From Octopus sinensis (lineage: Eukaryota): a stretch of DNA of 64,000 nucleotides. Below the pieces are notes generated by a model. It saw only the letters and a list, made by a program, of their open reading frames with translations, did no database searches and was not told the DNA's origin. Shown piece by piece: positions 1 to 64,000 of the stretch; the stretch's first letter is position 1; the number at the start of each line of letters is the position of its first letter. The stretch lies in assembly GCF_006345805.1 (NCBI RefSeq), contig NC_043012.1, forward strand, positions 18,538,001 through 18,602,000, in the 5' to 3' direction. Both the position numbers and the translations under genes were made by a program.

Positions 1-172
1 AGACGACAAGCTTCTTTCAGTTTCCGCCTACCAAATTCACTCACAAGGATTTCGTGGAACGGAAATTATAGTAAAAGGCACTTGCCCAAGGTGCCACGCA
101 GTAGGACCGAACCCGGAAGAATGAGGTTGGTAATCAAGCTACTTGGTAATCAAGTTACACACCCTTGCGCCT
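1..172 (-). mobile_element. 5' part (tRNA-derived head) of long SINE family 2
   Basis: Reverse complement reads ...ccgggttcggtcctactgcgtggcaccttgggcaagtgcc... with a B-box-like GGTTCG; homologous to the full copy at 47791-48222; cut off by the window edge. Confidence 0.8.
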
Positions 173-182
173 ATATATATAT

Positions 183-226
<44 letters not shown>

Positions 227-260
227 TACATACATATATGCATGTATTTATATGTATATG

Positions 261-308
<48 letters not shown>

Positions 309-525
309 TATAACAATGATAAATATCAAAGTGAGTTATATACAGTAGCGGTAACACATCGTGACGTATTTTTGCCATTTCAATATGGCTAACCCCTAAG
401 GGTGGATGCTACTGTAGTTTTTAGCCCCAGGAGGACACACTCCTCCAGCTGGCCATAGACACACTATCTGTGTCCTGTCAGTATTTGCAAAGGGAAGTCA
501 TCCTTCCCGTCTTCAACTTATGATA

Positions 526-570
526 CACACGGACTCGAGTTTCGAGGTATTGACCTCTCGTCAGCGTGTG
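526..570 (-). ncRNA. type I hammerhead ribozyme, copy 1
   Basis: Minus strand: CACACG CUGACGA GAGGU-CAAU-ACCUC GAAA CUCGAG UC CGUGUG; all core nucleotides present; stems I and II pair perfectly; predicted GUC cleavage between 532 and 531. Confidence 0.9.
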
Positions 571-878
571 ACAATCATAGTTGTCGCCGAGAATTAGATT
601 TCCTTCACAAATACTTATACTTTTTCCAGCGTCCACTGTCGCTGATATTGAAAAAGTGAAATCAAACAATGATAAATATCAAAGTGAGTTATATACAGTA
701 GCGGTAACACATCGTGACGTATTTTTGCCATTTCAATATGGCTAACCCCTAAGGGTGGATGCTACTGTAGTTTTTAGCCCCAGGAGGACACACTCCTCCA
801 GCTAGCCATAGACACACTATCTGTGTCCTGTCAGTATTTGCAAAGGGAAGTCATCCTTCCCGTCTTCAACTTATGATA

Positions 879-923
879 CACACGGACTCGAGTTTCGAGG
901 TATTGACCTCTCGTCAGCGTGTG
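879..923 (-). ncRNA. type I hammerhead ribozyme, copy 2
   Basis: Identical to 526-570, shifted by 353 bp; predicted cleavage between 885 and 884. Confidence 0.9.
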
Positions 924-1787
924 ACAATCATAGTTGTCGTCGAGAATTAGATTTCCTTCACAAATACTTATACTTTTTCCAGAACTTTTGTATAAATATC
1001 TAAATGAATATGTACGTGTGTGTGTGTAATTATATATATATATATATATAGTTATATGTATATATACAAATATATATATTTACTTGCGTATATGTATATA
1101 CATGTATATATGTAGATACACATATACAATTATCTATGTGCGTGAGCGTACGTCTTTGCTGTGTGTATGTATATTTGTAAACATACATACCCATTTATAC
1201 GTATGTGTGTGTGTGTGTCTTAAGTGTATATCTATATATGGACAAGTTTTCCAGCCAGCACGATTCCTGTTTGCGTGATAAACAAATAACGGCTAACAAA
1301 AATATCAAGATATGACGTAAGAATATAAGAATGATTAATGATTTCACCTCGATGAAATCAATATGAACAGTTTTATCTCCCTTTCCTTTGGAGCCATTTC
1401 AATATACGTTATTGATATTTTTTTACACATTTACTTTTACATATTTTGCTTTTTGCACTTTTTCTTTGTTCAATTAATCTTGGTTATTAATTTTTGTCTC
1501 CATTTCACATTCTATTGATTGATACTTTGTTCAATGTCACTATATACATTTTTATATTTTATTGACAATTTGTATTAGTTTCTTCATATTTTTATGTATA
1601 TTCAGGAAATTTATTGCTTTTGCCCAGAGTGATATCAAACTTTAACATTCCTTGTGTAATATGTCTTATTATTTTTTTGTTTGTGTCTTATTTTGATGTT
1701 TAATTCTAGATAGATCACTACTGCTAGCCGTAATATTTCCGAATCTTAAACTTTCTGAAGAACCTGTCTTGATATGACCACCGTATA

Positions 1788-1820
<33 letters not shown>

Positions 1821-1870
1821 ATTATATATATATATATACACATATGCATAGATAGATAGATAGATACATG

Positions 1871-1906
<36 letters not shown>

Positions 1907-2881
1907 TACAAAGATACACACATATATGTTTATGCATATATATATATGGGTGTGTATGCATATATATATTTATGAATGTGCGAGCCAATAAATATATTGT
2001 CATGTGTATGTACATATATGCTTGTATGCTTTTTCATTTATATGTGTATAAGCGAAAAGTTGCTAGTGAGTAATTTGTATGTAGGCGTTTTGTGTTGAAA
2101 ACGGTGAATACTAAGCCTCGAGAGCATATACGAAACATGCATTTTTAAATGAATTTTTGTTTTGTGCAATACTTTCCAAGAGATAATCATGCAAGGCCTT
2201 CTGAAAGGTTCGTCTTAAAACGATAGCAATGCATTTATGATTAATGCATCACACAGTTACCCATAGCAATACTGCAATTAAAGGCGTAAGTAATCATATT
2301 TTCTCAAAGTTATCTCTAAGTCGAAAAGCATACATACAGCTGCTTATAAAGCGGAAACGCTTGTGCGCTGAGATATATGCTTACATATGATAGTATATGG
2401 CTCCGTACAACAGAAGTTCCCTGAACATATCATGTAATTTGAGATGGATCAAACAGCATGATAGCCTGGGGTAATGTATTGCAGAGTTTTATCATTTTAA
2501 CTACATTTTTCAAGTAGAAATTTAGAATGAAACTATTGAGAATTTTGCTGATCTATTCATTTTATATTCTGCAATTTAGGAGTAACTGAGAGCGAGATAA
2601 GATGGATATCAACGAAACAGTTGCACATAGTGTTCAAGCATGGCCTCAGTGCATGCATGAATACGTATATACGTGAAATCTGTGTGTACTCGAGTATGAT
2701 CACGCACGTACGTGACATGATAAAATTTAAACACACATTTCAATTCATTGCGTTAAACAAAGTAGATTTGACAAGAAACTCATATGTAAATATTAGAAAT
2801 ATCAGAGACCAACGAGGGTGTGCGTATAGATATTGGGAAAATTCAGTTTTATATGTATAAAACCAATGAAAACTGTGATAA

Positions 2882-3007
2882 AGCGCAGGTGTGTCTGACT
2901 AGCAAGAATCTTATTTCCCAACCAAGTTGTTCGGGGGCAGTCCAAGTCTGTGGCACTTTGGGCAAGTATTTGCGATTAGATTTGTAAACAGAAAATGAAG
3001 AAAGCCC
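2882..3007 (+). mobile_element. degraded head of SINE family 2
   Basis: gtggcactttgggcaagt and gaaaatgaagaaagccc match the family-2 head. Confidence 0.55.
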
Positions 3008-3194
3008 AGAAAGATCTTTGCTAGGGATACTGAAGACCTAAGTTACGTAGCATTCTTGTATATCATACGAGTGGGTAATGAAAAGCTTCTGGCTTTTAGA
3101 ATAAGAAATACAAGTGAAAGAGTTACACATGATTTTATTCAACATATATGTCCCTCTTAGACATATATATATATATATGTAAATACATACATAA

Positions 3195-3226
<32 letters not shown>

Positions 3227-3282
3227 GAATTTATGTATATAAATGCATATATATATATATGTGTGTGTGTGTGTGTATGTAT

Positions 3283-3327
<45 letters not shown>

Positions 3328-3348
3328 TGTATATAAATGTATATATTT

Positions 3349-3381
<33 letters not shown>

Positions 3382-3639
3382 CATATATATATGTATGTGT
3401 GGGCCCACATAGATATGCAATAATGGGAGATTATAGAAAATACTTGAGGCTGAAAAGTCAATCTATAATCCGTGTGGACAGCATGCGTTCGATGCTCCGC
3501 TCTTGTTTACATACATACATATATACATGCACGCATACATACATACATACATACATACATACATACATACATACATACATACATACATACATACATACAT
3601 ACATACATGCATGCATACCTGGGATACGCAAAAAGAATA

Positions 3640-5110
3640 AAATGTCACCGCACACATTTTTGCTCGTGACTTAAATATATATTCTAATAATACGATCAAA
3701 ATCACATTCTCTGGAGACAGAAGAATGGAGATTGGGCAAGATAAATGCTCATACATAGCAGTCAACCGTGGAACGACTGTCAGACAGAAAGCATGTGCAT
3801 CACTGGTTTGTCTATCCCCTCTATATCTAATGATGAATACTACAAGTATCTCACGATCGATGAGAATATTGCATGCATTGGTGTTTTCACTACAGTCAGT
3901 TTAGCAAGAGAGTACTTCTGTTGGATGTGGATACTCCGAGCTGTCTGCCTTTAACATGTCCGCATCTCTCAATGGCATTGTTATCCATGGTAATTCCGAC
4001 ATTTGGGATATTGGATAGCACACTTAACGAGATCTACAGCTAGAAACGTTCTCATTAAAAGCGATACTGATAGGACTTATATAAGACGAAGTGATAGCGG
4101 TAAATAAGAGCAGTCATACTGTGAATTTCGCATTGTATCACTGAGACAACTGCTGGGCAGTAAATAAAGGAATGAGTACATTACATGCATGCTCAAATGT
4201 GAAAGCCACAACATCCTAAGAGATGAGGAAGGAGTACACAGGAGGAAATTTGAGTATAAAACTATCACCCAAATGACACCCAAAGGAGGCTAGACTGGCC
4301 TACTTGAACAGACATTTATAGGGGAAGCAGGCGTCATACGAGCAAAAAGCAGTGCATGGGTACATATATAAGCTAGAGGATGACAACAGCATTGAAAGGA
4401 AGAGGAGCTTCCCTAGGACTTGTGATAGATACATTACTTCCACCTAGGAAGTAATAACTGCTAGATATCCGATAAACAAAAGAGACAAATATACCCCCAA
4501 ATATCCATGATGTGTTAGAAAATGTTGGCTCTGCTATACCAGTGTAAAGGATACCCCTCATATCACCAGCAGCGTGCTCAAAATGTCTACCAGTTAATAT
4601 CTGTTACAGATGTATAATATAGTTGCAAAGAGAATTTGCAGTGCTGACCGCAAGAAGGATTTCCCAGACATATAAATCAACGTCATGACATAACCTGCAG
4701 TTATTCATACCTTTAAAAACAAGGAATGCTTGCGCAACACTCCAGAAAATACAGCAATTCAATGCAAGCATAGCAGAGCAGATATGGTTGTATGGAATGG
4801 GGGACAAAAATAATGCAATGCTATAGAGTGCCAGTGCACAGCGGTTGTGAATATGCTATTAAAAGTCCAGGAAAATGAGAACAGTTATGGTGAATTGATG
4901 CAGAACTTACAGCTCTTGTAACCTGACTATGAATTCTCGTTTGTACCTATCATCAAGGTACATAATCTATGTACCTACAAAGCTATTCGGAAAAAAAAAA
5001 ATTATAGGTTCTTCTTGGGAATACTAAACGGAGCTAACCCGGATTCTCCAAATCCAAATTATTAGTGGCACAGTGAAGATTTGTAACACGTTCCAGAGAT
5101 TCTCGATCAG
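3640..5110 (+). pseudogene. decayed RLE-type non-LTR retrotransposon (RT C-terminus, zinc knuckle, RLE)
   Basis: Fragmented translation gives TFSGDRRMEIGQDKCSYI, DEYYKYLTIDENI, CKHSRADMVVWN and YEFSFVPII, in the same order as the R4-type ORF at 35-39 kb; many stops and frameshifts. Confidence 0.7.
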
Positions 5111-6561
5111 AAATTCATACAGTGAATAGATGCATACACTGTTTAGTCTGTGCGTATTTGAAGCTTAAACAACACAGCTACCCAACGACATTTACAAACA
5201 CCGGGTGCCCTTTCGCTTATTTAACGTCTTAAGAAATACTTAAATAAAATTGAAAGAAAAACTCTTATGCATACACGCACATTACTAGATGTGTCTGTAT
5301 ACACACACATAAATGCATATATGTATATGTATTTATATACTCTCTGCCCTGCCCGCGTGCCTGTTTTTTTTCAATAGTATGAATCATTGTTTTTGACAAA
5401 TATCTTGTAAGTTTGCTACTTCCATGTCCATCAAAGTTTAGGAATAGTTTTTTGAACACAAAAGAAATTGCTCCTTCTTCTCTATGCGCTGATGGTTTTC
5501 CTTGATAAATATGATATTTAGATTCGATTATCACATTTCTTTCCTTCTCAAAAAGTCCGGAATATATCGACTTCAATGCATTCTTGCCCAAAGAATTAAG
5601 GTTAAGTTGAATCTTCTGTTTAGTTTCAGGCTAGTTATGTGTTAATGACTCAGCAAGCGGATGCATGAGACTATTAATATACACCACTAATCGAACCGTA
5701 TTTCTCCCGCCCTTCTTCAGAAGCTATAAATTTAATTGTAGATGCAATCAGGTATTTGATTCCTCCGTGATATATGAAGCAGTATGTGCGTTTGTATGTT
5801 ATTCATGTCTATTTTGATATACTTCACATAGAAAACCTCCGTCTGCATCAGATTGTCATGGAATATATTGATTCGCAATTCAAAATAAGTACTACATAAT
5901 TACACCTAGTAAAATATTTGAGAAAATACGACAGACACATTAAAGAAAACACAGAGAAAAGCAACCAATCAACGAAACAAAAGATGAGAACTTGCTCTAA
6001 ATTATCCCTCTATAGATGGCGAACGTCAATAAGCCGGTATATAATTACTAGCTTTGCAGTCTGGTAACCTCAAGGGTAATGTTAAAGTGGAACAAAAAAG
6101 ATAGGAAGAAAAAAGAGAGAAATATTCAACAACAATAAGTGAACGGAAGAAACAAAAAAAAAATACAAGAAAAAGAAACGGCAAACTTATTTGTGTTGTT
6201 AACATGATATATTTATATATTTAAAAGACATTTGTGCCATTTTGCTACACTATCTTTCTTTGTTAATCATTTCATGATACTCTCATGCAATATATTCTTG
6301 GCCACCTTTTCCTTTTTTGTTTATTGAGTTGAAAAACTAAAAAGAAATTCTCTGTTATTTTTACGTAAGTAAACAAAATTAAATAATAAACACTTCATAC
6401 GCTCCTATGTAGTTTATAAAAATAGAGAAAAGGAACTTATCTTATGTTGAAATGGTCTCTGTAACTATTTAATCTTTATACAGATCACGGAATGAGAGGA
6501 AGGATAGAAAACTCAAGTTCCCTGAAATGATTGACGAAATCAGTTGTCAAAAAATGTTCTC

Positions 6562-6773
6562 CAATAAAATTTTCTGCTGTAGGGACAAGGATCAAAATTT
6601 TGGGGCAGGGGGCCAGTCGATTAGTTCGACCCCACTATGCAAATTGTACTTAATTTATCGACCCCGAAAGGATGAAGAGCAAAGTCGACCTCTGCGGAAT
6701 TTGAACTCAGAACGTAAAGACAATGCAGCTAACTATTTTGCCCGGCGTGCTAACGTTTCTGCCTGCTCGTCGC
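6562..6773 (-). mobile_element. SINE family 1
   Basis: ttatcgaccccgaaaggatgaa...gtcgacctc...gaatttgaactcagaacg is the reverse complement of the core at 7543-7790. Confidence 0.85.
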
Positions 6774-7034
6774 ATTAAAATTTTCCCAAATATATCTTGC
6801 ATCTCAATCACTGCATGGATAATGTATTATGCATTCATTTTACAAGATTCAATGATCGACAAAATTCATTTCTAAAAATATAGCTTTACTGAAATCCTTC
6901 AGAAATATAAACAAAGTGACGTTGAATTAATATGTTAAGGAAATACGGCCCAACCTGTCTTCATAATAAATAGTATAAGATTCGATCTTGAGCGTGTGTA
7001 TAATGGGAAAACAAGTCTAAATTAATCACATCTT

Positions 7035-7248
7035 AATAATAATTTCAAAATTTGGCATAAGGCCAGCAATATTGAGAGATATATTGCTTACATCGACTCG
7101 AGTGTCCAGCCGGTACATTTTTATCTACCCCAAAAGAATGAAATGCAAATTCGACCACAGGAGAATTTGAATTCAGAACATAAGTACGACCGAAATGACG
7201 ATAACCATTATGCCTAACGTGCTAACGATTCTCTCAATTTGTCGCCTT
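7035..7248 (-). mobile_element. SINE family 1 (diverged)
   Basis: Same core (gaatttgaattcagaac, gtgctaacgattct). Confidence 0.7.
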
Positions 7249-7267
7249 TTATGACATCATAATATTG

Positions 7268-7320
<53 letters not shown>

Positions 7321-7542
7321 TACTAGGAACACTGAGGTTCACACCACCCCTAATTTAAATAATGTTATATGAGAAGATTTTTATCATTTTGTTACATTCC
7401 ACAGCGCTGGAAGCGTACGCAACTTTGTTGCTCAACTGCCGTAGGTTCTAATGTGTTGTAGTGGCATCGTATTTTGTTATACAAACATTATATACTATAA
7501 ATTACCTTAAATACATTCATAAGTCAATATGGTGTTCTACTG

Positions 7543-7925
7543 AAGGCGGTGAGCTATTAGAAGCGTTAGCACACCTGGCGAAATGATTAGCGGTATTTCA
7601 TCTGACGCTACGTTGTGAGTTCAAATTCCCCCGAGGTCGACTTTGCCTTTCATCCTTTCGGGGTCGATAAATTAAGTACCAGTTACGCACTGGGGTCGAT
7701 GTAATCGACTTAATACCTATGTATGTCCTGGTTTGTCCCCTCTATGTTTAGCCCCTTGTGGGTAATAAAGAAATAGGTATTTCGTCTGTCTTTATGAATT
7801 CAAATTCCGCCGAGGTCGGCTTTGTCTTTCATCTTTTTGGGGTCGTTGCGTACTGGGGTCGATCTAATCGACTGACTCCTCCCCCCCAATGTTCGGGCCT
7901 TATGCCTAGAAGAGAAAAGAATACT
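7543..7925 (+). mobile_element. nested or dimeric SINE family 1 with 11-bp TSD
   Basis: Head ggcggtgagct...gagttcaaat; two bodies with different tails; gtgttctactg at 7532-7542 and 7926-7936. Confidence 0.85.
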
Positions 7926-10900
7926 GTGTTCTACTGTGTTAGAAGTGCTACTACATCACTTAACGTAGGTTTGTGGAAACATAATTGTTGGGTGTGATGC
8001 CTTATGACACGAGAAAAACAATTATAAAAGACGTCAATCATTTTGACTTGATTTCGAGATACCTAGTGTCATTTTTATAATAAATATTTCTAATTTAGAC
8101 CCAAAACCAGCAATTTACGACCATACTCCAGTGGTATTTTATTTAATCAAACAGAAGGATGGATGGAATACCTTCGGCTGGAATTAAACTTAAATCGTAC
8201 CAAACATAAAATATCATAAAGTATTTAAGCGATTAAAGACATGTATATTGTGTTTGTGTTACGAAAGTGAAGTTAATAAAATGAAATGCTGACTCATGCC
8301 TTTATACATTTTAATTGTACAATTCGTTTGCATCTTCAGCGTCTCTCCACACATTTGCATCTCTGCATGTTTTTAGTCATAGATTACAAAATTTCCGGGT
8401 TTCCACAACATTATGGATAGTGAAATAATAGTGTCGATAGAAGGTTATTTGTTCGATCTTTCTGAGTCAAAATCAATTACTCTAAAGGTTTGAGTTGAGG
8501 CAAATCGTCTGAGCACGGATGTTAACCTTATCCTTCATCCAATGGAATTGAATTGATACAGTTCCAATTTAGCAAGGGGGAGTTTATAGAAGATGGATGA
8601 GATAGCATGTAGTATCCCTTCCTGCAGTTTTGCTTTCTGATCTCAAATAACTCCTAAGCTTTCAATACAACCACTTAGGGTATCATATCCTATCATGCAA
8701 TAAGCGAAATAATCATGACTAAATGCAGTGAATTGTGGCATCTGTAACAATTTGTAATCGAACAGTACTTCAATATTCCGAGCATTGTAATGGACAGCTA
8801 CATGGGATTTCAAGAAGGAGGACAGTGGTATCGAACTTGCGATGCCCATCTGTTCTACAGTAACTGATCTGCGAATGTCCGAGGGCTGTCAGAGTTTCAA
8901 AAGCATTCTCAGAATAAAGGAAACGCAGTCCACCGACGCCAAAGGCAATGTTGTCGATGGCAGAAAACAATGCAATCAACAACAAAAACAACATGTATTT
9001 ATGGTTTCTTCCTGGCAATATCATCTCGGAATAGATTGATGAGCTCAGTAATAATATTGTTTTTGATCATTTTCATTTTATTGTTGATGTCATAGTCTTT
9101 CACATTCTTGTTTCTATTGTTTATAAGCATTAGACATTTTCTTTCTTGATATCAGGTATCCTTTTGTCATTGCTTTTGTTCTTGCTGCTATTGTGGCTGT
9201 CGTTTTTTTTTCCTGATTACAATATCGTGCTTTTCCCAGCGGTAGTGTAGACGGCATGTCTCGATAATTTGAGAGTACATACCATTGTTTTGAGAAAAAA
9301 AAACTGCATCAGCGTAAAACATTTACTTATACATCTTTTTGTTTTATTTATTTTGTTGGTCCGCTCAATAAATGCTATGTATTCTCGCTCAATTCTCAAT
9401 TGATGCAGTATGTAGTTTTCCTTTACTTGCTTGTTTCATATATTTTTCCTGTATGTATTCCTTTGTTTTGGATTCACATTTATAAAATAGAAAGAAACGA
9501 AAAGAAAAAATTGTTTCTTTTTCTTTCCTTTCTCAACTGGAATTTATTCTGAAGCATTTGCGATTTGATGCTAGGAAAATCTGTATTATAAGAATGTACA
9601 ACAATGCTATAATAGAACTGTAAGCAAAGAGTACAATTCCAAACGAAAAATCCCATTATTTTTCTTGAAATTGGAAGGATGTTGCGGAAAGATTGTAAAT
9701 CTAAATAACCATGATATTATAGTCATCTATAAGATAGTGAGTGACAGAAACAGTATTTAGCTACGAATCTTTATTTCATGGTTTATACAAAGTCGTAGAG
9801 TGCCTTCTAAATAGCAGGAGCAGACTATGCGGATAATGGCACTTGTAGAGGCAGGCTTTCGACGAGAAAAATGTTAAATCCTTAATCTTACTAACTCATA
9901 TATATGGAAATTATATTAAATCATGTTTTGTTTTCAGTACGTGTTTTTAATGAGTTTTTTTTCAGCGAAGGGATTTGAAGTTGATCGCAGGCGGATATTT
10001 GGCTGCGAGAAAGAGGGTCCTAACTATATTTTAGATGCTTGATAAATAGTATGCCGCACTTTCTACTGCCAGTGTTTGTGAGAATACGAGTTAATACGTT
10101 TGTAAAGTTTGATACAAACAGTATAAACACGTATTCAGTTATGGTTTATAAGTTGCATGGCAGAACTCGTACGCGTTTGCTAAGAGGGACATAATGGCAG
10201 GAATATTAATTAAATATAATTTGCTCGGGATGCAAACACCACAAACACATATGGTTAGGATTTCCCTTGATTTTTTTTTATTCAGGTAAGAATCCCATAT
10301 TTTAGGAAGCAGCCAATATATTGGTAAAGCAAGATGGAGCACCATTAGCCATGCCTGCGAAAACTGACTCACCAGTAAAGTCGGCTTTGCTAAAACCTTA
10401 AATTTGAAAGATATTTCAAAGATATTTCAGGTTGTATCGTCCGTTATATTATCAATATCAAGAAGTTCATTTTCAATTCAGGCGATATCACATGAATTGG
10501 GGGAGACTTGATTGATATTCTCAACACTTTGAAGGCTTGCGTAGAGAATATCCACGTTATTCACAGCATGTGTAAAAAAACCGAAACGTTACGCTGCATT
10601 TGAGTGTTTGAGTGCTAGAAATGTTTATCAGTAAGAATGTATTTGTCGAGTCACATAATTTGATAAGTTTATAATGAACGGTTTTTAGTTTGAAGCAAGT
10701 GATCTGAATATTAACTTAAAAGCAAATGGGGTCTCTATTATAAAAGGTAGAAACCAGGGCTTTGTTGTCGTTTACATTACAATTTATATGAGTTATGATG
10801 ACATTATAAATATATCAAAGAAGCTAAGTGGGAATATGATACTCAGAATCAGAGTAATGTAGGAATTTGTGCGTGAGAGTAATTCAAATGAATATAGCAA

Positions 10901-12634
10901 TAAACACATTCAAGTTATTAAGCCATGTGCAAATGAAAATCACCATCGACGTTTTGAATAAGAAGCTTTTATCAAAATAGAGAACAAACTGAAAAAGTGA
11001 AATGTAATAAAATGTTGCAAATGTGTTATACAAAAGTTATGGTTGGTATAATGAGAAGTACGTAGTTATGCAGTGTTCGGTTGACGCCATTGTGCATATA
11101 ATAGGAATGAAGAGATATAGAATGAAATATCTTTACTGTCAAATTTCCCTTTATCCTTAGATTTAGCTTTAATAATGGAGACGATAATGGGATAACTAAA
11201 TAAAAGCATTAATCCTACAGTGTGCTAATCTCTTCAAGAAATGTTTGAATCCCTGTTTTATAATGACTTTTGAAATTACATTAAAGTAATTAGTTATGAG
11301 AAAAAACGCTCATTGCATGTAATTTGCCTTTGAAAAGTATTCGTTAAATGGTTACACATTGCGGAATGGAAGATTCATATCACATTAATATTTTGGCTTA
11401 CAATGTCAACATTCACAAAATAAAAATGAACTTTAAATGTCATCATAATCATTTGAGAAATCCATTATTTAATTATCTTGTTTGATTCAGTTCCAATTTT
11501 ACGGTTTTCTCCCCCGCAATGATTACAGAAATAATGTTTTAATCCTCATTAAAATTCTTTTTTTACAGCAGTTATCTTTTTACATTCTATGAACACGATG
11601 GACATTAATACCAGCAGTATTTCTAGTGGTCCTACCGATTGATAGTTTGTTAAATAAATTTCAAGAACATTATTACAAACATTTTTCATTCTCTCAAATT
11701 CCGTGTACTTATTTATTTCTTTCGTCTACATATTCAATAACTCCAATAAAAATAAAACACGTTTTTTAATGAAATGACATATAGGCGATTCACTCGGTGT
11801 ATTAAAAGAACTTCTTTCATAAACGATGCCGAGATAAATATACAAAAAAATCAATGTTTGTGCTATTTGAAAATTTTCTCCACTACCACAAGTACGCCTA
11901 CGTCTTGGAAAATATTTTAGATTACATTTTACTATTCACACACGCATAGATTATAAACCAGAACAGTAACGTGTTGTGTATTACAAATACATCAATTTTG
12001 TAATATTGCTTACAGAGACCATCGCGCAGCGTATACATACTGTGTCATTAATAAAGAAATAGTATACATACTGTGTCATTGTACGTTGGCGTAAAATATG
12101 ACCTCACGAATGAAACTGAGACTTTATGAAGTGTAAACATAAAATTTAATACACTTGCTAACGATATCGTATAAACGGTGCAATATAAGTTCAAAGCCTT
12201 AGCGGAAATATGCACATACAACATGGTATCCATTGATCTTCTAGTATTTGTACTGGTTTTGCTGTACCTAGTACACGCCAGGAAGAGCTGTAGCACCTCG
12301 AAACTTATACTCTTTGTCCTCCCATTTATTCTCTTTCTTATAAACAATATTCTGTTATGAACATCGGGGACTGAAATATACAATTCTGTAGTCTGACTGT
12401 ATGGAAAATTTGGCCCCCTAAAGTCCAAGCGTTGCATACGTTTTCTGTTTGCATCAGCATAAGACTAAAAGCTGGAAAAAAACCGATTTGGAGAGTAATT
12501 TTCTCACGCCTACGAACCAGGTTTAGGAAAGTATCACTCATAGAGAAGTATCTTTCAAATTAAAGTTATTACGTTGCTAATTTTAATCTAAAAAATTGAT
12601 AGCTAACTGGAGAAATTCTCTTTTGCATGAAGCG

Positions 12635-12636
<2 letters not shown>

Positions 12637-12688
<52 letters not shown>

Positions 12689-12748
12689 GTTGTTGTTGTT
12701 GTTGTTGCTGTTCTTCTTCTTCTTCTTCTTCTTCTCTTCTTCTTCTTC
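12637..12748. repeat. compound trinucleotide microsatellite (ATT)n(GTT)n(CTT)n
   Basis: Seen directly. Confidence 0.95.
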
Positions 12749-12749
12749 A

Positions 12750-12930
12750 TTGTAGAATAGTTAGCATGCTGCAGGAAATGCTTAGCCGTATTTTGCTCGT
12801 CACTACGTTCTGAGTTTTCAAATTCCGCCGTGTGCTACTGTGCTTTTCATACTTTCGGGGCCGATAAATTAAGTAGCAGTGAAACACTTGGGTCCACGTA
12901 ATCGACTAGTCCCCACTTCACATTTCAAAT
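12750..12930 (+). mobile_element. SINE family 1 (diverged)
   Basis: gaaatgcttagccgtatt...aaattccgccg...ctttcggggccgataaattaagta. Confidence 0.75.
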
Positions 12931-13159
12931 CCTCTGACAACATTTTTGGTCTGACAACCAGGAGATTGTGAAATACACCAGAAATTTTAATTAGTTTTGC
13001 TGCTCCATTACTACTATTATACCTCATGAAGTTACACTGTAAGCAATGAGAGGAAAACCTACATTAAAAAATTTAAGTATTCACTGATGATGAAAGTGGA
13101 TTTTAGTTATTGTAGCTGTCAGTTAATTTTAGCTCCTTCCGGCTTGAATATACGTAATA

Positions 13160-13364
13160 TCCTTTTCGATTCTAGGAACAAGGCCCAAAATTCTGGAGGA
13201 GTGGGCAAGTCGATTAGCTCGACCCCCCGGCAGGAAAAGCAAATTGCTAGGCTGAAAGGCAAATTCGAACTCGGCGGAATTTGAACTCAGAACGTAAATT
13301 AAGACGAAAATATCGCTAAGCATTTCGCTCGATGTGCTATCGCTTCTGCCAGCTCTCCGCCTTC
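13160..13364 (-). mobile_element. SINE family 1 with 14-bp TSD
   Basis: Family core present; gaatatacgtaata at 13146-13159 and 13365-13378. Confidence 0.85.
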
Positions 13365-13665
13365 GAATATACGTAATACTGAAACAGTTTCGTTTACTAC
13401 ATGAATGCAAATCATTTGAAACTTTCCATGAATTACATGAATAATAAATTAGGTGCGCAAAGCCCACTGTTGAAAATGGTATCTATATTCTGTTTGTACG
13501 CGCTTGCATGTATATGCCAGTTATAATTTCATTGCCCTTCGGCTGATACGTCCCGAGTCGCAATTTTAGTGATTGTGCACGGAGAAAGGGACAAAACTAC
13601 TTACTACTCGAGCGATTGCATTCATGTTATTTGTAATGGTAAATGGGAAGAGAAAGTTATTTATT

Positions 13666-13858
13666 TATTTATTGCCCTACAGGCGAGGGTGGGGCTAAAC
13701 AGACAGGAGAAAGACAGACAAAGGGATTAAATCGATTAGATCGACACCAGAGGGTAACTGGTACTTATTTAATCGACTTTGAAAGGAAGCTAACGGCAGA
13801 CGAAATACAGCTAAGCATTTCGCCCAGCATTCTAAAGAATCTGCCTGCTCGCCATCCT
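13666..13858 (-). mobile_element. SINE family 1 (alternative tail, internally deleted) with 17-bp TSD
   Basis: agagaaagttatttatt at 13649-13665 versus agaggaagttatttatt at 13859-13875. Confidence 0.75.
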
Positions 13859-14169
13859 AGAGGAAGTTATTTATTACGGACGAGAGACGAGAGACAAGTT
13901 ATCTATCATAGACACTGCATATCAAGATGCGATCGTATCAGCTGGAAAACAACTTTAGAAAATTGCATAGACAAAAAAAATGTCTCGTTCGATACCTCCG
14001 TATTTCTAGAAAGTTGTCTTCCATTTAAATTCTGATATTTTGCTGTAGTTTCTTTTCTTTTTTTTTTATAAGAACATGGGTGAGGTGTAAGCAAATATTG
14101 CATCCAAAGTACGAAGAATATCAATTGTCTATCGGCTTGTTTTACCCTCATATCTCTGTCTCCCTTAAA

Positions 14170-14211
<42 letters not shown>

Positions 14212-15677
14212 GCAAAAACAACCTCACATAAATACATACCTACGTTCATGTAAGTCTCTGAGATACGAGTAAAATAATCTTGTGTCTATAATTATTGATG
14301 ATATGTCGAGTCTGATAAATATAATGTCATTCTTATATTCCAAGACAGATAAGTATCTGCTAGAATTTATGATAAACGCACACATACACACACAAACACA
14401 CACACACACACACATATATACGTATATGTGTGTGTGTGTGTGTATGCGTGTGTATGCCAGTGTGCGGAGTGTATGTGGAGTGTATGTGTTGGTATGTGTG
14501 ATATATATTAATATTTGTTCTTTTGTATTTGTAAGTATGATTATCCTTAAATGTAAAATATTCATCATCTAACATACAATATTTAATGCGTTCCGTTATT
14601 CACTGTTTCAGCCTTTTAGCTATGGACTCTCTTCAGAAAGTATTATCTTATAGACACTATTTCCCCCCTCTCAGTACGTTGATAGTCAGCATTCATATAT
14701 TAGTACGATTATATACTGTTCATTTTTTCATACTCGATGTTCACCTGACTGCTTGTGCTTTAGCAGGTGTTCATATAAAATTATACACAGGTGCGCATAC
14801 AAGCACAGACACAGCCTAACATTTGCGTTTGCTAGCTCTCACCATCTATGCATGCATAAAAGTACACCAGAAGTCTTCACATATAAACACACATATTTAT
14901 AACTTTTGTATATGCCCACGCATTTAACACACATCAATCGAGTATTTAAGTGGCTCAATCCAATATTCGGTATATTGTACTTTCTTTCAACATACAAATA
15001 AAAAAAAATATTCAACTACAGTGGTATAATATTTCTTACTAGAAATTGAAAACTAGAATTATTACCATGTTCTCTATTGTAATATTTATGTAGTTTCAGC
15101 TATTTTGTTAGTTTTCTAAAGCTCAAATTCAGCAGCTCATATTAGGACTATGTACAACTTCAGGCAAAATTTAAGGGTAATAAATACGTAAAGTTTGCCT
15201 CAATCGAAGACTTTATTATCTCGATTGAGTGGCATAGTATATAATACTGCATCAAATTTAACCCCCATAATATCAGTTGACGTAAATTTGCGTGAGATGT
15301 GTAGTCGCTTTGAATAAGAAGGCGAAACTATACGCAGTCCTATCTGTTGCGGTTTTGTACCTGCTTGTGTATTAGCTGATATTCGCTATCAATCATGCAT
15401 TTGATAATAGGCCACCGTGCAAATTTCAAGGAATCTGATGGGTTTTTAGACACCTCATGTAAATGTTTCCAACTCAGTTTGAGACTTCATCACCATAATA
15501 ATACCATTTCCACTATGAATTCCTATCAAATTCGTTCCCTTTCAAATTCCTCTGGTCCTATCAAATTCCTCTGGCTCTTCATGGAATTTACACTCGCAAG
15601 CAGCTATGCCAATTTCGTTGAATGTTCGGTCCTCGCAGTTAGGGCTATTTACATAATTAAATAGTGCATGCTTGCAA

Positions 15678-16090
15678 AATACAAAATGGGACAAGAACGC
15701 AAAACATCCGGGCAGCTAGGTGATACAAAAAGGGACAGCAAAACATCCAGATAGACGATACAAAGAAAACAAGGACGGGTCATTCGAAGTATCCTTTGCT
15801 CAGTCAAGCACCAGATTATCCTCGCAATTTCACCTGATTATTCTTGAGATTGCTCCATTCTAGCCAGTCCCAAGGAAAAAACTAAGCTAAGAGCATTATA
15901 TTCCCTGGAAGAAAGCAGCGAATGTATACAATAACAAAGAGGGAAAAAAAACAGACAATGTTACACAAATATATATACAATAAAAAATACATTCTTCCCT
16001 GTGCTTGTGAAAAATTTGAATCTCTGCCGTAAGGCTCCCTTTCCACACGCGCCAGCTGAATCCAATTCGTCCTCAGTCTAAACACACCTG
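15678..16090. repeat. unclassified interspersed repeat
   Basis: 15678-15840 is clearly homologous to 52357-52520 (agatagacgat.caaagaaaacaagg.cgggtcattcg); right boundary approximate. Confidence 0.6.
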
Positions 16091-16118
16091 TTGTTATGTC
16101 CTGTTATAATTTTTAGTG

Positions 16119-16152
<34 letters not shown>

Positions 16153-16472
16153 ATATATATATATATATATATGTATGTATCCATTCTCGTATTGGGTTTG
16201 CAAGATGCCTTATGTGAATTCGTGTGTTAAAGCATATTTTATTATCTTTGGGGAAACTCTTTCTGCTGTAATACCTTATAAATTAACACACGCACCGGTT
16301 CGATTTCCACTCAATTACTTATTTATCTTTTCTAAAAATGTACGTTGTTTCTCAGTCTGTTAGTGGAGCTGCGCTTTGTTTTTGTTTGTGTAACTCTCTC
16401 TCCTTGTACGTGCATGATTGAATGGGACTATGTCATTCTCTCCCTTTCTCTCTCTCTCCTATATATACATGC

Positions 16473-16503
<31 letters not shown>

Positions 16504-17088
16504 ATTATATATCCAGCCTTACACTCTAACACATACACCCAAATGCGGACACATATATTTATAATATGTGTGTATTTATGAATGTGTATGTATGTCATTG
16601 GGAGATTAAATGTAGTTTGATTACTGGTAAAAATTATCTACTTGTCACAAATAGTTTCCTAAAATATATCTAGTTTATGCCCAGCTGAGTATGTCTTTTG
16701 TGTTTAGTACGTAAAAGAAAATTTCTGAAGATGATAAAATCAAATAAATTCACATAATGAGAGATCTCGTATTGTGGGAAAACAATGCCTGAAGCTAACT
16801 GAATTCGTACAAAACAAGACACCTTTAAACGAGTGTTTCCACACATAATAATTTATTGAATCACCTTAATTCTTGTAATGTAACTTCCTCGCACGCGAGA
16901 GATAGATATATTAGCACTAAAAGAGGATAAGTAAACAAATGCTGAAGGCGAGGGATATGGTTAGGGAGCACATGGAGCAGCATCTGAGCATCATAGAGTT
17001 GCAATCCATAGAGTGAAATGAATTTTCCTTCAACAACATATAAGCAACACACCCGCCAGTTATAAACATACACACACACGAACGCTTA

Positions 17089-17090
<2 letters not shown>

Positions 17091-17135
<45 letters not shown>

Positions 17136-17140
17136 TATAT

Positions 17141-17187
<47 letters not shown>

Positions 17188-17242
17188 CATATATATACAT
17201 ATACATATATATACATATACATATATATATACATATATATAT

Positions 17243-17297
<55 letters not shown>

Positions 17298-17362
17298 TAC
17301 ATATACATTATATACATACACATATATATATACATATATATATATATGTATATATATATATG

Positions 17363-17419
<57 letters not shown>

Positions 17420-17505
17420 GTACCTACATGCATTTATACTTACGAACGCACATATATAAAATATATCTATATCTATCAATCTATCTATCTATATATATAT
17501 ATATA
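17091..17505. repeat. long compound (TA)n/(CA)n microsatellite, representative of dozens in the window
   Basis: Seen directly; similar tracts at about 170, 3170, 21270, 22440, 24830, 26290, 27410, 28540, 32760, 43420, 46090, 46540, 50280, 56735 and 59990. Confidence 0.95.
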
Positions 17506-19169
17506 TGTTCTGTTTACCTCTTCAAAGCTTCGCTCATGTAGATCTATCTATTTATCTGTGTGTCTCAATATATATCTATATATCTATCTATTTCTTTCTC
17601 TTTTTCTCTTTCTCAATACGGACAGGCAAGCACGCAGACACACACACTCTTATACACATACACAAAAGGAAACTGAAACACAAGGTCACATGAATATATA
17701 CAAACGTACTCACACGGATACATATATACATACATACATACATATACATACATTCATACATACATACTGGACAAGAAAACTTTTACTTAAAATATTGCAG
17801 TTAAGGATAACATTTCAAATAAAATATTTAGATTTAGAAAATATTAGCTTTTATTAAAACTAAAAATGTTATTCCAAGTTATTACTTCCACTTGTATATT
17901 ACTTGTTACTTCTAACAACAATAAAAAATAAACCAATGAAAATATATTTCGCGCTTAAAATATCATTTTCTTAATTGTTACTTAATAATTAGAAATTAGA
18001 AAATTGGTTATAAAAAATAATAGTAGTACATAATTTGTCAGTACAATGAATGATATAATACAAAAATTAGTTATATATTGCAGTAAAATCTACCTATATT
18101 TTACGTAGCGAATTTGCATATTATATGTATATATACTATACTACATTGAATAAAACTTTAGCTATATTCGTACTTCTGGCTCTCATTTTTTAAGTACTAA
18201 GGTGTGTCAATATTTTAACGAAATGATTGTACCGTTTGTAATTATACTGTTACTTTGTAAATTGAAATCTATTTTTAATATTCAATTTGTATCTTTAGAT
18301 GCAATATTTTAAGTAAAAATTTTCATGTTCTGTACTTTGGCAGATGTGATAATTTGTCCTGAACTTTTCCAAGTGCAATAATTTGTATATTTCCAGTTTT
18401 ATAATCTTCAGAATATCATTTCTCTTGCTCGAATTTTTCTATGTAATCCATGTTTCTCCCAGGCTATGCTATTATGCTAATAAATAATGAGTCAAATGTG
18501 TCAATTAGCAGTATCGTTGATAATTTTTCCTTACCTCAATGACGCTGGTGACATATTAAAAGTACCCATAAACACTTAGAGAACACTATTATTACCCTCA
18601 AATTTCGGAAACAAACACTCATAGCTTTTTTTTTCTTTTAAAGATTCATTGCATGAGATTGATACTTAGAAATTCCAAGAACTGAAGCTTATCATTCAAG
18701 CTTAATTTAAATATAGTTTGTTTTTAAAATAGATTCGTTAACTATCCTAAAATTTTTTCATGATATTTTCCTCACAACATTTTTAATTCTAATTTTTGTT
18801 GCATGGGAAGAAATTTTGAAAATTTTCATGCTTTCTTCTATCATTGAAGCTAAGATAAATATATTTTGCTTTCAAAGTAATAAAAAAATGTTATTTAGAT
18901 CTAAACTTGATTGGTAGCGTTCCTTACTCTCATATTAAATTGTTACAAATTTTCCATAAATTTAGTAGATCAAATCTCATTTCTTTTTATACAAGGAGGT
19001 AGCTAGTGACAAGTCCGCTTCAACAATGTTAAAAGTTTTCAATTTGGTTAAGAACTGAATTAGCGACAAGCTGTGATATATGCTGCGTATGATTAAATTG
19101 CGACCTTAAGAATATTATTCGAACACTTCCGTAGTTTAATGATTTATATATGCATATATATATTCTTTT

Positions 19170-19310
19170 AAACCCTTTGGCCATGTCATTGCAGCCATGC
19201 TATAGCACCGCCTGATGGGGTTGTAGTCGATCAACTCGACGGCAGAAGTTATTCTTTGTAAGCGTAGTACTTATTCTATCGGTCCTTTTTGCCACGCAGG
19301 GGGGACTAAA
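19170..19310 (-). mobile_element. 3' part of SINE family 2
   Basis: gccatgctatagcaccgcc...agtacttattctatcggtcc matches 47820-47940. Confidence 0.7.
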
Positions 19311-19550
19311 CATGGAAATATGTGGTTGGGAAACAAGCTTCTCTCTACACAGCCGCACCTGCGCCTATTTACATATATACAAAACAAACAAAAGTAAGCA
19401 TTCACGCAAAAACACGCGCACACACATACACACAGACACGCAAACATACATATATATATATATGTGTGTGTGTATGTGTGTGTGTGTGTGCGTGTGTGTG
19501 TGTGTGCGTGTGTGTGAGTGTGTGCGTGTGTGTATCTGTGTGTGTATACA

Positions 19551-19744
19551 TACAAGAGAATGCTGAAAAGTTCGTGAAAGTATAGAGACAGGCCTCGTTC
19601 GTTTTCAGAGCCTAGAAAAAATTAAGGATCAGTTCAATAGTTGTCGGAATTTCATAAGGAAATATTTTGAATGAAATCATAATAAATTGACTCACCTGTA
19701 TTTCATTTTACCAAAACAAAGGAACTTTCCAGCACCCATCAGTA
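19551..19744 (+). mobile_element. mariner-derived MITE
   Basis: Imperfect terminal inverted repeats (TIRs) tacaagagaatgctgaaaagttc / gaactttccagcacccatcagta with TA ends; internal remnant LEKIKDQFNSCRNFIRKYFE* resembles a mariner transposase C-terminus. Confidence 0.65.
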
Positions 19745-20759
19745 GATTTATAGATATGGATATGTATATGTATGTGTGTGTGCGTGGGTGTATATTTGTC
19801 GCTTTATTTCTTCAATTATATAAAATTAAATGGTAAAATAATTGCATGCATGCACATTCCAAATCTTCTATACCTTTCGCATGATGTTATAACTCCGAAA
19901 TATAGATCACGCAATATTGGTACACCTTTTCCCTCTACACCTATGTAACAAAACAAAAATCAATATGGAGCATTTTGCAAAAGACACAGACAAGATGAAG
20001 TAGTGTATTTACACTGACACTCACATGTACACATTGGACTTCGGGGAAATTGTTACGAGGCTTCTGTAAACTATATACAAAGAAGACATGAGTCAGCAAG
20101 TTATCAATAGTACATTACTTTAATAGTTTCCATTCATTTCTATTTACCATATTCCAGGATTATGGACATTAAACATTATAGACCGGAAATACAAACGATT
20201 AAGATGAAATAAGAATCGAATATTTCGCCTCAATACAGTTGAACCGAAGTTGCGTTTCGTACTGACTAATTTGCTATGGTATAAATCATTTGTACAGGGC
20301 AGCAGCTGTTTGCTCAGTGATATATAAGTGTGAAAGCATTTTAGCTATTACATCTACAATAAATTGGTCCGTTTTCCTGATGGGTCTTTTGTCATAGTCT
20401 CTTTATAAATAAGAATTTACAGAAAAGCTGCGACTAGACAATTGGATTCAATATTACGGGAATATACGTGCAATAAATTTATTGACACCGGGTTGAATAA
20501 TTGTATATGTAAACTCCAATTGTCCTTCTTTCCTGAGCGTGCAATAATACTATATTTGTTCCACATCCTCGCGTTGTTGTTTTCTCTTTGTGTTTTCAAG
20601 TTTGGATTAACTTTATATATATATATATATATATATAATTATTATATATGTATGTGTGTGTGTATACATATGCACCTCACACATAATATATCTGTATGCC
20701 AAGATATGATATAATATATATGTATGTATATGTAATTCAGTGGGAGTACTTGAACGACA

Positions 20760-20945
20760 TCCAAAGGTACATGAAACCCAGTTAAAACTACACACAGCTA
20801 ATGCCGGTAAATGCTTCAGCTGTCAAATCTGTAGAAGCTATTGTAGAGCTTTAGCTTGGCTAAGAAAGCACGTTCGATTACAGCACCGTTAAATGTTAAG
20901 ACTCGTGCAATGGCTACAATCTATAACGAGGGCGCAGCCATCATG
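20760..20945 (+). mobile_element. 3' end of an RTE-like LINE
   Basis: 20803-20892 encodes AGKCFSCQICRSYCRALAWLRKHVRLQHR*, a terminal C2H2-like motif, followed by a short UTR ending cagccatcat. Confidence 0.55.
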
Positions 20946-21264
20946 TATATGTATATGATATAGGTAGCAATAGTCAATGGAAAACGTGCCTTAACAAAGA
21001 AAATATAGAATCAAGAGTTAATAAAATATTATACATGCCATCATACCTCCATCCATATACATAAATATATATCTATATATTAATCAATCTATGTAACAAT
21101 CTATCTACCTATTCATCTTTCACCTTATATGTCTCTCCCTGATTTTTTTCGAAAATTTTAGATAGATATAGCTATAGATATAATATAGATACATATATAT
21201 GTATGTATGAGTGTGTGTGTGTGTGACTGTCTATCTGTCTGTGGTTGTACGTATACGTCTGTTC

Positions 21265-21358
<94 letters not shown>

Positions 21359-21520
21359 ATATATGTCTATGTGTGTGCTTCTAGGCACAGCAGAACATAT
21401 ACATTTTTCCCAATGGTTGTGTTTATGTATGAAATCCTGAAGTTAATGCCAGTAACACACATACACACGTGTATATATATAGGCACATATATATATATTC
21501 GTGTGTTCGTGTGTGTGTGT

Positions 21521-21896
21521 GTGGAGGCGCAATGGCCCATGGGTTAGGACACCGGACTCGCATTTGTAGGATCGCGCTTTCAATTCCCAGACCGGGCCTT
21601 GTGAGATTTTCTTGAGCAAAAAACACCTAAATCACAAGAGGCTCCCGCAGGGGCTGGTGGAAAAGTCTGCTGTACTACTTCACCACAACTTGCTCTCACT
21701 CTTTCTTCTTGTTTCTGTTGTACCTAAGGGTCAGCCTTGTCACATCTCTGTGCCACGCTGAATCGCTCCGAAGTCTAAGTTAAAGGTACACGTGTTTGTG
21801 GAGTGCTCAGCAACATGACTGTTAACTTCACGAGCATGGTGTTCCGTTAGTCGGAGTAACTGGAAACCTTGCCGTTGTAACCGACGGAATGCCACG
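21521..21896 (+). mobile_element. tRNA-derived SINE family 3
   Basis: A-box-like tggcccatgggttagg, decayed B-box ttcaattccc, core ttcttgagcaa; embedded between microsatellites. Confidence 0.65.
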
Positions 21897-21930
<34 letters not shown>

Positions 21931-22495
21931 TATATTATATATATATATATTTATATAAGATTATGTGTGTGTACAGTTCTTTAATTACTATAAAAGTAAG
22001 TGTTCTCTAAATATTTAGTTAAATGCTGTTATAATTATGCATACGACAACGTAGATCGCTGTATAAAATTGATTAAATTTTTAAGCAAAGAAAGCTATGC
22101 AAACTTTGCAGTATTAAATAGGATATCGGTAGTTAGCTGGGAGGAAATAGTTATTTGATAGTCTTAGAGTATCTTGCTTTCTCTGTCCATAATTGTGAAC
22201 TGATAATGTATATGAAATATGATGTAGTGAAAAATTTAAAGAGGAACAATATAGCCATATAAATACGAGCTTGCAAATATATATTCACATACATATATAC
22301 GTAAACACACAAACGCACACACATATGCATACTTATATGTAAATGTATACACTCATACAAACAACTACACATACGTTCAAACATCAACACATATTCAAAC
22401 ACTTGTGCATATATATATATGTGTGTGTGTGTGTGAATGTATATATACATATATATATATACATATATATTTATATATATACATACATATTTCCA

Positions 22496-22551
<56 letters not shown>

Positions 22552-22555
22552 CATA

Positions 22556-22612
<57 letters not shown>

Positions 22613-22638
22613 ATATATATCTATATATATATATATAT

Positions 22639-23780
<1,142 letters not shown>

Positions 23781-23785
23781 GGATT

Positions 23786-23830
<45 letters not shown>

Positions 23831-23895
23831 ATAGACGTCTTCGTGCTTTATTTTGTGCTAGAGAAACCTATAAATCCTGGAAATATGCACTATCA

Positions 23896-23944
<49 letters not shown>

Positions 23945-24833
23945 CCTTTTTGTGTCCTCCTTCTCTCCTTTTACGATCCCTTTTGATCGACCCCCCTTTT
24001 TTATTTTATTTTATTTTTTATTTTATTATTATTATTATTATTATTTTTTTTTTTTTTTGAAACCTTCAAAAGAAAAGCTCTACCTTGTAATTTGTTCTAT
24101 CTGTGTGCAGCCCTGTGTGGCTAATAAAGAAACATATCTATCTATATCTGTGTATCTCTGTTTACACAAATACACACACTCATGTTTACTTATATACTTA
24201 TATAGACATGCGCGTATATACCTGTATAAATGCATTTTTCTAGACGCATGTATTTATAGGTATTTATAGGTTTATATCTCTACATTGACATATAAGTAGT
24301 TAGAGCAGCTTGCATATGAACATGCTTATATTCAATGAGTAAAAATCCCTACAACCACGGTATATTTAATACAACATATACATAGAATGAATGAGCCTTA
24401 AGATTCAAGTTTAAAAATGAAAAGTTGAGTTTATCTTCACCTCATTAGTTAAACTCTTATAGAAAAAATATAGCCCGTGCAGTGTTAATCTTCTTAGTTT
24501 TTGTGGAATTAATAACGTCTTGTTCAACTTTTGGAACACTGAATGTCAAACACAGTATAGGCTGTAAAAATAAACAATTATGAATGATCAACTAATCATA
24601 TTTAAAGTAGGTTCTTGTTTTGTAATACTTCTAATGACATCTTCTATAAAACAATCTCGTTCAAAACTTCATTTTTTTTTTTTTACTTTTATTAGATTCC
24701 AATTTAGAAATTCCCCTAAAGCGCATTCGACACTGAATTCTTCTCATTAATTGAGAACATTAAAATACGCTCATAAACATACATACATATATATGTACAT
24801 GTATATATACATATACGTATGTATATATATATG

Positions 24834-24923
<90 letters not shown>

Positions 24924-25038
24924 TCTGAATTAAGTCTATTTCCCGAGACAGATATACCGATTAATTTCGCCAACTGATGAGATCATACAAGCTGTCAAGT
25001 AGCACGATCATTTATAATTAACAACTGGTAATATATAT

Positions 25039-25135
<97 letters not shown>

Positions 25136-26047
25136 ATATATTTATATATTGGAATGATTTTAACATATGTATGGATTTAATATTTAAAATATATAATTTG
25201 TTTATCAAGTGTCTGGGAAACAACTTACTCTAAGCGGTCATATGTTTACAGGAAAGATATTCTTCAACCAATTCAAATGTAATTATAATATTTCTGCCGT
25301 CAGCAATATATAATTGTAATAACATTTTAATTTTCACATCAGCTAAAGACCTTGAATTTAGTGGGTTTTATATTTGATTCTAGCCATCCCTATATACGAT
25401 AATTACTTATGTTTTTGCATAAACTAATGAAAATGTAAATTAAACTCTTTAGTTCCCAAATTAGAACGAAGAAAGCCGTAGCAATATACCATAAAAAAAT
25501 CTTTTCATATTTCAAAGACTCTGCTTGACCACAATAGAAATCTTCTTTTTGGTGTGAAACTTTAGGAAAAAGAGCTAATTGATTGAAACTAAAGGGTCCA
25601 GTAAGCAGCTGCCATCTATATCTTTCACGTCGAAAACATGAAAGGCACGGTCACCTTTCACGGGATTTGAACACAACGCTTTTAGAGGGACGAAACGCCC
25701 CTAAGTATTTTGTCCGGCGTCTGCCTGCTCTTTAACTGAATCCACAATAGGAATATTAATATGAGAATAATATGTATGGTTTCTGATATAGGCGTATACG
25801 ATAACAGACTTTAGTTTATCGACTATAAAAGGCCCAAAACGCAACGTCGACCTGGCGCTTATTTTGTAACACGTCATCTTCGGAAACTGCCGATTCTGCA
25901 AATCCACTGTGGTTATCTTATTAATAATCTCACTAGTATTAAGTGTCTAATAGAAATATTCCATTGTAATGAACAACAATGATATTGCAATAATATAATC
26001 TTACCTACATTCTATTCTATTAACTATATATATATATATATATATAT

Positions 26048-26084
<37 letters not shown>

Positions 26085-26323
26085 TTATATATAATTTAAT
26101 TTCTACTTCACTGAATGCTTTCTCTACGGTGATGGCTTCGATAACTCTGTAGACCAATACTTGCGTAAAGAATCGATTGCATTCACTGCATGGCAATGTT
26201 GGTTGAGGACAAGATTAATTTTGCCGAGCCCTTCTCTCCTGTCATTTGAATGTTTTTTCTCATACAGTTGTTTCCCCAAATATAGACAGTATATATATAT
26301 ATATGCATATATATATATATGTA

Positions 26324-26374
<51 letters not shown>

Positions 26375-26387
26375 TCATATATATATA

Positions 26388-26429
<42 letters not shown>

Positions 26430-27474
26430 ATTTATATATATATATGTATATGTGTGTGTATGTGTGTATGTATATATGCATGCCTAAACATCCAGTGGCT
26501 ACGTACAAGGCACTTCAACTGCGAAACATACCAGTGGGGCGCATTATTTCTTCAAGGATTACCTTAAAATTTATGCGAAAAACATTTCCGCACCTCAGGT
26601 AAGGAGTGCAAATGAAAGCAATTGTTACATTCCTTGAAAAGTACTCGTTTTACACATATTATATACTTTTGAAATATTCACTTCATATTAAGTGTAAATA
26701 AACCTATTTTAAATCAGTAAGGAAGCAATGCAACAATTATTTTGTATAATAGTTATACACCTTATATATTTCATCATGCATTGTTTCAAATTAACGCATT
26801 TTACAAATTCTAGATTAAATAACTAATTGAATTTACCTTCAAAACGATAGCCACCTGAGTGCACAAATGGAATGTTCACATTAATTTCGTTTTCAATTCT
26901 ATCTAGCGAAGATTATCAAATCTAATACGGGATAACACCGCTATTTATGGTCCCTCCTAACTTCAGCATAATGAAGGCTTTTATATCCCATTAACGTTCG
27001 TTAAGATCTATATTTTGACACTTACTTGCGTATACTAAAATTTATAGATTCCACCTCATTAGCTACGATGATGTTCAATTGAAAACTGAGCCAGTTGTGC
27101 AAATTCAAGATATTAACTACATAACTTGCATTCCATTGAAGTGCTTTGAAAGCTTTATATCTGATTGTGGATTTCTATGTCCTTGAAAATACGCACACGT
27201 ATATAATCTCTCTAGACCTATAAAGCATTTGTCCTTGTATTCATTTCGATTTGCACATTTGTTCAATATACACCTATTTTCTCCACGATACAAACTTCAT
27301 TCTTCTACACCATATATTTCTAGTTTTACAGACATAAATACATTCGTACAATGACCAATTTGTCCTTATACCCCACTCTCTGTATCAGTGCGTATGTGTG
27401 TGCGTGAGTGTATGTGTGTGTATGTACATATATATACATATATATATGCATATATATGTATATATACATATACG

Positions 27475-27546
<72 letters not shown>

Positions 27547-27658
27547 ATGTATGTGTGTATGTGTGTTTGTGTGTAAATATGTACATATATATATATACAT
27601 AACTATGTATGTGTGTGTATTTATATATATATATATATAATATATATATATTCACATA

Positions 27659-28530
27659 CATAGTGCGGTGAATAAGCTACCGTTTAAATTACGCAAAAAG
27701 GAAAATAACACTGACATCTCATTTTAACAGAGAAATTTGCTAAAATTTGATAAAAATATCTTGAACTACTTGCATAGGAATTTATTCAATATAATCGCCA
27801 TTAGCTTCAACCAGGTGACTTCCGTATCTCCTGCAACTCTTCTGGGCAGTTTCCTTGTTTAAGAGTGTGAACGCTGCCATAATCGTTGCATTTAATTCAA
27901 ATTGTTTTGTGTGTCTCTCGGTCAAATGCGCTCCACACATAATAATCAAGAGGGTTGCAGTATGCGGAGTTAGATGGTAAGATGTTGAAAAGCGTCATAG
28001 TGCAGCCTTTCCTTTTGTCCTTCATGACTTGGGATAAAGATTGGCCCTTTAACATCTTCTATGAGGAATACCGAATGTCCTTTTTTTGCACTACCTGCCC
28101 AATAAGAAACTCAGAAACGCCCATGCCCCTGGCGATTGACCTTATTGACCTGGAGGTATCGTTGTCAATATCACTCCAACAATTTCAGGAATTCTGTTCG
28201 TATCAGAACGGTCACAGTGAGATTTCCAAGCAGCCATAACTCCGTCATTACCATTAAACTCATCCAACAACTTACGAACCATCTGCACTGTCCTCAGATT
28301 GGCACTCAAGTTATTCGTATTGGAACCTCCAGCACGAATACCAAGCTATGCAGCATGTCATTTCCAAAATTCTGACAGAATGAATGCATTACGTCATGGT
28401 GCAGTTTTTTTCCAACACTGCATCCAACTGATCCTACTATACTGTATACCTGACAAGAGCAAAAACAAAAAAAATACACATGTGCGATGTTAAAAATATA
28501 AAATGGCAACTGTTTACCCATTGCACCCTG
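27659..28530 (-). mobile_element. deleted Tc1/mariner element, DD37D (maT)-like
   Basis: TA-flanked degenerate TIRs (catagtgcggtgaataa / tttacccattgcaccctg); minus strand encodes LPSNSAYCNPLDYYVWSAFD, matching the WPPNSPDCNPLDY motif. Confidence 0.75.
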
Positions 28531-28543
28531 TATGTATGTATAT

Positions 28544-28597
<54 letters not shown>

Positions 28598-28685
28598 TAT
28601 AATTAAACATATGTGTATATGTGTTTATATATACATATATATAATTAAATATATGTGTATATGTGTTATATATATATATATATAT

Positions 28686-28784
<99 letters not shown>

Positions 28785-31700
28785 ATATATGTGAATATGT
28801 GTTTATATATATGTATATAGTTATGAATGTCTGTATGTATACATGCACATATATGTATTTGCGCGTGCGGCATTATGTTTGTCTTTATTTCGCAACCGCT
28901 TGATAATCGGTGTGGTTTAATTTACGTCCCTGTTACTTAGGTCTTCGGAAAAAAACCCTAAAACAATGGACCGATCGAGTAATTGTTTTAATGATTCAAA
29001 CGATATATACTGAGGTCGATTTATTCCTCTAAGCTCCTCAAGGTCGTTCTCAAATATGCCCACGTTGAGATCAGCGAAGTGTTTAGAGGACAAAACATGT
29101 AAATACGTATACGTACATACAGACACACACATATATATAAGTAGATAGATAAATGATAGCAAATAGATTGAACTACATATATATATCATATATAAAATAT
29201 TTTTCTTTTTAATCAGCATTCTGCTTTTCTGTTATTATTTTATATGTGTATCATCTTGTCAGACTCCTATTTTATCTTGTTACTGCGTATTTCTAGTTTC
29301 ACGTTTCAGTTACCAATATTTCCTAAATTCTCTCTGTCTATCCATAAACCTATTCAATGGTTATTGCCCCAGACAATACACTAAACAAGAAAATAAAATT
29401 ACAAAGCTGGAACTAACTAGCATTTTGTTTATAAGGTGAAGTCATTTAGACATTCATTGCAAAAGACGTTTGTTCTTTTGGCGCAGATATAATCAATATT
29501 TTCTATAACAGTTTCAGTAAAGAGACTCATAAATTATATAGCATAAAGAAAGAATAAATATCATGAATTGCTTTTAGTGTAGTAAGATGTTATGTTATGA
29601 ATATGATGGATACTTGTGAGGTTTAATCAGGTGACATGTGATAAAGTGAATAAATAATGTATTCGATGTCAAAAAGGAACAGATAAACAATTTTGTTTGT
29701 AAAATATATAGGGTAACAACAACAACAACAACAATCAGAATAAATAAAAAGACAATAAATATTTTTTTTAAAAAACATGAATAGCATTACAAGTAAAAGA
29801 AAAATAAAACTGAGTGAAATATATGATATTCTAGCTGCGTAGTGTTTCAAAAGAGAAATATGTAATTATAGATTAAATTGTGTTATAGAAAATAATATTA
29901 AAACAGAAGAATTAAACGGAAATACAAGGGCAAAGTGTCTGAGAAATTAAAGCTATATGGTGTAGAAGAATTGAGAATGTGTGTATTGTGAAGGAAGTAG
30001 GTGTATAGTGAATAAGTGTGTAGAGAGAAACGAATACGAGGACACATGCTTTATTAGTCTATGCCTCATTTTGTTTAGATTGATTGCAAACAAACTCCTT
30101 CAAATGCTGATACCATCTAAGACGAATGAATGCAGCTTGAAGAGTACTGTTAGGTGTTTGATATAATCTGGAATGTGAACTTACTCCGATCCATGCTAAC
30201 TTATGTGGCAACAGTAACAGTGTAATGTCGACCAAATTGTCTCCTGCTTTCAGTTTGTCCTTTAGCCAGTGCATACTCAGATCTTGTTTCACGCAACGCC
30301 ATGGAAGACCACTACTCAGCCACTTACCATAAAACTAGTAGAAGATTGATTCGATAACACCAAAAGTTTGATTTACTGAAGTAAACCATCTCCGATCAAT
30401 AGCTAACATCGATTGTGAAATCTCGAAATCAATGGAGATTGCAGGAAGTAGACTTACTGGCCTTATCGAACTTGCGTTTTTCAGATCAGAAACCACCGAA
30501 CAAATGGGGAGTTTTTCATATCTGTACCGCTATATAAATCAGAAGAAAGGTAAATTTCCCACTAATTATGATCGCGTAGGAGCACATTTAGGGGTATAGA
30601 TCTCCTATCGCGCACGGCTTTCATGTACCACATACCCGAAGATATGGTAACTTATATAAAGCACCTGTTAGACCGATCATCCGATAATAACTTCTCAATA
30701 TCATCACCAATAACAATAACAGCCGTGCTGATTCTTTCATCCACATTCAACTAATACGCCAAAAATCTTAACATCGTAACACTTAAGAAATGTATGCGGC
30801 AATATGGCAGACACTTCAATCACTCAACTCTCTCACCATTCCCCTCTCTCTTATTCATCCTCTCTTTTCTGTCCCTCCTAATCTTTATATTCCTAATGTA
30901 ATCATATCATTGCGTTTTTGCATCACAGTCGGTTCTCTCTTTCTGGAATTCATTCTTCGCCCACATTTTGCTATGGCGTCAACTTGTGAAAACGTGTGAA
31001 AGTGAATGAATACCTATTATCAAACGCTTTAATCAAATTTTTACATATTTTACTGGTGTTGTTGCTCTTCCATCTAATTTAATAATAAGTATATATACGT
31101 TATTATATTTATTCATGTATCGAAGCAGTGTGCGATTGGCCAGTATGATTCACAACGAAATATCTTTATTGTAGAATGAAGTAGAATCTCATATCTCTCT
31201 GTCTAGAATATTGATTTAAATCCACATATGTCTGGTCAAATATAATTTACTTTCCTATTGACACACCGTTTTCCAGGTCAATATATATCAAAACGCTTCA
31301 TAGATATTAAAAATTCGCTATACAAATTATTTAAATACTTTGTTGATACTTTAATATATTTTCAATTTTCATTAAGTATTAATGAAATTTAAAGTTTTGA
31401 ACGTAATTGAGAAAGTGCAGTTCAAACGGAAAAGCAAATAGGAAGCAATCAAAGCAAATTTATTCTCAAATAACTGATCGGAATATTCATAAATATTGTT
31501 ATATCTGCACTGTTTAATGATGGCATACCTACCCAATCATTCATGCTATAAAAAAGTCATATTATACAAACGGATTCTGTATAATTTAAATTATTGTAAA
31601 TTAAATCACAAATATAATGTCGGTTCAAACTTTATTTCTCTTGAGAAAACCGAAGTAGGAACTATATTTTAATTGATATTGTATAACTATCACGTAGCTA

Positions 31701-32830
31701 GAAAACGCAGAAGAATTATTTGTTATTGGAATTTATATTGCATATTTTGTGAGCATGCCGAGGGAATTAGTACAATATATCACAAGCGGGGACGCAATTT
31801 AGCTGCTGTTGAACCTTATATTCTCAATATCGTGACAGGGCAAAATAGTTTGAATCATTAAGTTATCTCTCATGCCTTTCTGAAAACCGAAAGCGAAATG
31901 TAGATTGTATCTCAGTGAAGCTAATCACCGATTTTAGATTATTCTATTATGATGGCTATGTTAATCAGTTTTAATATTATGGGACATTATTCTATATGTG
32001 GATTATATTTGAGGGAAAATGAATTATTATGGAAAGCCATGCGCAGCTTTTCTTTTTGCTTCCTTTGCTGTCAATTTACATGTGATGTGAATCGATACAA
32101 AACGGAGAAAACGTTTCAAATAACGCATAAATGTTTCTGACATTGCTGAAACAAGAGAACAAACTCTATTTCGAAGCTCTACAAGAGCGTAAGTCCTATG
32201 TAATATTATATGCCTAAACGAATAGACAGAGATGATTGACTACAACAGGTTAGAAACGACAGCAGGTTATGGAGAGAACTTAAAGTCACTCAGAATAATA
32301 AATCAACATTTAAGAGAATAACATTTCTTATGCCAGATTAGTAAATCAGAAAACTGATATCTTTCAAATGTGACAGTTACTCGTGCTATAATAGAATAAA
32401 GGGGTTGATTTGATATCAACGACCAGATTATAATGACCGGTTGAACATGAAATAAGTGGGAGTACGTTTCCCTTCCAATTAAATGTGTTGGCCAGTGTAA
32501 GATAATACTGGAGAGGAGAAAAGATTAATTTGAGTATGAGCATATACTAGATGGTGAAAGATGAAACTTTTTGTCACCTACTATAACAACATCGACAATA
32601 GGAAAACAGCAATAAAATGCAGACAGTCCTAATATTTATTGAAACTGCAAGGCGATACACATCACCGAAATTATAGTCGACGAAGGTCGAAATATATAAT
32701 TTGTAAATCATAATACAACAGCTACAATTTTGCATTATTAGTATAAAATCAATATATATAAATTTATATATATATATATATAATTATATATACATATATA
32801 TATATATATGTATATATGTATATATGTATG

Positions 32831-32861
<31 letters not shown>

Positions 32862-32896
32862 GTATATATATATGCATGTATATATCTATGTATATA

Positions 32897-32949
<53 letters not shown>

Positions 32950-33010
32950 ATGTTTGTGCGTGTGTGCATGTGCCCGTGCATGTGTGTATGTGTATGTACA
33001 TATGTATATA

Positions 33011-33074
<64 letters not shown>

Positions 33075-33459
33075 AAAATGTGTATACTTCGAACTAGCTA
33101 TCTCTGTGTGTCTGTTTTCCTGTGTTTCTTTCTCTCCAGCGGCCTAAATTGTACAAATACTAACATACATTCTTTCTTATCCAATGAAAAATTAAACAAG
33201 GTCATCGAGTATTACGCGACTGTAATCCCAGTAAGAATATTAGTCGCACATGTCTTACGCGGGGAGAAGTATAATAAATAAAAATAAATGAGATTGAAAA
33301 TGTCTGATTGCCCGAAAACCTTGTTGAATCCGCCCCTACCCCTGAGACACATGTGATCACAATGTAGTCGTCTCCATGAAATTTTCTCGAGATTAAACGT
33401 TCTTTGAATTCGATATTTAGCGGTGGATTGTTTGTAAATGCATGATGAAGTGAACAAAT

Positions 33460-34020
33460 ACGTGTCAAATATAATAATATCTGCTATAGAATCTATGAAA
33501 CCATTGCCCATATCATGAACGAATGCCCTAGACTTGCCCAAAACCAGTTGAGAGAAGATGACCTGGTAGCGAAAGTGCTACATTGGAAACTGTGCGAAAA
33601 GTGGGTGTCAGAGATGCAAGATGTGGTATGAGAACAAACTGCAGAGAGTTCCAGAGTCAGAGGCTATCAAAATCCACTGGGAATTCCCAATCTAAACAGC
33701 AGAACAAATCAGACCTAGTGATGGGGGACAAGGTGCACCACATATGCTATACAGATGACGTTGCACGCCCCTTTGACCAACGAATAGGCAAGAAGGAAGG
33801 CGAAAAGAAACATAGATACCCTCTTAATTACCAAATAACCCGGTTATGAAAAATGAAAGTGACATAGTGCCAATTATTTCTGGGTCCTTAAGAACAGTAT
33901 GAGAAGGCACCAAGAAGAATATACAGGAAATCGAAATAGAATGACCAGTAGAAATGTTATAAAATGTTCGCCTCATTGGCACGGCCAGAATAATCAGGAA
34001 GATATTACATACCTGAAAAG
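33460..34020 (+). pseudogene. 3' fragment of R4/Dong-like LINE (zinc knuckle plus RLE)
   Basis: IAHIMNECPRLAQNQ, LVAKVLHWKLCEKW, NKSDLVMGDK...CYTDDVARP, VPIISGSL. Confidence 0.75.
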
Positions 34021-34117
34021 AACGAATAACATGGCTGAACGAAAAACATAACCGTAGGCTGCAAGTAATATGTAAGATACTAGGAGCGCCAATAAAACCA
34101 ATGTTAAAGAGGTAAAA

Positions 34118-34283
34118 ATAATAATCCTCTCTCATATAGAGACAAGACCTGGAACTTAATTTATCGACAACGAAAGGATGAAAGGCAAAGTAGACGTCGG
34201 TAGAATTTCAACTCGGAGCGGAGTGACAGACGAAATTCCGCCAAGCATATCATATCCCCTGGTGTGCTAATGATTCTGCCAAC
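34118..34283 (-). mobile_element. SINE family 1 (diverged)
   Basis: cgaaaggatgaaaggcaaagtagacgtcgg...gtgctaatgattctgcca. Confidence 0.7.
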
Positions 34284-34293
34284 AAAAGCAACA

Positions 34294-34328
<35 letters not shown>

Positions 34329-34344
34329 AATAATAATCGATAAA

Positions 34345-34994
34345 ACTTCTGTCAGCCAGAAATGCAGACTCTGGAAAGAGTGTGGAAAATGTGACCCACT
34401 TGGTAAGTGGATGTGAGAGCCTTGCACAAAAAGAATACAAGCGCTGCCATGGTTAAGTGTGTGTGTACCTTCATTGACTCTTTTGCTGTAAATACCATTA
34501 TGAAGTAACAAAGAACTGGTATGAGCGCGTACCAAGTAAAGTTATGCAGGAGGATGGAAAAGTAACGACACTCTTCGGACTGTGATTTTCAGACGGATCG
34601 TGTAATCGAACACCGTAGACCGGATATTATCATATTGAATAAGAGAGACAAATGATGCTGTCAGATCATTGATGGCGTGTATGTTGTAAAGAGGTTGAAA
34701 ACATCACCATGTACTCCGAATTGAACATGGAAATGGTAAGACTGTATCGAATGCGGGAGGGTAATGTAAAAGTGATGCCAGTGGTGATCGGAGCGTTGAG
34801 CTTAACCCCATTGAAACTTCGAAACTTCTTAAGGCAACTGGAAATCCCACGCAAGATTGTTGTCTTGCAAAAAGCAGCCTTATTGGTTCACAGTGCACAT
34901 CTTAAAGAAAGTATCATCTGTCAGAGGTCTTCGTTGTGATGACATTTTTACCTACAATGTGTTACTAAGGAATAACGTTAACAATAGCAACCAC

Positions 34995-34995
<1 letters not shown>
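34345..34995 (+). pseudogene. 3' fragment of a second R4/Dong-like LINE ending in (AAT)n
   Basis: SQKCRL...ENVTHLVSGCESLAQKEYKRCH, TDRVIEHRRPDIIIL, VMPVVIGAL...LQKAALL. Confidence 0.8.
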
Positions 34996-35054
<59 letters not shown>

Positions 35055-35083
35055 TAATAATAATAATATAATAATAATAATAA

Positions 35084-35114
<31 letters not shown>

Positions 35115-35129
35115 AAGAGAAGAAGAAGA

Positions 35130-38100
35130 ATGGATGCTCGTCATGCTTCAAGGTCAACAAATCAAACAATAAACCGCATTGGTCATTGCGCGGATTACAA
35201 AAGACCACGTACCCGAAAATTGAACCAAATCCTGATTGAAAAATCAGTTACTGGATCAAATCTTCCCAACACACAGGAGCTGGACGAACCCCACAACCGG
35301 AATATTCCAACAGATGGCCATCCATGCTCATCACCAAATAATCAAAAGAAAAAGAAGGAAAAATGGTCTAGGGAAGATAATAAAGGAGTTCTCGAGGCCT
35401 TCTACCATGCCATATATTTCCCCACAGATAAGTCTAGCACTGTACAAGCATACTTAAACTGGAGACAGAACACCCTGAGTAAGACCCTACATAGACAGTA
35501 ACAGCTTGCCAATGTTAGAAGAAACATTATAAAAAAGAAATTACTGACTGAAGTAGAGATTGATCAGTTAGACAAGCAATATCGGATAAAATGAACGAAG
35601 CTGCAGCTAGAGAAGATAATACAGAGGAAATGATTATGACCAGCCAGGGCGGATAAAAACGAAGAGAGGATTCAAAGAGTTAGTATAAGTGATAGGCAAA
35701 GTGAAATACGCCCTGAACCAATCATAAACACTAAGACAGATGAGCATCAAATAGATAAAGAAAGTCACACAATATTGACCCAACAGAACTACATGAGCTA
35801 AAAAATCAAATCATGATTGAATGGCTGAAAATTAAAGAAACCAGCATGGATGAGCGTGATACACTTCCTAAAATCCGCAACTCTAACCAAAACATGAAAA
35901 TAATTGGTAAAATCCGGCTTGCACTTAAGGATATAATTTCAGTTAATGATGTTGATATCACAAACCTCAACCACCTATACTATGCATCCGCGAAAATCTC
36001 AACGATCCTATGTGGTGTAAAGATTAGAAAACGGCAATAGTCCCACAAAGCCTTCTTGGCAAGAGCGTCTGCAACAACAAATTAAAGTATTTAGATCTGA
36101 CATTGAATATTGAAAAACCTTAAGGCTCACAAGACTACCAAACCTACAAAAACCCAAAAATACTGAAAAAATACAATATGAAAACTATACTTGATATTGA
36201 TGCCACCATAGAAACCATCAAACAAAAGGTATCTGCCAAAGCTACCCGCATAGCGAGGTATGAAAAGCGTGTTAGATTTTTCAAGGACAACAACATGTTC
36301 AAAAATAACACCAAGAATTTTTACAGGAAGATAGAAAAACAGCGTTTACTGCAGGGTCTGTACCATCAAAAGAAGAAGTGCAGAGATTTTGGAATAAAAT
36401 CTGGGCAGAAGAAAAAACACACAACGAAAAGGCCCCCTGGATTGACAGAATATCTACAGAACTGGACCCCTTAGAAGAGCAAAAGTGGGAGGGTGTCAAG
36501 GTAGAAGATATAAGATCTGCTCTCAGGAGGTCAAGCAAATGGAAGTCTCCAGGAAAGGATAAAATTCCTAACTTCTGGCTGAATGCCTTCCCAGAGAGCC
36601 ATGAACTGCTAACAGAACTGTACAATGATGTTCTGCAACACCCTAGTAGGATGCCTCCTTGGCTAGTTAATGGGTTAACATTCCTGCTTCCAAAAATGAA
36701 GAAACAAATGAACCAAAAACTATAGACCCATAACCTGCTTAACAACTATGTACAAAACTCTAACATCTGTCCTGACGGAATATACCTATAGTTTTTTAAC
36801 AGACAGCAGCATATTCCCTAATGAACAGAAAGGATGTAAACGTGGATCCTACGGCTGTAAAGACCCACTACTCATCAATAAGATGATCTTAGAAGATTGT
36901 CACAAACGACACAAAAACTTATCAATAGCCTGGATAGACTATAAAAAGGCTTTTGATAGCCTACCACATAGCTGGATTAGGAAATGCCTTGAAATGTATA
37001 AGATAGCACCAACTCTGCGAAACTTCTTGACTGTAAGTATGAGATCATGGAGAACCACCTAACTCTGAACAGTGACAGTGAATCCCTAAATGCTGGTGAT
37101 GTAAAAATTTCGTGTGGCATTTTCCAGGGTGACTCACTGTCACCACTCCTCTTTTGTTTATCCTTAATACCTCTCTCAAAGCTGCTCAATGACGCGCAGT
37201 ACGGGTATAAAATGTTTGATAAAAATATAAATCATCTCGTTTACATGGATGATTTAAAGCTTTTTGCAAAAAATGATCAACAACTCAAGGGCTTACTAGC
37301 GATAGTCAACACAATTCAGTGACGACATCAGAATGCAATTCGGCTCGATAAATGTGCAAAGGCTACCTTTATCAAAGGAAAAATGACAGAAACATCTAAC
37401 GTTAACCTTGACCAACAGAATGTCATAAAAGAACTAGACCCAGCGGAGAGCTACAAGTACCTAGGGAATTGAAGGGAACGGAATAAGGCATTCAGAGATG
37501 AAGGAAAGGATCAGGAGAGAATGCTATCGAAGAGTGAGAGCAATACTCAAGACAGAGCTGAATGCAAGAAACAGGATCGAAGCAATCAATGCATTAGCTA
37601 TACCAGTCGTGACTTACAGTTTCAATATTGTTAACTGGTCAATTACTGAAATATGTCAGCTCGACAGAAAAATAAGGAAACTGTTGACAATGCATAGAAT
37701 GCACCACCCTAAGGTAGATACAGAACGACTCTATCTGCCAAGAAAAGAGGGAGGCCCGTGGTCTTTTGCAACTGGCAATAACAATGAAGATTGCTACAAT
37801 TGGCCTAGACACCTACCTGAAAAACTCTGAGGACTGGATGTTAAAACTTGTCTCAAAACATGAAAACAAGAAAGCATCATACTCAGTCACAAAACAGGCA
37901 AAGGAATATCTAAGTGAATTCCGAATACAACCAATTTCGGAATTAGAGATAGACATACAAGAAACAAGCACAGAAAAAGCTAGGCGCATGAAAACCCGTG
38001 CCAAAACTGCGGCCTTAGATATTCTGAATAATAAATGGCAAGAAAAACCTCTCTACTCTCTAACGCAAATACCCAAAGAGAGCGAATAATGCAGATATCG

Positions 38101-39043
38101 ACAAAGCCCTGACCCATCAATGGCTAATGGCCTCTGGCTTAAAATCTGAAACAGAGGGTTTATCATAGCAGCTCAAGATCAATGCCTACCAACAAGAAAC
38201 TACCAGGCCAACATATTAAAGATCAGAAGCAGTCCAACGTGTCGTGTATGCAAGCAACAAAATGAAACCATTGACCATGTGGTCTCCAAGTGCAGTCTTC
38301 TAGCGCCTAAAGAGTATCTCAACAGGCACGATAGAGCTGCACAGTATATTCACTGGGTAATCTGTAAAAACCTGGATTTGCCCCATGAAAAAAACTGGTG
38401 GGAACACAAACCACCCCCAGTGCTTGAAAATGACCACATCTCACTCCTCTGGAACTTCACCATTCAAACTGACTGACAGGAAGATAGATGCAAATAGGCC
38501 AGACATCATATTGAAAGACTTCAAACAAAGAACATGCCTCCTCATTGATATGACTGTCCCAATCGATATAAACGTATCTGTCAGGACCTACCAAAACCTG
38601 AGCAAATATAAAGATCTTGAAATAGAAATCAGCAAAATGTGGAAGCTGAAGACTAAAACAATACCTGTTGTCATAGGTGCCCTGGGAATGATAGCAAAAG
38701 GGGCTGATAGCTACCTAACTCAGATACCAGGAAACCCAAAAATGGCAGAAGTTCAAAAGATAGTGCTCATGGGAACTGCTCATATCCTACGCAAAATACT
38801 CTCTATGAAACCTCAAGGTTTAAAACAACCATAATTTTCGGTTTAAAAAAAAAAAAAAAAAAATTGTTTTTTTTAGACATTCATTAGTACAACATCCCCA
38901 CCCCCCAAATATATGGCACACTAGGCATAACAACAACATGAACTTCCAACCCTGTTGTCTCTTGAGGTCTCTGGGTGAGACTTGGAGCCAACTTGTACAA
39001 ATATAAAGCAAAAGTCAAACATAGAATAATAATAATAATAATA
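35130..39043 (+). mobile_element. near-full-length R4/Dong-clade non-LTR retrotransposon (single ORF: RT, CCHC, RLE), frameshifted
   Basis: Consecutive ORFs 35130-38834 contain WKSPGKDKIPNFWL, EQKGC, AWIDYKKAFDSLPH, GIFQGDSLSPLLF, YMDDLKLF, CRVCKQQNETIDHVVSKC and RPDII...LIDMTVP...KYKDL; (AAT)n/(GAA)n upstream and (AAT)n tail at 39025-39043. Confidence 0.93.
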
Positions 39044-39463
39044 GAGCATGTCCCTTAGTGGCTGACGATATGTGCATCTCTGATCACGAGCAGAAGTAGT
39101 GTGGGGGGGGGGCATCATAGCCATGTGTTGAGAAGGATTCTTTGGGGTTTGAATAATTCACCTCTGGAAACATGGGTGGTTCTTTCAACATCCTTAAACA
39201 ACCCTTATTCAGGGACCTTTTGAGCGGGATGGGCTACTCAACCTGAAGAAAATTCTAACTGGGCCCCACCTGCAACGTCATGTGCTGTTTATCTTGATAT
39301 GAGATCACCATGTCGCGCACATATGGTTGTGATGCATGTGCCTGGTGTACACTTATCAGACGGGTAGTCATGATGGGTATATTGGGCTTCGTATATTTTA
39401 CCCCAGTGTCACTTTGATGGCATGTACTGCTCTCTCACTCAATAATAATAATAATAATAATAA
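39044..39463 (+). mobile_element. non-coding ~400-bp unit with (AAT)n tail; probable LINE 3' UTR or non-autonomous partner
   Basis: GC-richer block bounded by (AAT)n on both sides, no convincing ORF. Confidence 0.5.
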
Positions 39464-39464
39464 G

Positions 39465-39645
39465 CTTGGTGGAAGGGGTCTGGTCGATTACATTGACCCC
39501 GGTACTTCTCTGCTACTTATATTATCGAACCTGAAATGGTGGAATGTAAAGTAGTCTTCAGCTGAATCTGAACTCAGAACGTCTTTAAGACTGACAAAAT
39601 GCCACTAAGCATTTTGGCTGTCGTGTTAACAAGTCTGCCACTTTA
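39465..39645 (-). mobile_element. SINE family 1 (diverged)
   Basis: gtcgattacattgacccc...tgaactcagaacg...ctaagcatttt. Confidence 0.7.
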
Positions 39646-39780
39646 GAATACAAAACAAATCTGACATGTCATTGAAATATTGACAGCATGAATATTGAAT
39701 AAAAATCGTTAACTATTCATCTCCAGATACATCTACATACACACATGCATATATATATATATAATATATATATATAATAT

Positions 39781-39822
<42 letters not shown>

Positions 39823-39984
39823 TAACCATTCCAGCCATGAATGTTTGTATCCTTGTTAGAAAACCGTTGCTTCCACAAAGGTAGAATTTAAATTAATAAA
39901 ATGCAAAAGTGAAAACACACACACATACACACACGCACACATGCACTTGTGCATAAAAAATGTGTATATATATATATATATGCT

Positions 39985-40020
<36 letters not shown>

Positions 40021-40505
40021 AGAGAGACTGAGAGAAATAGAAAGAGAATGAGAAAGAGAGAGAGACTTTCTCTTCCGAGTGCTAATTCTAGGGATTTTAT
40101 TTTCTCTGTTTATGTCTGCAAGGATCTGATTAAATATGTACAATAATATGCAAGGTTGATTCAGTAGACAAGATTCTTACAACGTTATTACTTGACTTCT
40201 AACCGCACGAAAGAAATCAATAGTTTCATGAATAATTTTGGATTTTCCAATAATAAACTATCCTAACAGCTCAGAATCTAATGATGTAGCATATAATTTA
40301 TCGTAACTATGGCAAATTTAATATTTAATTATAAGCTTTTGAATCATTCCTTATATCTATATATGGATGCTCGTAAATCTTTCCGCATATTTTACGCTCC
40401 AAATACTACAAGCATTGCCTACGTAGAAACGCTAAAAGTCCCACACAGATGATATGCATATATAACATATGCACATATATATGTATAAATATGTGCATGC
40501 ATGCT

Positions 40506-40571
<66 letters not shown>

Positions 40572-40949
40572 AACCAGCTAGACAGAAAGATCGATAGGCA
40601 GATACTTAGATAAGGAAATAGATAGATTTAATGTATTTGTTCCAAAGGTTGGACTGTCGGCACGCTTCGCTGCAATTGTCAATTGTTCAATCAGTCATAT
40701 CGATCACCCACCGATTTCTGTCTGGTGATATTTAATTGAAGTCACTTTTTTCTAAACTTTAAATTTGTGGACGTTAACGTAAAGGCGATAAGAAGGAAAG
40801 ATAGAGAGCAAAGTTGCAGATGTAGCATATTTGCAGTTTGTATATATGCATGTGTTTTCTGAATTCAATTACTCGAGTTATTCCTGTGAAGAAGGACTTA
40901 GTTTCTAACAAAATTATAAAGCTCCGTTTTTTGAATGTAGAAAACGATA

Positions 40950-41230
40950 ACAACGTCACATTTTAAACCCGAAAAATGTCTAACATGGATTTACAGATTG
41001 TATTTCAATAGTGCGAATCTTGTGTTTAACTTCTTTTTCTACAAACCCAAGTTCATCCAGACTGACATATAAGTATTTGCTTAGAAATCCATGTGCACCA
41101 ATTACTATTGGTATAAATGTTATTATGCAATTCGGATATGGAGACTGGATGTTTCGGAGAAGTTGTCCATAGTAATCTTCTTTCTCTTGGATTTTCAAAG
41201 AGATATTAGCGTCATTAAATTTGTCCAACA
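40950..41230 (-). pseudogene. RLE C-terminal fragment of a non-LTR element related to 3640-5110
   Basis: DANISLKIQEKEDYYGQLLRNIQSPYPNCIITFIPIVIGAHG resembles the 4850-5100 translation. Confidence 0.7.
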
Positions 41231-41339
41231 AGTTATGTTTATGGACATCCAAATATCCTTAAATCTAAATAATTCAAAACAGGTTAATAAACATTTGTAC
41301 ATCATATGTTAAGATTCCCAGGTAATCTGATCTAAAACG

Positions 41340-42190
41340 TATCCAATTTTTTAAGAACGGCCTCTGGCACCCAACGATAGAGCAATTTACTTGTGCTAAT
41401 TTTGAAACCTTGTTTTAAATTGACTCCTCGTTTAATTATAGAAGGCCGGGAGTCCCTAAACCATGTTGGTGAAAAAGTGGCTAAAGATATAATCCTAGTC
41501 GCATTTGACGAAACGAATCTATACACGAATATCTTTTATGGATTGGGATTAGAAGCCGTCGATCACAAGATAGACATTTACTCACAAAGAACTCAGGACA
41601 GATTCTCAAATGTGTTTGACCTTGAAGGACTGGTACTGGAAACCAATTACATCGTCTTTGATACCCTACAGATACAAAGCACGGAAAAAGGGAGAGTAAC
41701 ACCGACGGTTTCCTAACTTGGAATGGAGCACTTGAAAGGTAACTTTTATACTTTGTCTAATATTACCTGTAATCAACATTTCCAATCCTTATGAATAGGG
41801 AGCTGGGAAAGATACTTGTGTGACTGCTTACTATTTTGGAAACTAAACGTGGATATTACAAGATTCGTTTAATTAATAATAAGCAAGCATGTCACAATCC
41901 AGCTCCCTATGGAAATAAATAAAATACAGCTTCATTTTCTGAACATTCTAATAACAAAATAATATGAGACAGGTAGAACCGATCTCTATTCCAATGGCAC
42001 TTATGAAACTAATAATTAGATATTACATCTTGTAACCCTTCCCAAACTAGCCACAAAACTAGCCTACCGTTCAATATAGCAAGACATATATGCTCTATAG
42101 TTACAGACACAAATAGACTTGAGAAACGATTGATAGAATCAAAAATACCTTCTCAAACAGAAACAAGTACCTCCATCGAAAAAATAAGAA
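41340..42190 (+). pseudogene. decayed Penelope-like element reverse transcriptase
   Basis: ILVAFDETNLYTNIFYGLGLEAV...RFSNVF...VLETNYIVFD, WERYLCDCLLFW (YxDD site decayed), LPFNIAR, LLKQK in Penelope RT order. Confidence 0.8.
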
Positions 42191-43415
42191 CATAATAAAT
42201 TTGTAACGCGATTTTGTTCCTTGAGGAGCATCTGTTATTTCCTATTTGCTTATTCCCAGAAAGTGTAGAAAATAGCTAACATTTCCTTTAAGCTTTACTT
42301 TTGTCATGTTTATTCAAACTCCACAGAATCCCTCTCAACACAGGACTATGATGTTCCCCCATCATTCCAGCTCATGCTCAGATGTGCACATATTGCCATG
42401 CTCAATTGGTAATGGTCAAGCAACTAACAAGCAAATATGTGGTGTAGAACAGAATATTTGCCATGACGATATTTCTGCTTCAGCAACACATCGCTGAATC
42501 TGCGCGAAACGTATTGGAAATACATCAGTTTCAAAACATGAATGTCCTGGTCACCAAAGCAAAATGTGAAGGGAATAGTAGCCGTTTTCCAACTTACGAA
42601 AGACAAAGATATAACAAAACTAATATAACGAAAGCAAAAGTGATCCCTATACGAATATAAATTTTCATTTTGTAGTCCCTCATAACCATTGAAACCGCAA
42701 CATCCTAAATCCAGCCAAATGATCCCGCTCGGTTCTACATCACACATCGTATCTCCGAAATATAAGTAACAAATCACAAATCAACAGCAAAAACCAAACC
42801 CCTAAATCTCGCAACGAAGGCATGACACGCAAATATATTAGCTATATATGTATGTACTTACTGACAGAAATGTACATTTACACACAAAACCTGAAATATG
42901 ATGACCAGGGGACGAACGACCTTGTTACAAGTCCTGTCTATTCAGACTTGAATTAGCATTACTAAAATGAATTGTTTAAATAGAGGAAATTCAAATAGCT
43001 TACGGGGTGAGATAAACAATCCTTGAGGTGCATACCCTATACAAAGATATACGGTTGTTAGAAGCTCTTTAGAATAGAACGGATAAAGCAAAGAATACAT
43101 AAATGCAAGCGTACATTCCCCTCATTTGAGTATATATTCTGACTTCTTTTTCTGTGCATAAGAATCCCTATTACGTTCCATCTTTGTTTCTCTTTATAAT
43201 GTGCATATTATTCAATAAACTTCAGTTCGTATGCTCCATATATGTGTATATTATGCAATAAACTTCATCTATATCTATAGATGTATAGTCTACTGCATGC
43301 CTTGTAAGTTAATTCACTCTCATCAATTATGCAATTAACAACCCTCCTCTGCATGCATTCATTAATACACACACACACACACTCACAGAGAGAAAATACA
43401 CATATATTTATATAT

Positions 43416-43467
<52 letters not shown>

Positions 43468-43471
43468 TGTG

Positions 43472-43529
<58 letters not shown>

Positions 43530-44780
43530 TGTGTGTGTGTGTGTGTGTATACCTACATATGTATACATATATATATATATATATAATGCATATACCGATT
43601 TAATATATAAGTATCTGTCTATCTTTCTCTCTCCCTCTTTCTCTCTTTCTCTATATATAACAAAAGATATTTTTCGACACAAGCAACATTAAATACATTT
43701 ACAGCATCTGTCCTTTTATTTTATTTTTAATCCAATTCAAACGAGATTTTAACTGTCGTACATTCGATAACATACTTAGTACAGAATAGTATAAAATGTT
43801 CCATTTTTGTATATAATAATCCACTTCAGATATCTGAGATCTTTTCGAATTAAAAAATCCATTCTCTCCAAACAATTTATGTTTTCCGAATAATAGTTGC
43901 AATATTTACTGGAATATCTCTTTCTTATTGTTCCCCTTACATTTATTAGACATTTATTTTTATTTCGATGATATGATGGCATTTTATATTTTTCTTCATG
44001 TTACATTTTTACGTAAACGTATTAACAATTTGCTATATTTTGTAGAACCAATCACATTTTTGAATATGCTTTGCTTCCTATCTTTTAACGATGCAATTTT
44101 AAAATGAGAATTCCTATATTCACCTATTATATTTTACCTAGAGAATATCTTTATGTATTTTCATTTGCCGAAAGCTACATGAAGTTTGAATACATTTTCG
44201 CAACAAGTACCCGAAACGAATATTGCAAATCTTTCCAACAGATCTGCAACACACTCGTATGTGTATTAAGTACATCATATTTGTTTTTTGAAGTATATGT
44301 TTGGGAAATATATATTTCTGCGTTATTTTTTTTACTCCACTTCAACCGGTTATGAATAATTTATTGCGTCAGAACACTTGTCTTCAGCAAACAGCAGCAA
44401 ATGGTTTCATCGAAATCCATTAGCTTAGTGCAGTTTTGTTTATATTCGATATCATTGATTCTTTAACAGCATCTTAACATGCAAATTTTCATTTCATTAC
44501 CATTTGTTATGGGTAACTAGAAATATAAAGCATGACAATGATTATAGTTGAAAATCGGATTCTGGCTTTGCTAATGTTGCTTTACATTAGATATACATCC
44601 TTACATACAGATTCAAATAAAACAATGTTTGGTCGAGTTTTATTTACCCAAACATTTACTGAAAATCACTAGTTTACATAAGAAAGAAAATATGCACAGA
44701 TTTCTTAGTTTTGCCATATGAATATATATGTGTACGCGAGGGAATGATAGCTTACAAGCAGATATAAATACATACATACG

Positions 44781-44814
<34 letters not shown>

Positions 44815-46085
44815 AATATATATATATATATATACATACATATGCATGCACACACTCATACATATGTATTACGTAAAGAAATACGGCTTTGGAATCCTTA
44901 TTAGCACACTGAGAAAATCCAGATTTCCACAGACTCCTAACTACATCTAATGATGACGGAACCTACTGAGTTGCTTCAGATAAACAATTATGATTCACTT
45001 AATTTGGTAGGTAAGTCCTAAGTTCGCTTCGCTGGATTTCATTCTTCATGCTGAAGAACGATAAAGAACGATTTAAGACATGATAAAGAAAATTGGAGTA
45101 TTATATCTTTGAAATTTGGTTATTTCAGCATTAATCTCATTATACTCGTATCCCACACGTGTTTTTCGTGGATAAGTGTCATAATGTCCTTTCATATAGC
45201 ATTCAGTTGGCTATGGTCACTTGCAGTACACATTTATCCAAGCTGGACATTACGATGTATCTTTGTTTAAGACCTTTCCCATGTGGGTGGGTGAAGCGAA
45301 CTGAGGATTTAAATGTTAGATGGTCGTTCTTAAAAGAGAGGGTTAGGTGAGATATCATAAAAAACATAGGTTACACTACAGTAGAGATTGCTTGAATTAA
45401 AATATTATTATAGTCTTGATACCATACAGACATAAAATGGCATCCTTAAAATTTAAAGGAATACGTTATATTTTTATACATAAAAAACCTCTCAGGATGC
45501 AGTCTCATTATTGGTTACTCATAAAGACGAAATTATGATACCGTACAAGATAAGTCGTCCGATTTGAAATAATCAAAAAGGAAAAGGAAATACGGATGTA
45601 ATGAATAAATAGCGGTGTTCACTCTGGGTGTTCAAACTACTTCATACCTATAAAATTCTAAACATATTTGAATAAATAAAAATGTGGTATTGATTAAAAT
45701 GAGTAACGTAAGTTGAAATTTTAATCATGTGTTGCCTTACTCCACAAATCCTCCTCTGTTTTTTTTGAGGTTTAGTGTGATATTGTTGAAAATAATTAGA
45801 ATAGATTTTCTGATTTTGGAAGTGATATTCAATAAAATTCCCATATTGAACAGTATTTAAATACTTTACAAAATGAATGGGAGCATTTTAAATCTACTTC
45901 TTTTCTGTGATTTCATAACCTCTATTTAGGGGTAAAGATATGGGATATGTCTTTCAAGCACAGATTGCACGTCGGGTTTCCAATAACATACGGTGAAGCG
46001 CTACTGGTTATTGCCAATAAGATGCTATATGAAGTGACAACATATAAAATTCAGATGAACCCACTCATACTTGTACACTTCAAGA

Positions 46086-46157
<72 letters not shown>

Positions 46158-46540
46158 TATATACATGTATATGTATGATACGTATATGTATATATATCAT
46201 ACATACGTAAATATCTATATACATGCACATATATAAAAAGTAAAATGTTAAAGATTCAAAAGGAAGAGTAATAACGGTTAAGCAGCTTTTTAATCGCTAC
46301 AAATGATTCGATACATACAGATTCTCGTATGTACAGGATTTATATTTAAATTTAAATTAAATTATGTAACGAATTATCTGTATACGAAGATCCACATGTA
46401 TCCTCTCGGGTGATATTTAATTGCTGTGTCCGTAAGTAAATCTTGATGTCCATGCTACGGCATCCTTGGCTCCTTTAAACTGTTTGTGCCCTAATACGTT
46501 ATTAACAGAACACACCTCAAAATATGCTTATATATATACG

Positions 46541-46595
<55 letters not shown>

Positions 46596-46705
46596 GTATA
46601 AATATATATATATATATTTATATGTATATGTATGTATATATATATTTATATGTATATATAAATGTATATGTATATATATATGTATATACATGATTATATA
46701 TATAT

Positions 46706-46754
<49 letters not shown>

Positions 46755-47790
46755 TGCGTACAAATGCATATGTGCATATTTATATGCGTATGTTTATGCA
46801 ATTAGATAGGTGAAGAGATAGAAAGATAGATATGTGTGTGAGTGTGCGTTATATTCTCCCGTTTGTTTCAACATACATAAAAGAAATATTAGTTACACAC
46901 AGTTAGGAAAAACGCTGCATACAGTCTGAAATCTGAATATATAATGCAAACATCTCTTAAATCTAGGCAAACGCTTCTGATCGCAACCTTGCCATTAATG
47001 TCTGTTGCAAAACAATGTTTACGTTTGAAATTCCATCGCTGTTTTAATAACTGGTGAAGGCCAACAGATTTATTTTACGTAGTAATATGAAAGAGTTGTA
47101 ATCCAAGTAAATATATGGGATTGCAGTCAGATATTGCTGGATATTTGTCCGCTTTATTGTTATTGACCAAATTCAATAGAATTACATGGCGTAATAAGCA
47201 TTGTTATTAAAATATTCATAAAACTCAATTAAAACCTACGATGAATTTTTCCTAATCAGTCTTTTATATTATCATGTTGAAATCGGACATTTATACAATG
47301 GAGATAAAATATGTGCCTAAACTAATTTACTGAATGTTGTTTCTACGTTTTATTATGAAACTAGTATTTATCTGTAATTTTATATTCATATCTGTGCAAG
47401 GGAACGTAAAATATTATTACTTATATAATGGGATATATCAGATATCTTCATAACAGCTCTTAAATTGTCTTTCTCAAATGCGGTATAACAAAACTTGTAG
47501 AGATGTGTAATTGACTAATGTCAAACAGGGTTCTTTTATATTATAACTTTTTTATGTGGCTATGTTCTCCTCTCAAACGTTTGGTTTTCATTATACTCCC
47601 ACACTCAGAGCATATGAAAAATGCTTCCTTCTATACTCGTCCAAATAGTTTTGAGTCTATTTCGCAAACGTATGTTCTGCGATGCATACAAACACACACA
47701 CACACACAAACATACACACACAGATAGACACGTATATACGCATACATGTATATTTATGTACACATATGTATATATATATATATATATATA

Positions 47791-48020
47791 TCTTTTACTC
47801 TTTACTCTTTTACTCGTTTACTTGTTTCAGTCATTTGACTGCTGGAGCACCGCCTTCAGTCGAGCAAATCGACCCTGGGATTATTCTTTGTAAGCCCAGT
47901 ACTTATTCTATCGGTCTCTTTTGCCGAACCGCTAAGTGACGGGGACGTAAACACACCAGCATCGGTTGTCAATCAATGCTAGGGGGACAAACACATACAC
48001 AGAAACACACACACACACAC

Positions 48021-48061
<41 letters not shown>

Positions 48062-48222
48062 TACGACAGGCTGCTTTCAGTTTCCGTCTAGCAAATCCAC
48101 TCACAAGGCATTGGTCGGCCCGTGGCTATAGCAGAAGACACTTGCCCAAGATGCCACGCAGTGGGACTGAACCCGGAACCATGTGGTTGGTTAGCAAGCT
48201 ACATACCACTCAACCACTCCAT
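47791..48222 (-). mobile_element. full-length SINE family 2 with internal (TA)/(TG) microsatellite and (aaaagagt)n tail
   Basis: Minus strand: ggagtggttgagtggtatgtagc A-box region, ggttcagtccc B-box, body, tandem tail. Confidence 0.88.
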
Positions 48223-48337
48223 ACGTGAGTCGTCTAAGAGTCCATGGCTGATCTTAGCTGTCGGTTTCGCGCAGGGAGTATAGTGTTGTGTTATGTAACA
48301 ATCCGGTTATATAACCATAAACTCAAAAGCGTTAGAA

Positions 48338-48404
48338 GATATGGAAGGGAATATGGCGACTGTTGGAAACATATGGGAACAGTCACCATATTCTCTTCCA
48401 TATC
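48338..48404. other. 27-bp inverted-repeat hairpin, pre-miRNA-like
   Basis: gatatggaagggaatatggcgactgtt / aacagtcaccatattctcttccatatc; 13-nt loop; one G-U pair and one mismatch. Confidence 0.5.
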
Positions 48405-48888
48405 GGCTAAATCTGATGAGCGTTTGGTTTTACCTTTTAGGAATTTTCTTACCTCTTACAAATGTGCACGGGGCAATCCCCACACTGAAAAGCAATGGAA
48501 CTACATTTCATCAAAACTGTCACTGCAAAAGTGAATGTTTGAAAGAAAAGCAGAGATAGTACATTTTGTATTCTAAATATAACTCAAAGATGAGAAAAAG
48601 AAAGGAGAAAAAAAGAAGGAAAGATGAGAAAAAAGGCACAAAGGAAGAAAAAGAACAAGAAAGAAGGGGCAAAAAGAGAGAGAGAAAGCAAAACATCTTT
48701 CAGTAATGATCACACCACATCTATTTTTTTTTTGTTGAAGAGGTCACCAATCTTAAACCTAATTCAATACAATGGTAAATGACTAAATGAATAAATGACT
48801 GGTGAATAAGAAAGTGGATCCCTCATTTCTCTCCCGTCTTTCTATCTATCTACCTATCTATCTATCTATCTATATATCTATCTATATA

Positions 48889-48980
<92 letters not shown>

Positions 48981-50289
48981 AACCTATCTACCTACCTATC
49001 TCTCTATCTATCTCCATTGTCGTGGAACATCATCCAGAAGAAAAAAACCTGTTCTCCACTTCTGAACAAAGCCCCACCCAAACATCTGTTCTATATAAAT
49101 GAATAAGCTGTTTGTACATTCACAGAATTCTACTCGTGGCGAGTATATAGCATCAGTGCAAATACCAAAAGTTGTTACTTAGCAATATCTAGTGATATGG
49201 CTTTTGGGTTTTTGTTCATTGTATCACGCTCACTCTGTTGCCAATGAGATGATGCATATTCAATATTGTAAACATAATTACTTCACGAATTGATACCTTT
49301 AGATGTGTTTTGTTCGACGTCTTATACATATCGAAATTGGCATGGACAATTTTACTTTTGAATTCACTATACTTAATATGAAATTACAATTCGTATTACC
49401 GATTTCAAACTTATATGCGTCATTCAATTTGATGCAGAAACCAGCATGGGCTGCAATTTAACCTTGGAAAATCTTGTTTCCTTTTTGTCCATTAGCCTGT
49501 GTAGCTGTGCACTCTCAATTTTACATCTCGCTCTACAAAATTTATTTTAACAGCATATGAAGCTACGAATAATGGAATCACAATTATATTGATTTGTTAT
49601 AAGCAATAAATCACCTACTGCATATAAACAGATAACTCCATCAAAATATAGACCTTAAAGATGAGGTATGACAAGTTGCCTCTGCGATAATAATGAATGT
49701 GATGGTCATGGATATCATCGACATAATTTATCAGAGGCTTTCTAAATTTTGGCGAGATATAATTCTGATAATCGATTTTTTCCGAAGTGAATATTGATAA
49801 TAATCCACTTCATTTTGCAGTACACAGATAATGGAACACATATGTGCATAAAAATTTTTATAGTCAAATTTAAATTAGAGCACTAAATTAACTAATTTAT
49901 CCTGCAAATATACTCAGTTATTTTATTACCAACACATAGACACAAAATGGCGCATAATAACAGCGTAGCCTCAGTTTACATGTACGGAGTTCGTAAATTA
50001 AAGATAACATGACAGCAATTGCAAAATTGCTTCCCAAATATGATGAATATATGCAATTTAAGAATATGGCTATCCTGCGCATAAATCGTAATATTGACAT
50101 TTAAGATTTGCTTGGAAAGGACTGTTAAATTGTAATGGTGTTCTTTTTTTCCTAAATGAGATTTATCACTTCTAAGACTAGATATATCCGAACCCTGTGA
50201 AAATTCATTTCTCTGATATAACTTGTAGTTGATTGTACAAGGCATCTATCTATCAGCATATACATATATATATATATATATGTGTGTGT

Positions 50290-50352
<63 letters not shown>

Positions 50353-50810
50353 ATGTGTGTGTGTATATGCGAATGTGTGTGTGCATGTGTGTAAGTATAT
50401 GTGTTCATGTACGTATGTTTAGACATATGGTCTAGTTATCTATATATGTATTATACATTTATGCTCAGTGTGGAGGAATGATGACCGCGTCATACAGAAA
50501 TTGAGTAGAACTATAATTCCACGATGTCCTCTGTATAATATCATTTTAGTTGATTGTATAATGTAACGCAGAGACGAGAAATGTATTGATCATATACAGA
50601 GTCAAATGGTAAGATAGTTGCATTAACATAAGTTTGCAATCCATGATAGACTTACAAAATGAAAACGAGTTAGCATATATCTGATTCATTTGCTTAACGA
50701 TTCCCTTTTCAATTAGATTTTCATATATTTCAGAAGCTTAATAACATTTGTTCTAAGTCTCGATCGTTGTAGCATTTTTCTCAGCCTCTTTATATTCATA
50801 CACACACACA

Positions 50811-50847
<37 letters not shown>

Positions 50848-50862
50848 ACACACACACATACG

Positions 50863-50898
<36 letters not shown>

Positions 50899-51099
50899 CA
50901 GGTACACAAAAACAAACGTATGTGTGTGTGTGTGTATGCGAACGTGTGTGTATGTGTGAGTGTTTGAATAGTGGCAGTAAGCTTAGCTTGAGATGTATAT
51001 TTACGTGCAGTCAACACTATTACCTGTTACAGAAAAAAGTTAAAGGATAATAAAAGAACAGAATTATGTAAACTTTCATCCCGACATCTGTTTAAAGAT

Positions 51100-51780
51100 A
51101 GCCATAACTTACATAATAAGCATATCCCTATGTAATAAGTGCATAATGTAATGGGTGAGTCACCTGGCAGCAGTCCCGATGGAATTGTTGATGTAGGTGA
51201 AGTGCATTCAATGAAGAGCAAAGTGGCAATGTATATACATAAGTAAACTTTACAAATATAAATGTTCAGAGCTTGCAGAGTATGGTAGAGTGGAATGAGT
51301 TGGAGGAAACTCAGTGAACAGGGAAATACAAGGGACAATGAAAGGGAGATAAGAGATGGAGATATTACTAGAGAAATACGAAACATAGAGAGAACAAATA
51401 TAATAGTTTCCCGACAGAGAACATAGTAGGATTGTGTCTGTGTTAAGGGAGTTGTGTTTAGTAAAATACTGTACGGTACCTAAAAGAGAATATTAGCTAA
51501 GCCGATCAGAAATTATAAAGATTTTACATAATAATCGAAGGAACTGTTGAATTTATGAGTCAAACAAATATTACATTAGAGAACCGATAAAAGAATGAGG
51601 TCTCATTTTGGAGCAGAATAGCGAGACACCCACCGATGATAATTTACAGACGAGACGATGTCCACATATTATTGAATGGTACATTGTAGATGTACATGTG
51701 CCCTGAATCTTGAAGCAGGGTATTGAAATGAAATTTGCGAATGAAAGAATGTATGATAAATTCTTCAATACTCATTAAAT
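51100..51780 (-). pseudogene. possible highly decayed CR1/L2-like LINE RT fragment
   Basis: GHRLVCKLSSVGVS...SFIGS resembles the H.LL.KL...G...SFL RT motif; otherwise very weak. Confidence 0.3.
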
Positions 51781-52356
51781 ATAGAACTCATATTATTTGT
51801 GATACACTTTTCGGTAGCCAATATGTTAAAGTAAATAATATGAAACTTTTAACTAAAATAAAATGAGAATTACGGTTGAAGTATCTTTTTGATCATTCAT
51901 GAATATTCAGCCTGTCATCTGCTGTCACATACAGACAAAAATCAGATCAAAATATGATCAGACAAAAATCAATAAAACTGAAAAATAAAACAAAAGTCTT
52001 ACTTATTTTATTTTAATATATAGAATATAATCATTTAAACGTCTAAGTACTCCTCTTGTTGCATTGCAGTAATGCTTGTGTACCACCTTCCAATATCTTG
52101 GTCAATTGGACAGCATTACTGCCCCCGAATGTAGAATACTGACATTTTGCTGTCGATTCGATATATTACAGAACATTAAATGGCATACAAATGGCATACA
52201 ACCATATCTATCCTATCTCTGTTCACTACCCGCACGTACATATACGCATACACTACACTCAGTAACGTATATATTTATATACTAGACGCAGATAATCCCT
52301 ACACCCGTTTCACTATCATCTCTTTTTATTGACAAGTGCAGCATGACTATATATAT

Positions 52357-52518
52357 TATACAATATGAGGGAATAACGCAAAACATTCAAACAGCTACGT
52401 GATACAAATAAGGGACAACAAAGCATCTAGATAGACGATGCAAAGAAAACAAGGGCGGGTCATTCGGAGCCTTCTTTCCTCAATCGAGTTCCAGATGATC
52501 ATTACAATTTCGGCTGGT

Positions 52519-52520
<2 letters not shown>
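52357..52520. repeat. second copy of the 15678 interspersed repeat
   Basis: Aligns by eye with 15678-15840. Confidence 0.65.
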
Positions 52521-52551
<31 letters not shown>

Positions 52552-52554
52552 TCC

Positions 52555-52760
52555 TTAGTCCTTTACAATTTTTCAGTCATTAGTGTGTGGTCATGCTCGA
52601 GCACTGCCTTGAAGACTTTTACTGGAACAAGTCGAATCCGAGACTTATTTTTCAAGACCAGTACTTATTCTATCGGTCTGTTCGCCGAACCACTTTGTAA
52701 CGGGGACGCAAACACACCACCACCTGTTCTGAGGGAGCAAATACAGACACAAGGACATAT
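52555..52760 (-). mobile_element. 3' part of SINE family 2
   Basis: agtacttattctatcggtctgttcgccgaacc...ggggacgcaaacacacca. Confidence 0.75.
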
Positions 52761-52839
52761 GTATATACATATATATATATATACACACAAATTCACGCAC
52801 ATATGCACGCACACATATTTATATACATATATATATATA

Positions 52840-52887
<48 letters not shown>

Positions 52888-52913
52888 AATTCACGCACAT
52901 ATGCACGCACACA

Positions 52914-52962
<49 letters not shown>

Positions 52963-53930
52963 ATGAGGACTTAACATCTGTCGAACATACTCTCGAAGAA
53001 ATTTGTGGAGAAACTGAAGCTATGGTAGCACTTATATGATGAAAACGACGTACATTGTGATCGAACACGCAATGGCAATGTTACAAGTCGTACTATGTGA
53101 TTCTATGGCCAAGTAATTATACTTTGATTCTATACTTTGTACTTCGTACGAAAACTCTAGATTACTCCGCATGTAACCTTACTCAGAAGCTTTTTGTATG
53201 TACCAGTCTAATTTGACAGTAAACTGGTTGTTTTTAGTGAGATCTAAATCGAGGTTGAACCAGTAATACAACAACACTACCTCGGTATTGCTTTTTCCCC
53301 ACTATCATTACATATAATCATTGGATTGTTATTTCGAACAATAAATAGTTTCTGTTGGAACAATATAAATCTACACAATAAGAAATTATTTCCTCAGAAC
53401 GAAAAACACAATCTAACATAATTATAATTGTAAAACTCATTTTTTCCATAACATGAATACTGTGTATATATCAAGCAATTTTATTAATAGTAATAATTTA
53501 AATAACAAGAATTTATATATATTTTCCAAAAGAGAAATTCATATTTGACCCTGATTAAAATTTGATTCTGAACATTAAAAAACTGTACTTCAATTATCAT
53601 ACAAATAAACATACAACCAGTTCACTTCGCATCGTAACATTCATGAAGACTATGTATAAATCAATACATTTAAATAGGAAAATCTCCATTAATAGTAAAA
53701 ATAGATAATTGTAAGTTAATGAAAGGAAACACAACTATATCTAACGCCTATCAATTAAGTGCAATAAAGTGAACCTGTTGACTTGGAAACTTTTCAAAGA
53801 ATTAAAGCGATGTCATAATGGCATGTAGTTTATTTATTTATTTTTTATATGGTTTTGTGTGTGTGTGTGTTTCTTTTTCTCTTATATATTCTAGTCACAA
53901 ATTGTTTCCTCTTTCACAATTGTCACAAGT

Positions 53931-54842
53931 TGATTTTCAGTGTTTGATGATTAGATTTTGTCACACAATTGAATAAATAAAATCACGAAAATTGCATGTA
54001 ATAAAATCAATTGCTAAATAGTGTGCTTCGAAGTTATACTGGAAGTACCATTTGCTTTCCCTCGTGTGTCTGGTTACTTAAGATGCTCGCAAAATCATAA
54101 ATAGTGAGTCTTGACATCTCGTATATATTTTAGTCTTCAATTCTGTTTTCTGCATGTAACCTAATTCCGTCACTTTTAACTTTTTTTCTATTTCCAAACA
54201 TTAATCTCTATTTTTCTTGAATGTTAAAAAGAATATGGTGGCATTACTTTATAAGGTAGTACTTAAATAATAAGTTGTCTTTCGAAATCAAATTTTTTAG
54301 TCAAATTCAATAACAATATGAATATTGTTCGATGTATTTTATAAAAGGAAACAAATCAGTAACAAATGGTAACATCTACAGCAGCAACATCAGAAATCAT
54401 ATTAAAAACATTATCACATTGATGATAAAAAAATATGGTGATCTTTACGTATCGCATATTAAAATCTCTCATAACAGCGTCTTACTGGTATTGAGTTTAT
54501 CAACAATGGTGTATGATGTATGTGAGGAACAATATAAGTTGTCCAGTATGTATTGCTGAAAAAAGGACAATCCTATTTGCACTAGATGAAGTATAATAAA
54601 TAACCGATGTTAAAGAAGTCAAATATTTTCTAGCGATCAAAGGTTTTAGAAGAATATTAAAAACACCACATACGCAGAGATGTACGCATAAAGCCTAGTC
54701 ATACATATCCACATACGCGCATGCACATATATGTGAACACAAACACACAGACGCACACAGACATACATACACAAACACGCACAAACACACACATATATAT
54801 ATTGGTGTGTGTGCCTGTTAGTAGTAGTTATATAGTTAGATA

Positions 54843-54883
<41 letters not shown>

Positions 54884-55251
54884 GTATATATATATATATA
54901 TATATATACAAACGTTTGCGCGTGTGTGTATATGTTTGTATTTTTCTGCATGCATATGACAGTGTGTATGTCTATGTATGAAAGTATGTATGTTTGCCAT
55001 AATATATAAGCCTTCTAGAGTGGCTAAATGAAAATGTTCATGTCTGTATGATAAAAAAAAACCTCCGTTCAAAGCTATCTTTGAAGTGCCTATTGGGTCA
55101 ATATTATTCAATTTCATGGTTTTGTTGTAAAGATGGCTGTTAAAGATACATATGAAACAATTTAGAAGTTTAATATACTTTTATTTTTCTATACACACAA
55201 ATACGTATATAATACACACTCGATTCTTATATGTATGTTTATGTATATATA

Positions 55252-55282
<31 letters not shown>

Positions 55283-56729
55283 CACATTTGCACATAGAAA
55301 TGTGTGAGTGCTTTATTGTGGGTTTGTGTATGTGTGTGCAGAAGTACATATATAAACGTCTTCCAACATTCACTTATTTATTTTATCTTTCTTAAATCAA
55401 CGATTTGGAGCCAAAATAAAGAAAATGGGGGTCGTAGTCAATTCCGTATCAAAATACAAATACACACACATGCACCAATGCACACACCACAACACACACC
55501 CACACACACACAACACACACATATATACTATATATATACATATATAAATATAATATATATATATATAATATATATATATATTATATGATATATATAGAGA
55601 AGAGAGAGGGAGAGGGAGATAGTGAGATATATTGATATCACCTTTCAGATAAATTCAATAAAAATTACTTATACAAGCAAATGATTTTTGAAGAAAATAT
55701 TAATTAAAAATAACAGCTGGGTCTATACAGAAGACATTTTGAAAAATGTCAAAAATTTAGATGAAATAGAATTTTGAAGTTTCTAAGTTAAATTAAAGAT
55801 GTACATAGGTAATTGGCATGGTATATAGTGTGTTGATTCCAGATTTGTTTTTTACTCTTTCTACATATGTCGAATTATTTTCCAGTTTTATACTATCGCT
55901 TTCTATCATTTGAAATCGATATATGTCACATACTATTTTATATAATTATTTTAATATTTTAAAACAATTATCTTGTTTCTAATGACGAACGTTTTGTTTA
56001 CACTTTCTGCACGCATGGTGCATTTTTATATCTATATGTAACTCTGCAGCTCTATTTTCTCTCACCATGATGAATGGTATGTATGTGGCACGTATATTTA
56101 TAAGAGAAATCGATATTATATTTGGAACGAAATCAAATATTGTTCGCGGTGTACCACTTAAGAACTAGGTCTCTCAGAATTGCTGGCCTTGTGGCAAAAT
56201 CTGAAGTCGATATTTAGATTGCAGTAGTTGTTAATTCATTTCCGAAATAAAACCAGTCGTCTCACTTCTCTTTAGTTTAAAAAATATAAAATCTGGGATC
56301 GGAGGTATGTTGTGCTTTCTGATAACAGAGGTCTCCTTCTAGTAGATTCTAGCACATTTTGTACAGCTAAATATTTCTACCTCAAAGCTTATTGCCGTTG
56401 CTTCAGACAGCTGTATTTCCTAGGCAAATTGTAACGTTTTTTTCCAGCCCCCAGCAAACGAAAACCATCTCCCTCAACATAAACTATGGAAGTGTTTTTC
56501 AGTGATGAAATGTGCGTGTGTGGGTATCTGTGTTTGTCACCTACCGTCCTTTGACGACAGGTATTGATAGATTTACATTCCTGTAAACTAGCTAGCAGTT
56601 CGACCGGAGACACCGTTCGAATAAGTACCAGGCTTATGAAAAAATTAAACAGGAAATCTAAAATTCTTTAAAAGGGCGGTCCACGCAGGCTGCGATCATA
56701 TCAGAGAAGTAATTAAAAGATAAAAGATA

Positions 56730-56808
<79 letters not shown>

Positions 56809-57014
56809 GTGTGTGTCTTTGCTTGTGTTTGTGCGAATCACTATTTATGATTTTGCGAGCATCTTAAGTAACCAGACACACGAGGGAAAGCAAATGTTAC
56901 TTCCAGTATAACTTTGAAGCACACTATTTAGCAATTGATTTTATTAAATGTAATTTTCGTGATTTTATTTATTCAATTGTGTGACAAAATCTAATCATAA
57001 AACACTGAAAATCA
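53931..57014. repeat. 177-bp inverted duplication (53931-54107 versus 56838-57014)
   Basis: Reverse-complement match with only a handful of differences. Confidence 0.9.
56480..56730 (+). mobile_element. degraded SINE family 2 body and tail
   Basis: tgtgtttgtcacc...ttgacgac...gaataagtaccaggctt...aaaagataaaagata. Confidence 0.6.
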
Positions 57015-57220
57015 GTATTAGACCGTTGAGCTTACAATCGTGAGGTTGTGAGTGTGATTCCCGGAACGGGCTGCGTGTTGTGTTCTTGAGCAAGACATTT
57101 TATTTCAGGTTGGTCCTGTTAACTCAGCTGTATAAATGAGTTGCAACGGTACAGGTGCCAAGCTGTATCGACTTTGCCGTTCTCTTGGTTATCATCAGCG
57201 GTGTGAAGAGGGGGGGGGTC
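57013..57220 (+). mobile_element. 5'-clipped tRNA-derived SINE family 4
   Basis: gaggttgtgagtgtgattccc, then core ttgtgttcttgagcaagacatttt...actcagctgtataaatgagt. Confidence 0.6.
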
Positions 57221-59016
57221 TGTAAACGTATTTTACCTAGTTTTCTTTATATGTTGGTCATGGATATGATTCATTAATATCATTGATTTTATCACTAATT
57301 ATGTTTTTATACATATAAATCCATGCATCTATACATATATATGTATATATATATATATATAATATATATATATATATATCTAATATACTATATATAATAT
57401 ATAAATATATGCATATATACATACATATATGTACTTATCTTCATATATATGTATATATATATACATATATACATGTATATATGGGTACAGGGCATATGAG
57501 AAACGAAGAAAAACGAAGAAAAACAGAAAGCCAAATATTTTCGAACAACGAAAAAAAAAAGACAAACGAGACGTGCAGCATAAATAATAATCCCCCTCAT
57601 CTGTCCCTGTTTCATCTACTCCGCGTTTCAGGCATTCAGACCGATACACCAACACATTTTTGTGAACATATTTTGCGTCTGTATTTGTATATAAACAACA
57701 GAGATTGTTACCACAGAATTTTGACCACAGAATTTATGAATACAGCAATCAATGCGACATTACAAACTTCCTAACAGACAAACATGAGTACTTACAGACA
57801 CACATATACGTACGTGCACTCACGAACGTATACATTGGTATATGTCAATGGGCATAGCTACACATACAAACAGATACACAGAAACATACACACACATGAG
57901 CTTCGTGTATGCACACAAAATACTTAGACAACGAGAAATTTCATTATTATGTATGTACGTTGCTATGTAACTTGTGTGTGGACGCATGCCAGAATAATTG
58001 TATACCGAATAAACAATTTGATATTAACTAAGTGCAATGTCATGAAGACAAATATCGGCCTTTAACCCATTTTTGAAAGCTCTTACAATTTGGCTACAAT
58101 ATTAAATTTACTAATAAAACGAAATAATATGTTGACCCTTAGAAAACATGTAATTTTCTAATTTGTTTTGATCTGGCACCGATCCATCTCAGTAATTATA
58201 TATGTAAATTTTCATAAAGCTTGTTCTTATATATTCAGTATATTACGACACGAATGACTTTCTTGACTAAGAGAAATGTATTTTTAACTATAAAAATATG
58301 TAACGCATGATTATTTTCCATGACGTTCTTTATCTTCTAGGCAGATGGTAAACTTATATTACCAAGTTGTTCCATTTACCTTTAGTTACATTTATAAACT
58401 GTGTTTACTAATGCAAAAATCTCTAGTTGGAAAGTATTCAATTTGATATTTAATTGCTGTTATCAGCATTTAAATGGTTTGTCTGAATGCATCGTACATA
58501 CTCTCTCAATATGCACTTATGCGATATATATTACATGTAACGTAATATAGTGTAAAGCATTAATATACTATATACTATAATATTATATATATTAATATAT
58601 GCGTGTGTGTGTGTGCGTATGTGTGTCTGTGTGTGACTGTGTGTGTGTCCGTCCCTCTCTCTCTCTCTCTCTATATATTATATATATATATATATATATA
58701 TCTTGGAAAATGCATGAGATACTTGACAGGGACAGGTGTATTTGAAAAAAACACAAGGAATGATTTCACTAGTAGTTCTAATCAGTTTACTTTATCATGT
58801 TTTCATTTGTTAATAATTTATATTTTACATTTTAGCTTGTAGATCTAGTCTACTAGATCTACGAACGTAAGTGTAAAATGTATGCTAACCAAAAATGGAA
58901 AAAAAAAGATTAATTAAACTGATTAGAGCTACCACTGAAATCATGTTATTACTTTTCTTTTTTTCAATTATATTATATAATTATATATAAGTATATCTAT
59001 ATCAATGTATGTATGC

Positions 59017-59060
<44 letters not shown>

Positions 59061-59095
59061 CTGTATATGTATATATATGTGTGTGTGTGTGTATT

Positions 59096-59133
<38 letters not shown>

Positions 59134-59138
<5 letters not shown>

Positions 59139-59897
59139 GTCTAAATTATTTGAAAGTAAATTAACACAGCACTGATATCGATATATTTGCCAAAATTACA
59201 TTAAAAAAATCTTGAAATACCAAAGAGTAAATTTATTTAATAAACTTGGTCTTGGCTTCAACCACAGTCTCAAGATGATGATCTCTTTGTTTAAGTTGGT
59301 GAATACTGATATAATCCTTGCCTTCAGTTCATGTTTGGTATGTCGAAAAGTGTGGTCGATCTCTCGCTCAACTTCGTCCGACACAAAATAATCGAGTTGA
59401 ACCGTGGGGAGTTAGGTGGCGAGTGGTGATATAATCTCAGAGATTGTCTGACTGCTATGACTGGATTTTCTTGTTTGTGTGGTATGGTGTAGAGTCCTGT
59501 TGCCAGACATATTGTCTTCCAACATCCACCCTCTTGACCCAGGACAACACTACCGCCTGCAGGCACTTGATGTTGGTCTCCATTTTTATATTGAGACCGT
59601 CTGGGAAGAAGAATGGTGGCATAACGACGCCATCACTATTGAACACTCCAAACACTATGATGTTGACTGGATCCTCAGATTGCCTTGTCCTCATCATGTG
59701 TTCGTATTGGTTCTTCTGGAAGAATGCGAAGCATTACTGCATGTAGCTTCCAAATTTCTGTTAGAGAGAATTGCGTTTTGATGCTGTTTTTTTCACAGAC
59801 GGTGCTACCTGATTCTACTATACTGTGTAGTCGACAAATGATGCGCCTGCATGAAATAAAAAAAATTAAATGGTAGCAATTTACCCATCGCACCCTG
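59134..59897 (-). mobile_element. deleted Tc1/mariner element, DD37D (maT)-like, same family as 27659-28530
   Basis: ORF 59455-59697: VFGVFNSDGVVMPPFFFP...YVWQQDSTPYHT, then PPNSP; TIR tttacccatcgcaccctg followed by TA. Confidence 0.85.
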
Positions 59898-60001
59898 TAT
59901 GTGTGTGTATAGATATATATATATTATATATATATATATATCGTGACGTATTTTTGCCATTTTAATATATATGTGTGTGTGGGTGTAGACATGTTACATA
60001 C

Positions 60002-60055
<54 letters not shown>

Positions 60056-60085
60056 TATGTAAATATATATATGAGCATATATATG

Positions 60086-60123
<38 letters not shown>

Positions 60124-60127
<4 letters not shown>

Positions 60128-60587
60128 CGTATTTTTGCCATTTCAATATGGCTAACCCCTAAGGGTTGATGCTACTGTAGTTTTTAGCCCCAGGAGGACA
60201 CACTCCTCCAGCTGGCCATAGACACACTATCTGTGTCCTGTCAGTATTTGCAAGGGAAGTCATCCTTCCCGTCTTCAACTTATGATACACACGGACTCGA
60301 GTTTCGAGGTATTGACCTCTCGTCAGCGTGTGACAATATAGTTGTCGCCGAGAATTAGATTTCCTTCACAAATACTTATACTTTTTCCAGCGTCCACTGT
60401 CGCTGATATTGAAAAAGTGAAATCAAACAATGATAAATATCAAAGTGAGTTATATACAGTAGCGGTAACACATCGTGACGTATTTTTGCCATTTCAATAT
60501 GGCTAACCCCTAAGGGTGGATGCTACTGTAGTTTTTAGCCCCAGGAGGACACACTCCTCCAGCTGGCCATAGACACACTATCTGTGT

Positions 60588-60590
<3 letters not shown>
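60124..60590 (-). mobile_element. second locus of the 353-bp hammerhead repeat (about 1.3 units)
   Basis: gtgacgtatttttgcc at 60124 and 60475 (period 351, two 1-bp deletions); (TA)n on both sides. Confidence 0.88.
60288..60332 (-). ncRNA. type I hammerhead ribozyme, copy 3
   Basis: Core and stems identical to 526-570. Confidence 0.9.
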
Positions 60591-60626
<36 letters not shown>

Positions 60627-63199
60627 CTAAATAGATAGATCGATAGACAAATAGAAAGGTAGATAGCTATCAAGCTAGATAGATTGGATTGGATAGGCGT
60701 GCATATGTGGGTAACTTTATCAGTTAATGAATTTAGGAAATCACTACTTTCCGACCGTGTATTCATCTAGCCAAAAAGGCTTTGATGTCATACATATCAG
60801 AAGTATCGTTGTAGGAACCAACGTTGACCGAGGTTATTGCCAGATTGTTTATGCTTCTAAGAAATCCATTCTTTGTGTTACGTCATGGAGAAAGTTTCTC
60901 GCTGTAGACAAATACAATGACTGCAATATCATGAAACAGACAACGTGCCCTCTCCGGTTACTATGATTGAGGAAAAGATAACCACTCCGAAAAGCTTACA
61001 TCTCACTTTCTGGGTAGGTGGCACTGCTAGCTGATTTTAGGTGCATTACAGCATTTTGTCTACTGTGGTCAATTTTCTTCTAGACAAAACTCTGTGAATG
61101 GCTTTCTTACGAATATTTCCCAAGCATATTTGAACTGGTACTAACCTTGTCTTTATACACATCGCTGATATGTGTGCGTGTTGGTGTGTGTGTTATGAAA
61201 GAAATGATACTTATTCACATATCTAAAGTTTAATTTGCGACCTTCTAACAATATACTCTGTTCTTTTGTTGCTACTTCAATAACAAGTTTAATCAATCTT
61301 CATTTTATTATTGTACAAAATATAAAATTCAGTCTAATAACATTTGGAATAATATTTTATCATGAAGTTAAATACACGGCTGCCAACTGATTGCATAAAA
61401 ATAATATCATCCGCATCCAATACACCTAATAACACTTGTTATTCGATGGATGATATATTTTTGTCACTGTGAAGTTTGTTTTCAATCCCTACATATTAAT
61501 ATTAATCTAAAGTTGAACAAGTCCATCAAGGGCTTTATTTGACCTCTATGTTAGTTTCTATGAAATTTGATACAATTTAGAATTGTTGAAAACGATTTCG
61601 TATTGAAATACGTATGTAATGTGGTGCTTATTCTTTTTAAATCCTATCTCATGTTTTCTATTGAGAACTCGTTTCACTGCTATGTCATATATTCCAAATA
61701 ATCAGGCCACATATATCATTTACTTCTATGATGGTTTACACTATATGGAATAAAACAAACATCATTAAACATGTTTGTAATTAACTTTTTGAAGTACCCT
61801 TTTTTGTTAATCGCTAATGAAAGATACTGTCTTATTCCCATTAGTCGCTCGAAGTCTATGTGTACTAAATGGGATTAACTATAATCCTTTATATCATTGC
61901 TATATACTGCCTTATATACATAAAATATGGGTGTCAAATCGTTGTCTCACTGCTATCAAGAAAATGTGTGAATATAAAATAACTTAAAAAAAGATATAAA
62001 ATAAAATTAAGCCAAGACTGGAAGGATGACATATTTTAGGCTTTCCTTTAGCGAATTCCCTTGTAAACGCCATCGTTCCACTTTCTAAACTAAATCTATA
62101 TAAAATTAAAACTACCTAACGTAAAAAAAAAACATATAATTAATTTCTTTTTATTAGTGTTACCTCCTAGTTATATCACTCACTAAACTCAAAATATTGT
62201 AATACTGAACAGGAAGTAAAATTAAAAAAGTATTGTACATCTGAACACTGTGTGTTACAAGTTTCCGAAATTAATCAATTAAAGATAAGATGAATTTATT
62301 TTTGACCTACAGAAGAATATTTTAGAAAGCACAGAAGATTGCGAAATGTTTTAGAACAGAATAAGATGAAAGGAAAGTCATGAATTAATAAGAATTTTGA
62401 CATAGGAAATTTGATTAATTTAGATATTAATAAAATAAACAGCTGTACTTGTGTTACCTCACTAAATACTGATTGCAACAGAATTGTAAAATTAATTGTG
62501 CTGTGTGGCTAAATACATAATTTTTCACATAAACACTAATGAATATAAGTGTACTATATATATTTCTTCTGCAAATTATTCAACATGAATCCATTAACTC
62601 TCCAGCGGTAGATTGTATGTACCTGTCCGAAGTAAGGTGTATACGGAGAAAACCTTATCAGCTCTACATTGATTACTATGCAAAATCCACAAACGAAGGA
62701 ATCCAGCTAATCTTGGGTTATAATACCGAACGAAATATAATGTTGAATAACTCATCGTTGTATATTGGTGTATTGGAATGACGGTGCTGTGGTTCAAATA
62801 ATTGAGCCCTAACTCAGTAACTTATTTTTGGACTCACAATTAATCAAATATAATTCAAAGATGATTAATCGAATAAGACCATTGCATAGAGTGTTGTGAC
62901 TGGCTTCATCTTTACACTTGCCATTACTATGTTATATTTAGATTCTTTATTTTTTTATAGGTTGCTTCTGTCTGCGGCATGGTCAGTGACCATAATGGGG
63001 CAATAAGTTTCTGTCTTGTAAAATTTAATTCATATAATTAACTCCAGAACATTTTTAAAACGTTTGAGATTTACTTTATCGTTTTCTGTTGACGAATCAC
63101 TAGCTTACGTAGATGTAAACAAACTAGCTTCGGATGTCAAGTGAAGGATGTTAAAATGAAACATAGTGACATACATATCTATACGCATACACTTTAATA

Positions 63200-63350
63200 G
63201 TAAAACAGGTTTTCGTACAGTTTCCGTTCAGCAACCTCTGTATCACGGCATGACTCAGCTCGAAGCTATAGCAGACAACACATACCCAAGACGCCGTACT
63301 GCGAAACTGAGTTCCAAAAGTAGCTGCATAGAGAGCTTCTTAACTACGCA
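63200..63350 (-). mobile_element. degraded head of SINE family 2
   Basis: cagtttccgt...gctatagcagacaacacatacccaagacgcc matches 48075-48160. Confidence 0.55.
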
Positions 63351-63407
63351 AATACAGGTGTGTGTGTGTGTTTGCATGTATATATATATATGTGTGTGTG
63401 TGTATAT

Positions 63408-63438
<31 letters not shown>

Positions 63439-63537
63439 GTGTGTGTAAGTATGTATTCACACACACTTGCGCATACATACATACATACATACATACATAC
63501 ATACATAAATACATACATATATATACATGCGCACACA

Positions 63538-63954
63538 CACAAGGCGTGCTGAAAATTTCCTGCATTGGGGTTATAGCGAAAGATCTGGTTGGACACTCAT
63601 TCTTCAGGGTCATTTTACAGGGCTTAGAAAAATTGAAAGATATGTGTATGTCCATAATGATTATATGCAAGCTGATTCATGTATAAATTGTACAGGTACG
63701 ATCAGAGATATCAACATTTGTGTAATTCCTCGCAGTAGATCCTGACTCCTAAACACTTAGTACATCTGTTCAGCTCCTACAAACAACAACAGAATTGTTA
63801 GAGTTGTGTTACATTAGAAGAGGTACTGAAAATTTCCTGGGTAAAACAAAATACAGGGCGATGTGTTAATAACGAGTTTGTTCGACATATTCACCGTTCA
63901 GATCCTCACACTTATTGCAACGGACTTCCAGTTTTTCTAAACCCTGTAAAATAA

Positions 63955-63955
<1 letters not shown>
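63538..63955. mobile_element. two fragments of the mariner MITE family seen at 19551
   Basis: gtgctgaaaatttcctg...cagggcttagaaaaattgaaagat (+) and gtactgaaaatttcctggg...tttttctaaaccctgtaaaa (opposite end, -). Confidence 0.6.
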
Positions 63956-63997
<42 letters not shown>

Positions 63998-64000
63998 AGC

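What the first reader, a model, noticed from the sequence alone, without database searches (positions are those of the whole stretch)
60124..60590. Second retrozyme locus 60 kb away is circularly permuted and sits in (TA)n
Seen: nearly identical to the first locus and in the same orientation, but it starts and ends at different points of the unit (gtgacgta...tgtgtcct versus aacaatga...ttttccag). Both loci are longer than one unit and abut TA repeats. Inference: arbitrary endpoints and greater-than-unit length fit rolling-circle reverse transcription of a circular template and insertion into TA microsatellites, rather than local satellite expansion.
Basis: partly seen in the sequence, partly recalled or inferred. 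Interest (0 to 1): 0.75.

Follow-up and report, generated by a model that had tools for sequence, protein, structure and literature searches.

The report
Hammerhead retrozyme copy with Penelope footprint
This is one of hundreds of near-identical copies of a small non-coding repeat carrying a predicted self-cutting RNA motif; its copies start at only two fixed points beside TA repeats, which likely marks copying by a Penelope-type retrotransposon enzyme, possibly from a circular RNA.

Summary
Locus 60124-60590 is real in the assembly: 1.32 units of a 353-nt repeat, 99% identical to locus 1 and collinear with its bases 361-829, between TA tracts, with one type I hammerhead on the minus strand. 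"Arbitrary endpoints" is wrong. Only RNA-5' ends vary. About half the loci are head-to-head two-armed insertions, with one A and one B end (26 AB, 0 AA, 0 BB, 5 off-site). This is the Penelope-like element (PLE) tail footprint; an autonomous PLE and a 68%-identical sister family here show it too. Repeated copying of one template is supported: near-private variants are shared by all units and both arms, and ends are not enriched at the ribozyme cut. A circle is likely but unproven; the partner enzyme is unidentified. The scan found this pattern before on other DNA of this genome.

The parts
60124..60590 (-). Locus 2: single-armed insertion, 1.32 units of the 353-nt repeat (RNA sense is the minus strand); carries one hammerhead only
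60288..60332 (-). Type I hammerhead ribozyme motif; predicted cut after GUC between 60294 and 60293
   Evidence: Rfam RF00163, 32.2 bits (gathering score 34), E 3.4e-6; cleavage not tested
60124..60124 (-). RNA-3' end at fixed site B (unit phase 50, untailed end), joined to (TA)n; inferred priming point
   Evidence: 141 + 186 exact TA-site-B junctions in the genome; 51 of 92 ends in the unbiased sample
60426..60474 (-). Internal copy of the 49-nt tail between site A (phase 1-5) and site B; site A is the end used by locus 1
   Evidence: 72 + 97 exact TA-site-A junctions; loose TA ends at 60426, 60429 and 60475 in run X15 contigs
60590..60590 (-). Variable RNA-5' end (phase 165), joined to (TA)n
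   Evidence: 5' ends spread over phases 18-350 in 202 arms
59998..60123 (.). Left (TA)n tract
60591..60625 (.). Right (TA)n tract
59942..59968 (-). 27-nt mini-copy starting at site B (phases 49-75) inside a TA-rich tract; likely an aborted insertion
   Evidence: blastn E 9e-8; alignment; a similar 0.08-unit solo copy is L109
312..982 (-). Locus 1: single-armed, 1.90 units, RNA-3' end at site A (tailed), non-TA 5' flank, two hammerheads (570-526, 923-879)

Best explanation
Locus 2 is a single-armed copy of a young, dispersed, non-coding 353-nt hammerhead repeat whose RNA-3' ends sit at two fixed sites beside (TA)n, and it was likely inserted by a Penelope-like retrotransposon enzyme copying one unit-length RNA template, probably circular, more than once. 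Shown: the anatomy, the two sites, the one-A-one-B rule of two-armed loci, the variable 5' ends, and the within-locus sharing of variants. Inferred mechanism: (1) a locus with two hammerheads is transcribed, self-cleaves and is ligated to a circle; (2) a PLE protein binds the structured region around site B and nicks a TA tract; (3) one target strand primes reverse transcription at site B and the other at site A, about 46-49 nt further 3'; (4) each cDNA runs through the ribozyme junction and stops at a variable point; (5) the two cDNAs are joined head to head. When only the B arm survives and is joined back into TA, the product looks like locus 2. With one hammerhead, locus 2 could not release a unit-length RNA itself.
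For: Ends: 85 of 92 RNA-3' ends at A or B in 59 loci chosen only for an exact hammerhead core; of 31 inverted insertions, 26 AB, 0 AA, 0 BB, 5 with one off-site end. In junction-selected sets the other end was the opposite site in 19 of 19 and 20 of 21. A control junction at an internal phase gave 0 matches against 496 at A and B. An autonomous PLE family here has a 36-nt optional tail and tailed/untailed arm pairs. A 68%-identical sister retrozyme family uses homologous sites (10 AB pairs, no AA or BB, among 23 loci). The footprint matches PLE descriptions (PMC8557442, PMC3846280) and the two internal start sites shown in vitro (PMC11167929). One template: five common variant sites were mixed within a locus in 2 of 440 cases; 25 near-private variants are in every pass in 20 loci, 17 of them in both arms, against 0.06 expected from independent errors; single-unit variants recur between loci no more than by chance (108 observed, 113 simulated). 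No run-off or scar at the cut: 9 of 202 5' ends against 7.3 expected; difference rate 1.0% against 1.6% overall in 281 crossings. Single B arms stop 3.1-fold more often near whole-unit lengths (28 of 44, p 2e-4).
Against: No partner was identified: neither PLE family examined shares sequence with the unit, and the 3'-end alignment was no better than shuffles (230 of 500). The hammerhead scores below the Rfam gathering threshold and was not assayed. PMC11167929 found that uncleaved RNA is the main substrate of its PLE in vitro and saw no start-site difference between strands, which argues against a required circle and does not predict the AB rule. The whole-unit stopping excess used a window chosen after seeing the data, is absent in two-armed loci (ratio 1.24, p 0.30), and the same region has many first-pass stops (0.35 per 100 nt), so structure or TA microhomology can explain it. 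282 of 444 variants at multiply covered sites are in one pass only, including T at 60167 in locus 2; I read these as later mutations or assembly errors but did not show it. 'Private' means at most 2 of 155 sampled loci.
Confidence: 0.62

Rival explanations
1. PLE-type insertion, but from a linear template: an uncleaved multimeric read-through transcript, or a linear monomer copied repeatedly by seamless template jumps. No circle is needed.
For: Hammerhead cleavage was dispensable and unprocessed RNA was the main substrate for a PLE in vitro (PMC11167929). An uncleaved multimer also predicts no stop at the cut site. Arrays of up to 7 units exist as possible sources.
Against: Near-private variants occur in all passes of long arms (L045 7 of 7 and 6 of 6; L077 4 of 4) and single-unit variants are not passed between loci beyond chance. 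Linear copying cannot lengthen arrays. No scar or stopping excess at the cut argues against jumps at cleaved ends.
Confidence: 0.25
2. One reading: rolling-circle reverse transcription with arbitrary start and end points, followed by insertion into TA.
For: Arms exceed one unit (120 of 202) and 5' ends cover the whole unit; this is the model proposed for retrozymes (PMC7229834, PMC7761336).
Against: 85 of 92 RNA-3' ends lie at two sites and two-armed loci pair them strictly; both window loci start at those sites.
Confidence: 0.04
3. Single short insertions later amplified and inverted at the DNA level (unequal crossover, gene conversion, foldback repair), giving tandem units and shared variants.
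For: Whole insertions are locally doubled at a few loci (L007, L069, L145).
Against: Foldback of one arm would give AA or BB pairs, and none was seen among 71 inverted insertions. Copies are about 96-100% identical, so they are young.
Confidence: 0.06
4. Locus 2 is an assembly artefact copied from locus 1.
For: One locus occurs twice with its flanks on two chromosomes (L025, L097). Two 1-nt deletions in locus 2 are contradicted by contigs in all four laid runs.
Against: Locus 2 has its own flanks, a different canonical 3' end, and lacks the locus 1 variant at position 804. Its junction type occurs 141 times in the genome and in run X15 contigs.
Confidence: 0.03

Closest known systems
Metazoan non-LTR retrozymes (Cervera and de la Pena 2020, PMC7229834, passages and Discussion read; PMC7761336, passages; Li, Clavereau and Pollet, bioRxiv 10.64898/2026.07.22.740005, parts 1-3 of 5 read)
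   Same: Non-coding unit of about 350 nt, type I hammerhead in each unit, tandem copies, no LTR, stable fold (z -5.7), PLEs present in the genome.
   Different: In what I read, those papers do not map insertion ends; they argue for PLEs from co-occurrence, shared hammerheads and pLTR homology. Here the link rests on the insertion footprint, and no homologous pLTR was found.
Endonuclease-bearing Penelope-like elements (Craig et al. 2021, PMC8557442, passages; Adineta Penelope, PMC3846280, passages)
   Same: 5' truncation, partial tandems, inverted 5'-truncated second arm, optional tail on one arm, microsatellite or TA targets.
   Different: No ORF; tail of 44-49 nt against 30-40 nt; a hammerhead with a short helix III rather than a minimal one; arms are multiples of one short unit.
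Poseidon of Anolis in vitro (Frangieh et al. 2024, PMC11167929, parts 1-2 of 4 read)
   Same: Two internal start sites that bound the tail; both target strands cut and extended; AT-rich target; predicted dimer.
   Different: That study saw no strand difference in start site and used a linear template. Here the genomic arms pair A with B strictly and run for several units.

Membership tests
Non-LTR retrozyme | Type I hammerhead motif in a short repeat unit | tested here: met
   RF00163 match with intact core, 32.2 bits, E 3.4e-6, just under the gathering score
Non-LTR retrozyme | Tandem units of a few hundred bases, dispersed in many copies | tested here: met
   353-nt period; 642 exact core matches; 34 of 202 arms exceed 2 units
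Non-LTR retrozyme | No protein-coding capacity | tested here: met
   No stop-to-stop frame of 120 aa or more over either locus
Non-LTR retrozyme | At least two consecutive hammerheads per active copy (criterion of Li et al. 2026) | tested here: not met
   Locus 2 has one hammerhead; locus 1 and many family loci have two or more. Locus 2 is a truncated member.
Non-LTR retrozyme | Self-cleavage of the RNA | not testable with these tools
   Needs an in vitro assay
Non-LTR retrozyme | Expression as circular RNA | tested here: inconclusive
   Only contigs of runs guessed to be RNA were available; they cannot tell a circle from a tandem
PLE-mobilised non-autonomous element | Two 3' termini separated by an optional tail | tested here: met
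   85 of 92 ends at A or B
PLE-mobilised non-autonomous element | Inverted 5'-truncated second arm, tail on one arm | tested here: met
   65 AB, 0 AA, 0 BB, 6 off-site of 71 inverted insertions; 40 of them had one end fixed by selection
PLE-mobilised non-autonomous element | AT-rich or microsatellite target | tested here: met
   78 of 92 3' flanks TA-rich
PLE-mobilised non-autonomous element | Sequence shared with the pLTR or 3' end of an autonomous PLE | tested here: inconclusive
   None with the two PLE families whose ends were fetched; other PLE families were not surveyed
Autonomous PLE | ORF with reverse transcriptase and GIY-YIG endonuclease | tested here: not met
   No ORF in the unit; 2 of 135 loci abut a PLE ORF directly at a short inverted piece

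The most novel reading that the evidence does not exclude
A Penelope reverse transcriptase dimer holds one ribozyme-made RNA circle and primes from both strands of a cut TA tract at two fixed, non-interchangeable sites. Site B fires first, both enzymes roll round the circle, and the genome keeps the event as one-A-one-B head-to-head arrays. Locus 2 and its 27-nt neighbour would be the B-only and aborted products.
Probability: 0.35. Interest if true: 0.75.

Novelty: new member of a known kind. Interest (0 to 1): 0.52.

Why it matters
How animal retrozymes return to the genome, and whether the circle is the template, has been proposed but not shown in the papers read here. A young family with hundreds of copies, two mapped start sites and a strict arm-pairing rule gives exact predictions for an in vitro assay. 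It also adds a constraint on the PLE insertion cycle, namely that the two target strands use different start sites. This single locus adds little by itself: it is a truncated, one-ribozyme product.

Tried and rejected
Arbitrary start phase: rejected. Excess of 5' ends at the hammerhead cut: not found (9 of 202 against 7.3). Locus 2 as daughter of locus 1: no support; both carry the commonest haplotype (42 of 123 loci) and locus 2 lacks the variant at 804. About 5 pairs within 60 kb are expected by chance for some 500 loci in 2.7 Gb (my arithmetic). My guess that the PLE in L090 has a B-like site 45 nt inside its end was wrong: its tail lies beyond that end. Retrozyme-PLE junctions in L077 and L042 as proof of a partner: not accepted. 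The L042 PLE is older (at most 96% to relatives) and ends off-site, and deletion of the outer arm explains both as well as a template switch does. RNA editing written back: 2 of 25 near-private shared variants are A-to-G in RNA sense, no excess. Expression: no RNA holder listed on record; a 383-nt contig (unit plus 30) in X1 fits a circle or a tandem equally. Presence/absence polymorphism and read support across the locus flanks were not obtained. Dropped rows: duplicate loci of the same cluster among L001-L030 (10 of 30 left out of the variant set), 7 of 30 sister-family loci that repeated a cluster, alignment pieces under 24 nt or 85% identity (90% for variants). L025 and L097 are one locus counted twice in the variant set. 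Literature: four searches returned no paper mapping retrozyme insertion ends; bioRxiv supplements of Li et al. were not seen and may bear on partner identity.

Full report
Observation. The stretch 60124-60590 is 467 nt and aligns to window 361-829 at 99.1% over 469 columns. It differs by one substitution of its own (60167), two 1-nt deletions, and the locus 1 variant at 804. Locus 1 (312-982) is 1.9 copies of a 353-nt unit. Numbering the unit from window 312 as phase 1, locus 2 runs from phase 50 to phase 165 of the next unit. It is a collinear part of locus 1, so 'permuted' means only a different start phase. TA tracts flank both sides of locus 2 but only the left of locus 1. A type I hammerhead lies on the minus strand at 60332-60288, so the left end is the RNA 3' end. 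The unit folds well (z -5.7) and has no long frame. A 27-nt fragment starting at the same left end lies 155 bases further left.

The family. An exact 35-nt hammerhead core occurs 642 times in the 2.7-Gb genome. I fetched all 59 loci behind the 100 listed matches (contigs C1 and C2), a sample chosen without regard to ends. I also fetched 76 loci chosen on a TA junction: 50 of 141 site-B matches and 26 regions from 72 site-A matches. Earlier scan notes call the genome octopus; I did not test that.

Ends are not arbitrary. In the unbiased sample 51 of 92 RNA-3' ends lie at phases 46-51 (site B), 34 at phases 350-5 (site A) and 7 elsewhere; 78 have TA-rich flanks. Exact TA junctions number 327 at B and 169 at A; one control at an internal phase gave none. 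Contigs of run X15 show loose TA ends at the same three positions; X15 may be the assembled sample. The 5' ends of 202 arms spread over phases 18-350. Of 61 insertions in the unbiased sample, 31 are head-to-head two-armed: 26 AB, none AA or BB, 5 with one off-site end. In the junction-selected sets the second end was the opposite site in 19 of 19 and 20 of 21. Single arms are mostly B (24 B, 4 A, 2 other). Their 5' ends rejoin TA in 33 of 54 B cases but 1 of 12 A cases (p 0.001). Loci 2 (B, TA on both sides) and 1 (A, non-TA 5' flank) fit this. I infer that B primes first and that lone A arms have lost their B arm.

This is the PLE footprint. PMC8557442 (passages) describes 5' truncation, partial tandems, an inverted 5'-truncated copy, a 30-40-bp tail on one end and TA targets. 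PMC3846280 (passages) places the tail on one of the inverted repeats. PMC11167929 (parts 1-2 of 4) shows that the tail lies between two internal start sites and that both strands are cut and extended. Two controls in this genome agree. A young PLE with a C-terminal GIY-YIG domain (Pfam hits below the cut-off) has a 36-nt optional tail, with tailed and untailed arms paired in the 7 inverted insertions I could read among 30 loci. A sister retrozyme family, 68% identical, uses homologous A and B sites (10 AB pairs, no AA or BB, 23 loci). No sequence link to either PLE family examined was found, so the partner is unknown.

One template, probably circular. In 155 loci, five common variant sites were mixed within a locus in 2 of 440 multiply covered cases. 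Twenty-five variants seen in at most two loci are present in every pass in 20 loci, 17 across both arms; independent errors would give 0.06. Variants seen in one pass only (282 of 444) recur in other loci at the chance rate (108 against 113), so unit-specific changes are not inherited as a linear multimer would predict. Copying does not stop at the ribozyme cut (9 of 202 ends against 7.3) and leaves no scar in 281 crossings, which argues against a cleaved linear monomer. Single B arms stop more often near whole-unit lengths, as expected if the enzyme meets its own cDNA; that test is post hoc and has a structural rival. These results favour a circle but do not prove it, and the in vitro PLE study found uncleaved RNA to be the main substrate.

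Locus 2 itself. It has one hammerhead and so would be a dead end. Nothing ties it to locus 1 beyond the commonest haplotype. Another locus (L038) has the same two endpoints with unrelated flanks. Read support across the flanks was not obtained, so locus-level assembly is not independently confirmed.

Verdict. A real but ordinary member of a non-LTR retrozyme family. The family-level footprint ties retrozyme spread to PLE enzymes and makes the circle question testable. Four paper searches returned no study mapping such ends. Earlier scan notes on other DNA of this genome reached a similar reading; my reading was formed before the look-up, and those notes are not independent support.

Noticed in passing
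window 59942-59968: 27-nt site-B mini-copy 155 bases left of locus 2, same orientation; possibly an aborted priming event.
   Followed up: partly
L077 (1-1923 with L091) and L042 (845-1625): PLE reading frames in sense orientation stop mid-ORF and join a short inverted retrozyme piece followed by a full arm; template switch or later deletion, not resolved.
   Followed up: partly
L201 1937-2308; L215-L244: Sister retrozyme family, 353-nt unit, 68% identical, homologous A and B sites; its hammerhead core reads UUGACGA instead of CUGACGA.
   Followed up: partly
L043, L090, L170-L199: Young autonomous PLE family (about 98% between copies) with C-terminal GIY-YIG, a minimal hammerhead-like motif near its 3' end, a 36-nt optional tail and TA targets.
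   Followed up: partly
L025 (C18) and L097 (C2): The same insertion with the same flanks on two chromosomes; segmental duplication or assembly redundancy.
   Followed up: partly
L007, L069, L145, L052, L225: Whole insertions doubled in tandem with their TA spacers.
   Followed up: no
L038 (C1:60127921-60128389): Same start and end phase as locus 2 but unrelated flanks and different variants.
   Followed up: yes
window 41483-42144: Degenerate PLE reverse transcriptase fragment (tblastn, best 42% identity).
   Followed up: no
window 23055-23161 / 23674-23780 and 53931-54110 / 56835-57014: A 107-nt exact direct repeat and a 180-nt 97% inverted repeat.
   Followed up: no
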